Part shown: positions 1 through 64,000 of the stretch, one piece after another
How positions within the stretch are numbered: the stretch's first letter is position 1
Layout of the letters: every line of letters begins with the position of its first letter
DNA from: an uncultured Chloroflexia bacterium
GTDB lineage: Bacteria; Chloroflexota; Limnocylindria; Limnocylindrales; CSP1-4
Direction of reading: 5' to 3'
Length of the DNA stretch: 64,000 nt
NCBI GenBank assembly: GCA_963734535.1
Contig: CAVTHS010000014.1
Span: 256,001-320,000, forward strand
The notes under the pieces: generated by a model
What the model was told of the DNA's origin: nothing
Database searches by the model: none
The model's input: only the letters and a program-made list of their open reading frames with translations
Position numbers and translations under genes: made by a program

Positions 1-844
1 CATCAAGCTCTTTCCCGCGGCGATCGCGCTCTACTGGGTCGGACGGCGCGACTGGCGAAGTCTCGGCGCCTTCGTCACGACGTTGGGCGGCCTCGCGCTC
101 CTCCAGCTGGTCCTCGCGCCCCAGGCGACCGTGGACTACGTAACGGCAGATCACCCTGAAGCAGGTCGGAGCCGTCACCAACCTGTCGCCGTACGCCGTC
201 TCGCCGTTGCTTTGGGGTGCGCTCGTCTTCGTCGGAGTGGGCATCGTCCTCCGGCTGGCATCGACTCGGTGGTCGGAGCGGATCAACGCGGGCTGGTCGC
301 CGCATCGCTGTGCTCCTCTGGCGCTTGGCCGGCCGTATCGGAGTTGGACGACCCACGAGACCGGGCGTGGCTCGTCGTCCTCTTCGGCCTCAGCACGCCA
401 CGTGGTGGATCGGCGATGCGGGGCGGCGTCTGGCATACGGGCCAACTATTCGCGTCGGTCCTGATGTTCACCGCGCTTGCTCGAGGCGCACGGGCGACGC
501 CGCACGCTGCTCCTGGGCCTCCTGGGCGAAGCCGGATTCCAAAGCCGGCCGACGCTCGCGCGGCCTTTCCGTACTGGGCATGGCGAGTCTGCCGGACGGC
601 AGCCGGACACAACTCAGGCGACGCTCTCCAGCGACTTGGCACTGCTGGGTGTCGGCGCTGCTCCGGCGCTCCTGTTCGCGCTGTGGTACAACGCCTCCCG
701 CTTCGGCACCCGCTGATCCGGCTAGCGCTGGCGCGCTCCACCGGGCCGGGGGTGGCCCGCGGCGGTGATCCTGAGCGTAGTTGCCACGCCACGGCTTCTC
801 GTCTACATGTTCATGACCTTCGTCGCCGTCCTCACGTCCCCTGA
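1..844 (+). pseudogene. Frameshift-riddled fragments of membrane GT-C glycosyltransferase(s): a GT87-like C-terminus followed by a segment resembling the 31259-32542 protein
   Basis: Frame from nt 2 reads IKLFPAAIALYWVGRRDWRSLGAFVTTLGGLALLQ (GT87-like K-x-x-P motif). Later fragments read AWLVVLFGLST, GGVWHTGQLFASVLMFTAL and LEAHGRRRTLLLGLL in different frames. Confidence 0.45.
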
Positions 845-938
845 CAGGCGCCGCCGATAGCCTCCGCGGGGTGTTCTTGTGTCCGTTCCCAGACCGGTGA
901 CGGCCGATCATGATCACGCTTGCTGTAAGGTCGAAGTC

Positions 939-2627
939 ATGCTTCGACGCCTCGGCCGCACCGATATGGTCGCCTTGGCGACCCTCTGTCTGGCCGGGGT
1001 CGGCATTCCGCTCTGGCTTTCCGCTGCTGCCGGAGCCATCGGCCTCCCGGGCAACGACGACTGGGTCTACATGCGGGCCGCCGGCAGCCTGTTCCGCACG
1101 GGCAACGTCGACTTGCCGGGGCACACGGCAGCCTTCGTCGGGCAGCTCGTGATCGTCCAGCCGTTCCTGTGGCTGTCGGGGGGAAACCCCTGGGCGTTCA
1201 CCGCATTCGGGCTGACCGCAACGTTGATTGGTGTTGTGTCCACATACCTCCTCGCCCGACGCTTTGTCCTGACGGTCTCGGCGGTCCTGGTCGTCCTGCT
1301 CGTGGAGGTCTTCCCCGGGTTTGCCCGCGAATCGGCCAGCTTCATGACCGATGTCCCCGCCTACGCGCTCACCATGCTCAGCCTGCTCCTGGGGATCAGG
1401 TGGCTTCAGGGCGATGGCAGAAGAGCGACCTTCGTGGCGGCTCTCGCGGTCGGTGTTCTTGCCTTCAGCATCCGTGAGTTTGCGATCGCGGCGCCCGTTG
1501 CGATCCTGGTCGCCGCCTGGACCCGGAACCGTGCTGACGAGCGAATTTGGCTCGCGGGCCTGTCGGCGATCGTCGCCGTCGGGGTGGCAGCGGTCGTCCG
1601 CATTGCGGCCCTGATGCCAGGCCATGGCGCGGTGGTGACACCCCACCCAGGACAGTTGGGCCTGCTAGGCCCGGCCTTCACGACCCTCGGTGCGGTCCTC
1701 CTGCCCGCGGCCGCGCTCGCGATGGGTCGACGGATCGCGACCTTCAGCCCGGCACAGACCATCCTCGGCGCCGGGCTCGTTTGCCTCTTGGTCGCGCCGC
1801 TATCCGGCACGCTCGTCGGGAACCTCTGGATGCCAAATGGTGCGGCGGGTGATGATCTCCTCACTGGCACCCGGGGTGCCGTGATTGGCGCGGTCGCGTG
1901 GGCGCTCTCGAGCCAGCTCGCCTTCTTCGCGGCAATGCTCGCCGCGGCGCTGGCCATCCGTTGGGGCCACCGCAGCCTCGCTGGAGCCATTTCGTTGTCG
2001 ACAGCCACCGAACGGGCGATCCGCATCGCCCGGAGCCGTGAGGGGCCCATCGTGCTCTTCCTCGGCGCTTACGCTGGAGAACTCGCTGTCTTCACCTCGT
2101 TGAGTTACCCGCTCGATCGATATCTCTACCCGCTGGTCCCGGCAGCCGCAATTCTCCTGCTGCGGGGCAGCGCGCGGCCTTCCTGGTTCGGTCGAAACCA
2201 AGCCATTTCCCACGCTGCCTTCGCGTGGCTCGCCGCCTCGGCGTTCGTCATCGCTAGCAACTCATTCGCCTACGACGCGGCCCGATATCGGGAAGGCGAG
2301 GCGACCGTAGCCCTAGGCTATGACGCGCGCACGATTGACGCTGGTTACGAATGGGTCGGCTATCACGCGACCGGGGTTGGCAACTCGGTTTCTCCCGAGT
2401 ACGGCCTGAAGTGGTACGACGACATGCTGTTGCCATCCCGCCCCTGCGCCGTTCTCTCGAACAGCCCAGTGGACCTCCCCGGTTTCAGACTGATTAGGGT
2501 CAACCGATCGGCGTACCTGCGGTATCTCTTCTTCGGTCCGGCGGAGCCGCTCTACCTCTACGGCTCCCTTGCCGCTGGATGTCCGCCGGCTCCTGCTCCC
2601 GTCGCATGGGCGACGCCGCCGCCCTAG
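939..2627 (+). CDS. Multi-pass membrane glycosyltransferase (GT-C fold, ArnT/PMT-like)
   Basis: Acidic motif GNDDWVY after TM1, SFMTDVP, and C-terminal DRYLYP; many TM helices. Start taken at ATG 939 within ORF 879-2627. Confidence 0.7.
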   Translation: MLRRLGRTDMVALATLCLAGVGIPLWLSAAAGAIGLPGNDDWVYMRAAGSLFRTGNVDLPGHTAAFVGQLVIVQPFLWLSGGNPWAFTAFGLTATLIGVVSTYLLARRFVLTVSAVLVVLLVEVFPGFARESASFMTDVPAYALTMLSLLLGIRWLQGDGRRATFVAALAVGVLAFSIREFAIAAPVAILVAAWTRNRADERIWLAGLSAIVAVGVAAVVRIAALMPGHGAVVTPHPGQLGLLGPAFTTLGAVLLPAAALAMGRRIATFSPAQTILGAGLVCLLVAPLSGTLVGNLWMPNGAAGDDLLTGTRGAVIGAVAWALSSQLAFFAAMLAAALAIRWGHRSLAGAISLSTATERAIRIARSREGPIVLFLGAYAGELAVFTSLSYPLDRYLYPLVPAAAILLLRGSARPSWFGRNQAISHAAFAWLAASAFVIASNSFAYDAARYREGEATVALGYDARTIDAGYEWVGYHATGVGNSVSPEYGLKWYDDMLLPSRPCAVLSNSPVDLPGFRLIRVNRSAYLRYLFFGPAEPLYLYGSLAAGCPPAPAPVAWATPPP

Positions 2628-3945
2628 TGTCCTGAGTCACAAGTACTCTATATGATAGAGGCATCTCTCATGGCCGCACGAACCGGGAGGATGCCGATGC
2701 CCAGGGGACGCCCCCTCGAGGAGCTCACCGTGACGGCGGAGGAACAGGCGACGTTGACCGGCTGGACTCGCCGGCCGACGACGGCTCAGGCGCTGGCCCA
2801 CCGGGCACGCATCGTGCTCGGGGCCGCCGAGGGCCGCTCGAACAAGGACATCGCCGCGACGCTGCGGATCACCGAGCCGACGGTCGGCAAGTGGCGGCGG
2901 CGAGTTCCTCGCCGGGCGCCTCGACGGCCTGCTCGACGAGCCGCGCCCAGGGGCACCGCGGACGATCGGCGACGCCGACGTCGAGCGGGTCATCGCGCTC
3001 ACCCTCGAGTCGGCGCCGCGCGATGCGACCCACTGGAGCACCCGCTCGATGGCCGTCGCGACCGGCTACAGCCAGAGCTCGATCAGCCGGATCTGGCGGG
3101 CCTTCGCCCTCGCGCCACACCGGAGCGAGACGTTCAAGCGAGCACGTTCGATGCGCGCTCTTCATCGAGAAGGTCCGCGACGATCGTCGCGGCTTCCTCG
3201 CGCCGCCCGCGCGGGCGCTCGTCCTCTCGGTCGACGAGAAGACGCCAGATCGAGGCGCGTCGACAGGACGGCGCCGGCCTGCTGCGTCCCGGGCCAGGTC
3301 GAGCGCCACACCCGCGGACTACGAGCGCCTGACGACGAGCCTGGTGTCGCCGCCCTCGACGTGGCGCCGGTCGTCCAGGAGCTCGGCGAGTGCCAGACCG
3401 ACGCCACCGGGCGGACAGTTCCGGCGGCCGTCGCTCGACGCATCGAGACGGCGTTCCTGGATCGCCCGACCTCGGCCAGGTCCACGTCATGCCTGTGCTG
3501 GTTGGACGATGGTCTGGCGGCAGCGCGCGCTGACGTCCGCACTCGTGGCCGCGCGCTGGCTGGTGAGCCGGGCCTCGCTACTGGCACCGGACCATTACAC
3601 GCCAATGGCGCTTCCTGGCTCACGGAGCTGGGAGCGAGTCGAGTCGGGTACCTTCGCGCTGCTCGCCGAAAGGCAGCGTCCGCCGCGGCGCCCATGACGC
3701 AGCGCCGGCTCGATCTCGGCGCCGCGATCGGTCGCCTACCTCTGGACAATCCTGCGGACCTCACGAGAATTCGCCGAGGCACCCTCGCCGGTCATCTGTG
3801 GCCCCGTACACGAGCGCCGTACGCAGCCACGATCCTGCTGCTGGCCGTGAAGCCGGCCTTGCGTCTGCACCTCGGCGACGCACGTCCTAGCGTTGAGCGC
3901 AAGGACGACGCTCGTCCCGGTGCTCGCCGTCGCCGCACGGGGTGA
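2624..3945 (+). mobile_element. IS630-family insertion sequence with a frameshifted or degraded transposase
   Basis: Left end CTAGTGTCCTGAGTC at 2624. N-terminal HTH reads ARIVLGAAEGRSNKDIAATLRITEPTVGKWRRR, then across a frameshift LDGLLDEPRPGAPRTI...THWSTRSMAVATGYSQSSISRIWRAFALAPHRSETFK, then VLSVDEK. The right end is not recognisable. Confidence 0.8.
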
Positions 3946-4125
3946 GGGCGGCTTGGCCGCACGTCTCCCGCCGACACGAGAGTGGACCGACCGCATGCCG
4001 CCATGACGCCGATGACGATTGGCCGGATGAGCGCCGCGCCCGGCCCGTGCAGCCCTCGCGGCTGTCCCGCCGTGCGTTGACGGCGGGAGCCCTCTGCCAT
4101 TCCGCACCGCTAGGATTGCGTATCC

Positions 4126-4859
4126 ATGCCAGAGCCCCTCACCCCAGAGCCCCTCGTCGCCGTCGTCATCCCTGCCCTCAACGAGGCGGGGAAGATCGGG
4201 CGCGTCCTGGACAAGATTCCCGCGCGACGGGCGCTTCGAGGCGATCGTCGTGGACGACGGCTCCACGGACGGGACCGGCGACGAGGCGCGGGCGCACGGC
4301 GCCGCGGTCGTCGTCCGCCACGAGGTTCGGGGCGGCGTGGGGGCCGCGATCCGCGACGGCTGGAAGGCCGGCCTTGCGCGCAACCGCCCGTACCTGGCGC
4401 TGGTCTCCGGCGACGACCAGCACGAGCCCGGAGGAGCTGGCCGGCGCGCTCGATCGCCTGATCGCCGGCAAGGCGGACTACGTCCAGGGCTCGCGCTGGG
4501 TGCGCGGCGGCCACGTCGTCGGGGCCACCGGCGGGCGCGGGTTCGGGACCCGGGTCTACTCGATCGCGTTCAGCGTGCTCGCGTTCCACCGCGTCACGGA
4601 CGCGACGAACGGGTTCCGCGTCTTCCGCTCGGAGCTCCTGCGCGACCCCTCGATCGACCTGGACCAGGCCTGGCTGGACAGCTACGACCTGGAGCCATAC
4701 GTGCTCTACAAGGCGATCCGGGGGCACCATCGGGTCATCGAATACCCGGTGACCGTCCGGTATCACGCCGCGGAGGGATACACGAAGATGCGGGGGATCC
4801 GCGACTGGTGGCGGCTGTTCCGGCCTGCCTTCCTTCTTCGATTCGGGGTGAAGCGATGA
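4126..4859 (+). CDS. GT2 glycosyltransferase (polyprenol-phosphate mannose synthase-like), two frameshifts
   Basis: VVIPALNEA, VVDDGSTDGT, SGDDQH and DYVQGSR...VTDATNGFR motifs spread over three frames. Confidence 0.8.
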
Positions 4860-5839
4860 CGTTCGAGGTCGACCGCGCCTTCGCGGGGCGACGCGTGCTG
4901 GTGACCGGGGGGGCCGGATTCGTGGGCGGGGCGGTGGTTCGCCGGCTCGTGGAGCAGGGCGCCCGCGTGACGGTCCTCGACGACCTCTTCACCGGGCGCG
5001 CCGACACGTTGCCCTCGTCCGCCCAGTTCGTCGAAGGTTCGGTGACGGACGCGCCGCTGGTGCGGGACCTGGTCGCCGGGGCCTCGGTCGTCTTCCACAT
5101 GGCCGCCCGGAACATCATCGCGAGCACGCAGAACCCGCGCGACGACTTCGAGACCAACATCGGCGGGACGCTCAACGTCCTGCTGGCGGCGCGCGACTCG
5201 CGGCCGGACCGGGTCGTCTACACGTCGTCGGCGTCGGTCTACGGCAACCCGCGCTCGATCCCGATCAACGAGGACGACCGGCTGGTCATGCTCTCCCCGT
5301 ACGCGGTCAGCAAGCTGGGCGGCGAGAACTACTGCAACGCGTTCCACGAGAGCTACGGGCTCTCGGTGGCGGTGGTCCGCTACTCCAACGTGTTCGGCGA
5401 AGGCCAGCGGCCGGACAACCCGTACTGCGGCGTGGTCAGCAAGTTCTTCGCCTCGGCGATGGCCGGCGAGCCGCTGTCCGTCCACGGCGACGGCGAGCAG
5501 ACGCGCGACTACACGTACGTCGACGACGCGGTGGCGGCCACGCTCCTCGCCGCGATCCACCCGCGCGCCGAGGGCGAGGTCTTCAACATCGGCACGGGCA
5601 TCGAGACGTCCGTCAACGCGCTGGCGGCCGGCGTCCTGGCGGCTGTCGGCCGGGACGTGGAGATCCGCCACGTCGACCGGCGGGACATCGACAACATCCG
5701 CCGCCGCGTGGTGAACATCGAGAAGATCCGCCGGATGCTGCGCTGGTCGCCCCAGGTCACGCTGGCGCGGGGTCTCGCGGACACGGCCGAGTGGCTCGCC
5801 CGCGAGGGCGAGCGCGCGGGGCTGGGCACGCCCGGGTGA
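4856..5839 (+). CDS. NAD-dependent nucleotide-sugar epimerase/dehydratase
   Basis: TGGAGFVG Rossmann motif, SSASVYG, YAVSK (YxxxK) and GDGEQTRDY; ATGA overlap with the upstream stop. Confidence 0.9.
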   Translation: MTFEVDRAFAGRRVLVTGGAGFVGGAVVRRLVEQGARVTVLDDLFTGRADTLPSSAQFVEGSVTDAPLVRDLVAGASVVFHMAARNIIASTQNPRDDFETNIGGTLNVLLAARDSRPDRVVYTSSASVYGNPRSIPINEDDRLVMLSPYAVSKLGGENYCNAFHESYGLSVAVVRYSNVFGEGQRPDNPYCGVVSKFFASAMAGEPLSVHGDGEQTRDYTYVDDAVAATLLAAIHPRAEGEVFNIGTGIETSVNALAAGVLAAVGRDVEIRHVDRRDIDNIRRRVVNIEKIRRMLRWSPQVTLARGLADTAEWLAREGERAGLGTPG

Positions 5840-6554
5840 ATCGCGATCCGGGTCGCGGGAGGCCGAGGCGCTCTCGAACGAGCCATCGGAACTGGAGCTC
5901 CCTGGCGTTCCTGACGAGATCTACCGCAGGCGGTTCCCGGAGCGCGAGCACCGGGAGAAGGTGGCGCTGTGGCGGGTGCTGGCGCCGTACCTGGACCGTC
6001 TCTTCCCGCCCGGCCCGATCCTCGACGTTGCCTGCGACCGGGGCTACTTCGTCGGCAACGTCTCGCGGACGGAACGCTGGGCGACGGACCTTCGGGACAC
6101 CTCCGCGGACCTTCCACGCGACGTCCGATTCGTGCAGGCCAACGGCCTGGGCCTGGCGGACGTCCTGCCCGGCGCGTACTTCGCCGGGGTCTTCATGAGC
6201 AACTACCTCGAGCACCTGGCGACGAGCAACGAGGTTGTCCGCCAGCTGGAGGTCGCTCGCTCCCTGCTGCGGCCGAACGGACGCGTCGTCGTGCTCCAGC
6301 CGAACGTCCGGCTCGTCGGCGGGGCGTACTGGGACTTCATCGACCACCACGTCGCGCTCACCGAGCGCAGCCTCGTGGAGGCGGCCGAGCTCGCCGGCCT
6401 CCGAACCATCGAGGTTCGCACGCGGTTCCTGCCGTATTCGACGAAGAGCCGCCTGCCGAAGCACCCCGCCCTCGTGCGGGCGTACCTCGCGTTCCCGCCC
6501 GCGTGGCGCCTCCTGGGCAAGCAGACCCTCTACGTCGGCGAGCGTCCCCGTTGA
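5836..6554 (+). CDS. Class I SAM-dependent methyltransferase (start uncertain, possible 5' frameshift)
   Basis: ILDVACDRGYF, MSNYLEHL and LLRPNGRVVV motifs in ORF 5961-6554; the frame stays open upstream to about 5838. Confidence 0.8.
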
Positions 6555-7656
6555 CCGTCGGCGAATCCTCGGCCGGTGGCCTCCGACTTCGAAGCCTGAT
6601 CGTCCTTGGGATCGTCTCGAGCTGCATCGCGATCGCGCTCCTGGTCGCCGCGGTGGATCCGTCCCGGACGCTCGCGGTCATCCAGCGCGCCCAACCCGGA
6701 CCGCTCGTCCTTGCCGTCGGCATCCTGGCGGTCCAGACGATCGTCCGGGCGGCCCGCTGGCGGCTGTTGCTCGGAAGGGGCGGCGATGGGGCACGACTGC
6801 CGTTCGGCCTGGTCCTCCGAGCGCTGCTCATCGGCTACCTGGGGAACGCGGCTCTGCCGCGCGGATCGGTGAGGCGGCGCGGGCCGGCGTGGTCGCCCGC
6901 GCTTCCAGTCGCGCCTTCGGCGCGGTCCTGGGCTCGGTCCTTCTCGAGCGGCTGATCGACCTCGTCGCGCTGGCCGTGCTGGTGCTGTCCGCCTCGGTGT
7001 TCGCCCCGGTGCCGGTGCTGGTCATCGACGTCGCGGCGGTGGTCGTCGCGATCGGGCTCGGCGCCGGGCTGATCCTGGCGGTCGCCGGGCGGCGACTGGG
7101 GAGGGCTGGCTCGGGGAACCCGGTCGGGCTGCGCCAACGCGCGGTGGCATTCGGTCGTCACATGCTGGCCGGCGCGCTCCACCCGGGGCGCGTCGTGATC
7201 CTCACCGCCGGTGCGCTCAGCCTCGTGGGATGGCTGCTCGACGCCGCGCTCTACCTCGCGGCGGCGGCGTCGCTTGGGATCGCGCTTCCTGCGGGCACGG
7301 CGGTGATCGTCGCTGCTTCGGGGGCGCTGGCGACGGCATTGCCCGCGGCCCCCGGGTACGTGGGGACCTACGATCTGGCGGCCGCGGCAGTCGGCGCAGG
7401 CCTTGGCCTGGATCCCGCGAAGGCGGTGGCCCTCGCGGCGGTGGTGCACGCGATGGTCCTTGTCCCCATCGCGTTGGCGGGGGCCGCCGCGCTCGTCGGC
7501 GAGACGGTCAATGGGCGGTCGGTGCGGTTCTTCGGTCCACGTCGGATCGCCGACGATCGCGGCTGCCGGCAGACGGGCTCGGGAACCGTGAGCTCGATCG
7601 TCCAGGACGACCTCCAACGTCGAGGCTGCCGCGACGGGCCATGGAGGTCGTCGTAG
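6551..7656 (+). CDS. Lysylphosphatidylglycerol-synthase TM domain / UPF0104 flippase-like protein, frameshift near 6860
   Basis: RAARWRLLL, GYLGNAALP then ARIGEAAR, LERLIDL and PAAPGYVGTYD family motifs. Confidence 0.8.
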
Positions 7657-7706
7657 ACGGGTAACGTGGAGCCGCCCGGCCACCGGGGGGCGGTGACCGA
7701 TCGGCC

Positions 7707-9194
7707 ATGGAGGATCTCGTGACCCGCGACCGTCTCTGGACGCTCCTGGCGATCCTGCTCCCGGTCCTCGGCGCCACGATTGCCCCGCTCTCGACGGTTG
7801 ACCTCGCCTACCAGGTTCGGGTGGGCGACCTGATGCGGGCTTCGGGTTCCGTGTTGAGCACGGATCCGCTCACGTTCACGGCGGCCGGGCAGCCGTGGCT
7901 CAACCAGCAGTGGGGCGCGGGCGTCCTCCTCTCGCTCGGCTACTCCGCCGGCGGATGGGCCGGGCTCGCGCTGCTCCGGGCGCTCCTGGTGGGATTGGCG
8001 GTCGGGCTGGTCTTCTGGACCGCCCGACGATGGCTTTCCGCGCGCCCGGCGGCACTGCTGGCCCTTGGGGCTTCGTCGTCGGGATCGGCGCGCTCGCATT
8101 GCGCGCGCAGCTCTTCGGGATCGTCTGCTTCGTCCTCGTGGTCGCGCTCCTCGCGAATCGCCGGGCGCGACCGCGCCTGGCGTTCGCCGTGCCGCTCGTG
8201 GTCCTCGCCTGGGCGAACCTCCATGGGAGCTTCTTCCTGGGTGTGGGCGCCGCGGCGCTGGCTTTCCTCGCCGACGTGCGGGCGCCTGCGCCGCTGATGC
8301 GCCGGAGCCTGGTCGATCCTCGCGCTCACGGCCGCCGCGAGCGTCGTCACGCCGTTCGGCGCGGGCTCCTGGTCCTATGCCGTTGGGCTCTCGACGAACG
8401 GGGACGTGGCGCGCCTCGTGTCCGAGTGGCAGCGGACCAGCCCGCTTTCATTCGCGGGGGGCCTCTTCTACCTGACCGTCCTGGTCGCCGTCCTGGTCCT
8501 CGCCGCCGCCCGGCGTCGCGAACGGTGGTTGCCAGCGGTGCCCGGCCTGCTCTGGCTTGGCGGGCTGTTCGTGGTCGGTGCGTGGGCGGAGCGCGGGATC
8601 GTCTGGTGGGCGTTCGGGGCGCCGGTGGTGCTGGCGCCCGCTCTCGCGCGGCTCCGGGGCCCCGGCGTCGAGGCGGGGCCACCCAGGGCGGCGCGGCCCG
8701 AACCCGCGGCGCTGCGGCGCCTCAACCTCGGGATCGCGCTGGCCCTCGTCGCGCTCGTCGTCCTGCTCCAACCGATCTGGCGGCCGTCGGCGACGCTCGC
8801 CGGTCCGGACGGGCTGCTGACCGACGCGCCGGTCGGGCTGGCCGCCGCGTTGCGCGCCAGCGGCACCCCATCCGACCGCGCGGTGGTTCCCCAGCGCTGG
8901 GCATCGTGGCTCGAGTGGGCAGCGCCCGGCATCCCGGTGATGGTGGATAGCCGGATCGAGGTCGTGCCGCCGTCCGCCTGGACGGACTACCTGGCCATCG
9001 CCGCGGGGGGGCCGGGCACGCTCGAGACGCTCGGCCGTATCCGGGCGTCGCTCGTGGTCGTCGACCGCCGCGAGCAGGGGGCGCTGCTGCGCACGCTCGA
9101 GGCCTCGGACTCCGGTTGGCGCCTGGTCGCAGAGGACGCGGACGGTGCTGTCTTCCGGCCCTCGATCACGAGCGATCGCCCGAGCGGCGGTTGA
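7707..9194 (+). CDS. Multi-pass membrane protein, probable GT-C glycosyltransferase, two frameshifts
   Basis: DLAYQVRVG...DPLTFT...WLNQQW, LAWANLHGSF, VSEWQ and VMVDSRIE motifs across ORFs 7707-8297, 7895-8950 and 8406-9194. Confidence 0.65.
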
Positions 9195-9282
9195 TCGTGG
9201 TGCCGCGTCGCCACTCGGGCATGCCGCGGCGCCGGACGATCAGGGGATATCGCGCCACGAGGGGACTGGTACCCTCGCGGCC

Positions 9283-10484
9283 ATGACCAATGCATCGCTG
9301 GACGTCGTCGTTCTGGGCGGTGGAGGACATGTCGGGCTGCCGCTGAGCCTCGCCCTCGCGGACAGCGGGCTGCGGGTGGGCATCCACGACATCAACCAGG
9401 CCACGCTCGACGGGATCGGTGCCGGGAGGATGCCGTTCCGCGAGGAAGGAGCGGCCGACCTCCTGGCGCGGGTCCTCGCGACGGGCCGGCTTGCGCTGTC
9501 GGCGGATCCCTCGATGGTGGGCGACGCGGACTGCGTGATCGTGGTGATCGGCACGCCGGTCGACGAGTTCCTGGGCCCATCGATGACGGTCTTCGAACGC
9601 GCGGTGGACCAGATCGCGGGCCACCTCCGCGACGGCGCGCTCGTGATCCTTCGGAGCACGGTCTACCCGGGCACCACCGAGTACGTCTCCCAGGCGCTGG
9701 CCGAGCGCGGGCGCCGCGTCGACGTCGCGTTCTGCCCGGAGCGGATCGCCGAGGGCCACGCCCTGGAGGAGTTCCGGACGCTGCCCCAGATCGTGGGCGC
9801 CGACGACCCCGCGGTCGGCGATCGCGCCGAGGCGATCTTCCGGCAGGCTCACCGGACCAGATCGTCCGGACGTCCTCGAAGGAAGCCGAGCTGGCGAAGC
9901 TCCTCACGAACACGTGGCGCTACATGAAGTTCGCCATCGCGAACCAGTTCTTCATGGTGGCCCACCAGGCCGGGGTGGACTACGCGGCGGTCCTGAACGC
10001 CATCCGGCAGGACTACCCGCGGGCCGCCGACCTGCCGGGTCCCGGCTTCGCCGCCGGGCCGTGCCTCTTCAAGGACACGATGCAGCTCGCCGCCTTCACC
10101 AGCGACCACTTCCCGATGGGCCAGGCCGCGATGCAGGTGAACGAGGGGATGCCCGCCTACATCGTCGGCACGCTGGAGCAGCGCCTCGGCCCGCTCCGCG
10201 GACGGACGGTCGGGATCCTGGGGATGGCATTCAAGGCGGAGTCCGACGATCCGCGCGCCTCGCTCAGCTACAAGCTCCGCAAGCTGCTCGCCTGGGCGGG
10301 CGCCCGGGTGCTCGCGACGGATCCGTACGTGCGCGACGACCGGCTGGTCCCGCTCGAGACGGTCCTCGCGGAGAGCGAGATCCTCGTCATCGGCGCGCCG
10401 CACCGCGCCTATCGCGACCTGGAGCTGGGGGACCGCGAGGTCGTCGACGTCTGGAACGCGCTCGGGCGCGGCATCCGGATCTGA
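9283..10484 (+). CDS. Nucleotide-sugar dehydrogenase (UDP-ManNAc/UDP-glucose dehydrogenase family), frameshift near 9845
   Basis: GGGGHVG, ILRSTVYPGTT, FCPERIAEG, EAELAKL, GPCLFKD and GMAFKAESDDPR. Confidence 0.9.
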
Positions 10485-10490
10485 CGGCCG

Positions 10491-11513
10491 ATGCGCATCC
10501 TCGTCACCGGCGCCGCCGGGTTCATCTGCGGCTACCTGGTTCCGGAGCTGCTGGAGGCGGGCCACGAGGTCGTGGGCCTGGACAACTTCAGCAAGTACGG
10601 CCCCGCCCGGCGGAGCTACGACGATCACCCGCGCTACCGCCTGGTGGAGGGCGACGCGAAGGACGTCGACCTCCTGCGGGACCTGGTCCGGGGCTGCGAC
10701 CAGGTGGTGGCCGCCGCCGCGATGATCGGCGGGATCAGCTACTTCCACGAGTTCGCCTACGACCTGCTCGCCGAGAACGAGCGGATCCTCGCCTCGACCT
10801 TCGACGCAGCCATCGAGGCGCACCGACGCGGGGAGCTGAAGCGGGTCGTCGTGCTCAGCTCGTCGATGGTGTACGAGTCTGCGGACGTCTTCCCCACGCC
10901 GGAGGGCGCGCAGGCGAGCTCGCCGCCGCCGGTCTCCACGTACGGATTCCAGAAGCTCGCCTCCGAGTACTTCGCGAAGGGCGCCTGGGAGCAGTACCGG
11001 CTCCCGTACACGATCCTGCGGCCGTTCAACTGCGTGGGGATCGGCGAGCGCCGCGCGGTCCGCGACACGGAGGTGATGAGCGGGAACGTGAAGCTCGCGC
11101 TGAGCCATGTCGTCCCGGACCTGGTCCTCAAGGTGCTGCGCGGCCAGGACCCGCTCCACATCCTTGGCGAAGGCGACCAGGTTCGCTGCTACACGTATGG
11201 CGGCGACCTGGCGCACGGAATCCGCCTGGCCATGGAGTCGGGCGCGGCGATCAACGAGGACTTCAACCTGTCCACGCCTGTCAGCACGACCGTGCTGGAG
11301 CTTGCCGAGGAGATCTGGCGGAAGCTCAATGGCGAGGATCGCCCGTTCCGGTACGTCGCCGATCCGCCGTTCGAGCATGACGTGCAGCACCGCGTTCCGG
11401 ACGTTCGCAAGGCTCGCGAGGTGCTCGGCTTCGAGGCCGCCACCTCGCTCTCCGGGATGCTCGACGAGGTGATCCCCTGGCTCCGCGCCGAGGACGCCGA
11501 CGGTGCCCTCTGA
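10491..11513 (+). CDS. NAD-dependent epimerase/dehydratase
   Basis: TGAAGFIC, SSSMVYE, YGFQK (YxxxK) and RPFNCVG. Confidence 0.9.
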   Translation: MRILVTGAAGFICGYLVPELLEAGHEVVGLDNFSKYGPARRSYDDHPRYRLVEGDAKDVDLLRDLVRGCDQVVAAAAMIGGISYFHEFAYDLLAENERILASTFDAAIEAHRRGELKRVVVLSSSMVYESADVFPTPEGAQASSPPPVSTYGFQKLASEYFAKGAWEQYRLPYTILRPFNCVGIGERRAVRDTEVMSGNVKLALSHVVPDLVLKVLRGQDPLHILGEGDQVRCYTYGGDLAHGIRLAMESGAAINEDFNLSTPVSTTVLELAEEIWRKLNGEDRPFRYVADPPFEHDVQHRVPDVRKAREVLGFEAATSLSGMLDEVIPWLRAEDADGAL

Positions 11514-12275
11514 GCCGATGATCGAGCAGGCCGAGGCGGTGTCTCGCCGCCGCGCCCGAGCTGACGGTCGTCATGCCTGTCTGGAACGAGGGCGAGCGGG
11601 TGGTGCCGACGATCCGGGGGTTCGTCGCGGCGGTCCACACCCCGTTCGAGCTCCTGGTCGTCCACGACATGCCCGAGGACACGACGGTGCCGGTCGTGGA
11701 GCGCCTTGCGGCTGAGATCCCGGGGCTCCGTGCGCACCGGAACGAGCTCGGTCGAGGCGTCCTGAACGCGATGAAGGCCGGAATCGCGGCCGCTCAGGCT
11801 CCCGTACGTCCTCATCACGATGGCAGACGGCTCCGACGACTATGCGAACGTCGATCGCATGGTCGGGCTGGCCCGCGGCGGAGCCGACGTCGTCGCGGCC
11901 AGCCGGTACATGCGCGGCGGGCGGCAGCTGGGCGGGCCGCGGCTGAAGCGGATGCTCTCCCGAACGGCCGGCCTCACGCTCCACTGGTTCGCCGGCGTCC
12001 CGATCCACGACGCCACGAACAACTTCAAGCTCTACAGCCGGCGCTTCCTCGACGCGACATTGATCGAGAGCGAGGCCGGGTTCGAGCTGGCCCTCGAGCT
12101 CTCCGTCAAGGCGACGCTCCAGGGCCGCAGCCTCGCCGAGGTCCCCACCACGTGGCGGGACCGGACCGGCGGGGAGAGCCGCTTCCGGCTCCGGAAGTGG
12201 CTCCCGCACTACCTCAGGTGGTACCGCGCCGCGTTCCGCGGGAGGCTCGGCCGACCTCGCTCAACCCATGCCTGA
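11503..12275 (+). CDS. GT2 glycosyltransferase (DPM1-like), frameshifted
   Basis: VVMPVWNEG, MADGSDD, DVVAASRY and HDATNNFKLY in ORFs 11573-12301 and 11820-12275. Confidence 0.8.
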
Positions 12276-12297
12276 GGCGCGGTAGCGAACGAGATGA

Positions 12298-14757
12298 ATG
12301 AAGCGATCGAGTCGAACGCGCCTGTCTCCGCGGCCGCGGCTCCAGGCACGTCCATCGCGCCCGGGGATGTCCCGGTGGGTCGTCCAGACTGCCTCGTCGG
12401 GCTCGCTCGTCAGGTTCGCGACACCGCTGATCGCGCTCGCGATCGCGCTCTCCTCGTTCCTCCTGTTCGCGATCGAGCTGATCGTTGGAAGGCTCGTCCT
12501 CCCGGTCTTCGGTGGCGCACCGGCGTCATGGGCGACGGTGCTCGTCTTCTTCCAGGGAGTCCTGCTACTCGGCTATCTGTACGGACATCTGTCTGCCAGC
12601 AGGCTGGAGCCGCGACGCGCCGCCGCGCTCCACGTGGCGCTGGTAGTCGTCGCACTCGCGGCTCTTGCGCTGGCACCGGCCCAGCTGAGCGCCGTCCACG
12701 ATCCGACCATGCATCCGATCGCGGATTTGCTCAAGACGCTCGTGCTGGTCGTTGGGCTACCGGCGTTCCTGCTCACCACGACCACACCGCTCCTCTCGTC
12801 CTGGTATGCGCGTCTGGGCGGCGCGCGCCCTGACCCGTACTGGCTCTACGCGGCGAGCAACGGCGCCTCGTTTGCAGCGCTCCTGCTCTACCCGCTGGTC
12901 ATCCAACCGGCGCTCGGTCTCACCGACCAGCGATCCAGCTGGTCGACCGGCTTCGTGGTGCTCGGCGGGGTTCTTGTCATCGTCGCGATCATCGCCCAGC
13001 TGGGGATGACCCGGGCCGGTCGAGGGGGCGTAGCGCGGCCGCGCCACCAAGCGGGCACAGCCGAGGCACTTCCCCGAGAGGCTGAGCCGACGGACTCGAC
13101 CGGGCTGCCCGAGGTTCGATCCTCGGGTGGGGCGCTTGAAGGCATCGGAGCCGTGCGCCGGGTGCGCTGGCTCATGCTTGCTGCCATCCCGTCGGGCCTG
13201 CTCGCCGCCGTCACGAACCTGGTCGCCACAGACCTCGTGAGCGCGCCACTCCTGTGGGTCGGCCCGCTCGCCATCTACCTGCTTACGTTCGTGCTCGTCT
13301 TTTCGCCGCGCCTCCGCGTCGTGGTCCCGGCGGCGGTCGGGTTGGCCCCTGTCGCAGTGACCCTGCTCTGGGTCCCGCTCGGCTCGGCGGGCATCTGGCC
13401 CGTTGCCCCGCTCGTCGTCATCGCGTACGTCGGCTTCGCCGTCGTGGCGACCGCGCTTCACGGACGGCTCGCCGACGACCGACCGGAAGCCCGCCATCTC
13501 ACCGACTTCTACCTGGTACTGGCCGCGGGCGGCGTGATCGGTGGCGCCTTCGTCGGAATCCTCGCCCCGGTCGCCTTCTCGGGGATCTGGGAGTTCCCGA
13601 TCCTGCTGATCGCCACGCTTGTTGCGCTGGCGTGGTCGATTCCGGCGTCCGCTTCGAGGACCGAAGGGTCGGTTCCCGACGGTTCTTCCGAGCGGGCGGG
13701 TCGGGCGCCCCGCCGGCTTCGACTCCGACCGTTCGTGTCCGGTGCCCACCTTCGACTGATCCCCTACGGCATTGTGGCCACTCTGCTGGCTCTCGCGATC
13801 GCACCCGTCAGCGGGATCGGCCTCGAGGTGGCCCTCCGGTGGCTCGCGGTCGGAGGCCTCCTGCTCCTGGTCGGGGGCCAGCCACGCTTCTTCGCGCTGG
13901 CGACAGGGCTCGTGCTTGTGCTCGCCACCTTTGTTCTTCCGGGCCCGGTGCGCTTCCAGGAACGTTCGTTCTTCGGGGTGACCCGTGTGCTCGTGGCTCC
14001 GGATGGGCGATCCATCCAGCTGATGCACGGCAATACGCTCCACGGCCTGCAGGCGACGAATCCCGCGCTCCGCCGCGAACCGACGGCCTACTACGTGCGA
14101 ACGGGTCCCGCCGGCGATGTCTTCACGGTTATGCGCGAGCGTGCCGCGGGGCTCGGGCGTCCGATGATCGTGGGCATCGCGGGGCTCGGCGCAGGCGGGT
14201 TGGCGACGTACGCGGAGCTGGGTGACCAGTTCTCGTTCTACGAGATCGACCCCGTGGTCGTCCGGGTTGCCACCGATCCGGCGATGTTCACCTTCCTCGC
14301 GGACACGCCGACGCCGGCGTCGATCGTGCTCGGGGACGCGCGCCTCTCGCTTCGCGCCGTGCCCGACGGCACGCACGACATGCTCGTGATGGACGCATTC
14401 TCATCCGACTCGCCGCCCGCTCATCTCCTGACAGTTGAAGCGATGCGCGAGGCGATGCGCACGCTCGCACCGGGCGGCCTGTTGGTCGTCCACGTGTCGA
14501 ATCGCTACTACGACCTTGCGCCGGCGGTCGCGGGGGCGGCGAAAGCACTCGGGCTCACCTCGCTGCAACGCGCGTACACGCCGTCGACCGCCGATGTCGA
14601 ACGCCTGCTTGCCACCCCGTCCATCTGGGTTGTCGTGGGTCGAACACAAGCCGACGTCGCGCCCCTAACGTCTCGTGGCTGGACCCCGATTGATCCGGCA
14701 TCTCCCCTGACTGACGACAACGCGGACCTTCTGCGTCTGCTCTTCCTCTGGCGTTAG
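12298..14757 (+). CDS. Fused multi-TM / spermidine-synthase-like methyltransferase
   Basis: N-terminal TM domain (FFQGVLLLGYLYGH, DPYWLYAASNGAS) plus C-terminal LMHGNTLHG, GLGAGGLA, YEIDP, GDAR and MDAFSSD. Confidence 0.85.
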   Translation: MKRSSRTRLSPRPRLQARPSRPGMSRWVVQTASSGSLVRFATPLIALAIALSSFLLFAIELIVGRLVLPVFGGAPASWATVLVFFQGVLLLGYLYGHLSASRLEPRRAAALHVALVVVALAALALAPAQLSAVHDPTMHPIADLLKTLVLVVGLPAFLLTTTTPLLSSWYARLGGARPDPYWLYAASNGASFAALLLYPLVIQPALGLTDQRSSWSTGFVVLGGVLVIVAIIAQLGMTRAGRGGVARPRHQAGTAEALPREAEPTDSTGLPEVRSSGGALEGIGAVRRVRWLMLAAIPSGLLAAVTNLVATDLVSAPLLWVGPLAIYLLTFVLVFSPRLRVVVPAAVGLAPVAVTLLWVPLGSAGIWPVAPLVVIAYVGFAVVATALHGRLADDRPEARHLTDFYLVLAAGGVIGGAFVGILAPVAFSGIWEFPILLIATLVALAWSIPASASRTEGSVPDGSSERAGRAPRRLRLRPFVSGAHLRLIPYGIVATLLALAIAPVSGIGLEVALRWLAVGGLLLLVGGQPRFFALATGLVLVLATFVLPGPVRFQERSFFGVTRVLVAPDGRSIQLMHGNTLHGLQATNPALRREPTAYYVRTGPAGDVFTVMRERAAGLGRPMIVGIAGLGAGGLATYAELGDQFSFYEIDPVVVRVATDPAMFTFLADTPTPASIVLGDARLSLRAVPDGTHDMLVMDAFSSDSPPAHLLTVEAMREAMRTLAPGGLLVVHVSNRYYDLAPAVAGAAKALGLTSLQRAYTPSTADVERLLATPSIWVVVGRTQADVAPLTSRGWTPIDPASPLTDDNADLLRLLFLWR

Positions 14758-16028
14758 CCAGGCCGGAACGCTCCGCCCGAGAGGGCCTGGTGGTGCTGCA
14801 CCGGACGCGCCCACAGGAGAAGGGCGACGCCTGCCGTCGCCGCCAGGATCACGAGCGATCCTGCGATCCCGACCGGGCCACCGAGGGGAATGAACGAACC
14901 CGGGACTGCCGACGGCGGGATCGCGGCGACAAGGTTGGCCGTCGTCGCCACCGCGAGCACAGCCCAAGCCGCCGCGCGGGCTCGACCTGACATCGCGGCC
15001 GCCAGGAAGATCACGGCCCCGTACGAGTAGCGCTCGTGCATCGTCGTCAGGAGACAGAACGCGACGAGCACCGATGCCGCCAGTCCGAGGAGCAGCCCGT
15101 CGCGCGTCGGCCGCCGCAGAACGGCAAGGAACACCGCCAATTCGCCGAGCGCGGCCAGCGCGTACCCGATCAGGCGTGGCGTCAGCGGGCCGATGAGCCG
15201 TCCCGTGTCGGCAAGGAAGTCCCCGCCCGTGGCCGGTTCCTGGACCAGCCACCAGGCATTCCAGGCTCGGAGCGAGAGCACCGCAAATGGTCCGTTCTGA
15301 TAGCCACCGAGATTGTCCAGGTAGCGCGACGGACCGCCGTCGGCGAGGAAGGGGAGCCACACGACGGCCGCCACGCCGCCCGTGACGATCCCAAGGACCG
15401 CGGCCCGGCGCCACCCGTAGCGTCCGAGCGCGTAGGCGGCAAACGGAACAAGAAACGGGAGTGCCTGCGGCTTCGCCATGACCGCCAGTCCAAGGATCAC
15501 CGCGGCCGGGATCGGGCGGTCGGCGAGCACGAGGATCACCGCCAGCAGCCCCAGCAACACGTAGATCGATTCGAACTGCCCCCACCAGGCGCTCACGTAC
15601 CAGGTGAGCGGCAGGAACGCGACGGCCAGCGCCGCGCCGATCGCCCAGCGCGGCCGCGCGCGGAGCAGGTATGCGACCCCGAGCGCGAGCCCGATGTCCG
15701 CGACCGCCGCAGGGAGCTTGATCGCGATCCGCGCCGCGAGGTCACCTGCATCCGTGGCGGTGCCGAAGGCAGGCACGAGATGCGCCAGCGCCCAGAAGAT
15801 GTAGACCATGACCGGCGGGAACGAGAGATCGAGCCGGTACGCGTCCCCGAGCGGGAGCCCCGTCGCGAGCTGATGAACCCACCCGACGAACTGGTCCGTG
15901 TCCGCGCGCAGCCCCACCGCCGGAAGAAGCGCGAGCCGGAGGACGGCCGCGGCGACGAGCCCGACGGTGAGCCAGGCACGCTCGCGGCGGGACCACGCGC
16001 CACTGCTCGCCGGAAGGCCCGCATCCAT
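14754..16028 (-). CDS. Multi-pass GT-C glycosyltransferase (GT87/ALG-like)
   Basis: ADTDQF, SFPP, IKLPA, SAWWGQFE, MAKPQ and MHERY motifs. Confidence 0.75.
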   Translation of the reverse strand: MDAGLPASSGAWSRRERAWLTVGLVAAAVLRLALLPAVGLRADTDQFVGWVHQLATGLPLGDAYRLDLSFPPVMVYIFWALAHLVPAFGTATDAGDLAARIAIKLPAAVADIGLALGVAYLLRARPRWAIGAALAVAFLPLTWYVSAWWGQFESIYVLLGLLAVILVLADRPIPAAVILGLAVMAKPQALPFLVPFAAYALGRYGWRRAAVLGIVTGGVAAVVWLPFLADGGPSRYLDNLGGYQNGPFAVLSLRAWNAWWLVQEPATGGDFLADTGRLIGPLTPRLIGYALAALGELAVFLAVLRRPTRDGLLLGLAASVLVAFCLLTTMHERYSYGAVIFLAAAMSGRARAAAWAVLAVATTANLVAAIPPSAVPGSFIPLGGPVGIAGSLVILAATAGVALLLWARPVQHHQALSGGAFRPG

Positions 16029-16148
16029 CGCTGCAACAATGGGGTGTGGCGCGCCGGGCGGCAAGCCGCGCGGACGTGCCCGCGGCGCCGTCGACGCCGC
16101 TGTTATCTCCGCGGACGGCGCGGCGCCGTGGACGCCGCACAGCCCGCG

Positions 16149-17225
16149 CTACAGCCTCGACGTCGCCCAGTAGCGCTCCGCGGCGCCCGAACGGCCGTTG
16201 AGCCCGGCAACCTTCGCGCCGTACCCGCGGACCGCGTCCGCCATCGCGCCGGCGCTCCCGAAGAGGCGGTCCAGCTGGCTCTCGTAGAGCCGGATCCCCA
16301 TGATCTTGCGGTCGAGCATGTCCGAGATGTCGGCATACTCGGGCGTGATGGCGATGTCGGAGGGAACGCCTGCCAGGGCGCCGGCAGGCAGGTCCTCGAT
16401 CCGCCGGAAGTCGTCCCACCACGCGTACGGGAAGTCCTCGTACCAGGTGACGATCCCGGCGTACTCCGGCCCCGGCATCACCCAGCGACGGCCGAGCTCC
16501 AGGAGCGCCACGCCCACCTCGCGCACGAGCTGGTGGTCCACGTGATCGCCCACGCCAAGGGGCAGGTAGACCTTCTGCGGCTCGAGGCGCGCGATCTCGC
16601 GCACCAGGAGGTCGATCGGCGCCCGGTCGTCCGCTCGCGGCATCGCGAGAAGCTGGGCGTCGCCGTCGTAGCCACGGAAGACCGCGTCCGGGAGATCCAG
16701 GAAGACGATGGACGCCTCGGCGAAATAGGCGAAGCGCTCGTCCTCCAGGCGTCGAGCGGCCATCAGGTCGCCGCCGGCCTTCGCCTCGACAAGCGTGTCG
16801 GTAAGCACGGCCCCCTGCTGCGAGACGTCGTCCATGAGCGCCTGCCCGGCGAGCGGCCGGTTGTGGACGTCCGCCCGGCGGTACCACGACGAGCGCTGCC
16901 AGAAGCGCTTTGCGGCCGCGTCGGCGTCGGCCTGGGTCGCCTCCATGCGGTCCGCGGTGGCGAGGTACGGCGCATCGACCGCGGGGTCGAGCGGCCGGTC
17001 CGCCCGCACGTTGGAGCGGTTGAACGCCTCGGTCACCGGCCAGATCGCCTTGCTCCCGAAGCCCAGCGCCTCGCGCTGGTACGGCGTCAGCGTGCTCGTC
17101 GCGCCGTTGCCCGAGAAGACCGTGATGATCGTGACGTTCTGCCCGAGCTCGCGAAGGCTTGCGATCAGCCCGCCGCAGGAGAGCGCGACGTCGTCGGGAT
17201 GCGGTGCGACGAAGACGTGGGTCAT
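16149..17225 (-). CDS. PIG-L family deacetylase
   Basis: APHPDDVALSCGG, RRLED, GDHVDH and YEDFPY. Confidence 0.85.
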   Translation of the reverse strand: MTHVFVAPHPDDVALSCGGLIASLRELGQNVTIITVFSGNGATSTLTPYQREALGFGSKAIWPVTEAFNRSNVRADRPLDPAVDAPYLATADRMEATQADADAAAKRFWQRSSWYRRADVHNRPLAGQALMDDVSQQGAVLTDTLVEAKAGGDLMAARRLEDERFAYFAEASIVFLDLPDAVFRGYDGDAQLLAMPRADDRAPIDLLVREIARLEPQKVYLPLGVGDHVDHQLVREVGVALLELGRRWVMPGPEYAGIVTWYEDFPYAWWDDFRRIEDLPAGALAGVPSDIAITPEYADISDMLDRKIMGIRLYESQLDRLFGSAGAMADAVRGYGAKVAGLNGRSGAAERYWATSRL

Positions 17226-17366
17226 GGCCGGGGAGTATACCGACCGGTCCGCGGTCGCGGCCGCCGCCGAGCGTGGGCCGCGCGGCAGCTCGCTCGCACC
17301 GTCCAGCCGCCCGCCCGCGGCACGCTCTCCGTCCGCTCGCGCGCGCGCCGCCGCGCGCCGTCCGAT

Positions 17367-18033
17367 CTATCTCGTCCAGCCGCCCGCGCCGAGGAGCGGC
17401 ACGAAGACGCAGGGGCCGTGGTTCGTCGTCACCAGGTCGGCGCCGTGCCGCTCGACGAGGATCAGCTCCTGCTCCCACCGACCACCGACCGGGAGCACCA
17501 GCCGTCCGCCGTCGGCGAGCTGCCTGGTGAGCGCATCGGGCACGGCGGGTGCCGCCGCCGCCACGATGATCCGCGCCCACGGCGCCTCTCGTGGCGCTCC
17601 GAGGCTGCCGTCGCCGACCCGGATCTCGACGCGTTCACCGAAGCCGAGTGCCTCGAGCCGCCCGCGTGCCGCCTCGGCGAGCTCCGGGAGCCGCTCGACG
17701 CCGAGCACGTCACAGCCCATGGCCGCGAGCACCGCGGCCTGGTAGCCCGATCCCGTCCCGATCTCGAGCACACGGCCGCCCGGCGGCGGATCGAGCAGCT
17801 GGCTCATCATCGCGACCATCCAGGGCTGGCTGATCGTCTGGCCCGCCCCGATCGAGACTGCCTGGTCCGCGTACGCGAGGCCGGCACTCCCCGCGGGGAC
17901 GAACCGTTCGCGTGGCACGCCAGCCAATCGCGGACAGGACCCGCTCGTTCACGATGCCGCGCGCCCGGAGCTGCCCGCCGATCATCGCGGCGCGAGCCGC
18001 ATCGAACGTGCGCGGGTCAACCGGCCGATCCAC
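17367..18033 (-). CDS. pcm: Protein-L-isoaspartate O-methyltransferase, frameshift near 17925
   Basis: QLRARGI..ERVL, VPRERFV, GQTISQP, VLEIGTGSGYQAA, GDGSLG and CVFVPL. Confidence 0.9.
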
Positions 18034-18074
18034 GACCCGAGGATACGACGAGGGTTCGCGCGACGGCACGCGTT

Positions 18075-18421
18075 ACCAACCGGACCGGCCACCCGGTTGG
18101 TGTTGCACTGCCGGCAACAAACCGCCGGCAAGGCGCTCGTGGCGGACGGTCGCGGACCCCTGGAGACCCTGCCAGCGTGAATTCGGGGCGTTCGAAGGGC
18201 TCGTCCACCTCGGATGGTGCCCGGCGTGCAACAGAACGCCTGTCTGCCCCGCCGATCTCCGCGCCGGCTGACGTCGAGCCTGCCGTAACGCCGGTTTGTT
18301 GAATCCAGTGCAACGGCCACCGTGAGCCCTCGCATCGGGCCTGCTCGCCGGGCGCAACGGCCGCCGTGAGCCCCGCGTTCGAACAGAGAGATCGGCGGGA
18401 CCGCCGGGCGCAACGGCCGCC
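18075..18421. repeat. Intergenic array of GTTGC-N7-GCAAC palindromes and GCAACGGCC direct repeats
   Basis: Motif copies at 18102-18118, 18216-18232 and 18298-18314. The outer copies form imperfect 23-bp inverted repeats. Hairpin at 18075-18101. Confidence 0.6.
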
Positions 18422-18577
18422 GAACAGGCGCTCACCCCGGGGCGCCGGGCCGGGCCACCCGCCAACGGAGGCAGCCGGCCCCGGTGGCATCAGATCGGCC
18501 GCGACGATGCCTCCGGCCTGGCTACGTGCTCGGCGAAGGCGGCAGCGACGCGCTCGCCTCTGCGCCTCGGCTTGCTA

Positions 18578-19216
18578 CTAGCTGGGCGAAGGCGCCGGGG
18601 ACGCGCTCGGTTTCGGCGACGCGCTCGGCTTGGGCGTCGCGGACGCGGCGGCGGACGGGCCTGCGGAGGCGCTCGGTGCGGCGGACGCCTGGGGGCTCGC
18701 GGCGGGCGACGCGGATGCGCTCGGCGCCACCGACGCGGCAGGCGCCACCGACGCGACCGGCCTCGGCGTCGGGATCGGCGTCAGGACGCCGCCCTTGCCC
18801 AGCACCACCGCATTCAGGAGGATCAGCACGAAGACGGCGATGACGCCGATCACGAAGATCCCCGACGCACGGTCGTCGACGTGCACCGCGATGTCGGACG
18901 CGGTCTGGGCTCGTGCCGGCGTGGCGGGCCCCCCGCCGCGAGGGCCACGGCCCGGTGCGCGGCTGGTGGCGCTTGCTCGCCCGGCGCGCGCGGTGGTCGA
19001 CGCGACCGCGGCGGCTCCGGTGACCTCTTCGGGCTCCGTGAACGCGGCATCCTCGCCGTCGGTCTCGTCGTCGAGCGCCGAGTCCGCGCCGTTCTCGTCG
19101 TCGAGCGCCGAGTCCGCGCCGTTCTCGTCGTCCGGCTGGGCGCCGTCGTCGAGCGCCTCGTCGTCGGGCGTCCCCTCCGGGAGCGCGCCGTGCGCGCGGT
19201 CGTCCGGCTCGGTCAT
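18578..19216 (-). CDS. Hypothetical single-pass membrane protein with an acidic N-terminus and a Pro/Ser/Ala-rich tail
   Basis: D/E-rich N-terminus with a 10-aa duplication (DDENGADSAL), one TM helix (IFVIGVIAVFVLILLNAVVL) and SASP repeats. Confidence 0.7.
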   Translation of the reverse strand: MTEPDDRAHGALPEGTPDDEALDDGAQPDDENGADSALDDENGADSALDDETDGEDAAFTEPEEVTGAAAVASTTARAGRASATSRAPGRGPRGGGPATPARAQTASDIAVHVDDRASGIFVIGVIAVFVLILLNAVVLGKGGVLTPIPTPRPVASVAPAASVAPSASASPAASPQASAAPSASAGPSAAASATPKPSASPKPSASPAPSPS

Positions 19217-19421
19217 CGTGCTGCGTCACTCCATCCATGGGCGCCGCCGGGCGGCGGCGAACGCCGGGCACCGCGGATCCCGCGAGCCGGCGCCGGGGGT
19301 TGAGTGTACCGGAGCCCGGCCCGTGTGCGTGCGGAGTCGTCGGCGAGGAGTCGCCAGGCCGTCATCCACGCTCGAGACGCCCCCGAACGCACCCACGCGA
19401 GGCCGCGCCCCCGGCTCCCGA

Positions 19422-21470
19422 TCAAGCCTCGCGCAGTGGCCGGCTGGCGAGCCCGGCAAGCCCGGCCGCCAGCGTGATCACGCCGAAGACCACGAGCACC
19501 GGCCCCACCCCAGCGGCGTCGCCCAGGAGGCCGCTGGCCGCCATCGCGAACGTCATGGCCCCGAAGACCGCGGAGAACCGGAAGCCGATCACCCGCCCGA
19601 TCATGTCGCCGGGTGTCCGTTCCTGGAAGAGCGTCTGGGTCGGGATGATGAAGACCATGTTCGAGATGCCCATCGCGAACGCCAGGCCAAGCGCGAGCGG
19701 CAGGTTGTTGGTCAGGCCCAGGCCGACCACCGCGAGGCCGTACACGGCGTAGCCGCCGATCACCATCCGGCCCTTCGCGATCCGCGAACCCAGCAGGCCG
19801 ATCACGAACCCGCCGAGCAGGTTGCCGACGCCGATCGCCGTCTCGATGAAGGCGTAGGCGGCGGTCCAGTCGAGCGACCCGAGTCGCAGGACCACCTTCG
19901 CGTAGAGCGGCGTGAGCGCGATCGTCGCGCCGACCGTCAGCTGCCCCGCGACCGCCTGCAGCGTGTTGGCGAAGAGGACGGGCTCGCGACGAAGGAATCG
20001 CCAGCCGGCGGACAGGTCGGCGCGGATCCCGGCCAGCCCGGGGACGGGGTCGGCCGACCCAGCCGAGCGGACCACCGGCGGGATCACCACCACCATCACC
20101 AGGAGGGCCGACGCGACATACGACACGGAGTCGAGCCAGAACGCCAGCGGCAGCGCGCTCCCGAGGAACGCCACGAACAGCCCCGCGAAGGGATAGCCGA
20201 TGACGTCGGCCAGGGTCTCGTTGAGCCATGTCGCGGCGTTCGCCGACACGAGCTCATCCTCGTGCACGACCCTCGGCAGGACGGCCGTCCGGGCCGGCCG
20301 GAAGAAGATCGAGACGGTCGTCAGGAGGAAGACCAGCGGGTAGGCCAGCACGACGCTCACGCCGACGCCCGCGGGAATGAGCACGACGATCCCCGCGCGA
20401 ATGAGGTCGCTCGCGATCAGGACGTGCTTCTGGTTCCAGCGGTCGACCAGGACGCCCGCGAGCGGTCCGAAGAGGAGGTTCGGCAGCGTCGCCGCAACGA
20501 ACGTCAGGGCGCCCGCGATCGCCGAGTTCGTGGTCCCGTAGACAAGCGCCGCCAGCGCCACCTGGTGGATCCGGTCGCCGAAGAGGCTGATCACCTGCCC
20601 CGTCTGCAGCGCGGAGAAGGATCCGTTGACTGCGAGCCGAACGTACGGGTGATGGCGCGCCCGGATCGCGACCGTCCGGAGGACGCCGGGCAGGAGCGGT
20701 GCCGTGACGCCGCCCGACGACATCGGCGCCGGTGTTGCCAGCCCCGCGCCCGAGCCGCCCAGGATCATCGGCCGCTCCAGCGCAGCGATGCCAACCAGGC
20801 TCGCCGCGAGGCCGGTCCCTGCGCGCACGCCGCCCGTCTGCTCGGAGCCGGGCGATCCGGCCAGGACCACCGGCTGGCTCGGGTCGGCGCTTCGGAGCGT
20901 GCGGCCGTCCGACCCGACCTCGTCCGCGTGACGCACCATGCCCGCGAACAGGAAGAACCCGAGTCCGACGTCGAGGATCACGTCGCCGATCGAGAGAACA
21001 TTGCGCAGGAACGGCAGCGGAACCGGGATCACGTCGCCCAGCGGGCCCGCCGACCACATGAAGGCGGCGTCCAGGCTCGCCGGCAGGATCACGTGGATGG
21101 GCGAGAGGACGTCCGCCCGGCCGAACCCGGCCGCGACGAGGCTCGGTTCCCAGATTGGCATGAAGCCGCCGTTCACCAGGATCGCCGTGGCGTTGAGCCC
21201 GATCCCGACGAGCGCCAGGCTCATGCCCGGCCTCGCCCGGTTCGCCCACAGCCCGATGGCAAGGACGCCATAGGCGGCGGCAAGAAGCGGAACCCGCAGC
21301 GTCTCGGCGATGGCGACGTCCCGGCCCAGCGCCGCCTCGGTACCCAGGCGAAGGGCGAGCGCGCCGAAGATCACGAGCGGCCAGCGGAGGCGGATCGAGA
21401 TGAGGTTGTCGATGCGGCCGCCGACCGCGAACCCCGCGACCAGCCCGATGATCAGCCCCGCGATCAGCAC
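19422..21470 (-). CDS. DUF5317 domain fused to an MFS transporter
   Basis: N-terminal about 180 aa: GGRIDNL..IRLRW, GLNATAILVNGGFMPI, PLGDVIP and VLSIGDV (DUF5317). C-terminal MFS: GQVISLFGDRIH, AGVLVDRWNQK..LIASDLIR and TLFQERTP..MIGRV. Confidence 0.85.
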   Translation of the reverse strand: MLIAGLIIGLVAGFAVGGRIDNLISIRLRWPLVIFGALALRLGTEAALGRDVAIAETLRVPLLAAAYGVLAIGLWANRARPGMSLALVGIGLNATAILVNGGFMPIWEPSLVAAGFGRADVLSPIHVILPASLDAAFMWSAGPLGDVIPVPLPFLRNVLSIGDVILDVGLGFFLFAGMVRHADEVGSDGRTLRSADPSQPVVLAGSPGSEQTGGVRAGTGLAASLVGIAALERPMILGGSGAGLATPAPMSSGGVTAPLLPGVLRTVAIRARHHPYVRLAVNGSFSALQTGQVISLFGDRIHQVALAALVYGTTNSAIAGALTFVAATLPNLLFGPLAGVLVDRWNQKHVLIASDLIRAGIVVLIPAGVGVSVVLAYPLVFLLTTVSIFFRPARTAVLPRVVHEDELVSANAATWLNETLADVIGYPFAGLFVAFLGSALPLAFWLDSVSYVASALLVMVVVIPPVVRSAGSADPVPGLAGIRADLSAGWRFLRREPVLFANTLQAVAGQLTVGATIALTPLYAKVVLRLGSLDWTAAYAFIETAIGVGNLLGGFVIGLLGSRIAKGRMVIGGYAVYGLAVVGLGLTNNLPLALGLAFAMGISNMVFIIPTQTLFQERTPGDMIGRVIGFRFSAVFGAMTFAMAASGLLGDAAGVGPVLVVFGVITLAAGLAGLASRPLREA

Positions 21471-22885
21471 GGCTGGGCGGGGGTCAGGAAGCGTCCGTGG
21501 GTGGGCCGCCCGGCGCAGCCGGCGGAATCATCCGCGCCGCGGCCTGGGCGAGGAGCGGGACAGGTCGCGACTCGGTCGGGCGCCCGGGCGTCTGCCACGT
21601 CCTTGGCCCACGACGTGCGCACGAACGCGTCGACCATCACCGGATCGAACTGGACGCCCGCGTACTTGCGCAGCTCCGCGAGTGCCTGCTCGCGCGACAA
21701 CGGCCGCATCCGATACGGGCGCGCCGACGTCATCGCCTCGAACGCGTCGGCCACGTGGAGCACGCGCGCCAGCTTGGGGATCTCGTCGCCCATGAGCCGA
21801 TCCGGGTACCCGGAGCCGTTGTACCACTCGTGGTGGTGCCGGATGATCGGCAGCTCCGGGGCCAGCTTCCCGACGTGGGCAATGATGTTGGCCCCGATCA
21901 CCGGGTGCCGGTTCATGAGCGCCCGCTCGTCCCGCGTCAGCTTGTCCTGCTTGAGCAGCACGCTGTCCGGCACCCCGATCTTGCCGATGTCGTGCAGCAG
22001 CCCGCCCCACTCGAGGGCCTGGATCTCGTCGTCCTTCAACCGCATCACGTGCCCCATGTCCACCGAGATCAGCTGCACGCGCTCGCTGTGACCGGACGTG
22101 AAGGTATCCCTCGCATCGACTGCCTGCGCGAGTGCCCCGATGGTCTGCGTGAACATCTCCTGCACTTCGACGACTTGACGAAGTGCGACTCGCATGATGT
22201 AGATGGGCAGGACGCGAAGAAGAGAGTTGCCCACCATCCGACCTCGAGAGGCGATAGATCTGCGTCATCAGCCAAGCCAGGGGAGCGAGTGCAACCCTGT
22301 CGCGAAGAACGTCGGTCGATCCCCGAGCAAGACCGTTCTGGTCGATTGCTGCGTTCGAAGGGCGACCGTTATTGATGTGAAGCTCACGTTGAGCGCAAAG
22401 AACACAGACGCAGCCCGGCGAGCGTCGATACGAAGTCGCCGGCCGGAGCGGTTGATCCCGACGCCCGAGTTCCGTCAGGACGATCTGACGCCCGAACGTC
22501 CCGCTGCGATCGCAGGAACAACAAGTCCCGCGTGGTTGGCAAGGGTTCCGTACCACGGGACCCGACCCGAGTCTCCCGATACTCCTTGTCCCGATGGCGC
22601 GACGATCGCAGCCTGCGGCCTGGTCCTCCCAGACTCATCGCGGCGACGATTGGCGCGATCGACGTGTTGATGAGCGTAGCCCCGCGCCATCGGACTGGCA
22701 GAGCCGAGGCTAGGAGGGTCAGCCCCGTCCAGAAGACGATCCCGGCGAGGACGTCGATTGTCTCGGAGCCAAACAGGTCCAGCCGAATCTGCTATCTGAC
22801 AGGAATCACGACGACTCGTGACGACTAGCACAAGGTGCGCCGACCGTCACGAGCTCGCAATGTAGATGCTGAGGCTCTTAGGCAT
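21464..22885 (-). CDS. Membrane-sensor HD-GYP cyclic-dinucleotide phosphodiesterase; the N-terminal multi-TM sensor is frameshifted
   Basis: Intact GHSERV, LLHDIGKIG, HHHEWYNGSGYP and ADAFEAMTSARPYR. Upstream TM fragments are MPKSLSIYIA (ATG 22885, GAAGGGA RBS), FWTGLTLLASALPVR, LINTSIAPIVAAMSLGGP and VPWYGTLANHA. Confidence 0.85.
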
Positions 22886-22963
22886 CCGATCCCTTCAGGC
22901 GACCGTCGGCTGTCCTTGGACTGTAGACGTACCCGGACGAGCCGGAAGGTGAGACAGAAGTAC

Positions 22964-23053
22964 CTAGAACCCCTTCAGTGATGCTCCCCCAGCAATAACG
23001 GCCGCGCCGATAGGCCGACGGTACCGCGAGGAGGGCGCAGTCCGAGTCTTCAT
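22964..23053 (-). CDS. 29-aa micro-ORF, putative signalling-peptide precursor MKTRTAPSSRYRRPIGAAVIAGGASLKGF
   Basis: ATG at 23053 to TAG at 22964, read by hand. Basic N-terminus and C-terminal AAVIAGGASLKGF. The middle is probably distorted by compensating indels, since an alternate frame gives LLAVPSA. Confidence 0.7.
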   Translation of the reverse strand: MKTRTAPSSRYRRPIGAAVIAGGASLKGF

Positions 23054-23083
23054 CACTGGAGACCTAGCTCCCGTCCCCTGCCG

Positions 23084-23116
23084 TCAGAAGCCCTTGGAAC
23101 CGAACTCGGGACCCAT
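23084..23116 (-). CDS. 10-aa micro-ORF MGPEFGSKGF
   Basis: GGAGGG Shine-Dalgarno 6 nt before ATG 23116, TGA at 23084. Shares the C-terminal KGF-stop with the adjacent micro-ORF. Confidence 0.55.
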   Translation of the reverse strand: MGPEFGSKGF

Positions 23117-23267
23117 CGTGTGCCCTCCAATGGGTTTCCGTGCCCCCGCGAAATCACGAAAACCGACCTAACAGATTGGTCGGTCGGTTGCACTAGTCGC
23201 TCCACCTCCCCCCTAAGTGCCCATTTCGGGAGGAGGTATCAGCGCGTCCGCTTGTTCACTTTGCTTC

Positions 23268-23327
23268 CTAGTACCGCGGTACTAGTCGGCGAACCGGACT
23301 TTAGGCTGCTGCGCGAGCAACGGTCAA
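23268..23327 (-). promoter_or_regulatory. Sigma70-like promoter with a downstream perfect 18-bp palindrome (candidate operator) for the peptide operon
   Basis: Minus strand TTGACC-N18-TAAAGT; CTAGTACCGCGGTACTAG at 23268-23285. Confidence 0.5.
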
Positions 23328-23344
23328 TACCGAACCCTCCCTAT

Positions 23345-26300
23345 CTAGCCCAAGAGATCCTCAAGGTGAGGCGGATCAAGGCCGAGGTCCCGCTGACCCA
23401 GTGAGTAGTGTCCGTACTGTTCGGCCGCGGCAGCGTAGGCGCCGACCAAGGTATAGAGCCGTATCACGGTCTTCTCGACCTCGTCGAGTTGCGGGTCAAT
23501 CTCAATGGCCCGCTGAGCGAGGCGCATCGCACGATCGATCTGACCAGTGTCTGCATCGTGCGTCGACCGCGCGCTCCACGATCTCGAGGTATCTCGCGTG
23601 CATCGATGCTCTCGGATCGGGGCCGCCCATTCTTCGTAGGTGAAGTCGAGGGCGAATCGTCCCGAGTAGATCTGTGACACGCGATCGGCCTGGGCCGGGG
23701 TCGCGAGAGCGCCGATCGACGCTGCAATACGTCGATACTCATGGCTTCTGCTCGTAACTAGGTCGGAGTCTAGCCACAGCACATCGGGGTCGTGATGCAG
23801 ATACCCGGGGCTCAAGTCCTCCGACGTAGTCGGGCTCGAATACGCGACGGAGGAAGTAGACGGTCTGGTGCAGTGAGTTGGCGGCCTGCTCCGGATCCTG
23901 ATCCGGCCACAGCGCGTCAAGTACCTGGTCCCGCGTTGCCGACATCTTTGGCTGAGCTAACAGGAAGCAAAGGAGCGCAAGAGCCTTCCGGCGGATCGTC
24001 GTCCCCGGTATCTCCATCGAACCAACCCAGATAACCAATCCGGCCGAGATCGTCGACATAGACCAAGTCGGCAACTCGACGGGCGAGCGACTTACCGAAG
24101 TCTGGATGACGGAGTTGTCCCTTGGACTCCTTCGAAGCCAGCCGGAGTAGGCGAACGTCCTCTTTGGTCCCGATTACCTCCAGGAGGCGGGCGGCTTGCC
24201 ATCGCTCTCGGCCTCCTGGAGCTGCAACGAGAATGCGAATTGGCGATTCGCCAGCGACGCGGGCGTGACTCAGCCTCTGCAGCGGACGACGTCGATCGCA
24301 GCGTCGGACAGGTCGGCGATCCTCCGGAGCACTGCCTCTGCCCGAACGCTCAAGAGCGCGCGATCGCGGAGCCCGATGGCGCTGACGATCGCCGACGCTT
24401 CGTCCGGCGTGGCAGATAGTCCACGCAACAGCGATGCGTCGATAAGGCGACCCAGCGCGCTGCTTGCCGCCGGGCTAACGTTTCGAGCGCTAGTCGAGAC
24501 GCGGGATCAACCGTTCCGAATGCGAGAACTCGCGAATTCAGTGCGCCAGCAGACGCTGGACGTGGAAGGCGGGGTATCCCGTCAGGACTCCGCAGGCATT
24601 CGGCGGATATGTGAGCCCGCGTCGCCTCGCCCACCTCACCAGGTCTTCCAGCCGCGAGAGCTGTCTCCGGTGAGAAGCTGGAAGCACTCCAGGGAGGCAT
24701 CTGGAGCACCCAGAAGGTCGGCCTCCGCAGCAGTCTGAGAGGCGCGCGTCCGGATCGTCGTAGGCTCCAATGATCTCGGCGCCCTCGACGAGGCTCTCAA
24801 ATCGCGTCCCGGCTCTCGCTGCCTCGAGCGAGTGTCACGTCCAGCTTCGCCTCCGCCTCGACCCAATCGCCGTCGTGGGCAAGGGCCCAAGCCTACAGTG
24901 TCTGCACCGACGATATTTCCGTTCCCGCGGAGGAGCGGCTAAGCGCATCCACGGCGCCAGCCGCCCGCGTCGCGGGTTGCGTGCACGTCGCCTCGAGCAC
25001 GCAACATCCACGCGGCATTCAAGAGCGAGATGCCTTGGTAGTGCCAGTAGCCCCGCCGCTCGAATCGGGTTGCGAGGTCCGCGATAGGCATGGATCGACA
25101 CCGCCGAGGTCTCCGTCGACGGGAATGATTCGAGCCAAGTCATGGCATCCGCGAGGGTGGCGATCGCTCGCCGGTTCTTCCGACAGAGATCGCGCCGCCC
25201 AGCGAACGGCGCGTTCGTAGGTCGCCTACCCCATAAGACGCGTTCATCATTGACCCCATCGCGATAGCAACGGTCATGCGACCGGTCGCTTCCTCCGACG
25301 ACACGATCGATGGCACCTGCGGCAGCCGCGGCTGCTCCGGCCGGATCACCGGCACGGAGTCGTCCTGATGCCACTATCACGTCGTGCCAGGCGCCGAGGG
25401 TGGCGGGGTCGAGATGGGAGGCGAGCTGCTCGGCGTCCTTGTAGGCGCCGGAGCCGAGGATGACGGGGACTGCCGCCGAGAGGACTCGGACGGCGTCGTC
25501 GGCCAGGTCGGCGGCGGCGAAGTGGTACGCCGCGACCGACCACGAGGCAGGCTCCGCGGCGCGCGCGATGCGGGCGTGGATCTGGCGGACCGCGATCGCC
25601 CCGACGGCGTCGTGCAGCCGGCCCTCCAGGAACGTCCGGACGAGCGGGTGGAAGAGGCGTCCGGCCTGCCCGGTTCGGCCGCGTCGCGACAGGAGACCCG
25701 CACCCTCGGCGGCGTCGAGGAAGCCGCGAGCGGCCTCCGGGGTGACCTCGGCGGCCGCGGACGCGAGCTCCGGCGTGACGACGGCCAGCAGGCAGCTCCG
25801 CTCGACGAAATCCTGGGCGGCACGTGGCATGCGCCCGACGACCTCCTCGGCAAGGTAGTCGTGCAGGTCGCCCTGCCGACCGGACAGGCCGCGGATGACG
25901 GTCCGAACCTCGTCGCGCGGCCGCCCGCGGACCACGGACTCGACGAGCCGCAGCGTGGCCGCCCATCCCTCGGTGGTGCGGGCGAGGTCGTCGAGGAGGT
26001 CGCGCTCGAGCGGGTCGTGGTAGGTGTCCCGGAAGAGGCGCTCCGTCTCGTCGCGGTCGAATCGCAGGTCGTCGGTGCCGATCTCGGCCGCTTCGCCGAT
26101 TGCGCGGAGGCGGGCGAGGGGGAGCGTTGGCCGCGTCCGCGAGGCGATGACGACCGCCAGCCGGTCGGGACCGCGGACCACGAGCTCACGGACGATCTCG
26201 CGGATCTCCGGGACGTCGTCCACCTGCTGGTAGTCGTCGAGGACCAGCGCCGTGCCGACCACCGCCCAGGCACGAAGCTCCGCCAGGAGTGTCCTGACGA

Positions 26301-26832
26301 TCGCGCTCCGGTTGTCGAGGGTCGCCGCGAGCTCGCGCAGGAGGCCTGCCGTGTTCGGGGCGAACTCCGGATCGATCTCGCGACCGGCGGCGACGATGTG
26401 ATGGATGAACACGGCCCAGTCGCGGTCGTGCTCGTCCAGGCGATACCAGAGCGTGCGCACGCGGGTACGCCGGCTCCAGTCCGCGAGGAGCGTGGTCTTC
26501 CCATAGCCCGGCTCGGCGATGACGAGGGCGAGCCGGGACCGCGTCTTCGCGTGCAGCCAGTCGATCAGCCGGTCGCGCCGGAGCGTCTCCTCCGGGAGCA
26601 TGGGCGGCTGGATCTTGCCGATCTGGACCGGATAGCCGAAGACTTCCACGTCGTCCTGCTGGGCAGCGCTCGGAGTCCGATGCGAGACGGGACCCGGCCC
26701 AACCGGGACGAGGCGTGTCGGGACCGTCTGCGGATCACGGGCGAGCGGGTGTGCCGACCACCGACCGCCCACCTGGGCGTGGGCGGGGGTCAGGGAAGCC
26801 GGGCCGGGAGCCGGGGAAGCCATCGCGGCCAT
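23345..26832 (-). CDS. Large MalT-like STAND ATPase / TPR / wHTH-BTAD (SARP-type) transcriptional regulator, 3' half frameshifted
   Basis: KIQPP..LRRDRL, Walker A AEPGYGKTT, LVLDDYQ, LRFDRDE, TEGWAA, DYLAEEV and FHPLVR. The C-terminus reads RKALALLCFLL..ATRDQVLDALWPD..ANSLHQTVYFLRR, with BTAD motifs YSGRFALDFTYEEWA and AAAAEQYGHY. Confidence 0.8.
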
Positions 26833-26926
26833 CGTGCCGCGAAGTCCTCACCGGCGGCTTATCTGGACCGTCGCCGGGCCTCTCCCGCCCCTGGGGCGGT
26901 TCGCGCTCGCGCGCGGCGTATGCGTC

Positions 26927-27133
26927 TCAGGCGCCCTCGTACTCGAAGCCGATCTTGAGATCGACGCGGTACTCGACGATCTCCCCGTTCTCGACCGCGG
27001 CGGTCGACTTGACGACCTCGACCGTCCGGATGTTCCGGACGGTCCGAGAGGCGGTCGCCACGGCCTGCCGCGCGGCGTCGCTCCACGATTTCGGGCTCGT
27101 CCCGACCATCTCCCGGATGATGATCACGCCCAT
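26927..27133 (-). CDS. Dodecin family flavin-binding protein
   Basis: 68 aa with EMVGTSPKSWSDAA, ASRTVRNI and EYRVDLKIGF. Confidence 0.9.
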   Translation of the reverse strand: MGVIIIREMVGTSPKSWSDAARQAVATASRTVRNIRTVEVVKSTAAVENGEIVEYRVDLKIGFEYEGA

Positions 27134-27255
27134 TCGTGCCCTCCGTGCCCCAATCGCTGCGGTGCGCGGGGTCCCGCGACCGAGGACGGAAGTCTATGCG
27201 CGCCGGCTACGGCGGTGCGCCCCGCGTGCGACGGGCACCGGGTCAACGGAGCCGC

Positions 27256-28614
27256 TTACGGGGCCGCGCCCGCGTAGCGCTCGCCGGCATAGCTGACGAA
27301 GCGCGTCTGGCTCTTCTTGAACCAGAGGTCAACCTCGCCGGTGGGGCCGTTGCGGTGCTTGGCAAGCCGGAGCTTGACGACCTCGCCGTCCGCATCCTGG
27401 TCCTCGCCCCGCTCCTTCTCGCGCCACAGGAACACGACCAGGTCTGCGTCCTGCTCGATTGCGCCCGACTCGCGGAGGTCGGAGAGCCGGGGCTCCTTCG
27501 ACTCGCGCATCTCGGGCTGGCGCGACAGCTGCGAGAGCGCGACGACGGGAACGCGAAGCTCGCGGGCGAGCGCCTTCAACCCGCGGCTGATCTCCGAGAC
27601 TTCCTGGACGCGGTTCGAATCGCGCGCGGTGGATGACGCCTGCATGAGCTGGAGGTAGTCCACGATCACGAGGTCGAGGCCGACCTCCGCCTGCAGCCGC
27701 CGGGCCTTCGTGCGCAGCTCCATGGTGCTGATGTTCGGCGTGTCGTCGATGTAGATCGGCGCTTCGGACAGGCCGGTCATGGCCTTGGAGACGCCCACGA
27801 AGTCCATCTCGTCGAGGAAGCCCGTGCGCAGACGCTGGCTGTCGATGTTCCCGACCGAGCTGAGAAGCCGGAGAACGAGCTGCTCCTTGCTCATCTCCAG
27901 GCTGAAGATCCCCACGCTCTTGCGGGGCGTGTTGCTGATCGCGGCGAACTCCGCGATGTTCAGGGCGAGGCTGGTCTTGCCCACGGATGGGCGAGCGGCG
28001 ATCACGACGAGGTCCGACGGCTGCAGGCCGGTGGTGAGCGTGTCGAGGTCCGCGAAGCCCGTCCGGATGCCGCTGATCTCGCCGCGGTGGGTGTGCAGGT
28101 AGTCGAGCCGGTCGAACGCCTCGTGGAGGAGCGTCCGGAGCGGGCTGAACCCGGCGGCAACGCGGCGCTCCGAGACGGCGAAGAGCTCCGACTCGGCGCG
28201 GTCGATCGCTTCCTGGACTTCCGGCCCGTCCTCGTAGCCGATCCCGGCGATCTTTCCGGCCGCCGCGATCAGGTTTCGCAGCACGGACTTGCGTTCGACG
28301 ATCCGGGCGTACTGGGCGGCGAAGACGGCGGTGGGGGTCTGCTCGGAGAGCGACGAGAGGTACGCACGGCCGCCGATCTGCTCGAGGTCCCCGGCTCGCT
28401 CGAGCGCCTCGGCGACCGTGATGATGTCGATCGGCTCACGGCGCTCCCAGAGCTCCACCATCGACGCGTAGATGCGGCCGTGGGCCTGGCGGTAGAAATC
28501 GTCCGGGTGGACGATGTCGGCGACCTCGATGATCGCGTCGCGATCGATGAGGAGCGCTCCGAGGACGGACTGCTCGGCTTCGATGCTCTGGGGTGGAAGG
28601 CGGTCGAGGGACAC
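27256..28614 (-). CDS. dnaB: Replicative DNA helicase
   Basis: PPQSIEAEQSVLG, AARPSVGKT, IVDYLQLM, ALSQLSR, DLRESGAIEQDAD and AKHRNGPTG. Confidence 0.97.
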   Translation of the reverse strand: MSLDRLPPQSIEAEQSVLGALLIDRDAIIEVADIVHPDDFYRQAHGRIYASMVELWERREPIDIITVAEALERAGDLEQIGGRAYLSSLSEQTPTAVFAAQYARIVERKSVLRNLIAAAGKIAGIGYEDGPEVQEAIDRAESELFAVSERRVAAGFSPLRTLLHEAFDRLDYLHTHRGEISGIRTGFADLDTLTTGLQPSDLVVIAARPSVGKTSLALNIAEFAAISNTPRKSVGIFSLEMSKEQLVLRLLSSVGNIDSQRLRTGFLDEMDFVGVSKAMTGLSEAPIYIDDTPNISTMELRTKARRLQAEVGLDLVIVDYLQLMQASSTARDSNRVQEVSEISRGLKALARELRVPVVALSQLSRQPEMRESKEPRLSDLRESGAIEQDADLVVFLWREKERGEDQDADGEVVKLRLAKHRNGPTGEVDLWFKKSQTRFVSYAGERYAGAAP

Positions 28615-28853
28615 GCGGACTCCGACGCTAGGGGCAGGAACCGGTCAATCGTGGCGGACGGACGGTGCTGACGCCACGGGGATGTCCACGAAGTGGCGGT
28701 GATATCCCCATTCAGCCGGGGCGGGTGGCGGGAAGCGTGGAAAGGGTGTGGACGGCTTCTCCAGGGTGAGTCGAACCGCCTGCGTGCGTCAGGCAGCTGG
28801 CCGTGCGGGCGGTAGTCGGGCGCCGGGCGGCAGCCCGCCGGCGAGTCAGTCTG

Positions 28854-29504
28854 TCAGTCGAGGCGGCGGATCACCCCGATGAGCTTGCCCTGGATTCGGA
28901 CGGCCTCGTAGTACTGCGGCGGATATGCGGGATTCGCAGGCTGGAGCCGGACGCGGCCGTCCTCCTTGAAGAACCGCTTGAGCGTGACCGCGTTCTCCTC
29001 GACCTGGGCGACGACGATGTCCCCGTTCCGGGCCGTCTGCTGGGGACGGATCACGACGTAGTCCCCGTCCGCGATCAGCGCCTCGATCATCGAATCCCCG
29101 CGGACCCGAAGCAGGTAGGCGTCCCCGGAAGGGGCGAGCATCTCGGGCACCGCCTGGTAGTCGCCGACCACCTGGTAGGCCTCGATAGGACCGCCCGCGG
29201 CGATCTCGCCGATCACCGGCAGCATGTGCGCCTCACGGGCAGCGGACTGGGGAGTCAGCTCCGTGGAGAGCCCGAGCGCGATGGCCGCCTTCGGCGTGAA
29301 GCGAAGCATCCGGCTCTGGGCAGCACCGCGCTCCAGGTACCCGTCCTCCTCGAGCGCCTTGAGGTGGTGATGGACGGCCGAGGTGGACGCAAGGCCGACG
29401 GCGCGCGCGATCTCGCGGACAGATGGGGGAACGCCAGTCGACCGGATCATCGCGGCAATGTAGTCGAGGATCTTCCGCTTCCGTTCCGCGTCGTGCTTGG
29501 TCAC
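28854..29504 (-). CDS. lexA: SOS repressor LexA
   Basis: PPSVREIA..GLASTSAVHHHL wHTH, cleavage site IAAG, catalytic GDSM and TLKR. Confidence 0.96.
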   Translation of the reverse strand: MTKHDAERKRKILDYIAAMIRSTGVPPSVREIARAVGLASTSAVHHHLKALEEDGYLERGAAQSRMLRFTPKAAIALGLSTELTPQSAAREAHMLPVIGEIAAGGPIEAYQVVGDYQAVPEMLAPSGDAYLLRVRGDSMIEALIADGDYVVIRPQQTARNGDIVVAQVEENAVTLKRFFKEDGRVRLQPANPAYPPQYYEAVRIQGKLIGVIRRLD

Positions 29505-29531
29505 GCGAGCTCCTTTTCGACCATCGGGGGC

Positions 29532-29560
29532 ATCCTACCGAACGCCCGTTCGATTGTCAA
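29532..29560 (-). promoter_or_regulatory. lexA promoter with an embedded SOS box
   Basis: TTGACA-N17-TAGGAT on the minus strand; CGAAC-GCCC-GTTCG at 29539-29552. Confidence 0.9.
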
Positions 29561-29703
29561 GGCGCTTCGCACCGACGCGTGGTCGAGCCACGCCATCCGG
29601 GCCCGGCGCCCCACTCGGCCGCGGGCCCATACCATTCGGCACTGGCGACGGCCGGTGGTTGCGCCGATGATCCGGTTCTCTCCGCACGTCCAGGGAGACT
29701 GCC

Positions 29704-30129
29704 ATGACACGCGTCCTCGTGGTCCATCACGATGTCGACCTCTCCGACCAGGAGGTGGATGCCCTTCGGCGTCGCGGCTACAACACACAGCAGTGCATGG
29801 GTCCGATCGGGGGGAGCTGCCCCATCCTCTCGGGCCATGCGTGCGAGCTGGCCGCCGGCGCGGACGTCCTTGTCTACGACGCGTTCATGACCGGCGAGCC
29901 CGACGGCGCGCGCCGCCTGGTGGAGGGGATGCGCGAGCTGCACCCAGATTTGCCGATCGTGCTCGTGGCGAACAGCTTCGAGCCGGACTGGGTGGAGACG
30001 GCCGGGGAGCACCGCGTGACGCCCCTGGTGGGACATCCGACGGGGGACCGGCTGGCGACGGCGATCGAGGAGGCGATCTTGCTCGCGCGCCCCGCTCCGG
30101 AGGGCTCGGCTCCGTCCGACTCGGCCTGA
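29704..30129 (+). CDS. Atypical receiver (CheY-like) domain protein with a three-Cys insertion
   Basis: RVLVVHHD, DVLVYD and PIVLVA receiver-like strands; CMGPIGGSCPILSGHAC; GGGAG RBS. Confidence 0.7.
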   Translation: MTRVLVVHHDVDLSDQEVDALRRRGYNTQQCMGPIGGSCPILSGHACELAAGADVLVYDAFMTGEPDGARRLVEGMRELHPDLPIVLVANSFEPDWVETAGEHRVTPLVGHPTGDRLATAIEEAILLARPAPEGSAPSDSA

Positions 30130-30247
30130 CCGAGGTCTCAGACACGCACGTGGGCCGGTCCCTCGCGACTGGTAGACTTCCCGTCCCGGCCGCTCGCGCG
30201 CGTCGCGTGACGACGACGCCGGGTTCGCGGAGTGCGGCGACACCAGG

Positions 30248-30790
30248 ATGGCACGGATCGATCGGCGTTCGGCCGGGCGCGTGAGGAGAACGGGGCGGCC
30301 GGAGCGTCCGCGACGGGGCGCGATGGTGGGTCGGTCCCTGACGGCGCTCGCCCTGCTTCCACTCGCCAGCCGCCTGCCGTCCTACGGGCGCCTCACCCTC
30401 GACCTCCTCGCCGACGAGCGGGTCTCGGTTGCCCGCAAGGCGATCCTGGCCGGCGTCATCGTCTACGCGGTCTCGCCGCTGGACCTCATCCCCGACCGCG
30501 TCCCGGTCCTGGGCGCGATCGACGACCTGGTCGTCGGGGTGCTCGGCGTCGAGCTCTTCCTGGCAGGCCTCTCGACCGAGCTGATCGACGAGAAGCTCGA
30601 CCGCCTGGGGATCCCGCGAGCCGCCTTCGACGAGGACCGCGCCCGGGTCCGGCGCACCATCCCCCGCCCCGTCCGCCGCATCGTCAACCGTCTCCCCGCC
30701 ACGATGGAGAGCGCCGGTCGCGTCACCCGCGACCTGGAGCTCGGCCGACACGTGCGCGGCTGGCTCACCAAGGAGGGTTCCCCCGCGTGA
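30248..30790 (+). CDS. YkvA/DUF1232 family protein
   Basis: YAVSPLDLIPDRVPVLGAIDDL signature. Confidence 0.85.
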   Translation: MARIDRRSAGRVRRTGRPERPRRGAMVGRSLTALALLPLASRLPSYGRLTLDLLADERVSVARKAILAGVIVYAVSPLDLIPDRVPVLGAIDDLVVGVLGVELFLAGLSTELIDEKLDRLGIPRAAFDEDRARVRRTIPRPVRRIVNRLPATMESAGRVTRDLELGRHVRGWLTKEGSPA

Positions 30791-31233
30791 AGGTCATCCT
30801 GACCACCGACGTCGCCAAGCTCGGAAAGAGCGGCGAGCTCAAGGACGTGGCCGAGGGCTACGCTCGCAACTACCTGATCAAGTCCAACCTGGCGGTCCCG
30901 GCCGCCGGCGGCGCCTACCGCGCGTGGCAGCACGACATCGCGAGCCGCGAGGACAAGCGGAAGCGCGAGCGCGAGGAGGCCGAGATCGCGGCGAACCGGA
31001 TCGGCTCGACGACGCTCACCATGGGCGTCAAGGTCGGCGAGGGCGGCAAGCTGTACGGCTCGATCACGACCCAGGACATCGCCGACGCGCTCGGCCGCCG
31101 CGGGATCGTCGTGGACAAGCACAAGGTTGACCTGGACCAGCCGCTCAAGTCGCTGGGCACCTACAAGGTCGCGATCAAGGTTCACGCCGGGATGACGCCC
31201 GAGGTCACGGTCATCGTCGAGCCCAAGGGCTGA
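30787..31233 (+). CDS. rplI: 50S ribosomal protein L9
   Basis: MKVILTTDVAKLGKSGELKDVAEGYARNYL and GKLYGSIT; GTG start after AAGGAGG. Confidence 0.97.
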   Translation: MKVILTTDVAKLGKSGELKDVAEGYARNYLIKSNLAVPAAGGAYRAWQHDIASREDKRKREREEAEIAANRIGSTTLTMGVKVGEGGKLYGSITTQDIADALGRRGIVVDKHKVDLDQPLKSLGTYKVAIKVHAGMTPEVTVIVEPKG

Positions 31234-31258
31234 CGCCGGGCCGCGGCCCCGGAACCTC

Positions 31259-32542
31259 CTAGAACCCGACGAACCCGTTCCGAATGGCCACGATGCCGTA
31301 GAGGTTGACGAGGACCGCGGCGGTGCCCGCCACGATCGGTCGCCAGCTGCGCCGCGCCCGCCCCGTGAAGGCGAGCGCGAGGACCGCGAACAGGGGAACC
31401 TGGACGTCGAGGCTGAACCGGTAGCCCCACTGGGTGGTCCCGACGTTGCCGTGCGTCACGATCGGGATCAGCGCCAGGCCGATCCCGACGCACGCCCATC
31501 GCACGCGCGGGTCGCGCCACGGAGCGTGCGCAAGCCACAGGTAGAGCGGCGTGGTGAGGAAGAGGGAGAGCCCCCACCAGGACGGTCGAAGCCACGGGAA
31601 CTCCTCCTGGAAGTCGAAGCTCCGCAGGAAGATCGCGTAGAGATGCCGGGGCACGTAGAAGATCGACAGGATCCCGTGGTCCCGGTAGATCGGGTCGTCG
31701 AGGACGCCCGGGATCAGCACGTAGCCCATGTCGATCGGCGTTCCCCAGCGCGCCAGGTTGTACAGCGCGTAGAGCCCGACCGGGAAAGCCAGGCCCACCG
31801 CAAACGCCATCGCGGGGCGGAGAACGCGGCGCACGTCCCCCCTGGTGAACGGCAACGGGAGGCCGACCACCAGGGCCAGGAAGAACGGCGCGGTCAGCCC
31901 GACCGGAAGCCGTGAGATCGTCGCGCAGCCCAGGAGGAGGCCGACGAGGATCGGGGCGCGCCGGTGGGTCGCAACGAGCAGGGCGGCCGCGCTGAAGAGG
32001 ACGGCGATCGCCTGCGCGAAGAGCCAGGCGCTCCCCTCGGACGCGCCCCACCAGAGGACCGTGCCGAACGCGAAGACGGCGATCAACCCGAGGCGGGTCC
32101 GGCCATGGACGCCGAGGCGGCCGATCGCGAGGAACAGCAGGCCGGCGGAGGCGGCGCCCGCCAGCGAGCTGATCACCTGCTGGGGGAGCTCTGGGCCGAA
32201 CAGCGCGACGAACGGGAGGAGGACGACGGCCGGCATCGGCGGATATGGGACGTACCAGCCCACGGCCGCCGGCACGAGCTCGCTGAGCCAGGATGGCGCC
32301 TCCGTCACGTAGAGCCGGCCGTGCAGGAACGCGTCCGCCAGTGGCACGAAGTAGGCCAGGGGTTGGGCCGGCGGCGCCGACAGAAGGTAGACGACCGCGG
32401 TCACAAGGGTGACCGCGAGCGCGAGCGTCAGCTCTCCGGGCAGGCGCGAACCCGGGACCACGTCCACGATCGACGCGCCCGGGAGTGACCGCGCGTCGGC
32501 GTCATCCGTGGGGGGCAGCGACGTCCCGGTGCGGACGGCCAT
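31259..32542 (-). CDS. Multi-pass membrane protein, probable GT-C glycosyltransferase
   Basis: LADAFLHGRL, YVPYPPMPA, YNLARWG and GYRFSLD; many TM segments. Confidence 0.6.
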   Translation of the reverse strand: MAVRTGTSLPPTDDADARSLPGASIVDVVPGSRLPGELTLALAVTLVTAVVYLLSAPPAQPLAYFVPLADAFLHGRLYVTEAPSWLSELVPAAVGWYVPYPPMPAVVLLPFVALFGPELPQQVISSLAGAASAGLLFLAIGRLGVHGRTRLGLIAVFAFGTVLWWGASEGSAWLFAQAIAVLFSAAALLVATHRRAPILVGLLLGCATISRLPVGLTAPFFLALVVGLPLPFTRGDVRRVLRPAMAFAVGLAFPVGLYALYNLARWGTPIDMGYVLIPGVLDDPIYRDHGILSIFYVPRHLYAIFLRSFDFQEEFPWLRPSWWGLSLFLTTPLYLWLAHAPWRDPRVRWACVGIGLALIPIVTHGNVGTTQWGYRFSLDVQVPLFAVLALAFTGRARRSWRPIVAGTAAVLVNLYGIVAIRNGFVGF

Positions 32543-32556
32543 TCGCGGATCTGCCC

Positions 32557-34521
32557 TCAGCCGCCCGTGCGCAGCGATCGGACGTCGTACACGCGGTAGT
32601 TCTCGGTCCGGGCGGCGACGGGGAATCGATCCGCGTAGGCGGCCTCGTTCGCGTTGAGGGTCGAGCGCTCGTCAGGCCCGATCACCACGTAGTCGACCTT
32701 GTACGTGCGCAGGAGGTCCACCGCGCCCGGGCCCATCGCGTAGATCGTGCCGACGTCTGCCTGGCGCTGCTGGTAGGCGATGCCGCTCACCCAGAGCTGG
32801 CCCCAGTAGCCCATCAGGAGGCGCCGGCCCGTCAGCTCCATGAGCGGGTCCTGGGGTTGCATGCCGCCCACCAGGAGGGCCTTCGGATCGGTCACGTCGC
32901 GGATCTCGGCCGCGAGCTGGAGCTGCTCGGTGGTGAGCATCCGGTACTGGCCGTGCCCCTCGAGCTGGTCGAGGTTCTCCAGCGCCGGCCCGAGCGTCAT
33001 CGTGACCACGACACCGACCAGGAGGAGTCGAACGGCGGCGGACCGGCTCGACCTCCAGGCGCGCACGAGCAGGGCCGCCACGAGGATCGTCACGGCCAGG
33101 AACCAGTAGATCAGGATCTTGTGGTTGTCCCAGTCCCACGGCTGGAAGGCGAACAGGTTCGCCACGACGAAGATCGGCATGAAGGCCAGCAGGGTTCGGT
33201 GGGCGCGAGGCGGCATGATCCGGCGAGCGCCGAGGGCCAGCAGCCCGAGCGGGATGAAGAGCCCGAGGTTCTTGAGCCAGAACCACCACCAGGGGTCGGG
33301 ATCCGCCACCCAGCCAAGGTCGAGGCGGAACGCCGCCAGCGCCCCTGCGCCGCCGCCGAGCTGCATGAGCAGCTGTGGGACGGCGACCGCCACCCAGACC
33401 ACGTGGAAGACGATCCACCCGCGCCACGGGATGGCCCGGATGTGCCACGGTCGCGGGGCGAGCAGGAATGCGAGGAACGGGGTGACCATCGCGAGCGCGA
33501 GGAGCGTTGGCAGGTGCGCGAGCGGGAGGAGGCCAGCCACGACCCCGGCCAGCGTGAACGTGCGCACGGACCGCCGGCGAGCCGCCCGAACCAGGAGCGT
33601 GACGGCAAGCGTCGCGATCGGCAGGCCGTACAGGTAGGCGCGCTGCGACATCAGGAACGCGAAGTACGGGTTGAAGAAGCGGATGTGCAGGTTGGTCTGG
33701 CCCGTGGCATCCCACGGCGCGTTCGCGAGCGTGCCGAAGAGGTCGTGGCTCGCATCGATCCGGGCGACCGTCGCGATCCAGCCCAGGCCGGCCCCGAAGA
33801 CGAAGAGGATGACGGCGAGCGTGGCAATCGATCGGACGCCGCCCAGCCGGCGCGCAAAGGCGTAGATCCCCAGGACCGCGAGGATCGAGAGCAGGAAGCT
33901 GTGGAGCGGCAGGACCGCGAGCGGGTCCATGCCCAGGACGACGAAGGCCGCCGGCGTCAGGTCGCTCAGGTAGTGGTAGCTCAGCGGAAGCCCGGCGAAC
34001 AGCGGGTGCTCGGGCGGGAAGTTGCCGCCGAACGCGAAGTGCGTGACGATCCCGAGATGGGTGGGCCAGTCGCTCCAGATGTACTCGTGGCCCGCCCACA
34101 GCCCATCGGGGCGGACCGTGAGCGCGCTCGACCACAGGAGCGCCCAGCGCACCACGAGCAGCGCGACGAGCGCCGTGGCCCAGGGATCGAGCCGCCCGAC
34201 GAGGTCGCGGAGCTGGTCGCTCAGCCCGGCTCGCGCCGCTCCGGGGCGGCGACGGCCACCCGGCGCGACGACCAGGATGGCCGAGACGACGACGCTCCCA
34301 ACTCCGGTCCCGAGGACGACCGGCGGGTTGAATCCGAACAGCGTCGCGACCGGAACCAGCGCAAGCGTCCCGGCCACGATGCCGAGCACGGCGCCGTACG
34401 CGAAGCGCTCGAGCGGCGTCAGCCACCGTGCGAACCGGTCGATCGCGGCGACCCCGGTCGACGCGATCGCACCGAGAAAGAGCAGCGAGAGGAGCATCGG
34501 GAGGACGGCCACGAGCGGCAT
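32557..34521 (-). CDS. Large multi-pass membrane protein, probable GT-C glycosyltransferase
   Basis: WSDWPTHL, FPPEHPLFAG.PLSYHYLSD, WDWDNHK and a C-terminal soluble domain with YVVIGPDER. True start about 34521; the longer ORF call is an antisense shadow of dinB. Confidence 0.65.
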   Translation of the reverse strand: MPLVAVLPMLLSLLFLGAIASTGVAAIDRFARWLTPLERFAYGAVLGIVAGTLALVPVATLFGFNPPVVLGTGVGSVVVSAILVVAPGGRRRPGAARAGLSDQLRDLVGRLDPWATALVALLVVRWALLWSSALTVRPDGLWAGHEYIWSDWPTHLGIVTHFAFGGNFPPEHPLFAGLPLSYHYLSDLTPAAFVVLGMDPLAVLPLHSFLLSILAVLGIYAFARRLGGVRSIATLAVILFVFGAGLGWIATVARIDASHDLFGTLANAPWDATGQTNLHIRFFNPYFAFLMSQRAYLYGLPIATLAVTLLVRAARRRSVRTFTLAGVVAGLLPLAHLPTLLALAMVTPFLAFLLAPRPWHIRAIPWRGWIVFHVVWVAVAVPQLLMQLGGGAGALAAFRLDLGWVADPDPWWWFWLKNLGLFIPLGLLALGARRIMPPRAHRTLLAFMPIFVVANLFAFQPWDWDNHKILIYWFLAVTILVAALLVRAWRSSRSAAVRLLLVGVVVTMTLGPALENLDQLEGHGQYRMLTTEQLQLAAEIRDVTDPKALLVGGMQPQDPLMELTGRRLLMGYWGQLWVSGIAYQQRQADVGTIYAMGPGAVDLLRTYKVDYVVIGPDERSTLNANEAAYADRFPVAARTENYRVYDVRSLRTGG

Positions 34522-34530
34522 GATAGGGGC

Positions 34531-35817
34531 GTGACCGCCGCGACGATCCTCCACGTGGACCTCGATGCGTTCTTCGCGGCCGTGGAGCAGCGCGATCGCC
34601 CGGAGCTCCGGGGAAAGCCGGTGATCGTGGGTGGCGACCCCGGCGCGCGTGGCGTCGTGAGCGCGGCGAGCTACGAGGCGCGACGCTTCGGCGTCCACTC
34701 GGCGATGCCGTTGCGAACCGCCGCCGCCTTGTGTCCCGGGGGTGTCTTCCTGCCGGTGAACGGGGCGAAGTACCGAACGGCCAGCCGGGCGGTGATGGAG
34801 ATCCTGGGCCGATACACGCCCCGGGTGGAGCAGGTGTCGATCGACGAGGCGTTCCTCGACGTCGCCGGGTCGGAGGCGCTCTTCGGCCCGCCGCCCGCGA
34901 TCGCGGCCGCCATCAGGGCCGCCATCCGGGCCGAAGTGGGGCTGACCGCGTCGGTCGGCGTGGCCAGCACGAAGCTGGTCGCGAAGATCGCGTCGGACCT
35001 GCGCAAGCCCGACGCCCTGGTGGTCGTGGCGCCGGGCGACGAAGCCGCGTTCCTTGCCCCGCTGCCGATCGCGCGGCTGTGGGGGGTCGGCGCGCAGACT
35101 CGTGCGGCCCTCGCGGAGTACGGGGTGCGGACGATCGGCGATCTCGCCGCGGTCGATCCCCAGCTCCTGGTGCGGCGGCTCGGGAAGCACGGCGCGACGC
35201 TGGTCGAGCGCGCGCGGGGCATCGACCCGTCGCCCGTCACCGGCGACGTCGAGGCCAAGTCGGTCAGCCACGAGCACACGTTCGACATCGACACGAGCGA
35301 CGTGGACCAGATCGAGCGGACGCTCCTCGCACTCGCCGAGGGCGTCGCGGCGCGACTTCGCGCCGGCGGCGTGCGGGCGGCCACCGTGCAGGTGAAGGTT
35401 CGCGACAGCGCGTTTCGCACCGTGACCCGCCAGCGGACGCTCGCCGAACCGACCGACCTTGCCGAGCCGATCTGGCACGCGGCGCTGGAGCTGGCGCGGC
35501 CGGAGATACGCGGCCACCGGATTCGCCTGGTGGGTGTCGGTGCGCACGGCCTGGGAGAGCCCGCGCAGCTGGGGCTCTTCGCGCCGGACGACGACCGTCG
35601 ACGCCGGGTGGTCGAGGCTACCGACGCGGTCCGGCGTCGCTTCGGGGAGCGGGCGATGACCCGCGCGCGCCTTCTCGGGAGTGGGTTCTCGGCCGGCGGC
35701 CGCGACCCGATGCAGCCGCTGGACCCGCGGCGCGTCGGGCGCAGGCCGGCCCCGGACCCCGCGGCGCCGCCGCAAGGCGATGCCCCGGCCCTGGACGAGG
35801 ACCCGCCGGCCTCGTGA
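34531..35817 (+). CDS. dinB: DNA polymerase IV
   Basis: ILHVDLDAFFAAVEQ, SAASYEARRFGVHSAM, SIDEAFLD, AKIASDLRKPD and LWGVG. Confidence 0.96.
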   Translation: MTAATILHVDLDAFFAAVEQRDRPELRGKPVIVGGDPGARGVVSAASYEARRFGVHSAMPLRTAAALCPGGVFLPVNGAKYRTASRAVMEILGRYTPRVEQVSIDEAFLDVAGSEALFGPPPAIAAAIRAAIRAEVGLTASVGVASTKLVAKIASDLRKPDALVVVAPGDEAAFLAPLPIARLWGVGAQTRAALAEYGVRTIGDLAAVDPQLLVRRLGKHGATLVERARGIDPSPVTGDVEAKSVSHEHTFDIDTSDVDQIERTLLALAEGVAARLRAGGVRAATVQVKVRDSAFRTVTRQRTLAEPTDLAEPIWHAALELARPEIRGHRIRLVGVGAHGLGEPAQLGLFAPDDDRRRRVVEATDAVRRRFGERAMTRARLLGSGFSAGGRDPMQPLDPRRVGRRPAPDPAAPPQGDAPALDEDPPAS

Positions 35818-35869
35818 CAGACAAGGTGGCACGCGGGTCCGCGACAGTCCGGCCATCGCATGTTCGGGC

Positions 35870-35923
35870 TTGACATCGAACAGGCGTTCGGTCTAGAGTT
35901 GCAGGTATTCGAACACCCGTTCT
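35870..35923 (+). promoter_or_regulatory. Sigma70 promoter with two SOS boxes
   Basis: TTGACA(35870)-N18-TAGAGT(35894); CGAAC-AGGC-GTTCG at 35877-35890 and CGAAC-ACCC-GTTCT at 35910-35923. Confidence 0.85.
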
Positions 35924-35975
35924 GTCCCCCCGGTGCCCCGGGAGACGACGACCCCGCCGCAAAGGAGCCGTCGAG

Positions 35976-36248
35976 ATGGCGATCACCCGCGTAGAACCCG
36001 TTCGCGTCCAGGTCCGCACGGATTGGCTGACCGGCCGCCCCCGCGAGATCCGGTGGGGCGAGCACGTCTTCTCGGTCACGAATGTCGCGGCGGTCCGCCG
36101 CGAGACCGCCGCATATCCGGTGGAGGTCGGCCCTTCCACGACATTCGAGGTGGACACGGTCGGCGCGCGTCTCGCGCTCACGTTCCGCCACAGGGGCCGC
36201 CGCTGGACCGTGGATGGCGTCGACGCGACGGAGCGCCGCGCCGCGTAG
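35976..36248 (+). CDS. Small LexA-regulated beta-rich protein (DUF6504-like)
   Basis: 90 aa, AAGGAG RBS, pattern GRPREIRWG...V..V...F.V...W.V.GVD. Confidence 0.7.
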   Translation: MAITRVEPVRVQVRTDWLTGRPREIRWGEHVFSVTNVAAVRRETAAYPVEVGPSTTFEVDTVGARLALTFRHRGRRWTVDGVDATERRAA

Positions 36249-36429
36249 CGGTTCACCCGGTTGCCAGCAGGGCGCCGGCTGCCGGGCCCGAGGCTCCCGG
36301 GCTGCGGCACGTGTCGAGACGTCGCACGGGCCGGCGTCCGGCCCACGCTCACTCCGGAAGCCCGCGGCGGGCTGCCAATCCCACGCCCATCTCCGCGCAG
36401 GGCCGTGACAGCCGGCCGGCGCGTCCATC

Positions 36430-36473
36430 GGGCCCGGGGCGGATGTCACCGGTACGACATCCACCCCGGGCCC
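36430..36473. terminator. Long imperfect hairpin (terminator-like or REP-like)
   Basis: GGGCCCGGGGCGGATGTC-N8-GACATCCACCCCGGGCCC. Confidence 0.4.
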
Positions 36474-36600
36474 GGCCACTCGTGACGCTTGTCAGCCGCG
36501 ATGGCGCTGGCGGCCCGCCGCTGCCCGGTCGGCGGTCATTGGGTTCGGCGGTCTCCCGGATGGGGGTCGTCGGGTGGGTTCGGCCGACTACAATCGACCC

Positions 36601-37356
36601 ATGGCGGACACGCAAGCGCCGCGCTTCGGATCTCTGACGCTCGACGGGTTCGTCGAGCAGCTCGCCTCGTCGGCGCCGATCCCCGGTGGCGGGAGCGCGG
36701 CCGCGGTTTCGGCGGCGCTGGCCGCCGGCCTCGTGGCGATGGTCGCCGGACTCTCGGCGGATCGCCCGGCGTACGTGCGGTTCGCGGCCACGCACGTGCG
36801 CGCCGGGGGCGCAGGTCGGGCGCTCGCGGCGCACCTGCTCGATCTCGCGGACGAGGATGCGGCCGCGTACGGCGCGTTTGCCGGGGCGATGAAGCTGCCG
36901 CGCGCCACCGACGAGGAGAAGGCGGCCCGCACGGCTGCGATACGCGCCGCGGCGGTGACCGCGGCCGAGGTGCCGCTCAGGACGTTGGAGGCGTGCCGCG
37001 ACGTGGTCGTGGCGTCGGAGGCGCTCGCCGGCCGGAGCAACCGGAATGCCGCGAGTGATCTCGCGGTGGCGTCGCGGCTCGCGGAGGCCGCCGCGCACGG
37101 GGCCGCGGAGAACGTCATGGTGAACCTGCCGGCGCTCGGGAACGAGGACCGTGCCGACGAGCTCCGCGGCCGCGTCGCCACGCTCCTCGCGGAGGTCGGC
37201 GACCACGCCGAATCGACACGTGCGTTCGTCGAGCTCGGCGAGCTGCGCGACCCGGAGACCGATCCCCAGCCGGACCGGGCCGCGGATCCCCCGGCGGACC
37301 GACCCGCGGATCCCCAGGCGGACTGGCACGCCGATCCCGAGTCCGGGTCGGCATGA
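36601..37356 (+). CDS. Formiminotetrahydrofolate cyclodeaminase / cyclohydrolase family protein
   Basis: LASSAPIPGGGSAAA, DEDAAAY, AAEVPL, NRNAASD and AENVMVNL. Confidence 0.9.
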   Translation: MADTQAPRFGSLTLDGFVEQLASSAPIPGGGSAAAVSAALAAGLVAMVAGLSADRPAYVRFAATHVRAGGAGRALAAHLLDLADEDAAAYGAFAGAMKLPRATDEEKAARTAAIRAAAVTAAEVPLRTLEACRDVVVASEALAGRSNRNAASDLAVASRLAEAAAHGAAENVMVNLPALGNEDRADELRGRVATLLAEVGDHAESTRAFVELGELRDPETDPQPDRAADPPADRPADPQADWHADPESGSA

Positions 37357-38309
37357 CCGCGCCGGACCTGGTCGGCGCGGAGGGCACGGAGCAGCCGTCC
37401 GGGCCGCGTCTCCTGCGGGGTGGCCCCATCGCGACGGAGGTGCGCGCCGCCGTCGCCGCGGATGTGATCGCATTCCGCGAGGAGCACGGATTCGTGCCCG
37501 CGCTCGCCGTCGTGATCGTCGGTCGCGACGCGCCCTCGACCGTCTACCTGCACAAGATCCTCGATGGCTGCCGGACGGTCGGCATCGTCGACCGACTCGT
37601 CGAGCTGTCGGAGGATGCGGGACCCGCGCGCGTCGCTGCCGCGGTTGCAGGTCTCAACGCGGACCCGACCGTGGCGGGGATCATCATCCAGATGCCGCTC
37701 CCGCCGACGATTCCGCTGCGGACGGTGATCGACGTGCTGGACCCGGCCAAGGACATCGACGGGATCCATCCCCTCAATGCGGGCCTGCTCGCGCTCGGCT
37801 ACGAGGGCTTCCTCCCGGCGACGGCGCACGCGGCGGTTGAGATCCTGAAGCGCTCCGGGATCACGATCGAGGGTCGTCGCGCGGTGGTGATCGGCCGCTC
37901 CAACGTCGTGGGCAAGCCGGCCGCCCTGCTGCTCCTGCGCGAGCATGCCACGGTGACGATCTGCCACTCGCGCACGGTCGACCTGGCACGGCACGTCCGG
38001 GAGGCGGAGATCGTGATCGTTGCGGTGGGCCGGCCCGGGCTCATCACGGGCGAGATGCTCCGGCCGGGGGCCGTCGTCGTCGACGTCGGCATCAACGTGC
38101 GCGAGGGCCGGATCGTGGGCGACGTCGACGCGGCGTCGGCCGCGACGGTCGTGTCGGCGATCGCGCCGGTACCCGGCGGCGTCGGGCCGCTCACCAACGC
38201 GATCCTGCTGACCCACCTCATGCGGGCCGCGCGGAACCAGGCGGAGGGCCGGGTCGCCCTCGGCTCCCGGTCGATGACCCCGACCCAGCCCGCGGAGTCC
38301 GCCACATGA
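37353..38309 (+). CDS. folD: Methylene-THF dehydrogenase/cyclohydrolase
   Basis: GIIIQMPLP, KDIDGIHP, GRSNVVGKP, VDVGIN and PVPGGVGPLT. Confidence 0.95.
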   Translation: MTAPDLVGAEGTEQPSGPRLLRGGPIATEVRAAVAADVIAFREEHGFVPALAVVIVGRDAPSTVYLHKILDGCRTVGIVDRLVELSEDAGPARVAAAVAGLNADPTVAGIIIQMPLPPTIPLRTVIDVLDPAKDIDGIHPLNAGLLALGYEGFLPATAHAAVEILKRSGITIEGRRAVVIGRSNVVGKPAALLLLREHATVTICHSRTVDLARHVREAEIVIVAVGRPGLITGEMLRPGAVVVDVGINVREGRIVGDVDAASAATVVSAIAPVPGGVGPLTNAILLTHLMRAARNQAEGRVALGSRSMTPTQPAESAT

Positions 38310-40012
38310 GCTTCCCCTCGGACCTCGACATCGCGCGAGCCGTCACCCCGCGCCCGATCCGCGACGTGGCCGCCGAGATCGGCCTGGCCGACGAGGACCT
38401 GGAGCTGTACGGCCCAACGAAGGCGAAGGTGACGCTCGCTGCGATCGAGCGGCTGGAGGCCGCCAACGCGCGCGGCAAGTACGTGCTGGTGACCGCGATC
38501 ACGCCGACGCCGCTCGGCGAGGGCAAGACGACCACCACGATCGGCCTGACCCAGGGGCTCAACCGGATCGGGGTGCGCGCCGCGGCCGCCATCCGCCAGC
38601 CGTCGCTGGGCCCGGTCTTCGGGATCAAGGGCGGGGCCGCCGGCGGGGGATACAGCCAGGTCATCCCGATGGAGGACTTCAACCTCCACCTGACCGGCGA
38701 CGTGCACGCGATCGGGGCGGCCCACAACCTCGCCGCGGCGTTCCTCGACAACAGCCTCCACCACCGCAACCCGCTCGGGATCGACCCGCTCGCGGTCCTC
38801 TGGCCGCGGGTCGTCGACATCAGCGACCGCGCCCTGCGCAGGACGATCATCGGCCTCGGCGGCCGCGAGGGCGGCGTGCCGCGCGAGACCGAGTGGCAGA
38901 TCACGGTTGCGTCGGAGGTGATGGCGATCCTCGCGCTGGCCGGGAACCTGCGCGACCTCCGCGCCCGCCTGGGCCGGGCGGTGCTCGCGACGACCACGGC
39001 GGGCGCGCCCGTGACCGCGGAGGACCTGCGGGTCGCCGGGGCGATGGCCGTCCTGCTGCGGGATGCGCTCAAGCCGAACCTGCTCCAGACGCTCGAAGGC
39101 GGGGCCGCCTTCGTCCACTGCGGGCCGTTCGCGAACATCGCCCATGGCAACAGCTCGATCCTCGCCGACCGGCTGGCGCTCGCGACCCACGAGATCGTCT
39201 GCACGGAGGCCGGCTTCGGGGCCGACATGGGCGCCGAGAAGTTCTTCGACATCAAGTGCCGCGCATCGGGCCTGAAACCGGATGCGGCCATCGTGGTCGC
39301 GACCGTCCGGGCGCTCAAGATGCACGGCGGCGTCGGGAAGATCGTCGCGGGCAAGCCGCTCGACCCGGCGCTCCTCGAGGACAACCCGGAAGCCGTTCGC
39401 CGGGGGGCGGCGAACCTCGCCGCGCACATCGAGATCGTCAGGACGTACGGGATCCCGGTCGTCGTGGCGATCAACAGCTTCCCGACCGACACGGACGCCG
39501 AGGTCGCCGCGATCCGCGAGGTGGCCCTCGCCGCCGGGGCGCGAGACGCGGTCGTTACGACGCACTTCTCCGACGGCGGGCGCGGGGCCGAGGAGCTGGC
39601 CCGGGCGACGTGGGCGGCGGCCACATCGGGCGAAGCGGACTTCAAGTACCTCTACCCCGACGATCTTCCGCTGCGCGAGAAGATAGAGGCGATCGCGCTT
39701 CGCATCTACGGCGCGAATGGCGTGGACGAGCTGCCCGCCGCGACGAAAGCCCTCACCCTCTACGAAGAGCTCGGGTTCGGGCACCTGCCGATCTGCATGG
39801 CCAAGACGCAGTATTCGCTCAGCCACGACCCGGCGCTCAAGGGGAGGCCGCGCGGCTTCCGGCTCCCGATCCGCGAGGTTCGCCTGGCCGCCGGCGCCGG
39901 GTTCATCACGCCGCTGGCAGGCGAGATGCGGACGATGCCGGGGCTGCCGTCGCGCCCGGGCGGCGAGAACATCGACATCGACGCCGAGGGGAACGTGGTC
40001 GGGCTCTTCTAG
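38306..40012 (+). CDS. fhs: Formate-tetrahydrofolate ligase
   Basis: TPLGEGKTTT, KGGAAGGGYSQV, FANIAHGNSS, TEAGFGAD and MRTMPGLP. Confidence 0.97.
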   Translation: MSFPSDLDIARAVTPRPIRDVAAEIGLADEDLELYGPTKAKVTLAAIERLEAANARGKYVLVTAITPTPLGEGKTTTTIGLTQGLNRIGVRAAAAIRQPSLGPVFGIKGGAAGGGYSQVIPMEDFNLHLTGDVHAIGAAHNLAAAFLDNSLHHRNPLGIDPLAVLWPRVVDISDRALRRTIIGLGGREGGVPRETEWQITVASEVMAILALAGNLRDLRARLGRAVLATTTAGAPVTAEDLRVAGAMAVLLRDALKPNLLQTLEGGAAFVHCGPFANIAHGNSSILADRLALATHEIVCTEAGFGADMGAEKFFDIKCRASGLKPDAAIVVATVRALKMHGGVGKIVAGKPLDPALLEDNPEAVRRGAANLAAHIEIVRTYGIPVVVAINSFPTDTDAEVAAIREVALAAGARDAVVTTHFSDGGRGAEELARATWAAATSGEADFKYLYPDDLPLREKIEAIALRIYGANGVDELPAATKALTLYEELGFGHLPICMAKTQYSLSHDPALKGRPRGFRLPIREVRLAAGAGFITPLAGEMRTMPGLPSRPGGENIDIDAEGNVVGLF

Positions 40013-40548
40013 CCGGGCTGCTCCTCCGCGCCCTCGTCGGCACTCGGGAGTTCCGGGTCGTGCGCGACCTCCAGGTCAGCCACATCGGCGGCGAAGCGGG
40101 AGCCGGGCTCGAACGGGTCGCCCGCCAGGTCGCGCCAGGGTCCCAGCAGCAAGGCGAGCTCCGATTCCCGGAGCTGGTCCGCGAGGACAACGCCGTACGC
40201 TGCGTCGAGGACCACCTGCAGTGCCCCGAGGCGCGGGCCGATCGACGAAGCGAGCTCGCTCGTGCCGGCGACCCCGGCCGGGAACCAGTGCTGTGCGCTC
40301 CCGGCCCAGTGCTCGACCTCCCGGCCGATCGCGCGGATCGCGTCAAGGCGGCCCGCGTGGCGCGCACGCTCTCGGAGCTCCAGGCGGAGCTCCGCGCGGG
40401 CGACGACCTGCGGGTCGAGCGCGTCGGTGCCGACCACGCCCCCGCCTGCTGCCCCGAGCGCGACGATCTCGGGCGTGTCGAGCCGCTCGAGCGCCTCGAG
40501 GAATCGCTCCGCCGCGGGACCCTGCGGGCCGTATTCGCGATGGGTCAT
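40009..40548 (-). CDS. Hypothetical protein
   Basis: 179-aa ORF with typical codon usage; YGPQG..AERFL N-terminus and LLLGPW. Confidence 0.6.
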   Translation of the reverse strand: MTHREYGPQGPAAERFLEALERLDTPEIVALGAAGGGVVGTDALDPQVVARAELRLELRERARHAGRLDAIRAIGREVEHWAGSAQHWFPAGVAGTSELASSIGPRLGALQVVLDAAYGVVLADQLRESELALLLGPWRDLAGDPFEPGSRFAADVADLEVAHDPELPSADEGAEEQPG

Positions 40549-40570
40549 CGGTCAGCGGCCTGAGCCGGGC

Positions 40571-40798
40571 CTAGAGGGCCGTCGAGAGGAACAGGCAGGC
40601 CGCGACGACGAGGCCCGCCATGATCCCGAGGAGCCCGGCGCCCCAGGCGGCCCAGTCGACGGGCCCGAGCGGGGCGCCCTGCGCGTGGTCACCGTGCGCC
40701 GCGTCCCCGTGGAGGTCGTCGCCGTGGGTCTGACCGTGGGAGGTATCGCCCGCGCGGGCGCCGAGGGCATCGTCGGTGGCGTGCGTGGTCTCGTTCAT
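40571..40798 (-). CDS. Small His-rich single-TM membrane protein
   Basis: MNETTH...HGQTHGDDLHGDAAHGDH..LGPVDWAAWGAGLLGIMAGLVVAACLF. Confidence 0.65.
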   Translation of the reverse strand: MNETTHATDDALGARAGDTSHGQTHGDDLHGDAAHGDHAQGAPLGPVDWAAWGAGLLGIMAGLVVAACLFLSTAL

Positions 40799-40871
40799 CC
40801 AGGTCCTCGTGGCCGGCAGCGCGGGCCGATCGGTTCCATTGTCGCACCCGGCGTCGTATCGTTCGGCGACC

Positions 40872-41543
40872 ATGCTGACGTTCGTCCTGACCCGGCATGG
40901 CCTGACGGACCGCTCCGACCCGGAGCAGCACCTCGGCCAGCAGATCGACATCGGGCTCTCCCTTGCGGGACGCGCCCAGGCGGCGGCGCTCGCCGGGCGG
41001 ATCGGCGCCGAGCACTTCGACCGGATCATCGCGAGCCCGCTCCTCCGTGCCCGGGAGACGGCGCGCGCGGTTGCGGGCGATCGAACCGTCGAGCTGGACG
41101 GGCGCCTCGCCGAGATGGACTACGGGCTCTGGGAAGGGCTCACCTACGAGCAGATCGACGCGACCGACGCGGACCTCCGCGCACGCTGGGTCGCGGATCC
41201 GGCGGGCCTCCGCTGTCCCGACGGCGAGTCCGGTGACGACGTCGCCGCGCGAGCGCGGGCATTCCTCGACGATCTGCTCGCCTGGGCGGCGCCCGCGACC
41301 GAGGGACAGCAGATCGTCCTGGCGGTCGCGCACAGCTCGTTCAACCGCGTGCTCCTGTGCGTGGCGATGGGCGTCCCGGTGCGCGACTATCGCCGGCGAT
41401 TCGCGCAGGGGCAGGGCAACCTGACCGTGATCCGCTGGCCGTCCGGGGCACGGATCGCCGACGGAAGGCTGCTCGTCGCGAACGACACGTCGCACCTGGC
41501 ATTGCGGGGCCAGTCGCCATGGGAGCTGGCACCCGGGGCGTGA
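40872..41543 (+). CDS. Histidine phosphatase family protein
   Basis: RHG motif, SPLLRARETA, LAEMDYGLWEG, PDGES and VAH. Confidence 0.92.
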   Translation: MLTFVLTRHGLTDRSDPEQHLGQQIDIGLSLAGRAQAAALAGRIGAEHFDRIIASPLLRARETARAVAGDRTVELDGRLAEMDYGLWEGLTYEQIDATDADLRARWVADPAGLRCPDGESGDDVAARARAFLDDLLAWAAPATEGQQIVLAVAHSSFNRVLLCVAMGVPVRDYRRRFAQGQGNLTVIRWPSGARIADGRLLVANDTSHLALRGQSPWELAPGA

Positions 41544-41694
41544 TGTCCTGCGCGGGACGTCGGCGGTTGTCCTGGTCCGCGGGGCGCGCCCGGCTCCGCC
41601 CGGGCGCGGCTTCGGGGCGACTCCCGCAGCCGACGCCCTGGCTTGGGGCCCAGGGGCGACTTCGGGGCGACTCGGCTTGCCCGACGGGCACGGC

Positions 41695-41856
41695 GTTGCC
41701 GGCGCTGCAACAAACCTGCCTCGCAACCGCTGACTGAGGCTTGAAACGGGCGGTTTGTTGCTCGTGGCGCAACGAAAGGCCGCTGCGCACCCTGTTCTGC
41801 GCCCGGCGTGCTGCGTTGTTGATCCGACGTGCCCGCTTTGTTGAATGGCGTGCAAC
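41695..41856. repeat. Second array of GTTG(C/A)-N7-GCAAC palindromes
   Basis: Copies at 41695-41711, 41757-41773 and 41840-41856, each flanked by AAAC or TTT. Confidence 0.6.
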
Positions 41857-41905
41857 GCGTGTTCGCAGGCGCCGCGACGCGTGGCTGGCCCGGCTCTGCC
41901 CGGTG

Positions 41906-42568
41906 CTAGCCCTCGCGGCGCCGCCCGGGGAAGGGCCGCCCGAGACGCAGCCAGATGAACAGGACGACGCCGACCACCACGATCAGGGCGATCAGCAGGT
42001 CGAATGGCTGGAGCGCGTGCCGGATGTCGACCCATCGCTCGCCCAGCTGCACACCGGCCCACACCAGGACGGTCGACCAGATGAATGCGCCTGCCGTCGA
42101 GTAGAGCACGAAGGACCGGATCGGCATGCGGGCAACACCGGCAGGAAAGCTGATGAACGTCCGGACGATCGGCAGCAGCCGGCTGAAGAACGCGGTCTGT
42201 GCGCCCCACCGGGAGAAGAATCGGTCGGCGATCTCGATCTCGTGCGGCCGGATCAGGAGGTACTTCCCGTAACGCTCCAGGAATGGACGGCCGCCCCAGG
42301 CCCCGATCGCGTAGGCGATGAGTGATCCCAGCGTGTTCCCGAGCGTGGCGACCACCACGACGATCCAGAAGCTCCACGCGCCGTGCGTCAGCGGTTCGAT
42401 CTTCGTCGGGTCGGAGACGAGGAAGCCGGCGAACGGGAGGATCAGCTCCGACGGGAGCGGGATCATCGCCGACTCGATCGACATGGCGAGCAGGACCCCG
42501 AGATAGCCGACCGCGCCGTACAGCGACGAGAGGAACGGGATGACGATCTGGTCGATGAAGGCAAGCAT
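41906..42568 (-). CDS. DedA family membrane protein
   Basis: IESAMIPLPSELILPFAG and FFSRLLPIVRTFISFPAG. Confidence 0.92.
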   Translation of the reverse strand: MLAFIDQIVIPFLSSLYGAVGYLGVLLAMSIESAMIPLPSELILPFAGFLVSDPTKIEPLTHGAWSFWIVVVVATLGNTLGSLIAYAIGAWGGRPFLERYGKYLLIRPHEIEIADRFFSRWGAQTAFFSRLLPIVRTFISFPAGVARMPIRSFVLYSTAGAFIWSTVLVWAGVQLGERWVDIRHALQPFDLLIALIVVVGVVLFIWLRLGRPFPGRRREG

Positions 42569-42620
42569 CCCGCGGAGGATACGCGAGGCGCGGGGTCGGA
42601 CGCCGACGGAAGGCGCCGCA

Positions 42621-42702
42621 CGACGACCGGCCCGAACGCCGACGGGAGGCGGCAGGCACCGCGACGACCGGCCCGAACGCCGACGGGAGGCGGCCGGCGC
42701 CG
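42621..42702. repeat. 41-bp tandem repeat (two copies plus a partial) between dedA and hutH
   Basis: CGACGACCGGCCCGAACGCCGACGGGAGGCGGC at 42621 and 42662. Confidence 0.85.
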
Positions 42703-42771
42703 CGACGGTCGGAAGCGGCTGGCGCCGACCCGCCCGGATCGGCACCGGGCCGCGCGGCTATGCTCGACGAG

Positions 42772-44520
42772 ATGACGCCGCACGCCCGTCCCGGACCGTC
42801 CCCGCGAGACCGTGACCACCCGCCCGGACCGCACCGAGCGCCCGACGCCGCCGGAGCCGACGACGTCATCCTGACCGGCGCCGACCTGACGATCGACGAC
42901 GTGGAGGCGGTCGCGCGCGGCGGCACCCCGGCGCGGCTCGACGTCCATGCCCGCGCCCGGATGGACGAGGCGCGCGCCGTCGTCGAGCGGCTGGTCGCCA
43001 CCGGCGAGGTGGTGTACGGGATCACGACCGGTTTCGGCGACCTCGCGACCACGTACATCGCGCCGGTCGACGCACGGAAGCTCCAGGAGAATCTCCTGGT
43101 GAGCCACGCGGTGGGCGTCGGCCCGCCACTGCCACGCGACGTGGTTCGCGCGATGCTGCTGCTGCGGGCCAACACGCTCGCGCTCGGCCACTCCGGCTGC
43201 CGGCCCGTGCTCGTCGACCGGCTGCTCGCGTTCCTCGGCGCGGGTATCCACCCGGTCGTGCCGTCGCAGGGAAGCGTCGGGGCGTCGGGCGACCTCGCGC
43301 CGCTGGCGCATCTCGCCCTGCCGCTCATCGGCCGCGGCGAGGTCGAGATGGGCGGCCAGGTGATGCCGGCGCTCATGGCGCTCCGCGAGACCGGGATCGA
43401 GCCGCTCACGCTCGAGGCCAAGGAGGGCCTCGCGCTCCTCAACGGGACGCAGCTGATGAGCGCGCTCGGCGCACTCCTGCTCGCGGACGCCGACCGCCTT
43501 GCGCGAACCGCATCGGTGGCGGCGGCCCAGAGCGTCGAGGCGCTGCTCGCAACCGACGTCCCGTTCGCCGCGGCCTACCAGCTCGCCCGGCCGCACCCGG
43601 GCCAGGTCGCGGTCGCCGCCGAGCTTCGTCATCTCCTCCGTGACTCGGGCCTGATGGCGTCCCACCACGGGTCGGGCCACAAGGTCCAGGACCCGTACTC
43701 GCTCCGTTGCGTGCCGCAGGTCCACGGGGCGATCCGCGACGCGCTCGACTACCTGCGCCGGGTGCTCGACGTCGAGCTGAACTCCGCCACGGACAACCCG
43801 CTGGTCTTCCCCGAGGGCGGCGCGGCCGGCGCGGACGTCGCGGCGACCGGCGGCGGACTCGTGATCAGCGGTGGCAACTTCCACGGAGAGCCAATCGCGC
43901 TCGCGCTCGACTTCGCGAAGCTGGCGATCGCCGAGCTCGGTGCGATCTCCGAGCGACGGATCGCGCTCCTCGTCGATGGGCGCCTCAACGGGGGCCTGCC
44001 GCCGTTCCTCGCCCCGGCGAGCGGCCTCAACTCGGGGATGATGATCCTCCAGTACACGGCGGCGGCGCTTGCGTCAGAGAACAAGGTGCTGGCTCACCCG
44101 GCGTCGGCCGACTCGATCCCGACCTCCGCGAACCAGGAGGACCACGTCTCGATGGGGGCCATCGCCGGTCGCCACGCTCGCGAGGTGCTCTCGAATGTCG
44201 AGCAGATCCTCGCGCTGGAGCTGCTGGTCGGGGCGCAGGCTCTGGATCTCCGGCTCGCGATGGCCGGGTCGACGATCGCTGATCCGGGCGCGGTGGCGGA
44301 CGCGGGCGTGGGGCCGGCCCCGCCCGCCAAGGCCGCCAACGTGCCGGCCGCCGGACGAGGAGTGGCCGAGGCGCACCGACGAATCCGCTCGGTCGTGGCG
44401 CCGCTCGTCGCGGACCGCGAGATGGGTGCGGACATCGCGGCCGCGATCGCGCTCGTCCGCGGCGGCGCGCTCGCGGACCTTGTCGACGCGCACGACACGT
44501 ACGGATCCGGGACCGGGTAG
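42772..44520 (+). CDS. hutH: Histidine ammonia-lyase
   Basis: VYGITTGFG, MIO-forming GSVGASGDLAPLAH, KVQDPYSLRC, SGGNFHG and NQEDHVSMG. Confidence 0.97.
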   Translation: MTPHARPGPSPRDRDHPPGPHRAPDAAGADDVILTGADLTIDDVEAVARGGTPARLDVHARARMDEARAVVERLVATGEVVYGITTGFGDLATTYIAPVDARKLQENLLVSHAVGVGPPLPRDVVRAMLLLRANTLALGHSGCRPVLVDRLLAFLGAGIHPVVPSQGSVGASGDLAPLAHLALPLIGRGEVEMGGQVMPALMALRETGIEPLTLEAKEGLALLNGTQLMSALGALLLADADRLARTASVAAAQSVEALLATDVPFAAAYQLARPHPGQVAVAAELRHLLRDSGLMASHHGSGHKVQDPYSLRCVPQVHGAIRDALDYLRRVLDVELNSATDNPLVFPEGGAAGADVAATGGGLVISGGNFHGEPIALALDFAKLAIAELGAISERRIALLVDGRLNGGLPPFLAPASGLNSGMMILQYTAAALASENKVLAHPASADSIPTSANQEDHVSMGAIAGRHAREVLSNVEQILALELLVGAQALDLRLAMAGSTIADPGAVADAGVGPAPPAKAANVPAAGRGVAEAHRRIRSVVAPLVADREMGADIAAAIALVRGGALADLVDAHDTYGSGTG

Positions 44521-44620
44521 CAGGGTCCGCGGAGCCGACCCCGAGGCCGCACCCCGAGGCCGCACCCCGAGGCCCATGGGCGCGACTCCGTGGGCGCGGC
44601 CCCAGCGCGGAGGCCGGGCT

Positions 44621-45346
44621 TCAGCGGCGGCGACAGCTCCCGAGTGCACGCACGGCGGCCGCGGTCACCAGCGTCACCGTGAGCGTCCGCCACGTCCAGC
44701 CGAACCCGCCCGGGTCGTCCGGCCCGGCTACGAGCGTGCTTCCGTCGGCGGGGCCGAGCCGGATCAGCGGCACCCACGCGGTGAGCTCGAGGATTCGCTC
44801 GTCGGGCGCGCGCCACGGCAGGTCGCCGATCGCGGTACCCGGCAGGGCCATCGATCGGACGAGCAGCGGGATGATTCGTGCCCGCACCGCCGGATCCAGG
44901 ATGTCCGCCGCGTGCGCCGCGAACGGCGGGCGGGCGGGGAGGAGGACCTCGACCCCAGGGTTGGCAACCAGGTTCCGATACCAGAGGGTGGATGGACCGT
45001 AGCCGGCAAGCACCCACGCGGCGCCGTCCTCGACGAGGTAGCCGAGCGGTGTCGGGCGGCGCAGGCCGCTCTTCCGGCCGGTCGTGGTGAGCAGCAGCTG
45101 CCAGCCCGTCAGCGGGTTCCCCAGCCAGGCCGCGAGGCCCGCCCGGTGGAACGGCACGACCGCGTACCGGTTCGCGTAGCGGAACGCCACCCGGCTTGCG
45201 CGCGAGAGGGCGCCGACCACGCCGATCTCGTCGGGAGGCTGTGGCAGGGACGGGAATTCGGATGCCGCCCACGAATCCTCCGCCGCGGGGGCCGCGGGGG
45301 CCCCAGGGATCACGGCGATCTCGATCGCCTCGACCGTCGCTGACAT
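44621..45346 (-). CDS. Deazaflavin (F420)-dependent nitroreductase family protein
   Basis: LLLTTTGRKSGLRRPTPL and WYRNLVANPGVEV. Confidence 0.85.
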   Translation of the reverse strand: MSATVEAIEIAVIPGAPAAPAAEDSWAASEFPSLPQPPDEIGVVGALSRASRVAFRYANRYAVVPFHRAGLAAWLGNPLTGWQLLLTTTGRKSGLRRPTPLGYLVEDGAAWVLAGYGPSTLWYRNLVANPGVEVLLPARPPFAAHAADILDPAVRARIIPLLVRSMALPGTAIGDLPWRAPDERILELTAWVPLIRLGPADGSTLVAGPDDPGGFGWTWRTLTVTLVTAAAVRALGSCRRR

Positions 45347-45473
45347 GCCCGCACGATTGCTCGCGACGGCGAGCCCGCCAAGGGCCTTTCGGACGGTTTC
45401 GGGCGTCGCCAGGGACCGGCGACGTGCGTTCCCCACGCCAGTCGGGCACGGCATGGCGCGCTACCCTTCACGC

Positions 45474-46279
45474 GTGGACCGGATCCGGATCGTGGACGTA
45501 ACCGACGCGACGACCTTCGGCCTGCTCCCACCGTGCGCAGATCCGGCGTTCGACCACCGGACATGCGACTACTGGGAGGATCGAGACCGCGGCTCGAAGG
45601 CGCAGCCGTCCCGGCTGGCTCCAGGCCACGGCCGTGCCCGGCGCCGCCGCGGGCCGGGGCGGAACCGTGCAGTCCCAGGCTTCGATGAACCCGTTTGCCC
45701 CGGCTTCCGCGGAGCGGCCAGCCAACCCCTTCGCCCCGTCGCCGGTCCCGTCAGTTGGGCTCGAATCCATTCGCACTCGATGACCCTGACGCGGACGACT
45801 CCAATCCGTTCGCACCCTCTCGACCGCAGCGCGCGGGCGTCCCGGCCGGCAGTCCGCGCAAGCTGGGCCTGCTGGGGCGCGGGCTCGCGATCTTCGGCAG
45901 CTACGCGAAGGTGCTCGTGCTCGAAGCGGACGATGGCGACCAGCCCGTGGCCTACGCCCAGTTCGGGCCGCTCTCCGCGTACCCCCGCGCACTCCGGCTT
46001 CGGGAGCTCTACCCACAGCTGCCCGACACGCCCCTCCCGGCGGTCATCACCTGCATCGCGACCGTCGACGACATGCGCGGCCGCGGGCTTGCGCTGCGCC
46101 TGGTCGCGGCGGTCTGCGAGGACCTCGCTGGCCGTGGCTTCTTCGCGGTCGAGGCGTACCCGGAGGCGAACGCGCGGCCCGACGCGACGAGCGCGGCCAC
46201 GCCCGCGTTCTGGGTTCGGGCCGGCTTCCGGCTCGCCGTGGACGACGAGCGCTTCCCGGTAGTTCGCCGCGAGCTCTGA
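45474..46279 (+). CDS. GNAT acetyltransferase with an NPFA-repeat insertion, frameshifted
   Basis: N-terminal TCDYWE; C-terminal VAYAQFGP, VITCI, RGRGLA, AVEAYP and FWVRAGF. Confidence 0.75.
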
Positions 46280-46304
46280 AGGGCGAGCACAGGCGCGACC
46301 GCTC

Positions 46305-46357
46305 TTGACAGATGGTCGTACCATCGTGGCATGAACGGTCGGACCACTGGTCGTACC
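46305..46357 (+). promoter_or_regulatory. Toxin-antitoxin promoter/operator
   Basis: TTGACA at 46305; near-palindrome GATGGTCGTACCATC at 46311-46325; GGTCG(T/G)ACC at 46314, 46337 and 46349. Confidence 0.65.
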
Positions 46358-46642
46358 CGGCGTCGCGTCGTGCGCGAGAATGCGGCGCCCTACGGGGTCG
46401 GGACCGTCGACAAGGTCTCGATCAGCCTGCCGCCCGGGCTGGTCGCGCGCGCCCGCGCGCAGGCCGACCGCGAGGAGTCGTCCCTGAGTGCTGTCGTTGC
46501 GGCGGCGCTTCGGGAGCAGTTCGACCGGGAGGACCAGGCGCGGCTGGATGCCGCCCTCGACGCCGACCGCGAGGAAGGGATTCGAGCCGCCGAGGCCTTC
46601 CTGCCGTATTCGGCGGCCCTGTTCGCCGAGGCGGAGTGGTGA
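46331..46642 (+). CDS. Ribbon-helix-helix antitoxin
   Basis: KVSISLPPGL...SLSAVVAAALRE; GTGA overlap with the toxin gene. Confidence 0.8.
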   Translation: MNGRTTGRTRRRVVRENAAPYGVGTVDKVSISLPPGLVARARAQADREESSLSAVVAAALREQFDREDQARLDAALDADREEGIRAAEAFLPYSAALFAEAEW

Positions 46643-47010
46643 CCATCGGGCGTGCCGCCCCGCAGGCCGGACCCCGAAAGGGCGACATCTTCGTGGTGGA
46701 GTTCCCGGCCCTCGGGGGTCACGTCCAGGCGGGGCGGCGACCCGCGGTGGTCGTCCAGGCGGACCGGTTCTCCCGTTCGGGAACGGTCGTGCTGTGTCCG
46801 ATCACGAGCGCGCCTCCGCCGGACGACCACCCCCGGCCGCACCGCGTGCCGATCACACCGGCCGAGACCGGGCTGGATCGAGCGGGCTGGGTGAAGGCCG
46901 ACCAGCTCCAGACGATCCCGACTGGCATGCTCCATGGACCGGTCGCACGCCTCGCGCCGGCGGCGATCAACCGGCTCGACGTGGCGCTTCGGTTCGTGCT
47001 GGACCTCTGA
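46639..47010 (+). CDS. mazF: PemK/MazF family toxin
   Basis: RKGDIFVVEF..GGHVQAGRRPAVVVQ, LCPITS and ADQLQTI. Confidence 0.88.
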   Translation: MTIGRAAPQAGPRKGDIFVVEFPALGGHVQAGRRPAVVVQADRFSRSGTVVLCPITSAPPPDDHPRPHRVPITPAETGLDRAGWVKADQLQTIPTGMLHGPVARLAPAAINRLDVALRFVLDL

Positions 47011-47132
47011 TCACCCCGCGCCGCGCAGCCAGGCGCGCCCCGTCGGGCCTCGTCGCCGCGAGCCGCAACGTCGCCGACGCCGCGAGCCCCGACGTCGCCG
47101 ACGCCGCGGTCCGCCCGTCGCCCGGTCCGACC

Positions 47133-48458
47133 TCAGCCGAGGCCGCGTCCCCGAAACGCGTTCGCGTGCGCCGGGAAGCCCTCGTGGTCGGCCAGCGCGA
47201 TCGTGGGCCCCGCAAGCTCGGCAAGCGCGGCCGCGGACAGTCGCGCGATCGAGGTGGTCGTCTGGAACGTCCGAGCCGTCACGCCGCCGTTGAGCTGGGC
47301 GTAGCCCCCGGTCGGGAGCGTCGCGGGGATCCCGATCGTGTAGCTGCTCGCACCGATCGGGGTGTCCTGGCCGAGCAGCGCCTCGCCGGCGTAGCGGAGC
47401 GATCGGAGCGTCGCCTCCGTATCGGCCGTGGCGACCTGGCAGTGCTCGGCCGCGTAATCGTTCGCGAACGCGATGGCGCCGTCCATCGTGTCGAACAGGA
47501 GCACGCCGCCGAGATCGCCCAGGACGGCCGTCGCGTACGTCCGGCGCGGCTCGGGCAGCGAGGCGACGGCCGCAGCCACGGCAGGCTCCAGGGCGGCGAC
47601 GAGCGCCGTCGAATCCGTCACGAGCAACGCGGCCGAGTCCGCTCCGTGCTCCGCCTCGTTCACGAGGTCGAGCGCGAGGCGCCAGGGATCTGCGGTGGCG
47701 TCCGCGATCAGCAGGCTCTCCGATGGACCGCACAGCATGTTCGTCGCCGTGCCGAAGCGCTGCGCCAGCACCTGCGCCGCCGTCACCGCGGGCCCCCCCG
47801 GCCCGACGATCTTGCGTACCCGTGGGAACATCGCCGTCCCGAACGTCAGCGCGGCGATCCCGGCGGGGCCGTTTGCCCGGAAGACGTTCGCCAGGCCAAG
47901 CTCGTGGGCAGCCGCCAGCGTCGCCGGGTCGACCTCGCCGGTACCGGGCATCGGGGGGACGAGCACCATGATCTCCGGCACGCCGGCGACGACGGCCGGG
48001 GTGCCGATCTGGCAGAGCACCGACGGGAAGCTTCCCTTGCCGGCGGGCACGTAGAGCCCGGCCGAGGGGATCGGGGCGACCTGCTCGCCGACGAGGAAGC
48101 CGGGCCGGACTTCCTCGCGCCAGCCCGCGGCCGTCGCCCGGACCTGGGCCTCGTTGAAGAGCCGGCTGTTCGCGATGGCCTCGCGGATGCCGGCCAGCAG
48201 CTCCGGGCCGATCGCGGCGTGGGCGGCGGCCAGCTCCGCGGGCCGGACGCGGAGGTCGCCCGGAGCGATCGAGACGCCATCGAATCGCTCCGTCGCGTCC
48301 ACGACCGCTCCGTCGCCGCGTGCCCGCACGTCGGCGAAGAGCCGCTCGATCGACGCGACCAGCCCCGGCTCGAAGATCGCGGCGGTGGAGCGGGCGAGGA
48401 GGCGCGTCTGCTGGTCGGCGTCGAGGGTGGCCCAGCGGCGGACACTCAGGATGCGCAT
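47133..48458 (-). CDS. hisD: Histidinol dehydrogenase-like protein (divergent active site)
   Basis: [31 protein letters not shown] and EGFPAHA. Confidence 0.85.
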
Positions 48459-48529
48459 TGCAGGAGCCTACCGGATCGCCGCGCGGGAACGCGAGCGCCG
48501 CGCTCGAGCCCAGCCGCGACTGCGCCACT

Positions 48530-48559
48530 CGGCGTGACACCGACCGGCGTGACACCGAC
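48530..48559. repeat. 15-bp direct repeat (two copies) in the hisD-like/hutU divergent promoter
   Basis: CGGCGTGACACCGAC at 48530 and 48545. Confidence 0.8.
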
Positions 48560-48583
48560 CAGCGGTCGCGCGACACTGTCGGG

Positions 48584-50278
48584 ATGACGACGACCCCCGG
48601 CGCGACAGGCGCCTCGCCCCTCCCCGGCGCCCGACCCGTCCGCGCGCCGCGCGGCACCGAGCTTTCGTGTCGCGGCTGGCAGCAGGAGGCGGTCCTCCGG
48701 ATGCTCATGAACAACCTGGACCCGGAGGTGGCCGAGAACCCGGATGCGCTCGTCGTGTACGGAGGGACCGGCCGGGCTGCGCGATCCTGGGAGGCGTTCG
48801 ATGTGATCGTCCGCGAGCTGCGTGCGCTCGCGGACGACGAGACGCTCCTCGTCCAGTCCGGCAAGCCGGTCGGCGTGTTCCGGACACACCCGTGGGCGCC
48901 GCGGGTCCTGATCGCGAACTCGAACCTGGTGGGGAAGTGGGCGACCTGGGAGCACTTCCGCGAGCTGGAGCGCGCCGGCCTGATGATGTACGGCCAGATG
49001 ACGGCCGGCTCATGGATCTACATCGGGACGCAGGGGATCCTCCAGGGCACGTACGAGACGTTCGCCGAGCTGGCCCGGCAGCATTTCGGCGGGACGTTGC
49101 GCGGCCGTGTCGTCCTGACCGCGGGACTCGGCGGGATGGGCGGCGCCCAGCCGCTGGCCGTGACGATGAACGACGGCGTGGTGATCTGCGTGGAGGTCGA
49201 CGAGGCGCGGGCCCGCCGCAGGCACGAGATGGGGTTCGTGGACCGGCTCACCCACGACCCGGACGAGGCGCTCGGGTGGGCGCGCGCGGCCGCGGCCGCC
49301 GGGGAGCCCCTCAGCATCGCCCTCGTCGGTAACGCCGCGGAGACGCATCCGGAGTTCGTGCGTCGCGGCGAACGCTTTGACGCAGTGACGGACCAGACCT
49401 CGGCGCACGACGCGCTCGGCGGCTATGTCCCGCCGGAGATCGCGCTTGCCGACGCGGTCGCGCTGCGCCAGGCCCAGCCCGAGGTGTACGAGCGGCGCGC
49501 GATGGCCGGCATGGCCGCCCACGTCCGCGCGATGCTCGCGATGCAGGAGGCCGGCTCGGTCGTCTTCGACTACGGCAACAACATCCGGGCGCAGGCCCAG
49601 GCCGCCGGCGTGGCGAACGCATTCGACTTCGAGGGGTTCGTGCCGCTCTTCATCCGGCCCCAGTTCTGCGAGGGTCGCGGGCCGTTCCGCTGGGTGGCCC
49701 TCTCCGGCGACCCGGCCGACATCCTGCGCACCGACGCGGAGATCCTGCGCCTGTTCCCGGACGACGACGGCCTCCGCCGCTGGATCGAGATGGCCCAGGC
49801 GAAGGTCCCCTTCCAGGGGCTGCCGGCTCGCATCTGCTGGCTGGGATACGGCGAGCGGGCGAAGGCGGGGCTGGCCTTCAACGAGCTCGTGCGGCGGGGC
49901 GAGGTGCAGGCGCCCATCGTGATCGGCCGCGACCACCTGGACTCGGGGTCGGTGGCGTCGCCCAACCGCGAGACCGAAGGGATGCGGGACGGGACGGACG
50001 CCGTCGCGGACTGGCCGCTCCTCAACGCCCTCGTGAACACCGCGGCGGGCGCGACGTGGGTCAGCATTCACCACGGTGGCGGCGTCGGGATCGGCTACAG
50101 CCAGCACGCCGGGATGGTGGTCGTCGCGGACGGGACGGACCTCGCGGCGCAGAAGCTGGAGCGGGTCCTGGCCAGCGACCCGGGGATGGGCGTGATCCGG
50201 CACGCCGACGCCGGCTACGAGCGCGCCATCGAGGTTGCGCGGGAGCGCGGCGTGCACATCCCGATGCTGGAGGACTGA
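48584..50278 (+). CDS. hutU: Urocanate hydratase
   Basis: [44 protein letters not shown] and [18 protein letters not shown]. Confidence 0.98.
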
Positions 50279-50280
50279 CG

Positions 50281-51606
50281 TCAGGCAGGGGCCACGCCAC
50301 CGGCGGGGCCGCCGGGCCCGCCCCCGGAATCGGCGGCGCCCGCGTCGTCCTCGACTGGCTCCGGCATCGTCACGATCGACCGCACCGACGATAGGGCCAC
50401 CGGCACGAACGCGACCAGCCCGCCGATGGCGCCCACCACGATGGTCGCGTGCAGGCCGATGAGGCCGCCGAGCGCGGCACCCGCGACCGAACCGAGCGGG
50501 ATCGTTCCCCAGACGATGAACCGCATGGTCGCGTTCATCCTGCCCTGCATCCGCGGCGGGGTGATGGCCTGGCGCAGCGAGACCTGGTTGATGTTCCACG
50601 CGACGCCGAAGAACCCGCCCACGAAGACGAAGAGCGCAACGGCCGGGAATATGAGCCCGTCCGGCGCGAACGCCACCGGGATTCCCTCGAGGCTGAAGCC
50701 GATCGACGACAGGACAAGCATCCGGCCCACCCCGACCCGGGCGGTGACCCGGCTCGTCGTGAGGGCGGCCAGGAGGACACCGAGGGATCCGATGGAGAAG
50801 GCGAACCCGATCGCCTCGGGCGCCATGGCGCGCTCACGGGCAAGGTAGAGAATCAGGATCGAGATGAACACGTTCCCGAAGAAGTTCGAGGTCCCGGTCG
50901 TCGCGGCGATCGAGCGCAGCCAGCGGTGTCCGGCGACGTACCGCAGCCCGACCGCGATCTCGGCGCGCATCGACGGCTTCGGCCCATGGGCCGCCTCATC
51001 ATGGGGTGCGATCGGCGGTTCGGGGCGACGGATGAGGAAGACGAACACCGCCGACCAGACGTAGCTGGCCGCGTCGATCGTCATCGCGAACGGCGCCCGC
51101 AGCAGGCCGATGAGCACCCCGGCCATCCCGGGGCCCACGATCTGCGAGGCGGACCGGGTGATCTCGAGCTTCGAGTTCCCCTCGACGAGCTGGTCGCGCT
51201 CCACGATCGACGGCAGGTAGCTCTGGTAGGCGACGTCGAAGAAGACCGTCAGGCACCCGTTCACGAAGCCGACGGCGTAGAGCTGCCAGATGGTCAGCCC
51301 GTTGAGCGCGAATGCGACCGGGATCGAGCCGATTGCGGCGGCCCGCCCGAGGTCGGCGGCGATCAGGATCGGGCGACGGCGCAGCCTGTCCACCCAGACA
51401 CCGGCGGGCAGGCTCAGAAGGATGAACGGCAGGAACTCGATCGTCGTCAACAGGCCGAACTCGAAGGGACTGACCCTGAGCGTGGTCGCCGCGATGATCG
51501 GCAATGCGAGCTGCGTGATCGCGGTCCCGAAGACCGAGACGGTCTCGCCCGTCCAGAGCTTGAGGAAATCGGGGTGGCGCAGGAGGCTGCGACTCGGTGA
51601 CGCCAT
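50281..51606 (-). CDS. MFS transporter (MFS_3 / H+ antiporter-like)
   Basis: DFLKLWTGETVS.FG, AGVWVDRLRRR, FFDVAYQSYLP and LRQAITPPRMQGRMNA. Confidence 0.9.
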   Translation of the reverse strand: MASPSRSLLRHPDFLKLWTGETVSVFGTAITQLALPIIAATTLRVSPFEFGLLTTIEFLPFILLSLPAGVWVDRLRRRPILIAADLGRAAAIGSIPVAFALNGLTIWQLYAVGFVNGCLTVFFDVAYQSYLPSIVERDQLVEGNSKLEITRSASQIVGPGMAGVLIGLLRAPFAMTIDAASYVWSAVFVFLIRRPEPPIAPHDEAAHGPKPSMRAEIAVGLRYVAGHRWLRSIAATTGTSNFFGNVFISILILYLARERAMAPEAIGFAFSIGSLGVLLAALTTSRVTARVGVGRMLVLSSIGFSLEGIPVAFAPDGLIFPAVALFVFVGGFFGVAWNINQVSLRQAITPPRMQGRMNATMRFIVWGTIPLGSVAGAALGGLIGLHATIVVGAIGGLVAFVPVALSSVRSIVTMPEPVEDDAGAADSGGGPGGPAGGVAPA

Positions 51607-51736
51607 GAGGGCGGAGTGTATCCCGGCGGGTGCGCGGCGCCTGTGCCTGCGATCGCCTGCTCCCTCCAGCCGCGCCGCCGCCGCCCATCGCGACGGGACG
51701 CGGACGACGCGCCCGCCCTGCCTGTAGCATCGATCC

Positions 51737-52705
51737 GTGCTGGTCGAAAGCGTCCCGAACGTGTCCGAGGGCCGCCGCCTGGACGTCGTGGAGCGGCTGG
51801 CGTCGGCCGCCGCGAGCGTGCCCGGCGTGCATCTCCTCGACCGCACGAGCGACGCCTCGCACAACCGGAGCGTGTTCACGCTCGCCGGCGAGGTCGAAGC
51901 CGTGACCGTCGGTCTCGAACGGCTGGTCACGACGGCGCTGGACGAGATCGACATGCGGACGCAGACCGGCGAGCACCCGCGGATCGGCGCCGTGGACGTT
52001 GTCCCGTTCGTCCCGCTCGGCGACACGACGCTGGCGGAGTGCGTCGGGTTCGCCCGCGACTTCGGGCGCGGCGTCGCCGAGCGATTCGGCCTGCCGGTCT
52101 ACCTGTATGCCGCGGCGGCCACGCGGCCGGACCGGGTCAGGCTCGCGGACGTTCGGCGCGGGCAGTACGAGGGGCTGGTCGTGGAGATCACGACGGCCGG
52201 GCGCGAGCCGGACTTCGGCCCCGCGCGGATGCACCCCCGCGGCGGGGCGATCGCGGTCGGGGCGCGGCCGTTTCTCGTCGCCTGGAACATCAACCTCGAA
52301 TCGACGGATCTCGGCCTCGCGAAGCGGATCGCGCACCGAATCCGCGAGTCGTCCGGCGGCCTGCCCGCTGTCCAGGCCAAGGGCTTCTGGATCGCTGAGC
52401 TCGGGTGCGCCCAGGTCTCGATGAACCTCCTCGACGTCGCCACCACGCCGATCTGGCGCGCCTGGGAGCTGGTGGCCGAGGAGGCGGCAGCGGACGGCGT
52501 GGGGCTCAGCGAGTCCGAGCTGATCGGCCTCGCGCCCCTGTCGGCGCTCCTCGACGTCGCCGACCACGCCGGAGCCCCGGCCGGTGCGACCGACGAGGAG
52601 CGCGTGCTGGCCGCCGGGGCCTTTCTGCGGCTTCGGGACGCGTCGCCGCTGCAGGCGCTCGAGCTGCGGCTGCGCGCTGCGTCGACCGAGAACGTCGGGA
52701 CGTGA
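51737..52705 (+). CDS. Glutamate formimidoyltransferase (stand-alone FTCD N-terminal part)
   Basis: LVESVPNVSEGR, DASHNRSV, GEHPRIGAVDVVPFVP and QVSMNL. Confidence 0.93.
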   Translation: MLVESVPNVSEGRRLDVVERLASAAASVPGVHLLDRTSDASHNRSVFTLAGEVEAVTVGLERLVTTALDEIDMRTQTGEHPRIGAVDVVPFVPLGDTTLAECVGFARDFGRGVAERFGLPVYLYAAAATRPDRVRLADVRRGQYEGLVVEITTAGREPDFGPARMHPRGGAIAVGARPFLVAWNINLESTDLGLAKRIAHRIRESSGGLPAVQAKGFWIAELGCAQVSMNLLDVATTPIWRAWELVAEEAAADGVGLSESELIGLAPLSALLDVADHAGAPAGATDEERVLAAGAFLRLRDASPLQALELRLRAASTENVGT

Positions 52706-54024
52706 GCGCCGCGCCGCGCGCGATCCTGGTCACCGGCGCGGCCGAGGTCGCGACGTGTGCGGGCGGGCTTCGTCGCGGTAGCGCCCAGGACGACCCGGCG
52801 ATCGCCCCGCCCGGTACCGCGGTCGCGTGCCTCGACGGGCGTATCGTCTCCGTGGCCCCGGAGCCCGAGGCGCGCGATGCGCTGGCCGCCGCGCTCGTTG
52901 AGGTCGGCGCCTCGCCGGACGCGTGCGACGTCATCGACGCCACCGGTTGCACCGTCACGCCGGGCCTCGTGGACCCGCACACGCACCTGCTCTTCGGCGG
53001 CAGCCGGGAGGGCGAGGTCGTCCTCCGGCAGCGCGGCGCGAGCTACCTCGAGATCCTCGCTTCCGGCGGTGGGATCCTCGCGACGGTTGCCGCGACGCGG
53101 GCGGCGTCGGACCGGGAGCTCGCCGCGCACGGGCGCCGCTGGCTGGGCGAGATGCTTCGTCACGGCGCGACCACGGTCGAGGCGAAGTCCGGCTACGGCC
53201 TCGACACGACGACCGAGCTGCGGCTGCTTGCGATCGCGGGCCGTCTCGGCGCCGACGGCCCGGTCGACGTGATTCCCACGTTCCTCGGCGCGCACGCGGT
53301 CCCGTCCGAGGTCCGGGCGGCCCATCCGGACGCGGCCGCCGCGACGGAGGCGTATGTCCGGGCCGTCATCGAGGAGCAGCTTCCTGCCGTCGCCGCCCAG
53401 GGGGTCGCCCGATCGGTGGACGTCTTCTGCGAGACCGGGGTCTTCTCGCCGGACCAGGCGCGACGAATCCTGCAGGCGGCCCGCGATCGAGGGCTGGAGA
53501 TCCGGCTTCACGCGGACGAGCTGGCGCCATCGGGCGCGGCCGAGCTCGCGGCGGAGCTCGGCGCGCTCTCCGCGGACCACCTCGGCTGCCCGTCGTCGGC
53601 CGGGATCGGTGCGCTTGCGGCTGCGGCGGGGAGTGCCCGCCCGGTCGTGGCCGTTCTGCTGCCCACGGTCCCCTGGTTCCTCGGCCTGGAGCTTCGCGAG
53701 CCTGCCCGCGAGCTCATCGAGGCGGGTGTCCCCGTCGCGATCGGGACCGATTTCAACCCCGGCACGTCGCCGGTCCCGAGCCTGCCGCTCGCGATGTCGG
53801 TGGCGATGCTCCGGCTCGGGCTGACGCCATCCGAGGTGCTCGCCGCGACGACGGTCAACGCTGCCGCGGCGCTCGGGCTCGCGGACCGCGGTGCGCTGGA
53901 GCCGGGTCGCCGCGCGGACCTCGTCGTGTGGGACGTGCCGACCCACGCCCAGCTGCCGTACTGGGCGGGTGCGGGCCTGGCCCGGGTGGTCATCGCGGGC
54001 GGGAGGCAGGTCTTCGAGCGCTGA
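52702..54024 (+). CDS. hutI: Imidazolonepropionase
   Basis: PGLVDPHTH, EAKSGYGL, FLGAHA, DVFCE, LHADEL, SADHL and GTDFNPG. Confidence 0.96.
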   Translation: MSAAPRAILVTGAAEVATCAGGLRRGSAQDDPAIAPPGTAVACLDGRIVSVAPEPEARDALAAALVEVGASPDACDVIDATGCTVTPGLVDPHTHLLFGGSREGEVVLRQRGASYLEILASGGGILATVAATRAASDRELAAHGRRWLGEMLRHGATTVEAKSGYGLDTTTELRLLAIAGRLGADGPVDVIPTFLGAHAVPSEVRAAHPDAAAATEAYVRAVIEEQLPAVAAQGVARSVDVFCETGVFSPDQARRILQAARDRGLEIRLHADELAPSGAAELAAELGALSADHLGCPSSAGIGALAAAAGSARPVVAVLLPTVPWFLGLELREPARELIEAGVPVAIGTDFNPGTSPVPSLPLAMSVAMLRLGLTPSEVLAATTVNAAAALGLADRGALEPGRRADLVVWDVPTHAQLPYWAGAGLARVVIAGGRQVFER

Positions 54025-54128
54025 GCGTTGGCGCGTCGTGCGCGCGAGGCGGGCGACCGGCGCGGCCGCACGGGACCGGGCGTCGACCCCGCACGCCCCA
54101 GAGGCGGCGGCCGAACCCGCTGATGGAG

Positions 54129-54803
54129 CTAGATCCTGCCGCGCGACTCCAGGAGCACGGTCGTGGTCTCGTCGGGCACGCTGCTCGGCGTGACGGTCAG
54201 CTTCGCCTGGGGCGCGATGTCCTTGGCGCCCATCTCGTGCAGGAACCTGGCGAGCGCCTCGTCGCATTCCCGCTCGTCCTCGCACACCGGCATCGGCACG
54301 ACGATCTTCGGGTCGAGCTGGGCGATGACCTCGGCCGCGTGCGTCGCGCTCAGCTGCCCGCCGATCGGGACGCAGGCGACGTCGATCGGGCCGATCTCGC
54401 CGATCTTCTCCTCGGTCAGGATGTGGGCGATGTCGCCCAGGTGCGCGACGCGGATGCCGTCGAGCTCAACGGCGAAGACGACGTTGCGTCCGCGGTCGGC
54501 CCCGTGCTTGTCGTCCCGGAAGGTCCGGACGCCCGTGACCAGGACGTGCTTGACCTCGTACTCGCCTGGTCCCTCGAGCACGAACGCATGCTCCAGGCTC
54601 GTCGGGAGGTGGATCCCGCCGTCGCGCGTGGTAACGCCCTTGGCGCGAGACAGCGGGTCATCGTCCGGGTGGCTGAACGTGACGATGTCGCCGGTGATGC
54701 CGCGACCGGTCGGCCCGACGACGGCCGGGTACGCATCCGCAACCACCACGGCGTCTTTGCCCTTGAGGCGGACGCACGTGCGTCCGAACCACTGCAATTC
54801 CAT
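54129..54803 (-). CDS. MBL-fold metallo-hydrolase (Lactamase_B_3-like)
   Basis: MELQWFG..CVRL, GPGEYEV, AHLGD and IVVPM; the metal-binding His motif is degenerate (SHPDDD). Confidence 0.8.
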   Translation of the reverse strand: MELQWFGRTCVRLKGKDAVVVADAYPAVVGPTGRGITGDIVTFSHPDDDPLSRAKGVTTRDGGIHLPTSLEHAFVLEGPGEYEVKHVLVTGVRTFRDDKHGADRGRNVVFAVELDGIRVAHLGDIAHILTEEKIGEIGPIDVACVPIGGQLSATHAAEVIAQLDPKIVVPMPVCEDERECDEALARFLHEMGAKDIAPQAKLTVTPSSVPDETTTVLLESRGRI

Positions 54804-54900
54804 GTCCCAATTCTGCCATGCGGCGGTTACCGGGCGTTGCCCGCGGGCGGCTGACGCGCCGCCGTGGTCGGTTCGTGTCGGCGGGGCCGAGGCCGCCCGG

Positions 54901-54998
54901 AAAAGGAGGACCGGGAGCGCCTGCCCAATTGGCGCTCCCGGTCGGAGGGAGGGAGGAAGGACCTGGCGGCTCGGAGGGTTTCGTTCCGCAGCTCCTTG
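54901..54998 (-). ncRNA. Candidate small RNA with a C-rich anti-SD-like tract and an intrinsic terminator
   Basis: Minus strand: -10 TACTCT (55005-55010), AAGGA...TCCTT stem, CCTTCCTCCCTCCCTCC, perfect 13-bp stem (54909-54943), then CTCCTTTT. Confidence 0.55.
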
Positions 54999-55063
54999 AC
55001 CTGAAGAGTACGCAACGCGGGTGAATCCCCAAGACGGCAGACGATGAAGAAACCGCTATATCC

Positions 55064-55165
55064 GGCGTCGCGCATGACGCCGTCCGACGTCGCGCACGAC
55101 CCGTGGCGTCGCGCACGACTCGCTCGCGGCGGCGCGCACGACGCTCGAGGCGCGCACGACTCGCT
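55064..55165. repeat. Five spaced GCGCA(C/T)GAC direct repeats
   Basis: Copies at 55070, 55092, 55111, 55134 and 55152. Confidence 0.7.
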
Positions 55166-55235
55166 CTCCGGGGCGTGTCGACTCCCACGCGGGGCGCGTG
55201 CGGGCACCTCGGGGGCCGCGTGCGACAATCCAGCC

Positions 55236-56621
55236 ATGCTCTCCAGCCTGGTTCCCGAGCGCGCCGGGCGTGCCACGCGCTCTCGCGGGACCGCGCGAGC
55301 CGTCCTCGGACTCCTCGTCACCGGCGCTGCTCCTGATTGGCTGCGGATCGAACGGCCCGTCGCCGGCGCAGTCGACGATCCCATGGCCGCCGCCGCGTCC
55401 CCGGCGGCCTCGACCCCGAGCGCGACGAGCCCCAACCCGGTTTCCCAGAGCCCAGGCCCGAACGCATCCGTCGACACCGCCGCGCTCTACCGCCAGATCG
55501 AGGACGACGTCATCGCGCTCCGCGGGCTGCCCGCGAAGCAGCGCCTCATCCCGACGATCCTCGACGAGGCGCAGGTCCGGGTCCGCCTGGAGGCGCAGTT
55601 CCGCGCCGAGAACCCCCCCGCGGAGATCGCGGCATCCCAGGCGACGCTCATCGCGATGGGCCTCCTGCCGCCCGGCACGTCGCTCGAGACCCTGTACGTG
55701 AACCTTCTCGGATCGCAGGTCGCCGGCTACTACGATCCCGCGACGAAGCAGATCTACGTCGTCGCGCGAACTGGCCGGATCGGGGCGGTCGAGAAGGTCA
55801 CGTTCGCGCACGAGTTCACGCACGCGCTCCAGGACCAGAACTTCGGGCTCGAAGGAATCCAGACGGACGCCATCGGGCAGGGGGATCGATCGATGGCGCG
55901 CCTCGCGCTCATCGAGGGCGACGCGTCGCTGCTGATGACCCAGTGGCTGACCGGCCACCTCGACACCGCCGGGATCTCGGAGATCCTGGCCGGCGATCCG
56001 GCTGCACAGGCACAGCTGGACGCGGCCCCGCCCTTCATCCGCGACGGGCTGCTCTTCCCGTACATGCAGGGCGTCCTGTTCGTCAGCTCGATCTGGGCGA
56101 ACGGCGGGTGGAAGGCGGTTGACCGTGCCTTCGGGAGGCTGCCGGACTCGACCGAGCAGGTGCTCCACGTCGACAAGTACGCAGCCGACGAGCGTCCGGT
56201 CACCGTGCCCCTCGACGCGCCCGCGATCGCGGCGCGCCTTGGTGCCGGTTGGAAGGCCACGCCGGCCGACACCCTGGGCGAGTTCCAGGTTGGCTCGTGG
56301 CTGCGGGCACGCGGCGTGACGGGCGCGGGCGGCGGCGTGAGCGGCGATGCCGCGGCCGCGGGATGGGGCGGCGACCGCTACGCGCTGATCGACGGCCCGA
56401 ACGGGGCCTACGCGCTGGTCGTCCTCACCACGTGGGACACGCCCGCCGACGCGACGGAGTTCTCGACCGCGGCCACCGAGGCGATACGCGGGGTCCCGGG
56501 CGAGGCGCGGGTGGCGAGGATCGCGTCCGGCGCCGCGATCCCGGGGGGCGCGGAGGTGGCGGTCCTGTTCGCGAGCGATGCCTCGACGCTCGAGAAGCTG
56601 GCGGCCGCGGCGCTGCCCTGA
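55236..56621 (+). CDS. Probable lipoprotein zinc metallopeptidase (HEXXH...E); the N-terminus probably has compensating frameshifts
   Basis: VAGYYDP, FAHEFTHALQDQNF, ALIEGDA, FPYMQG, STEQVLH and AAAGWGGDR. An alternate frame gives the lipobox LLIGC. Confidence 0.8.
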   Translation: MLSSLVPERAGRATRSRGTARAVLGLLVTGAAPDWLRIERPVAGAVDDPMAAAASPAASTPSATSPNPVSQSPGPNASVDTAALYRQIEDDVIALRGLPAKQRLIPTILDEAQVRVRLEAQFRAENPPAEIAASQATLIAMGLLPPGTSLETLYVNLLGSQVAGYYDPATKQIYVVARTGRIGAVEKVTFAHEFTHALQDQNFGLEGIQTDAIGQGDRSMARLALIEGDASLLMTQWLTGHLDTAGISEILAGDPAAQAQLDAAPPFIRDGLLFPYMQGVLFVSSIWANGGWKAVDRAFGRLPDSTEQVLHVDKYAADERPVTVPLDAPAIAARLGAGWKATPADTLGEFQVGSWLRARGVTGAGGGVSGDAAAAGWGGDRYALIDGPNGAYALVVLTTWDTPADATEFSTAATEAIRGVPGEARVARIASGAAIPGGAEVAVLFASDASTLEKLAAAALP

Positions 56622-56699
56622 CCCGGGCTGCACCCGGCCCCGGTCGGGCGGGGACGGACCAGGCCGCACGGCTCGCCGATCGTCCGCGCCTGATCTCGC

Positions 56700-58391
56700 C
56701 TACATCGCCTCCGGCGCGGAGATCCCCAGGAGGCCGAGCGCGCCGGCGAGCGTCAGCTGCGTCGCTCGCACGAGCGACAGCCGGGCGACCGAGCGCTCCG
56801 GCTCGGCCGGGTCGACCACGCGCGCGTCCCGGTAGAACGCGTGGAACTGGGTCGCGAGGTCGGTCGCGTACCCCGTGATCCCGTGTGTCTCCTCGGCCGA
56901 CGCCGCGTCCTCGACGACCTCCGGGAAGCGGGTCAGCGCCCGGGCAAGCGCCGCCTCCGGCGCACCAGCGATCGCGGCCGGACCGAACGCTGCTCCGGGC
57001 GCGAGGCCCGCTTCGGCTGCCTTGCGGATGATCGAGGCGATCCGGGCGTGCGCGTACTGGACGTAGTAGACGGGATTCTCCGCCGACTGCTTCTTCGCGA
57101 GCTCGATGTCGAAGTCGATCCCGGAGGTGTATCCGCGCGCGGCGAAGAACCAGCGCGCCGCGTCGACGCCGATCTCCGAGAGCAGATCGTCGAGCGTGAT
57201 GAACTCGCCCGCCCGCTTCGACATGGACACCTCGACGCCGTCCCGGACGAAGCGGACCCAGGCCATCAGGATCATCTGGACCGCCTCGCGGTCGTAGCCC
57301 ATCGCGGCGGCGGCATTGCGAAGCCGCGCGACCGTCCCGTGGTGGTCGGCGCCCCAGATGTAGACGAGCCGGTCGAAGCCGCGACTGAACTTCTCGACGA
57401 CGTAGCCGATGTCCGAGCCGAAGTACGTCCAGTCGCCGTTGGACTTGCGGACCACGCGGTCCTTGTCGTCGCCGAACGCGGTCGAGCGGAACCAGAGCGC
57501 TCCGTCACCCTCGAAGAGCGCGCCAGCCGCCTCCAGGCGTTCGACCGCCCGCGCGACCCATCCGTCGCGATACAGCGAGCCTTCGCTCCTCCAGACGTCG
57601 AAGCGGACGCCGAGGTGTGCCAGCGATGCCTCGATCCCGGCCCTGACCCGCTCCGAGGCCCACTGGCCGACGACCTCGACCGGGTCCGCGCCCGTGACCT
57701 CTGCTGCGGCCCACACGTCGTCGGGAATCTCGGCCGCGAGCTCGCCGACGTAGGCGCCCCGGTAGGCCTCCTCCGGCAGCGGCTCGCTTCGCCGGAGCGC
57801 GACGACCGACGCGCCGAGGTTGCGCACCTGGGCCCCGAAATCGTTGAAGTAGTACTCGCGCGTCACCTCGTGGCCGGCCGCCTCGAGCACCCGGCAGAGC
57901 AGGTCCCCCACGAACGCGCCCCGCGCGTTGCCGATGTGGAGCGGCCCGGTCGGGTTCGCGGACACGAACTCGACGTTGACGCGGTGCGGCGCGGCCGCCG
58001 GGACGTGGCCCCAGACGTCCGGGCGTGCCAGGACCGCCGCGACGACGTCCGCAAGCGCCGCGTCGGCGAGCGTCACGTTGAGGAAGCCGGGCGCGGCGAC
58101 CGTCACGCTCCCGACGATGGAGCCGGGGCGTTCGGCGAGCTCGGCAGCGAGCGCCTCTGCGATCCGCAGCGGCGCCATCCGGCATGGCCGGGCCAGCTTC
58201 ATCGCGAGGTTCGACGACAGATCGCCGTGCTCCGGGTTCCCCGGGCGCTCGATCTCGATCTCGGGGCGCTCGAGGGCGGCAACGGGCGGCAGCGCGCCCG
58301 CGACGGTGGCACGTTCCCATGCAGCCTCGAGCGCGGTTCGCACGCGCGTGCGGAGCGGCACGAACATTGCGGGCTCGTCGGCCTGGTTCAC
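56700..58391 (-). CDS. argS: Arginyl-tRNA synthetase
   Basis: VEFVSANPTGPLHIGNARG, GADHHG, MSKRAG and YVQYAHAR; GTG 58391 with AGGAGG RBS. Confidence 0.97.
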   Translation of the reverse strand: MNQADEPAMFVPLRTRVRTALEAAWERATVAGALPPVAALERPEIEIERPGNPEHGDLSSNLAMKLARPCRMAPLRIAEALAAELAERPGSIVGSVTVAAPGFLNVTLADAALADVVAAVLARPDVWGHVPAAAPHRVNVEFVSANPTGPLHIGNARGAFVGDLLCRVLEAAGHEVTREYYFNDFGAQVRNLGASVVALRRSEPLPEEAYRGAYVGELAAEIPDDVWAAAEVTGADPVEVVGQWASERVRAGIEASLAHLGVRFDVWRSEGSLYRDGWVARAVERLEAAGALFEGDGALWFRSTAFGDDKDRVVRKSNGDWTYFGSDIGYVVEKFSRGFDRLVYIWGADHHGTVARLRNAAAAMGYDREAVQMILMAWVRFVRDGVEVSMSKRAGEFITLDDLLSEIGVDAARWFFAARGYTSGIDFDIELAKKQSAENPVYYVQYAHARIASIIRKAAEAGLAPGAAFGPAAIAGAPEAALARALTRFPEVVEDAASAEETHGITGYATDLATQFHAFYRDARVVDPAEPERSVARLSLVRATQLTLAGALGLLGISAPEAM

Positions 58392-58827
58392 GCTGCCTCC
58401 TGGGGTGCTCCGAGGTTCGGGAACGGCGCCGCAAAGGGTACGGGCGGCCCGGGGCGCATCGTAGCCGAGCGACGATGCGGTGGTCCTCGCCGAGGTGTCA
58501 GCGTGTCGGTGACGGCCGCCATCGTCGGCACGGGAGGGAGCGATGCCTCCCGACCCGTCAGCGGCTGCCCGGACCCAGTACGGCCGGGGGGGTGAGCCCG
58601 GTACCGGTTCGTTGCGGGCGCGCACCGACATTGCGCCGACGTGGGCGGAGCGGTGCGGTCCGGACCTCTCGCGCCACCCCACGAGTACTGGACGGTCCCT
58701 CAGCGCTCGGTCACCCTTGCCTGTGCAACAGGACCAATTGGCGCGTCTCTTCATCTCCAAACGGCCCCGTCGCATCGTCGTCATCCGCGGCGCTCTTCGG
58801 CCGCACAGTTCGGGGACAGGGAGATCG

Positions 58828-61299
58828 ATGGACACCAATATCCCGCGCCGAAGGCGCGCCAACACCATTCGCAGGGCGGGCTGGCTCGCAGTCGCCCTCT
58901 TGATGACCCTCTCGCTCGTCGGTCCCGGCGCTGCCGGAGTCGCGGCGGTGGGTACGGAATCCAGGATGGCGACGCCCGAGATGCGCGCATCCGTCGCACC
59001 CGGCTGCGGCGTCGTCCCGCTCGACGTCGAGATCATCCTCGACAACTCGGGCTCGATGACCACGAACAGCAACGGCTCACCGGCCAAGACCCGTGCCCAG
59101 TGGGCTCAGGTCGCGATCAACCAGCTGATCGACCAGCTCGACGCGAGCGGTGGCGTTGGCACGGGCCCTGCCACCTCGACCGGCAGCCGCCACCGCGTCG
59201 GACTCACCAAGTTCGCCGGGGACACGGCCTCCGTGCTGTCTGCGCTGGGTTCCCGCAATGCGGCCACGACGAAGGCCTTGGTGCCCTCCGTCGGCAACGG
59301 CAACACGCCGTTCAAGCAGGGCATGGCGGTCGGGGCCGCCGACCTCGCGGCTCATGCTCGTTCGACCGACTTCGGGTTGGACGTCCGCCACATCATCATC
59401 TTCCTGTCCGACGGCCGACCGTGGCCGGATTCCAGTGCGCGGCGCCCGAACACCTCCGAGATCGCCAGCTTCCAGGGCGCCGCGGACGAGGTCTTCTCGA
59501 TCGCCATCGGCGCACCGGGTGGGTCCGCATCCGATGCAATCGACCTCGCGCTCATGCGATCGCTCGCCAAGCCGGACCTCAACCACTACTCGAACATCGT
59601 CAGCTCGGCCGACCTGCCGGCGGCGTTCGCTGGCATCTTCAACACGATTGCCTGCCCGACGCCGGGTCTCGGCATCAAGAAGACGGCCACGGAGTCCAGC
59701 TTCGACGCGGCAGGTGCAACCCTGCATTACACGATCGTCGCCACGAACACGGGAACCGCGACGCTCCACGGTGTCACCGTCGTCGACCCGAAGCTCGGCA
59801 CGCTCGCCTGTGCGCCGGCCCAGCCCGCGACACTTGCTCCCACCGAGACGGTCTCGTGCACAGGCACCTACACGACCACCCAGGCTGACGTCGATGCCGG
59901 CAAGGTCGACAACACCGCCACGGCCGACAGCGACGAGACTCCGGCGGTCCCCGACTCGGCGACCGTTCCGGCCCGCAAGAGCCCGGCTCTCGGCATCGCG
60001 AAGACGGCCACGGAGCCCAGCTTCGATGCAGCCGACGCCACCCTCCACTACACGATCGTCGCGACGAACACGGGCAACGTCACGCTCCACGGGGTGACCG
60101 TCGTCGATCCGAAGCTCGGAACGCTCGCCTGTGCGCCGGCCCAGCCCGCGACACTTGCTCCCACCGAGACGGTCTCGTGCACAGGCACCTACGCGACCAC
60201 CCAGGCCGACGTCGATGCCGGCAAGGTCGACAACACCGCCACGGCCGACAGCGACGAGACTCCGTCGGTCCCCGACTCGGCGACCGTTCCGGCTGACCAG
60301 AGCCCGGCTCTCGGCATCGAGAAGACCGCGACCGAGTCCAGCTTCGATGCGGCCGACGCCACGCTCCACTACACGATCGTCGCCACGAACATTGGCAACA
60401 TCACGCTCCACGGAGTGACCGTCGTCGACCCGAAGCTCGGCACGCTCGCTTGTGCGCCGGCCCAGCCCGCGACACTTGCTCCCACCGAGACGCTCTCGTG
60501 CACAGGCACCTACGCGACCACCCAGGCCGACGTCGACGCCGGTGGGGTTGACAACACCGCCTCGGCCCAAGCCGAGAATGTCGACCCGATCACGGACTCA
60601 GCGAGGGTGCCCGCGGCCCAGGGCCCCGCCCTTACAGTCACGAAGGGCGTCAACCTCAGCGGTGAAGGCGACTTCGCTCCGAACCTGAGCACGACAGTCG
60701 GCACGACCGTCCACTATCGGATCGTGATCTCCAACACCGGAAACGTGACGCTTACCGGCGTCACGCTCTCCGACAGTCGGTCCAACCTGGCCGACGTTGG
60801 TTGCACCGTCCCGTCCACGCTCGCCGTTGGCGCCAGCTTCACGTGCGACTACACCGCGACGGCGCAGGCCGGGACCACGACCAACACCGCGACCGCCAAC
60901 AGCGAGACGACCGAGGAGCCGGTCGACGACTCGGCGGCGGTGTTCGCACCGCAGCCGCCCACGCCAACCTGCCAAGAGCTGGGAACTTGCCCGAGCCCGA
61001 GCCCGAGCGCAAGCCCGAGCGCAAGCCCGAGCGCGAGCCCGAGCGCGAGCCCGAGCGCAAGTCCGTCGCCATCTCCGCAGAGCAGTGTCGAGGCGGCCAC
61101 CTCGAGTCCGACTGGAAACGTCGGTGGAGCGACCGGCAGGCCGCACCTGACCCCGCCGCCGACCGCCGCCCTGGGCAGCACCACGGGCCAGCCGGCAGGT
61201 GACACTTGGCGGATCGCCCTCCTGGCGCTCGCCGCCCTCCTCGCCAGCCTCCTGGTCTTCACTTCGAGCACGACCAGCCCGGAGCGCCGCCGCCGCTAA
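58828..61299 (+). CDS. Surface adhesin: signal peptide, vWA domain, tandem DUF11/DUF7507-like Ig repeats, SPSA linker and C-terminal sorting signal
   Basis: MIDAS DNSGS, T and SDG; repeats LHYTIVATNTGNVTL..V.VVDP...TQADVDAGKVDNTATA; TPPPT-TM-RRRR. Confidence 0.88.
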   Translation: MDTNIPRRRRANTIRRAGWLAVALLMTLSLVGPGAAGVAAVGTESRMATPEMRASVAPGCGVVPLDVEIILDNSGSMTTNSNGSPAKTRAQWAQVAINQLIDQLDASGGVGTGPATSTGSRHRVGLTKFAGDTASVLSALGSRNAATTKALVPSVGNGNTPFKQGMAVGAADLAAHARSTDFGLDVRHIIIFLSDGRPWPDSSARRPNTSEIASFQGAADEVFSIAIGAPGGSASDAIDLALMRSLAKPDLNHYSNIVSSADLPAAFAGIFNTIACPTPGLGIKKTATESSFDAAGATLHYTIVATNTGTATLHGVTVVDPKLGTLACAPAQPATLAPTETVSCTGTYTTTQADVDAGKVDNTATADSDETPAVPDSATVPARKSPALGIAKTATEPSFDAADATLHYTIVATNTGNVTLHGVTVVDPKLGTLACAPAQPATLAPTETVSCTGTYATTQADVDAGKVDNTATADSDETPSVPDSATVPADQSPALGIEKTATESSFDAADATLHYTIVATNIGNITLHGVTVVDPKLGTLACAPAQPATLAPTETLSCTGTYATTQADVDAGGVDNTASAQAENVDPITDSARVPAAQGPALTVTKGVNLSGEGDFAPNLSTTVGTTVHYRIVISNTGNVTLTGVTLSDSRSNLADVGCTVPSTLAVGASFTCDYTATAQAGTTTNTATANSETTEEPVDDSAAVFAPQPPTPTCQELGTCPSPSPSASPSASPSASPSASPSASPSPSPQSSVEAATSSPTGNVGGATGRPHLTPPPTAALGSTTGQPAGDTWRIALLALAALLASLLVFTSSTTSPERRRR
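59662..60624 (+). repeat. Three near-identical 321-bp intragenic repeats
   Basis: CTCGGCATC anchors at 59668, 59989 and 60310 (period 321). Confidence 0.92.
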
Positions 61300-61333
61300 C
61301 GCTCCGCACCATACGCTGTCCCCGAGACGCCCG

Positions 61334-61364
61334 GACGCCGGGGCCTTCCAAGGGCCCCGGCGTC
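61334..61364. terminator. Hairpin between convergent genes
   Basis: GACGCCGGGGCC-N7-GGCCCCGGCGTC. Confidence 0.7.
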
Positions 61365-61414
61365 TCGATTCCCGGGCCGCGCGAGGCGCGGGACCAGCGG
61401 CGACTTTCGAGGGG

Positions 61415-62173
61415 TCAGCCCGCGATCGGGACCCGATCTCCGTCGCCGACGAGCGAGACAGGTCCCGAGAATTCGGCCCGAACGGCCGCCAGCGTTGCCG
61501 CCGGATCGCGATTCAACTGGAGATGCGTGAGGAGCACCCGTGACGGGCGAGTCTCGGCGGCCAGGAGCCCAACTGCCGCACCATCGAGGTGAAGGTCGGG
61601 CACGGGGACCGGACCCGCGCCAAACGCAACCTCGCAGAGCAGGACGTCGCCCGCTCGGATGAGCGGCGCCAGGTCCTCGGCGCGGCCGCAGTCGCCCGAG
61701 TAGACCAGACCCGGTGCGTCGGGCGCCGAAGCGAGCGTGACGCGGGTCGCGAGGCTGTCGACCGCGTGCGTGACGCGACGGCTCTCCACGACAAAGGGTC
61801 CGACCTGGACATGCCCGACGGCCCGATCCTCGATCTCGAGCGTCCCACCGGCAAAGCCCCGTTCGCCGGTCACGCCCTCCAGCCGCCGCACCAACCCGGC
61901 GGGGGCGATCACGCGCACGCGGCGCGATGGGGCGAACTCGTAGCGAAGGTAGTGTCGAAGCGCCACCAGGTCGACGAAATGGTCGGGGTGCAGGTGGCTG
62001 ACGAGCACGCCCGCCAGGTCGGCAGGTTCGAGGCGCCCGGCGAGCCCGGCGAACGCGCCCTGGCCCATGTCGAGGCACAACATGGCCGCCTCGTGAACGA
62101 CGACGTAGCAGGACGACGCGGTCCCGGGTCGATTGGGATAGGCGGCGCCCGATCCGACGACGAGGAGCTCCAT
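61415..62173 (-). CDS. MBL-fold hydrolase (RNase Z/ElaC-like)
   Basis: VVGSGAAYP, LDMGQG, SHLHPDHFVD, YSGD, LLCE and LLTH. Confidence 0.88.
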   Translation of the reverse strand: MELLVVGSGAAYPNRPGTASSCYVVVHEAAMLCLDMGQGAFAGLAGRLEPADLAGVLVSHLHPDHFVDLVALRHYLRYEFAPSRRVRVIAPAGLVRRLEGVTGERGFAGGTLEIEDRAVGHVQVGPFVVESRRVTHAVDSLATRVTLASAPDAPGLVYSGDCGRAEDLAPLIRAGDVLLCEVAFGAGPVPVPDLHLDGAAVGLLAAETRPSRVLLTHLQLNRDPAATLAAVRAEFSGPVSLVGDGDRVPIAG

Positions 62174-62183
62174 CCCGTGGAGA

Positions 62184-63017
62184 CTACCGGGCCGCGCGCC
62201 GCGGCACCAGGCGCGGCGCCTCCAGCCCCGCGGCGTCGATCGCCGCGTACACGTGTCCCAGCCCGTACGCGAACGAAGGGGCACGATGCGCGTCGGAGCC
62301 GGCCGTGACGCGGAGGCCGCCGAGCGCCCGGAAACGCTCCACGATCGGCGGCGCCGGGTACGTCTCGCCGGGGCGGCTGGCGGAGGCCCGACGCGTTCAC
62401 CTCGAGGGCCATCCCCGTCTCCACGAGCGCGCGCAGCAGCGGCTCGTAGACGTCCGGCCGGGCCGCGAACGCCGACGGAGGGACATGGCCGGCGAGGTAC
62501 TTCTTCACGTAGTCGAGGTGGCCGATGGTGTCGAAGAGCTCGCTCCGGATGGCAGCCTCGACCTCGGAGAAGTACGGCCCGACGATCGCGTCGAACGTTC
62601 GCCCGGCGACCCAGCCCGCCACCCGGCTGGCCAGGTACGGGGAATCCGCCCCAACGTGGACCGAGCCGATGGCGTAGTCGTAGGGGTGGTGCGCCAGGTG
62701 CTCGCGAATCTCGGCCTCGCGGTCCGACTCGTAGCTGACCTCGACGCCGAACCTCACCCGAAGCCCGCGATCCGCCCAGCGCGCGGCCGCATCGCGCACC
62801 TCCCGCTCGCGGGTGGCGAACGACGCGTACGAGTGGGCCGGATCCCTCGGGTCGAAGTCCAGGTGGTCGGTGATCGCGATCTCCGGGATCCCCCGTTCGA
62901 CCGCTGCCGCGCAGTACGCGTCGATCGGCACGTCGCTGTCGGGCGACAGGTTCGTGTGGAGGTGTGCGTCCAGCGGGAGATCGCGGTCCGCCTGCGGCCC
63001 CGGCGCGGGCAGCGAGG

Positions 63018-63021
<4 letters not shown>
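62184..63021 (-). CDS. PHP-family histidinol-phosphatase-like protein, frameshift near 62380
   Basis: DAHLHT, AITDH, GVEV, IGSVH, GHLD and LEVNAS, then in a shifted frame ETYP and TAGSDAH. Confidence 0.85.

Positions 63022-64000
<979 letters not shown>

Follow-up and report, generated by a model that had tools for sequence, protein, structure and literature searches.

A candidate c-di-GMP-responsive operon with two micro-ORFs, a MASE9-HD-GYP phosphodiesterase and a DUF5317-MFS fusion in soil Chloroflexota

The locus was compared with several described systems. Like c-di-GMP-II riboswitches (RF01786) located before c-di-GMP genes, it has a full-length match to the RNA family, a terminator-type platform and an operon that starts with c-di-GMP-turnover-linked genes; unlike those cases it lies in Chloroflexota, has a very short P1 and carries two micro-ORFs between switch and enzyme gene. 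A literature search found no paper containing both 'c-di-GMP-II' and 'Chloroflexi'. Small membrane proteins modulate larger membrane sensors and transporters, e.g., MgrB with PhoQ and AcrZ with AcrB. The product of the second micro-ORF shares with these one hydrophobic helix of ~30 residues and a gene that lies next to, or is regulated together with, that of a polytopic partner, but has no homology to them, and gene linkage is the ground for suggesting a partnership here. In C. difficile, small membrane proteins of the CD1980.2 family lie behind c-di-GMP riboswitches, which provides a precedent (PMC13724677). This family, which is likewise small, membrane-associated and subject to a c-di-GMP riboswitch with premature termination, is described as 58 aa long, under class I riboswitches, c-di-GMP-repressed, encoded by stand-alone genes, acting on sporulation and without homologues outside C. 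difficile (PMC13724677). By this description, the present locus differs in encoding 10- and 29-aa products behind a class II switch that is probably ON, in an operon with MASE9-HD-GYP and DUF5317. The encoded enzyme is probably built like the MASE9-HD-GYP phosphodiesterases T. maritima TM1467 and S. venezuelae HdgA, with an N-terminal polytopic PF20972 domain followed by HD-GYP. For MASE9, Galperin and Chou infer ligand binding within the membrane; in the passages of their preprint that were searched, DUF5317 and riboswitches had 0 occurrences each (bioRxiv 10.1101/2021.11.05.467447).

Gene order, conservation and reading frames

The window, meaning the whole 64,000-nt stretch of DNA analysed (uncultured Chloroflexia bacterium, GCA_963734535.1 CAVTHS010000014.1:256001-320000), was scanned for ORFs and Pfam domains. 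Five co-oriented genes had been predicted, and all elements were found on the minus strand in that order: regulator, micro-ORF1, micro-ORF2, HD-GYP and DUF5317-MFS. Features of the locus are as follows.

23345..26832, minus: STAND-type regulator with MalT-like ATPase, helical/TPR middle and wHTH plus BTAD (SARP-like) C-terminus, from Pfam matches on pieces
23298..23327, minus: promoter-like site TTGACC, 18 nt, TAAAGT, from a motif scan
23268..23285, minus: hairpin near the 5′ end, CTAGTAC, CGCG, GTACTAG, read from the sequence and conserved in the 17-locus alignment
23173..23258, minus: c-di-GMP-II riboswitch aptamer (RF01786), covariance-model match just upstream of the micro-ORFs
23155..23188, minus: terminator-like hairpin ACCGACC ... 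GGTCGGT, then TTTTCGTG, read from the sequence; its 5′ arm doubles as the 3′ strand of P1 in the aptamer
23084..23116, minus: micro-ORF1, 10 codons (MGPEFGSKGF) plus TGA, with Shine-Dalgarno GGAGG 7 nt upstream
22964..23053, minus: micro-ORF2, 29 codons (from ATG) plus TAG, with basic N-terminus, hydrophobic core and tail AGGASLKGF
21464..22885, minus: predicted MASE9-HD-GYP phosphodiesterase; membrane half (22885 to ~22240) frameshifted in the window, catalytic half (22237-21464) open
19422..21470, minus: DUF5317 (residues 26-174) fused to a probable DHA3-type MFS transporter (residues ~284-676), intact, 682 aa

The complete arrangement was seen again in all 17 genus loci as well as class-wide, a recurrence that exceeds chance; the gene order is real and conserved. 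By their record titles, the class-wide loci belong to Chloroflexota, class Limnocylindria, and the collected sequences indicate that the module occurs throughout one group of soil Chloroflexota. Two of the refuting outcomes named in the original prediction did not come true for the module. Homologous loci had an ORF1-like (62/69) and an ORF2-like (63/69) micro-ORF, with protein-level selection, and DUF5317 and HD-GYP were linked in other genomes: HD-GYP lay within 1.5 kb of a stand-alone DUF5317 in 15 of 30 loci and was linked in every DUF5317-MFS locus examined, in two fusion-carrying families. At three loci from other Chloroflexota families (L160, L161 and L162; 3/3 examined), a 31-32-aa micro-ORF that shares its build with ORF2 and differs in its tail precedes MASE9-HD-GYP and a stand-alone DUF5317. 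Literature searches found no published description of the module and no paper containing both 'Limnocylindria' and 'c-di-GMP'; a micro-protein and DUF5317 as constant neighbors of MASE9-HD-GYP appear to be new.

The regulator had been predicted as one MalT-like ATPase-TPR-wHTH-BTAD gene. Its domains were found in pieces, with AAA_22/AAA_16 matches in the N-terminal ATPase part (ORF 26832-24835) and Trans_reg_C (wHTH, 1.5e-07) and BTAD (7.2e-06) at 24074-23345, but not as one gene in the window, as the frame is lost repeatedly below ~25430. Intact ORFs of 1147-1189 aa were present in six genus relatives. The regulator of locus L022 matched BTAD (2.8e-14) and Trans_reg_C (4.8e-06) in Pfam and, below cut-off, MalT in NCBIfam (1.3e-52); it shows the OmpR-type wHTH followed by BTAD, together with a STAND ATPase, of SARP/AfsR-like regulators. 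A TPR_14 match was below cut-off (4.3e-04). AfsR has the reverse domain order of the regulator here, which has the ATPase first and the SARP part last.

A multi-TM sensor fused to an intact HD-GYP domain had likewise been predicted. The catalytic part is open and matched PF13487 (HD_5) at 3.2e-38 over profile positions 3-168 of 170, with HDIGK and GSGYP legible as expected for the family, but the window contains no intact fused ORF: the frame that begins at the conserved start (22885) is lost after 12 codons, and pieces of the membrane domain lie in three frames. The sensor domain is probably MASE9, as PF20972 was matched in 8 of 12 relatives (best E 3.1e-09) and the sensor of locus L066 had an Atlas feature score of 0.94 to MASE9 clusters; the genus copies L017 and L029 were without a Pfam match to MASE9, and the window copy is frameshifted. 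The next gene was confirmed as a DUF5317-MFS fusion, with a 7-nt overlap between its GTG start and the HD-GYP stop. DUF5317 was matched by PF17248 at 2e-22 (80.3 bits, cut-off 25, profile positions 2-150 of 151). As the MFS part scored above cut-off for PF05977 (MFS_3; 2.5e-25, 89.4 bits, cut-off 27) and below the subfamily cut-off of 319.6 for TIGR00900 (5.9e-61, 206.8 bits), membership of the superfamily is certain and of the DHA3 subfamily only likely.

Between 25400 and 22151, the window had ~40 non-triplet gaps relative to L085, a MAG locus whose title suggests short-read assembly; flanking coding bins had none. It is quite unlikely that the module is decaying in this genome, with the regulator and the phosphodiesterase's sensor half as genuine pseudogenes, even though these gaps, the ORFs broken up over three frames, the broken copies carried by several genus relatives and the fact that 7 of the 9 broken class-wide copies belong to the genus fit such decay. 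The MASE9-HD-GYP ORF was intact in 25 of 34 MAG loci with 'MFD' in the title, and none of the 39 without it was broken; two of the latter, when compared with each other, had no frameshifting gaps in the SARP and MASE9 coding bins. Short-read contigs of run X1 had 36 gaps at 22130-23129 vs. 0-1 at 21400-22159 and 23100-23319, and three more runs gave 10-16 gaps per contig at 22130-23129 vs. 0-1 outside. The block boundaries also match divergence points of close relatives, which are the places at which a consensus over mixed strains would fail, and in a decaying locus the riboswitch and both micro-ORF frames would not have been spared. Consensus or assembly errors are the most likely source of the frameshifts, because the short-read contigs and all 39 MAG loci without 'MFD' show intact genes.

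The leader RNA and the proposed feedback

The RF01786 match scored 61.4 bits (gathering score 53.5, E 3.2e-12, model positions 1-84 of 84) and was the only one above cut-off genome-wide. The same place was above cut-off in 17/17 genus loci (59.5-68.7 bits) and the family in 9/17 family/class loci. Among further loci, L079 reached the cut-off (56.9 bits), L072, L073 and L068 were below it (53.4, 51.2 and 38.8 bits, respectively) and L161, from another family, was slightly under it (52.7 bits). The riboswitch core motif was present in all 69 class-wide loci with enough upstream sequence. P1 of the aptamer is very short, with 3 standard pairs at its inner end. The riboswitch was absent from the original prediction.

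The promoter-like scan found 1 site, compared with a shuffle mean of 0.2, and both hexamers are kept in the 17-locus alignment. In the same alignment, the 5′ hairpin shows G-T positions (G-U in RNA) and one two-sided change (L026), which makes an RNA hairpin more likely than a DNA operator. The terminator-like motif was present in 69/71 class-wide leaders. Its loop is long and its T run short, and a simple terminator scan of the window did not flag it; covariation is almost nil, because the aptamer fixes the 5′ arm. Since this arm is also the 3′ strand of P1, c-di-GMP binding and terminator formation should be mutually exclusive. In a soil metatranscriptome, one RNA contig (22691-23128) spans ORF1, ORF2 and the HD-GYP start, and contig word depth was 330.7 in the riboswitch bin (23092-23232) vs. 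10.9-12.6 in three downstream bins (22669-23091); these contigs are a weak hint of expression, because contig depth ranks poorly.

The preferred reading, with a probability of about 0.5, is that c-di-GMP induces this operon as part of a feedback loop and that the 29-aa product acts together with MASE9 and/or DUF5317 in the membrane. Transcription would start from a promoter immediately behind the regulator gene and give a leader RNA consisting of the 5′ hairpin, the c-di-GMP-II aptamer and the terminator-like hairpin. High c-di-GMP would lead to read-through, i.e., an ON switch, and thereby to production of the 10-aa peptide, the 29-aa peptide, the MASE9-HD-GYP phosphodiesterase and the DUF5317-MFS fusion. 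By analogy with other HD-GYP proteins, the phosphodiesterase would lower c-di-GMP and close a negative feedback loop. The 29-aa product would cross the membrane once and, within it, serve the MASE9 sensor and/or DUF5317 as partner or ligand; it would not be an agr-like diffusible pheromone. The original assignment of operon control to the BTAD regulator was not upheld: the control element that can be recognized is the predicted c-di-GMP-II riboswitch, and no regulator was present in ~1.5 kb upstream of the module at L161. Where 5 kb of upstream sequence was complete, the regulator precedes the module in all class-wide loci except L084.

The micro-ORFs and DUF5317

Two micro-ORFs ending in KGF-stop had been predicted, and both are present (MGPEFGSKGF-stop and GGASLKGF-stop). 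Judged from codon use across loci, protein-level selection acts on both. ORF1 is 10 codons long in 48/52 loci, with a Shine-Dalgarno-like site in 52/52, and all four codons are in use for Pro3. ORF2 is 29 aa long in 58/63 loci, and its codon-position entropy (0.83/0.51/1.50) places variation mostly at the wobble position; G22, G23, A24 and S25 are invariant and each encoded by all four codons. The tail is near-invariant class-wide (G22, G23 and S25 in 58/58), and the hydrophobic core varies in sequence and keeps its character. In the window, a -1/+1 indel pair scrambles ~10 residues of this core.

It is very unlikely that the micro-ORFs are regulatory upstream ORFs whose translation, perhaps with stalling at K-G-aromatic-stop, tunes HD-GYP expression and whose peptides have no function of their own. 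Their place in the leader between riboswitch and first long gene, the same three-residue motif directly before both stops, an ORF1 start that sits in a conserved hairpin with the Shine-Dalgarno in the loop, and the weak wobble bias of ORF1 (entropy 0.88/0.85/1.02) would all suit such a role. However, ORF2 is under strong protein-level selection over its full length, hydrophobic core included, and the versions in other families keep the build with a different tail. Median spacings are 77 nt from ORF2 stop to HD-GYP start and 24.5 nt from ORF1 stop to ORF2 start, and thus there is no overlap or obvious coupling.

Membrane action of the 29-aa product, as preferred here, would draw on a ~20-residue hydrophobic stretch, on AGGAS as an invariant patch of small residues and on the basic/aromatic end. 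ORF1 is left unexplained by it, because the 10-aa peptide has no membrane segment. ORF2 fits a Sec-type signal peptide equally well, with A-L-A and G-G-A preceding its last 5-8 residues; this would favor export and speak against a membrane partner. ORF2 would then be a signal-peptide-like precursor, cut at the outer face by signal peptidase or DUF5317 to release a peptide of 5-8 residues with K-G-F at its end; the MFS part would export this peptide or the leaderless one of ORF1, and sensing by MASE9, tuning the phosphodiesterase, or, after re-entry, by the STAND helical part would couple cell density to c-di-GMP breakdown. Such signalling is doubtful. It agrees with the n, h and c regions of ORF2 and its small residues (A19-L20-A21 and G22-G23-A24), with A-G-A followed by five residues in the other-family peptides, with the repeat of the K-G-[FW] end in ORF1 without a leader, with the fusion of a DHA3 exporter-type MFS within the same operon and with the phylum-wide DUF5317/HD-GYP linkage. 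In the predicted model of DUF5317, the invariant residues D146, S160, G162 and D163 adjoin a beta-rich domain, and the positive-inside rule, applied by eye, would place this side outside the cell. Against export stand a tail that is near-invariant over the whole class, unlike known strain-specific peptide pheromones, and domain scans of the locus that revealed neither a protease family nor an Opp-type importer or an RRNPP receptor. In addition, co-translational targeting needs a chain longer than 29 aa, no peptidase structure was matched by the DUF5317 model, and most other families have no MFS beside DUF5317 (MFS in 5/30 loci).

The locus resembles agr and Phr/SHP-type (RRNPP) systems in that its precursor is tiny, with a short conserved C-terminal tail behind a signal-like hydrophobic part, that a membrane exporter is encoded and that a regulator with helical repeats lies close by; unlike in those systems, the tail is constant between species. 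The agr-like circuit of the original prediction did not hold, as Pfam scans of the locus proteins detected no AgrB, AgrC or AgrA family, the output is HD-GYP and not a kinase, and the ORF2 tail lacks the variation of pherotype signals. Cys is found in neither window micro-ORF, and at no ORF2 position does it rank within the four most frequent residues. RRNPP signalling was also rejected: with its matches to MalT-like ATPase, Trans_reg_C and BTAD, the regulator is a STAND ATPase that ends in a SARP-type DNA-binding part, and the locus has no Opp importer.

Peptide maturation by DUF5317, as earlier proposed, found no backing in structure. Its AlphaFold2 model (pLDDT 93.3) gave 0 Foldseek matches in the PDB at E ≤0.001; the best match was a rhodopsin (E 4.9, TM-score 0.28), and without fold or sequence likeness to a peptidase, DUF5317 was rejected as a known intramembrane or signal peptidase. 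A bolder and unlikely proposal is that the 29-aa micro-protein, MASE9-HD-GYP and DUF5317 form an unrecognised membrane signalling unit, in which DUF5317 would be a new membrane peptidase or peptide-binding protein acting on the AGGAS-x-K-G-F tail, and the tail, once released or presented, the ligand of the orphan MASE9 sensor, in the membrane or extracellularly. If this were true, c-di-GMP riboswitch, peptide cue and c-di-GMP breakdown would form one self-limiting circuit, MASE9 would be an orphan sensor whose long-sought ligand had been found, and a major uncultured soil lineage would have peptide-coupled control of dispersal. Two Asp and one Ser are invariant in DUF5317.

Gene content and conservation of the operon

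The source MAG comprises 3.2 Mb in 14 contigs (90% complete, 7% contaminated, ~71% G+C). Genes and gene parts of the locus were assigned as follows:

27256-28614: dnaB, uninterrupted in the window
26927-27133, minus: dodecin gene, 68 aa (PF07311, 1.7e-24), between dnaB and the regulator
26832-24835, minus: ORF for the N-terminal ATPase part of the STAND/SARP-type regulator (AAA_22 and AAA_16 matches)
24074-23345, minus: wHTH and BTAD pieces of the regulator (Trans_reg_C, 1.5e-07; BTAD, 7.2e-06)
23116-23084, minus: ORF1, 10 codons, MGPEFGSKGF
23053-22964, minus: ORF2, 29 codons, C-terminus GGASLKGF
22237-21464, minus: HD-GYP catalytic domain (HD_5, 3.2e-38)
21470-19422, minus: DUF5317-MFS fusion, 682 aa (DUF5317, 2e-22)
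18578-19216, minus: gene for a protein of 212 aa; N-terminal part acidic, a single hydrophobic segment, tail rich in Ala, Pro and Ser

All elements listed in the original prediction (regulator, two micro-ORFs, HD-GYP sensor and DUF5317-MFS protein) were present within 26832-19422, all on the minus strand, with the DUF5317-MFS start overlapping the HD-GYP stop, and the observation as such is real and far beyond chance; not all of them are open frames in the window's copy. As far as each locus stretch extends, the order in the genus is dnaB, dodecin, regulator, riboswitch, ORF1, ORF2, HD-GYP, DUF5317-MFS, 212-aa protein and PIMT-like gene, and the regulator was intact (1147-1189 aa) in six genus relatives. 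Elsewhere in the family, and in its sister family, regulator, HD-GYP and DUF5317-MFS follow in the same order, the ATPase parts sharing as little as ~33% identity.

For a class-wide scan, the sensor-domain alignment was searched against 185,579 species genomes, which gave 425 relatives; 80 were kept, almost all titled Chloroflexota, Limnocylindria or Limnocylindrales. Among the 69 of these loci with enough upstream sequence, the aptamer core motif was present in all 69, an ORF1-like frame in 62 and an ORF2-like frame in 63. The regulator was found upstream of the module in every locus with the full 5 kb upstream, except for one relative (L084).

Three further observations concern neighboring genes. 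The position of the dodecin gene is kept genus-wide and in other genera of the window's family. The gene for the 212-aa protein, which had no Pfam match, is downstream of DUF5317-MFS in most genus loci and could be an operon member. In dnaB of several relatives (L017, L020, L022), a ~1.2-kb, intein-like insert separates query residues ~383 and 381.

Interrupted reading frames in the window

The regulator had been predicted as one gene and the multi-TM sensor as fused to an intact HD-GYP domain, and neither was one open frame in the window. Below ~25430 the homologous frame of the regulator switches among all three frames; that of the HD-GYP gene is lost 12 codons after its conserved start at 22885, its membrane domain being spread across three frames as far as 22240, and in ORF2 -1 and +1 indels garble ~10 core residues. 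Identity to three close relatives was 50-85% across 25430-22185, where gaps opened 1-8 times per 250 nt; in the flanks it was mostly 76-94%, nearly every bin being free of gaps against L013 and L015 and none having more than 1 against L029.

Against L085, a MAG locus whose contig name suggests short-read assembly, ~40 gaps that were not multiples of three fell within the block and 0 in the flanking coding bins. When L085 was aligned with L082 (both MAG loci without 'MFD' in the title), identity was 48-77% in the same block versus mostly 79-90% in the flanks, with no frameshifting gaps in the SARP and MASE9 coding bins. For one sequencing run (X1), alignments of Logan contigs to the window contained 0-1 gaps in 21400-22159 and in 23100-23319, and 36 gaps plus 42 mismatches in 22130-23129; contigs of three further runs had 10-16 gaps each within the block and 0-1 outside. 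Class-wide, the MASE9-HD-GYP frame was intact in 39/39 loci without 'MFD' in the title and in 25/34 with it, and 7 of the 9 broken copies belonged to the window's genus. Judging by their titles, we take the 'MFD' records to be long-read assemblies.

The damage thus probably stems from assembly, the window's consensus being unreliable where co-occurring strains differ, and most of the breaks are probably not real. A real pseudogene of regulator and sensor half in this genome, as the interrupted frames would read at face value, is improbable beside the intact frames of relatives and the read-derived contigs. For scans of long-read MAGs, broken frames of this kind call for caution, as those seen here are probably not biology.

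The block 25430-22185 also has sharp edges. It takes in the MASE9 domain together with the middle and DNA-binding regions of the regulator, and between close relatives it diverges much faster than its surroundings, which encode the ATPase, the HD-GYP catalytic domain and DUF5317-MFS. The riboswitch and micro-ORFs inside it stand out as a conserved island. Comparison of the two MAG loci without 'MFD' titles gave the same pattern. Pherotype-like hypervariability was considered and set aside: faster evolution of sensor than of catalytic regions is common and the peptides show no matching variation, so the divergence is not counted as evidence for signalling. The regulator of L029 has one ~1.65-kb alignment gap relative to the window (1653 gap letters, bin 24433-24184), which may be an insertion.

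The c-di-GMP-II riboswitch leader and the micro-ORFs

An element absent from the original prediction, a full-length c-di-GMP-II riboswitch (Rfam; 61.4 bits, gathering score 53.5), was found 56 nt upstream of ORF1. It was the only Rfam match above cut-off in the 64-kb window and the sole above-cut-off RF01786 match in the genome. The remaining leader features were taken from an alignment of 17 genus loci, together with a promoter scan for the first:

23327-23298, minus: promoter-like TTGACC, 18 nt, TAAAGT
23285-23268, minus: hairpin near the 5' end, 5' of the aptamer
23258-23173, minus: c-di-GMP-II riboswitch
23188-23155, minus: terminator-like hairpin ACCGACC ... GGTCGGT, then TTTTCGTG, 3' of the aptamer

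According to the Rfam alignment, helix P1 of the aptamer has its 3' strand within the 5' arm of the terminator-like hairpin, so that bound aptamer and hairpin would be mutually exclusive; we therefore infer an ON switch, in which c-di-GMP would prevent termination. The hairpin motif was present in 69/71 class-wide leaders; as the aptamer constrains one of its arms, it hardly covaries; a simple terminator scan flagged no site, the hairpin at 23188-23155 included. RF01786 scored above cut-off in 17/17 genus loci and in 9/17 loci of the rest of the family and the sister family; in a further scan L079 scored above and L072, L073 and L068 below. This adds Limnocylindria, an uncultured lineage abundant in soil and freshwater, to the range of class II riboswitches.

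Control may have a second layer, at translation. A hairpin at 23140-23111 (minus; ACCCAT ... ATGGGT) carries the ORF1 Shine-Dalgarno in its loop and the ORF1 start codon within its 3' arm; in the sister family the sequence at this place is another one that still pairs (CAGAAG ... CTTCTG). The T-run after the terminator could also pair with CACGGAAACC just upstream.

As judged from sequence, both micro-ORFs are genes. ORF2 (consensus MKxRLLRLLAALSAVAAxALAGGASL[KR]GF) encodes 29 aa in 58/63 loci and starts with ATG in 59/63. Its per-position variability at codon positions 1, 2 and 3 was 0.83, 0.51 and 1.50 bits; G22, G23 and S25 were invariant in 58/58, and at each of G22, G23, A24 and S25 all four synonymous codons were used. 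ORF1 ([VM]-x-P-[ED]-x-x-x-K-G-[WF]) has 10 codons in 48/52 loci and a Shine-Dalgarno-like site in 52/52; all four codons were used for Pro3, and its overall wobble bias was weak (0.88/0.85/1.02). That the micro-ORFs are purely regulatory, a role with which ORF1's weak wobble bias might agree, is very unlikely beside the codon pattern of ORF2. A regex search of the genome returned no ORF2-like peptide besides ORF2 in this locus. Genes of 10 and 29 aa, which gene callers skip, can thus be an operon's most conserved parts.

Soil metatranscriptome contigs gave a word depth of 330.7 at bin 23092-23232 (riboswitch and ORF1) versus 10.9-12.6 in three downstream bins (22669-23091), the contigs stemming from relatives and depth being a poor measure, and one contig of 443 nt spans 22691-23128. 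Together these hint at abundant leader RNA and co-transcription.

Two RF01786-like matches below threshold were present on contig C3 of the same genome (minus, 335031-335116 and 330900-330984; 41.2 and 38.1 bits), each preceding a gene whose product has a signal-peptide-like N-terminus. With the usual core motif missing from both, they were set aside; either a variant class or chance matching could account for them.

Candidate membrane partners and proposed role of the micro-proteins

The secure part of the interpretation is an operon under predicted c-di-GMP riboswitch control that includes a predicted c-di-GMP phosphodiesterase, and this combination makes a c-di-GMP feedback loop likely. The N-terminal 215 residues of the HD-GYP protein matched MASE9 (PF20972) in 8/12 relatives (best E 3.1e-09), and the L066 copy was placed next to MASE9 clusters in the ESM Atlas (0.94); in the window genus's own copies MASE9 was below Pfam detection. 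MASE9 is described as an eight-segment membrane domain for which ligand binding inside the membrane is suggested, with only one protein studied experimentally, to little result (Galperin and Chou, bioRxiv 10.1101/2021.11.05.467447).

DUF5317 was detected in 91/301 sampled genomes of the phylum, one unpublished genome (G266) included, and in Thermus and Thermotoga control genomes. Within this sample it was part of long, MFS-sized frames (~610-750 aa) in the window's family and sister family and mostly stand-alone elsewhere. A protein search for longer forms in which DUF5317 is fused gave chiefly same-class DUF5317-MFS proteins. Two database proteins with HD_5/HD and DUF5317 on one chain (P0073 and P0106, one with MFS too) were set aside, the genes abutting or overlapping; they are either true fusions or gene calls read through abutting genes. 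In the AlphaFold2 model of DUF5317, which is confident (pLDDT 93.3, pTM 0.86), a beta-rich part accompanies several membrane helices and a final helix, and Foldseek found no solved structure alike (best E 4.9). Invariant residues are N77, G89, N93, G102, M104, P105, D146, S160, G162, D163 and G169; by the positive-inside rule, applied by eye, and the MFS fusion, the beta-rich part with D146, S160 and D163 would be on the outer side.

In the 1.5-kb flanks of 30 stand-alone DUF5317 loci, an HD-GYP gene was found in 15 cases, an MFS in 5 and a wHTH match in 6. In three Chloroflexota loci from other families (L160, L161, L162), a MASE9-like HD-GYP gene lies directly 5' of DUF5317, and once extended, each had a 31-32-aa ORF upstream of the HD-GYP gene built as ORF2 is (basic N-terminus, hydrophobic core, small-residue patch, basic and aromatic residue). 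L161 carries this ORF twice in tandem; the two copies are identical, both have a strong Shine-Dalgarno, and they lie behind an RF01786 match just below cut-off (52.7 bits) and a T-rich terminator; no riboswitch was found in L160 and L162, whose upstream stretches are shorter. Since these loci share micro-protein, MASE9-HD-GYP and DUF5317, the three form a core that travels together, and the MFS fusion, ORF1 and the STAND/SARP regulator were apparently added in Limnocylindria.

A membrane role for the micro-proteins is favored. ORF2 would be a single-pass membrane helix whose invariant small-residue face is of the kind used in helix packing, and it would act in the membrane beside two polytopic neighbors, for one of which in-membrane ligand sensing has been suggested. 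A signal peptide with a tail of 5-8 residues, and hence an exported signal, would account for these features too, yet that tail is near-invariant across a class, no known processing, import or receptor family was found in the locus, the predicted fold of DUF5317 is not peptidase-like and MFS is absent from most stand-alone DUF5317 loci, so we consider export unlikely. The agr-like quorum-sensing circuit originally proposed fell away: the locus did not come out as a member in the agr membership test, and positive evidence was absent. Co-folding of the MASE9 and DUF5317 domains with ORF2 scored 0.01 against a mark of 0.32 and counts neither way on binding. For MASE9, the module offers a specific candidate partner or ligand that can be put to the test, and DUF5317 gains a first functional context.

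The module of class II c-di-GMP riboswitch, two micro-proteins, MASE9-HD-GYP and DUF5317 is conserved, readily testable and apparently undescribed. In the full-text literature covered, with most subscription journals outside that coverage, we found no mention of DUF5317, no pairing of 'Limnocylindria' with 'c-di-GMP' or of 'c-di-GMP-II' with 'Chloroflexi', and no relevant text naming MASE9 beyond the Galperin and Chou preprint. The nearest precedent, published in 2026, comes from C. difficile, where class I c-di-GMP riboswitches precede the genes for a family of membrane proteins of 58 aa, described as c-di-GMP-repressed and sporulation-promoting (PMC13724677); this family differs from the module here in size, riboswitch class, logic and gene context. 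Micro-proteins controlled by c-di-GMP riboswitches would now be known from two unrelated cases, the C. difficile family being the first.

A second locus in L074, a genome of the sister family, encodes HD-GYP, MFS and DUF5317 separately, in three genes, with a c-di-GMP-I-GGC riboswitch (RF03167, 61.1 bits vs 59; L074:2265-2345, minus) directly after DUF5317.

Follow-up and report, generated by a model that had tools for sequence, protein, structure and literature searches.

Peptidase-containing ABC transporters (PCATs) carry a cytoplasmic C39 peptidase domain, and double-glycine leaders precede the cut in precursor peptides. The agr (AgrBDCA), Rgg/SHP and Phr/Rap systems are Gram-positive peptide signalling systems. 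Signal peptidase II (LspA; MEROPS A8, PF01252) consists of four helices with an outer pair of aspartates and 14 highly conserved residues (PMC6952399). For the membrane-sensor HD-GYP proteins of the MASE9 type, including T. maritima TM1467 and S. venezuelae HdgA, the main text of the describing paper expects the ligand to be bound inside the membrane and does not name it (bioRxiv 10.1101/2021.11.05.467447). Among MFS transporters, the DHA3 family (TIGR00900) includes MefA, EntS, Tap, the ryptide export MFS and LplT-Aas; enzyme-MFS fusions exist in this family, since the Aas-type acyltransferase models include an MFS part.

Here, we analyse a fusion gene in a stretch of 64,000 nucleotides from an uncultured Chloroflexia bacterium (GCA_963734535.1, CAVTHS010000014.1:256001-320000), referred to as the window. 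The initial annotation, made from the sequence alone, described a DUF5317 domain joined to an MFS transporter and took the chain for a possible peptide processor and exporter. The parts of the module resemble known kinds (peptide signalling, DHA3 exporters and LspA-type chemistry); its wiring does not. A literature search, with subscription journals and some supplements outside its scope, found no paper naming DUF5317 and none on this module. We lean, with somewhat less than even confidence, towards a reading in which the two halves of the fusion would be parallel routes delivering one peptide ligand to a c-di-GMP-degrading sensor. Three questions meet in the module: what DUF5317, a large family (1,512 cluster representatives at E 0.001), does, which ligand MASE9 sensors bind and what an MFS clade transports. 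If the reading is true, it would add a further class to the known membrane peptidases and give c-di-GMP signalling in abundant soil Chloroflexota a direct input from peptides.

The fusion gene and its operon

The fusion gene comprises the following features:

19422..21470, minus strand: DUF5317-linker-MFS fusion gene, 682 aa (uninterrupted frame, GTG start; domain matches)
20931..21470, minus strand: DUF5317 domain, residues 1-180, five predicted membrane helices and an outer loop with four short strands (PF17248; AlphaFold2 model)
21033..21035, minus strand: codon of invariant D146, start of a beta-hairpin (90/90 sequences; AlphaFold2 model)
20982..20984, minus strand: codon of invariant D163 (S-x-G-D, first turn of TM5; 90/90 sequences; AlphaFold2 model)
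20634..20930, minus strand: flexible linker, 99 aa, residues 181-279 (lengths in intact fusions)
19425..20633, minus strand: MFS domain of the DHA3 / H+ antiporter type, HD-GYP-linked clade, with conserved D299, D422, Y426 and R631

The frame is open throughout and both domains score above their Pfam cut-offs: DUF5317 (PF17248) at residues 26-174 with 80.3 bits against a gathering score of 25, and MFS_3 (PF05977) at residues 284-676 with 89.4 bits against a cut-off of 27. Pfam matched nothing else in the 682 residues. The annotated ORF joining DUF5317 to a full MFS is thus borne out, and the motifs named in the initial annotation lie where expected (N93..NGGFMP105, LGD at 144-146 and SIGD at 160-163). 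The linker is Gly/Pro-rich as described, with 16 Gly and 9 Pro and 48% G/P/A/S; a clearly membrane-spanning stretch was looked for in it and none was found. Among relatives its length ranges from 26 to 137 aa, as measured in 28 of the 31 intact fusions (the delimiting rule failed on three).

A search with the first 185 residues found 188 homologues, one of them the window's own, in target proteins of 375-1194 aa. Both DUF5317 and MFS are present in 119 of the 120 homologues among the matches listed, whose source names point to Ca. Limnocylindrales, Chloroflexota. The window and 40 loci fetched from the matches make up 41 class loci, of which 31 hold intact fusions spread over two families, eight are broken by a frameshift or a contig end and two hold a stand-alone DUF5317. 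A contig of public run X1 spans 19400-21077, including the junction, with 16 differing letters and zero gaps; X1 is possibly the source sample, so this contig is not independent. Because the listed homologues bear both domains, the class loci are mostly intact and the X1 contig is free of gaps, the fusion is real and not a missed stop, an origin that the related genomes contradict. It is a genuine conserved gene, kept across genomes. An assembly error, or neutral read-through of two unrelated genes, has next to no probability: this assembly does carry many indels in the upstream DNA (about 22130-23130) and the eight broken loci could be read in the same way, but the architecture recurs in two families and in the listed homologues, and the MFS clade is found again beside the same partners in other arrangements.

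The distribution survey drew 301 Chloroflexota genomes. Within the class, all 15 genomes searched from each of the two large families have DUF5317, as against 0 of 2 genomes of a small-genome family, in which the 16 genomes gave general MFS matches only, all of them weak. Two homologues, each a single sequence in which assembly read-through is possible, have other domain orders, namely HD-GYP fused to DUF5317 (P0029, 528 aa) and HD-GYP-DUF5317-MFS in one chain (P0037, 993 aa). In one genome two near-identical fusion copies (G005:C13 and G005:C20) each lie close to a contig end and may be an assembly duplicate.

The fusion is the last gene of a predicted operon that runs from a c-di-GMP-II riboswitch through a 10-aa ORF, a 29-aa ORF and a membrane HD-GYP gene to DUF5317-MFS. 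The upstream features are:

23345..26832, minus strand: large AAA/TPR/BTAD transcription regulator, in pieces in this assembly (domain matches)
23173..23258, minus strand: c-di-GMP-II riboswitch (RF01786; 61.4 bits against a gathering score of 53.5)
23084..23116, minus strand: 10-codon leaderless ORF, MGPEFGSKGF, with a GGAGGG ribosome-binding site in front
22964..23053, minus strand: 29-codon signal-peptide-like ORF ending in GGASLKGF, its middle out of frame in this assembly and intact in relatives
21464..22885, minus strand: HD-GYP phosphodiesterase gene with a membrane sensor, MASE9-like (HD_5, 131.6 bits)

Among related loci, the riboswitch recurs at 10 of 11 in one set and at 6 of 11 in another. 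In the HD-GYP gene, the HD-GYP part (21464-22237) is open and the sensor part has small indels in this assembly; in contigs of four public runs, the indels that disrupt the sensor part and the 29-mer are absent. The motif HHExxxGxGYP is present in the window and in 33 of the 39 class loci having an HD motif (41 examined). The sensor domains of class relatives match the MASE9-positive G150 family with 99.3% probability, and the MASE9 profile itself (PF20972) scored over its cut-off in G324 and G150 and was not found in G007, G168 and G122. The upstream gene is a MASE9-like membrane-sensor HD-GYP, probably of the TM1467 and HdgA type; the locus differs from those proteins in its partners, as the main text of the MASE9 paper contains no peptide (0 occurrences) and no DUF5317 or MFS partner, while its supplements may list neighbours (bioRxiv 10.1101/2021.11.05.467447). 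Pieces homologous to the AAA/TPR/BTAD regulator occur at 28 of the 41 class loci; in families f17 and f26 a two-component LuxR-type regulator stands upstream in its place.

The region 22130-25200 is a low-quality assembly stretch with many single-base indels, and GC falls to 0.62 at 22001-24000. The fusion is followed by a small protein (18578-19216, minus strand) with an acidic N-terminus, one membrane helix, a Pro/Ala/Ser tail and no Pfam match, which has homologues at 10 of the 41 class loci. Downstream (14754-17927, minus strand) lie a protein-L-isoaspartate methyltransferase, a PIG-L-type deacetylase and a GT87-like glycosyltransferase, the first found at 28 and the second at 22 of the 41 class loci.

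DUF5317 and the long signal-peptide-like ORF

N93, M104, P105, D146, G162 and D163 do not vary across the 90 DUF5317 sequences aligned. The AlphaFold2 model of the domain (mean pLDDT 95.6) has five long helices and four short outer strands. The initial annotation had placed both aspartate motifs at the ends of transmembrane helices; this agrees with the model for D163, within the first turn of the last helix, and not for D146, which begins a hairpin (146-152, 155-160) in the preceding loop. From the register of the hairpin and helix, the two aspartates would lie close together. MFS proteins have a cytoplasmic N-terminus. As the last DUF5317 helix leads into the MFS, and the loops at 16-30 and 77-82 carry basic residues that place them inside, D146 and D163 should face outwards, and they are probably located on the outer face.

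Like LspA, DUF5317 is a small membrane protein whose two aspartates are predicted to lie near the outer face; it shares G-x3-N on the preceding helix, a first Asp that starts a hairpin, a second Asp within (N/S)-x-(A/G)-D where the last helix begins, and a partner peptide in lipobox-like order, and it differs in having five helices where LspA has four (PMC6952399). When the 14 conserved residues published for LspA are located by spacing and profile alignment, four are identical in DUF5317 (G89, N93, D146 and D163), four are conservative (L144, L159, S160 and G162) and six (D21, K25, N52, G54, D109 and R110 of LspA) have no counterpart (PMC6952399). The spacing between the aspartates, 15-18 residues, lies within the LspA range of 14-26, whereas the distance from the Asn to the first Asp is 44-58 residues compared with 12-13 in LspA. 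A profile alignment of the two families pairs both aspartates with a score of 23.3 (p=0.007, probability 5.5%), which is marginal given the controls. The LspA profile PF01252 gave no match to the fusion protein at E 0.01, and the sequences of solved structures gave none at E 10 when searched with the 90-sequence DUF5317 profile. Fold searches with the whole domain and with its C-terminal half gave, among the matches listed, generic rows and no LspA row. Looked at for the LspA fold with its beta-cradle, the model shows the four short outer strands. An ordinary LspA is encoded elsewhere in the same genome. DUF5317 may work like LspA; membership of, or homology with, the LspA family is not supported by the profile or fold matches. 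Of the annotated likeness to signal peptidase II, then, the two invariant aspartates, their spacing and a plausible substrate gene in the operon hold up; homology is not supported by the matches above.

Two side observations concern the wider family. Among the control genomes, those of the cultured organisms Thermus thermophilus and Thermotoga maritima gave DUF5317 scores above the cut-off. Family f17 (L123-L127) has a further DUF5317 in which both aspartate motifs can be seen; in the same chain it follows a membrane domain of ~200 aa that weakly resembles a MASE9-like sensor (21% probability).

The putative substrate is the longer of the two small ORFs. In the class operon it measures 28-32 aa and has a basic start, a hydrophobic core, the motif L-A-[GSA]-G-A and, mostly, 5-7 residues after it. 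Across 55 aligned long peptides the five motif positions are filled as expected in 36 (L), 47 (A), 53 (G/S/A), 54 (G) and 53 (A), counts that are partly circular because the seed rule required a G-A-type motif. Read in this way, the motif would have the order of a lipobox without its Cys (lipobox: PMC6952399). This is a further difference from LspA, as the partner peptides, presumed substrates, carry no lipid-bearing Cys and only one of the 55 has any Cys beyond residue 15.

Of 39 DUF5317 loci that lack the MFS, 21 have a long peptide with a score of >=12 bits, compared with 0 of 30 LspA control loci; at the other 18 none was detected. It is present at 5 of 6 f17 loci. A 24-aa peptide of the long type is kept at 3 of 7 f26 loci, though DUF5317 was not found in those genomes. 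By gene neighbourhood, DUF5317 goes with the long ORF, and it probably acts on the long peptide. The invariant Asp pair, with invariant Asn, Ser and Gly neighbours, would suit catalysis better than plain binding; that DUF5317 is an active aspartic peptidase is, in our judgement, just short of an even call. The long-peptide genes are duplicated at DUF5317 loci L133 and L154, where the copies are identical or nearly so.

The MFS clade, its HD-GYP partner and the short ORF

The best family match of the MFS domain is TIGR00900 (DHA3 / H+ antiporter) at 206.8 bits against a cut-off of 319.6, and the named DHA3 NCBIfam equivalogs searched (MefA, EntS, Tap, LplT and the ryptide exporter) all scored far under their curated cut-offs. 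As in the DHA3 family, motif A is kept (D343-R344, in 31 of 31 fused rows), as is D299 in TM1. The domain departs from that family in falling under every named cut-off, in its fusion to DUF5317 or HD-GYP and in forming a clade of its own. The HD-GYP-linked MFS sequences make up one branch with support 95/89 (62 rows, LG+G4, unrooted), and a quick mixture tree gave the same branch with support 93. The residues that mark the clade are D/E422 (61/61), Y426 (57/61) and R631 (59/61), none of which is the rule in 24 outside rows. Since these residues are common to the clade, it probably has one kind of substrate; the acid at 422 and the arginine at 631 would suit the two ends of a peptide. A further MFS paralogue of the class (L200-L202), ~607 aa long with ~200 extra C-terminal residues, falls outside the HD-GYP-linked clade.

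The partners of this clade vary by family. In f17 the best match to the fused MFS sits directly upstream of a stand-alone DUF5317 in 6 of 6 genomes and is itself fused behind a sensor-HD-GYP in all six, one copy being frameshifted; the HD-GYP-MFS architecture is present in 120 of 120 homologues listed for this fusion, with source names from Ca. Dormibacteraeota. The same kind of fusion occurs in 7 of 11 f26 genomes (7/7 matches), and DUF5317 was found in 0 of these 11, which are 76-94% complete and were searched with a query that had positive controls. In f65 an HD-GYP gene precedes the MFS in G324, G345 and G349 and does not at the G348 locus; DUF5317 was searched for in the f65 genomes and not found. 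An MFS fragment 98% identical to the f65 type is present in a record of Thermobaculum (L253), a genus with a cultured member. The two genes are adjacent and convergent at 9 of 10 f16 loci, and DUF5317 was found in 0 of 12 f16 genomes. In f49 no HD-GYP lies close to the MFS. Conversely, among 40 other DUF5317 loci fetched, a clade MFS is adjacent only at the f17 locus L142. In the genomes compared, the MFS clade thus follows HD-GYP and not DUF5317. The fusion had been offered as a Rosetta-stone clue to DUF5317 function; the clue is real and points to a three-protein module and not to a private DUF5317-MFS pair. Once the alternative HD-GYP-MFS fusion is considered alongside it, what can be drawn from the DUF5317-MFS fusion changes. 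At 6 of 6 f17 loci an AI-2E family transporter comes next after DUF5317 (for example, L163:4656-5726, minus strand).

The short leaderless ORF has 8-10 aa in the class, and its frame is held although the ORF varies between 8, 9 and 10 codons, carries synonymous changes and ends in any of the three stop codons. It was sought by a rule that required a ribosome-binding site, 7-12 codons and an aromatic in the last two residues, 650-1500 bases upstream of the HD motif. By this rule it is present at 28 of 35 fused loci, 5 of 6 f26 loci and 2 of 2 f65 loci (one genus, with an 11-mer), and at 0 of 13 DUF5317 loci without a clade MFS; a near-identical rule gave a background of 1 in 974 upstream windows and 3 in 2000 random windows. 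By eye, the ORF is seen at 7 of 7 f26 loci (e.g. MLTLNWQF, MLSWNYSW and MLTWNWTW). Some short aromatic-ended ORF lies <=2.5 kb from DUF5317 at 7 of 39 MFS-less loci, where ~5 are expected from the control rate. The ORF was found at 0 of 6 f17 loci by the rule and at 0 of 9 f16 loci, and one-sided looks saw none in f49. As these three families keep the MFS and its conserved residues without a short ORF, the MFS may have a substrate other than the short peptide. In their last three residues the short and long peptides agree in 54 of 84 comparisons, against a shuffled mean of 44.4, with 5 of 10,000 shuffles as high; kin inflate this agreement. The last residue alone agrees in 13 of 28 pairs, a value reached by 663 of 10,000 shuffles, and shows no significant co-variation.

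Standing right behind the riboswitch, the short ORF could be a regulatory leader. No riboswitch was detected at the f26 and f65 loci, which do have the ORF, and this argues that it is more than a riboswitch leader. In the loci compared, the short peptide follows the MFS in three lineages, with exceptions; the independent lineages are few, three for the pairing and two or three against it. That the MFS moves a peptide of this module has, in our view, an even chance.

These data can also be read with no exported peptide. In that account the MFS is a partner of HD-GYP that exports, for example, pGpG, GMP or c-di-GMP, or is an efflux pump under c-di-GMP control; DUF5317 would not be catalytic and would use its aspartates to bind a metal ion or the long peptide in its uncut form, and the short ORF would be a leader that adjusts riboswitch output. 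Of the links that the clade shows, the one to HD-GYP is the most constant: the two are fused in f17 and f26 and adjacent in f65 and at most f16 loci, and no peptide gene was found near the latter. R631 could bind phosphate, and DUF5317 lacks a fold match to any peptidase among the matches listed. However, this account leaves unexplained the shared tails of the two peptides and the absence of the short ORF from all 13 MFS-less loci scored by the rule, it sits poorly with the f26 and f65 loci, where the ORF occurs and no riboswitch was detected, and the invariant neighbours of the Asp pair look more catalytic than adaptor-like. We consider it unlikely, though the leading rival to the reading that we prefer.

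A candidate pathway with two routes to one sensor

In the reading that we prefer, every step of which is predicted from sequence and the model, the long peptide would insert in the membrane and present L-A-[GSA]-G-A on the outer side, where DUF5317 would cut it with its D146/D163 pair and free a tail of 5-7 residues. The MFS, driven by protons, would carry the leaderless peptide across the membrane with no cutting needed. Either product would bind the MASE9-like sensor and alter c-di-GMP breakdown, and c-di-GMP would feed back through the riboswitch. The linker would be only a tether, with no hand-over from protease to exporter. Taken in its fullest form, this would mean that DUF5317 proteins are intramembrane aspartic peptidases of a new family, that their fold differs from every solved one and that they cut Cys-less lipobox-like precursors, with the MFS clade exporting leaderless versions of the signal of 8-11 residues and both products feeding MASE9 sensors; we regard that complete set of claims as speculative and rather unlikely to hold in every part. 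Were it true, cell-to-cell signalling by peptides would act on c-di-GMP breakdown directly, and lineages would keep, fuse or lose two secretion routes that can replace one another.

The initial annotation proposed a serial order, in which one chain cuts the precursor and exports the product as an MFS analogue of PCATs. The likeness is a putative peptidase domain N-terminal to a transporter in one chain, together with G-G before the likely cut in 36 of the 55 long peptides, recalling double-glycine leaders, and the fusion is old and kept. Unlike a PCAT, though, the fusion has no C39 domain, ABC ATPase or ABC membrane domain, its putative active site would lie in the membrane and face out, and its transporter also occurs without the putative peptidase. 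The serial model requires a cytoplasmic cut ahead of export, whereas outward aspartates would put cleavage after membrane passage; the linker varies several-fold in length, most DUF5317 genes lack such an MFS, and the clade is fused to HD-GYP instead in f17 and f26 and also occurs in genomes where a search gave no DUF5317. The analogy is thus not supported, and we hold it to be very improbable.

A serial order running inwards is a somewhat better candidate, and still improbable. DUF5317 would free the tail outside and the MFS would re-import it, together with short peptide released otherwise, thereby ending the signal or feeding the upstream TPR regulator. An outer-face cut is compatible with later uptake, and such a scheme suits f17, in which no short ORF was found and the long peptide, DUF5317 and the MFS are all present. 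The upstream regulator has TPR and BTAD matches, and peptide-binding TPR regulators are described in the RRNPP family (PMC7564271). Against uptake, the named families that come nearest, MefA, EntS, Tet(V) and Tap, are all exporters, albeit with scores below their cut-offs; f17 and f26 have the LuxR-type regulator upstream instead, and the leaderless peptide of f26 and f65 would be left without an exporter.

The two-route reading places the module beside Gram-positive peptide signalling, where a tiny precursor gene likewise lies next to a membrane processing protein and a receptor. It differs in that the receptor here would be a c-di-GMP phosphodiesterase, two precursor forms would share one tail, the processing protein is unrelated and a riboswitch would provide feedback.

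A separate riboswitch arrangement was observed in family f16. Not seen at nine other loci of the family, two tandem c-di-GMP-II-GAG riboswitches at L211:3709-3967 (minus strand) lie immediately upstream of, and divergent from, the clade MFS.

Follow-up and report, generated by a model that had tools for sequence, protein, structure and literature searches.

Operons controlled by c-di-GMP-II riboswitches are said to have been described by Lee et al. in 2010. Small single-pass membrane proteins, such as MgrB and SafA (on PhoQ), KdpF and AcrZ, modulate sensors and transporters; the peptide pheromone cassettes of monoderm bacteria include AgrD/AgrC, Phr/Rap, SHP/Rgg and ComS/ComR; and attenuator leader or arrest peptides include TnaC, ErmCL, SecM and MifM. 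The locus described here can be set beside each of these. It lies in a 64,000-nt stretch of DNA (the window) from a member of the Chloroflexota, class Limnocylindria, and contains two micro-ORFs, uORF1 and uORF2.

As in the c-di-GMP-II operons, an aptamer above the gathering score is followed by a terminator that overlaps its 3′ end, and the unit includes a gene for c-di-GMP turnover. Here, however, the first products are micro-ORFs of 10 and 29 codons rather than an ordinary protein, and the lineage is Limnocylindria. Like the small membrane modulators, the uORF2 product is a chain of fewer than 50 residues with a basic N-terminus and one hydrophobic helix, and its gene adjoins that of a polytopic membrane sensor; the likeness is one of architecture, with no sequence relation claimed. 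It differs in being accompanied by a second peptide with the same tail and no TM segment, and in its riboswitch gate, which would sense the very messenger that the candidate partner enzyme degrades. With the pheromone cassettes the locus shares very short genes beside a polytopic sensor and a transporter, peptides and a sensor half that diverge faster than the output half and, in a distant family, peptides rich in aromatic residues; in contrast to them it shows no processing enzyme and no RRNPP or histidine-kinase receptor, and its output would be c-di-GMP hydrolysis rather than transcription. The leader and arrest peptides likewise combine a short ORF, a strong SD, a 5′ leader and conservation at the C-terminal residues and stop, whereas here no alternative RNA pairing was tied to the ORF, inspection showed no regulatory codon run, a second ORF encodes a TM-like helix, and the lone short gene of the distant family is followed by a terminator hairpin.

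Among the membrane sensor domains of c-di-GMP enzymes, MASE9 is widespread; as far as the accessible text of the preprint goes, its signal and ligand are unknown, with the membrane interior as the probable site of binding (Galperin and Chou, bioRxiv 10.1101/2021.11.05.467447). The gene downstream of the micro-ORFs is of the kind treated there, a MASE9-type membrane domain fused to HD_5/HD-GYP; that accessible text mentions no associated micropeptides, and the word ‘riboswitch’ occurs in it 0 times. Our literature search found no description of such peptides behind a c-di-GMP-II riboswitch, although the supplementary figures of the preprint may show gene neighbourhoods, and ‘DUF5317’ occurred in 0 papers.

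A c-di-GMP-II riboswitch ahead of two micro-ORFs

On the minus strand, the order of elements was a c-di-GMP-II riboswitch with its terminator, uORF1, uORF2, a MASE9-HD-GYP gene and a DUF5317-MFS gene. The aptamer (23173..23258, minus strand) was the sole Rfam match in the window, scoring 61.4 bits against RF01786 (gathering score 53.5, E 3.2e-11). The covariance model was matched over its full length (positions 1-84 of 84), with the outermost P1 pairs non-canonical in the model alignment, and the element is predicted to bind c-di-GMP. Homologous DNA was found in 209 of 401 genomes of the window's family, spread over 35 of 49 genera, a tally that takes in the unpublished genomes G140 and G195. 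Of 18 further loci in the sister family, 10 scored above the RF01786 gathering score and 2 fell just below it. The two other c-di-GMP-II-like aptamers of the window's genome were sub-threshold and are followed by ordinary signal-peptide proteins, not micro-ORFs. Neither the riboswitch directly upstream nor the MASE9-HD-GYP gene downstream had figured in the preliminary description of the micro-ORFs.

A terminator-like hairpin (23151..23189, minus strand; AACCGACC(13-nt loop)GGUCGGUU + UUCGUGAUUU; -14.4 kcal/mol) was kept in all aligned loci, and a simple terminator scan missed it because its loop exceeds 8 nt. Its 5′ arm, AACCGACC, is the conserved 3′ segment of the aptamer. This overlap makes the hairpin an expression platform that competes with the aptamer, and bound c-di-GMP should therefore prevent termination, which would make the element an ON switch. 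A second hairpin (23133..23164, minus strand; GGUUUUCGUG / CACGGAAACC; -16.0 kcal/mol), obtained with RNAalifold from 42 sequences, overlaps the 3′ arm of the terminator and reaches almost to the uORF1 SD. No conserved pairing was returned over either ORF (alignment columns 225-420). Ahead of the aptamer lies a 5′ stem-loop (23268..23286, minus strand; ACUAGUAC-CGCG-GUACUAG; -11.9 kcal/mol) with compensatory changes and G-U pairs in relatives; the pattern AGTAC-N3-6-GTACT was found in 40/69 loci. The arms of this stem-loop are echoed by a conserved (C)TAG(G)TAC motif that encloses the uORF2 stop codon, in the window TAGGTAC at 22960..22966 (minus strand). GTAC occurred between the stop and position +8 in 51/69 loci for uORF2 vs 1/69 for uORF1.

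The promoter-like element P1 (23298..23327, minus strand) reads TTGACC, 18 nt, TAAAGT, and was found once against 0.2 expected; its -10 was kept as TATAGT, TAAAGT or TAGAGT in aligned relatives. In the spacer between uORF2 and the main gene, a candidate -10, TACAGT (22920..22925, minus strand), may belong to an internal promoter for the phosphodiesterase gene. The hexamer TAnA[GC]T was present there in 60/69 loci, with 24-41 nt (mostly 29-33) between its end and the main start codon. One metatranscriptome contig from a relative covers 22691-23128, a span that cannot prove a single transcript. The RNA depth in run X15, 220-330 over the aptamer vs 12-13 downstream, would fit premature termination, but was dropped as evidence because contig depths are summed over organisms and cannot rank expression.

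Conservation of the twin reading frames

The preliminary description had placed both micro-ORFs on the minus strand, and its coordinates, SD, 30-nt spacing and differing tail codons agreed with the minus-strand sequence. For uORF1 (23084..23128 with its SD), GGAGGG at 23128-23123 and six further bases precede ATG GGT CCC GAG TTC GGT TCC AAG GGC TTC TGA (ATG at 23116, stop at 23086-23084), encoding the 10-aa MGPEFGSKGF. The ATG of uORF2 (22964..23053, minus strand) lies exactly 30 nt past uORF1, with an in-frame GTG at 23056; the 29-aa product is MKTRTAPSSRYRRPIGAAVIAGGASLKGF, with the tail AGGASLKGF and the final codons CTG AAG GGG TTC TAG.

Across 125 distinct related loci, a rule combining SD and position called uORF1 in 125 and uORF2 in 114. 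Among the 114 pairs, uORF1 had 10 codons in 93 and a tail of K, small residue and aromatic (W/F) in 104, while uORF2 had 29 codons in 92 and kept its tail class in 105. The usual plan of uORF2 is MK.R, a hydrophobic helix (core at residues 8-21) and then LAGGASL[KR]GF, with A-G-G-A-S nearly invariant among 47 distinct 29-codon versions. It was always directly upstream of the MASE9 gene. Both ORFs were present in short-read assemblies too. An exact look-up of eight uORF2 versions from relatives found four of them publicly annotated as hypothetical proteins of 29 aa, and did not find the window's version. A search of the window's genome for further uORF2 copies returned only the locus itself (E 2.4e-4), with a weak second match (E 0.108) inside a 178-aa frame.

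Selection on the peptides, suggested earlier from the tails of the window's copy, was borne out by the pattern of variation. For uORF2, pN/pS was 0.52 in frame vs 1.08 and 1.66 out of frame, and in codons 21-26 positions 1-2 had near-zero entropy, with about 1.8 bits at position 3. In uORF1, K8 was invariant (51/51), P3 was kept with its third position free, the last residue alternated between W and F through two-base changes, and TGA, TAG and TAA replaced one another at one fixed place. At least six tandem expansions of uORF1 were seen, every one in frame, with units all ending in KGW or KGF. Judged on these sequence data, both micro-ORFs are conserved small genes and not chance ORFs; conservation and the coding signature suggest that both are translated.

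The tails themselves were compared in several ways. The window holds 13 neighbouring small-ORF pairs (ATG ORFs of 8-40 codons on one strand, at most 60 nt apart); uORF1 and uORF2 alone share their last three residues, a match seen in 0/693 such pairs when the window was shuffled 20 times. Exact identity of the tails is a local trait, found in only 18/114 pairs, but the tails belong to one motif class. The usual tails in the window's family were KGW for uORF1 with KGF or RGF for uORF2. In the sister family they were KGW/KGW in 7/11 loci, and both ended in W in 9/11; the distant family had NWSL/NWSL, FSW/VSW and WQF/LSF. Over 39 distinct combinations, 45 same-locus matches were counted vs 31.1 after shuffling (reached in 0/10000 shuffles), a comparison that treats related lineages as independent. 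These data suggest that the tails of both peptides change together between lineages. A tree-aware count, limited to 5-6 independent pairs, had no power: over 6 pairs, the other trait changed the same way in 1.6, the opposite way in 1.0 and was unchanged in 3.4, which gave nothing for co-variation.

The longer peptide had been likened to a signal-peptide precursor, and it does look like a signal anchor or TM segment. It has a basic n-region and a hydrophobic h-region, and G-A-S might act as a c-region, although a cut there would leave a mature part of only 4 residues. The suggestion of a lipobox with Gly in place of Cys fails, because Cys defines a lipobox and was found at that place of L/I-A-G-G-A-S in 0/47 distinct 29-codon versions. 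As a protein of fewer than 50 aa with one TM helix, conserved and adjoining a candidate partner, uORF2 has the traits of a small membrane modulator. No signal peptide was found in uORF1. The AAGGG in the tails was also considered as a possible SD serving the following ORF. This was rejected, since the next start lies too far away and the Arg at -3 in uORF2 is encoded by CGN in 22/45 as well as by AGG/AGA.

The Arg-rich middle of the window's uORF2 had been put down to a possible indel, and the comparison confirms this. Compared with all relatives, a compensated -1/+1 pair puts codons about 5-13 out of frame, and all close relatives read the hydrophobic frame MKTRLLRLLAVASTIGAAVLAGGASLKGF. The matching indels, at 23040, 23035 and 23016, appear in short-read contigs from relatives. 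Among public reads, no run held the window's strain over 22160-23100; the best holder contained a fraction of 0.41 of the words sampled, with near-identical contigs that end at 22159 and restart at 23100. Since uORF2 is covered only by relatives' contigs, 90-95% alike, the -1/+1 pair may be an assembly error or a real mutation. Given the uORF2 middle and the broken phosphodiesterase gene, the window's copy could be decaying rather than mis-assembled. Such genes can be missed or corrupted by gene callers and long-read assemblies, as the compensated frameshift in the window may illustrate.

The MASE9 neighbour and its counterparts

The MASE9-HD-GYP c-di-GMP phosphodiesterase gene (21464..22885, minus strand; ATG at 22885) is broken by several frameshifts in the assembly. 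In relatives it forms one ORF of 444-514 aa, and the window's own genome was matched in two pieces with stops inside. The window's fragment scored 131.6 bits for HD_5. MASE9 (PF20972) matched 65/74 of the relatives' sensor domains (E up to 1, best 1.2e-10). The same search gave no match in the window's genome, because the MASE9 gene is frameshifted there. Directly downstream lies a DUF5317 + MFS_3 transporter gene (19422..21470, minus strand), and an MFS_3 transporter always adjoined the phosphodiesterase or was fused to it.

Over 44 loci, the variable parts of uORF1 and uORF2 tracked the MASE9 domain (partial r 0.48 and 0.40, 0/2000 permutations) and not the HD-GYP domain (-0.14 and 0.08). 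Divergence is shared by peptides and sensor half and is faster there than in the catalytic half (mean identity 0.53 vs 0.80). The tracking could arise from linkage, with recombination between the sensor and catalytic halves, rather than from co-evolution. Prediction of a uORF2-MASE9 complex gave a score of 0.50 against 0.00 for the best of 3 controls, with partner pLDDT of at least 61 and agreement between runs on at least 76% of contacts. The mark set for this score was reached by 58/80 solved complexes and 2/110 mismatched pairs, values up to 0.60 coming from only 7 of the 80 and from both mismatches. The model lends weak support to a possible uORF2-MASE9 contact, in a score band that is more often wrong than right unless a contact is likely beforehand. 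For the paralogous sensor genes of the same genomes (L213-L219), whose main-ORF starts are uncertain, a quick ORF scan found no twin peptides and one short ORF, ahead of L214.

Counterparts were found in other Chloroflexota families. In these, one peptide only, with a TM segment (MKW..AAGA.x[KR]W.), is encoded ahead of the MASE9 sensor domain. In a distant family, peptides precede a MASE9-HD-GYP-MFS fusion (PF20972 score 27.7, over the cut-off of 24.3); no riboswitch was detected at these peptide genes, and the short peptides are aromatic octa- and nonapeptides such as MLSWNYSW and MLTWNWTW. At two of these loci, L230 and L231 (the latter read by eye), the short peptide stands alone and is followed by an intrinsic terminator hairpin; a hairpin follows the short-peptide gene in L230, L231 and L241. 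At the loci of this family a -10 lies right before the main gene, L230 being the one locus scanned, and the stretch between peptide gene and main gene in L230 contains both the terminator and a promoter-like site. Across several Chloroflexota families, then, one or two conserved micropeptide genes regularly stand ahead of a MASE9 gene; in Limnocylindria these would be gated by a c-di-GMP riboswitch. The micropeptides offer concrete, synthesizable candidates for ligands or partners of MASE9.

Possible roles of the peptides

The reading that we favour, with a probability of about 0.5, is that the micro-ORFs are translated first cistrons of a riboswitch-gated unit and that the peptides act in trans on the MASE9 sensor. 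Bound c-di-GMP would prevent termination and so allow transcription into uORF1 and uORF2. The product of uORF2 would be a single-pass membrane peptide, with a helix of about 20 residues, the invariant AGGAS, a short basic-Gly-aromatic tail and, by the positive-inside rule, a cytoplasmic basic N-terminus. That of uORF1 would be a soluble peptide of 8-10 residues with the same kind of tail (K, small, W/F). Both may bind the MASE9 domain of the neighbouring HD-GYP phosphodiesterase, uORF2 as an in-membrane partner or ligand and uORF1 as a free copy of the uORF2 tail. The peptides, switched on at high c-di-GMP, would then tune the enzyme that degrades this messenger, and a riboswitch with a micropeptide pair as its first cargo would add a peptide layer to second-messenger homeostasis. 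The earlier proposal that the short peptide is an intracellular ligand, an antagonist or an MFS substrate is possible, and gains some weight from the distant MASE9-HD-GYP-MFS fusion.

A bolder form of this reading, which we consider speculative and rather unlikely, makes the twin peptides the ligands of an orphan MASE9, with uORF2 tethered in the membrane and displaying its basic-Gly-aromatic C-terminus, and uORF1 as the free tail moved across the membrane by the neighbouring or, in some lineages, fused MFS protein, in a c-di-GMP-gated feedback. If true, a peptide signal, possibly passing between cells, would feed back on c-di-GMP hydrolysis, and specificity cassettes of peptide and sensor would diversify jointly, in the manner of agr.

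A role in cis is the first alternative, one that we regard as possible though doubtful. Translation of uORF1, followed through coupling or reinitiation by that of uORF2, would control expression of the phosphodiesterase operon, either because the ribosomes keep Rho or RNases off the leader or because they pause at the conserved K-G-W/F-stop, and the peptides would have no function after release. The position of the ORFs between the riboswitch terminator and the main gene fits such a leader, as do the strong, nearly invariant SD with its 7-nt spacer, nearly invariant as well, the short uORF1-uORF2 gap (mostly 5-33 nt), the fixed length of uORF1, conservation concentrated next to the stop, and the tolerance of internal repeats if the last unit ends at the stop. 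Stop usage points the same way: TAG terminates each ORF in 86/114 cases vs 28% of long ORFs, and RF1-read stops (TAG/TAA) occur in 101/114 for uORF1 and 96/114 for uORF2 vs about 31% of long ORFs. For uORF2, however, the overlapping TAG(G)TAC motif, itself conserved, can account for the preference for TAG. Purifying selection along the uORF2 TM-like helix would be unneeded in a mere spacer ORF, and the joint change of tail motifs between lineages also argues against a role in cis, as does the lack of conserved alternative pairing with either ORF by RNAalifold. The -10-like element between uORF2 and the main gene (60/69 loci) and, in the distant family, the lone short gene closed by a terminator hairpin, with a -10 right before the main gene, count against it too.

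Less probable still, and in our judgement unlikely, is export of the peptides as pheromones. Here uORF1, and perhaps a cleaved uORF2 tail, would be exported by the MFS protein and sensed by MASE9 from outside or within the membrane, giving a c-di-GMP-gated cell-to-cell signal comparable to peptide quorum sensing in Gram-positive bacteria. This would account for the constant company of the MFS_3 transporter, the aromatic octa- and nonapeptides with hairpins after their genes, and the faster joint divergence of peptides and sensor half. The in-frame multi-copy expansions resemble multi-unit peptide precursors, and A-G-G-A-S after the uORF2 helix could be a processing site. Against it, uORF1 has no signal peptide, and no dedicated protease or modification gene was seen in the locus.

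That the ORFs are chance frames, conserved non-coding RNA or an assembly artefact is highly improbable: the window carries many indels here, with the uORF2 middle out of frame and the main gene broken, and high-GC DNA gives many spurious ORFs, but both ORFs keep start, length, stop position and tail class in the family, the sister family and the distant family, vary at third positions (uORF2), expand in frame only, lie outside conserved RNA structure, recur in short-read assemblies and, for 4/8 exact uORF2 sequences, are already annotated.

Upstream of the unit, regulator-like reading frames occupy 23345..26832 on the minus strand, with BTAD/TPR similarity at 23920-23345 and AAA_22/AAA_16 similarity, below Pfam cut-offs, at 26832-24835; these are possibly one STAND/SARP-type gene split by frameshifts.

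Two micro-ORFs with a coding signature

The micro-ORF pair was found again in the window sequence with all the features given in the preliminary description. Both ORFs lie on the minus strand. uORF1 (23116-23084; ATG GGT CCC GAG TTC GGT TCC AAG GGC TTC TGA) has GGAGGG six bases before its ATG, and uORF2 (23053-22964; ATG AAG ... CTG AAG GGG TTC TAG) follows thirty bases past uORF1. Among the 13 adjacent pairs of small ATG ORFs in the window, this was the one pair with its last three residues in common, compared with 0 of 693 such pairs in a shuffled control (20 shuffles of the window). It was confirmed that the pair goes far beyond chance.

DNA resembling positions 23270-22950 occurred in 209 of 401 family genomes and 35 of 49 genera (a tally that includes the unpublished genomes G140 and G195, neither of which supplied sequence), and in 24 of the 36 genomes of the genus. 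Loci were gathered from genomes (81) and database records (80), with a single rule of Shine-Dalgarno (SD) sequence plus position used to call the ORFs in all of them. Across 125 distinct loci, uORF1 was called in 125 and uORF2 in 114. In the 114 pairs, uORF1 had 10 codons in 93 and the ending K-[GPASTVQ]-[WFY] in 104; uORF2 had 29 codons in 92 and the ending [KRNQT]-[GPAV]-[FLW] in 105. Deviant versions were mostly single-base frameshifts of long-read assemblies. Of eight uORF2 sequences looked up by exact match, four already had a public entry as a 29-aa hypothetical protein, and the version in the window had none. Literature searches found no published description of the micropeptide system.

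Peptide-level selection, as originally proposed, was borne out by uORF2. In its codons 21-26, positions 1 and 2 were nearly invariant and position 3 was almost random (~1.8 bits), and pN/pS was 0.52 in frame vs 1.08 and 1.66 for the two alternative frames. The values for uORF1 were 0.83 vs 1.48 and 0.90, this ORF being too short for the statistic to decide. Its K8 was invariant (51/51), P3 changed at the third base only, the small residue at position -2 was G, P, A or S, the final residue moved between W and F through multi-base changes, and the stop swapped among TGA, TAG and TAA while keeping its place. Tandem expansions of uORF1 numbered at least six (loci L067, L079, L116, L123, L126 and L175), all in frame and with KGW or KGF closing each unit. 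The expansions comprised 2-4 units, for example ..TSVTKGF x3 and ..TVLAVTKGW x4.

The uORF2 consensus consists of MK.R..R, ~14 hydrophobic residues and LAGGASL[KR]GF. The hydrophobic stretch agrees with the early view of the longer ORF as a transmembrane (TM) or signal-like peptide; the lipobox attributed to it was wrong, as no Cys stands at that place in uORF2.

The riboswitch leader and the interrupted main gene

The sole Rfam match in the entire window was a c-di-GMP-II riboswitch aptamer (23258-23173, minus, the strand of both ORFs; 61.4 bits vs a gathering score of 53.5), ending 57 nt before uORF1. Upstream of it are a promoter-like site (TTGACC, 18 nt, TAAAGT) and a conserved 5′ stem-loop (23268-23286) with AGUAC/GUACU at its top. 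The conserved 3′ segment of the aptamer, AACCGACC, doubles as the 5′ arm of a terminator-like hairpin (AACCGACC, a 13-nt loop, GGUCGGUU, then UUCGUGAUUU; -14.4 kcal/mol) that was kept in every aligned relative. Since this arm lies within the aptamer, ligand binding would prevent termination, and we infer that the riboswitch is an ON switch.

A second conserved hairpin of 10 bp (23133-23164; GGUUUUCGUG / CACGGAAACC) overlaps the terminator 3′ arm and U-tract, stops just short of the uORF1 SD, and may shape the read-through mRNA. RNAalifold, run on 42 diverse sequences, recovered the aptamer and terminator together with the 5′ hairpin and a further one, and no conserved structure across uORF1 or uORF2. 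The word (C)TAG(G)TAC, echoing the 5′ stem-loop, overlaps the uORF2 stop at 22960-22966 (51 of 69 loci); together with the stem-loop it may serve for protein binding or for processing. The same genome has two more c-di-GMP-II-like aptamers, L022 (C3:335031-335116, 41.2 bits) and L023 (C3:330900-330984, 38.1 bits), both below the gathering score. Directly 3′ of each lies the gene of an ordinary protein whose start resembles a signal peptide; the micro-ORFs are absent at both.

Compared with every close relative, the window's uORF2 is one base short after codon 6 and has one extra near codon 13, a pair of indels that converts LLRLLAVASTIG to TAPSSRYRRPIG. In three runs, relatives' short-read contigs had matching indels at 23040, 23035 and 23016, and the same strain spanning the uORF2 stretch was not found in any public run. 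The guess of an indel artefact in the Arg-rich middle was essentially correct, and assembly error is likely rather than proven.

The main gene, encoding a MASE9-HD-GYP c-di-GMP phosphodiesterase, starts at ATG 22885, 78 nt past uORF2, and is interrupted in the window by several frameshifts. Its HD_5 part persists at 22237-21464; the sensor part matches as two pieces with internal stops. In long-read assemblies of relatives the large gene was frameshifted at other, scattered places, a pattern more suggestive of assembly indels than of decay. Frameshifts in the window affect, on the minus strand, 21464-22885 (this gene) and probably 23345-26832 (a BTAD/AAA regulator-like gene upstream), with GC of 0.58-0.66 over these stretches vs 0.70-0.77 in the flanks. 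In relatives the main gene is a single gene of 444-514 aa, with an N-terminal polytopic membrane domain and HD_5/HD-GYP. This membrane domain belongs to Pfam MASE9, which matched 65 of 74 relatives at E up to 1 (best 1.2e-10) and was above the cut-off in the fusion protein of a distant Chloroflexota family. According to Galperin and Chou (bioRxiv 10.1101/2021.11.05.467447), the MASE9 ligand is unknown and binding is probably within the membrane. The next gene is DUF5317+MFS_3 (21470-19422). At one distant-family locus (L237, G540:C2), a single 850-aa protein joins MASE9, HD-GYP and the MFS_3 transporter; this hints that the phosphodiesterase and transporter, separate neighbours in the window, cooperate.

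Likeness of the two tails

The claim that the tails are twins held in part: they stay in one motif class, which shifts in both ORFs at once across larger distances, but exact identity (KGF with KGF) was found in just 18 of 114 pairs. The family norm was KGW in uORF1 with KGF or RGF in uORF2. In a sister family, which like the window's own lineage belongs to the class Limnocylindria, 10 of 18 further loci had the riboswitch above gathering and 2 just below. There, uORF1 had 8-9 aa ending KGW (KSW at one locus), uORF2 ended GGAS[FL]KGW, and W ended both peptides in 9 of 11 loci. Pairs from the distant family were MLTLNWQF with ..GGTNLSF, MLSLNWSL with ..GGANWSL (15 identical bases) and MTFSLSFSW with ..GGAVVSW.

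With relatedness ignored, tail matches at the same locus numbered 45 vs 31.1 in shuffled pairings (39 distinct combinations; 0/10000 shuffles), and were strongest at position -2 (21 vs 13.0, likewise ignoring relatedness). A tree-aware test, with 5-6 independent pairs only, gave no signal. The data thus point to tail co-variation at deep divergence and do not demonstrate it at fine scale.

Peptide products or a cis-acting leader

We give a probability of about one half to the reading that uORF1 and uORF2 encode a riboswitch-gated micropeptide pair that acts in trans, together with the MASE9 sensor of the adjacent phosphodiesterase. A regulatory role purely in cis, as a leader or arrest peptide, seems rather unlikely, even with the ORFs' leader position, invariant SD, fixed length and conservation adjoining the stop in its favour. 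TAG stops are also in excess, at 86 of 114 for each ORF vs 28% of long ORFs of the same loci (TGA, 69%); this argument is weakened, however, as the uORF2 TAG lies inside TAG(G)TAC, a motif conserved at 51 of 69 loci. Export of the products as a pheromone is judged quite improbable, and an artefact scarcely credible.

Several comparative facts favour the products acting as peptides. The distant family has MASE9, HD-GYP and MFS fused in its main protein, and the riboswitch was not detected at the loci. The short peptide stands alone in four genomes there; an intrinsic terminator lies 3′ of it at L230 (by scan) and L231 (read by eye), and at L241 a hairpin with a T-run follows the short peptide. 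A -10 of the TACAAT/TAGAAT kind stands just before the main gene at most of these loci (only L230 scanned). In the window's family, 60 of 69 loci had a -10-like TAnA[GC]T whose distance to the main start was 24-41 nt (mostly 29-33). In other Chloroflexota families this same sensor domain is preceded by a single TM peptide, MKW...AAGA.x[KR]W.

Across 44 intact loci, variable residues of uORF1 and uORF2 tracked the MASE9 domain, with partial r of 0.48 and 0.40 (0/2000 permutations), and did not track the HD-GYP domain (partial r -0.14 and 0.08). Divergence is much faster in the sensor half (mean identity 0.53 vs 0.80 for the catalytic half). The tracking fits co-evolution or cassette-like linkage. 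Complex prediction weakly supported a pairing of uORF2 with the MASE9 domain, scoring 0.50 vs 0.00 for the best of three controls, with partner pLDDT of at least 61 and at least 76% of contacts shared between runs. Of the solved complexes, 58 of 80 attained the mark, as did 2 of 110 mismatches; scores up to 0.60 included only 7 of those 80 and both mismatches.

Single TM peptides of the MKW...AAGA.x[KR]W. kind were seen before the homologous sensor gene at L224, L225, L226, L227, L234 and L236. L226 has a tandem of two identical copies behind a riboswitch (c-di-GMP-II aptamer, 52.7 bits).
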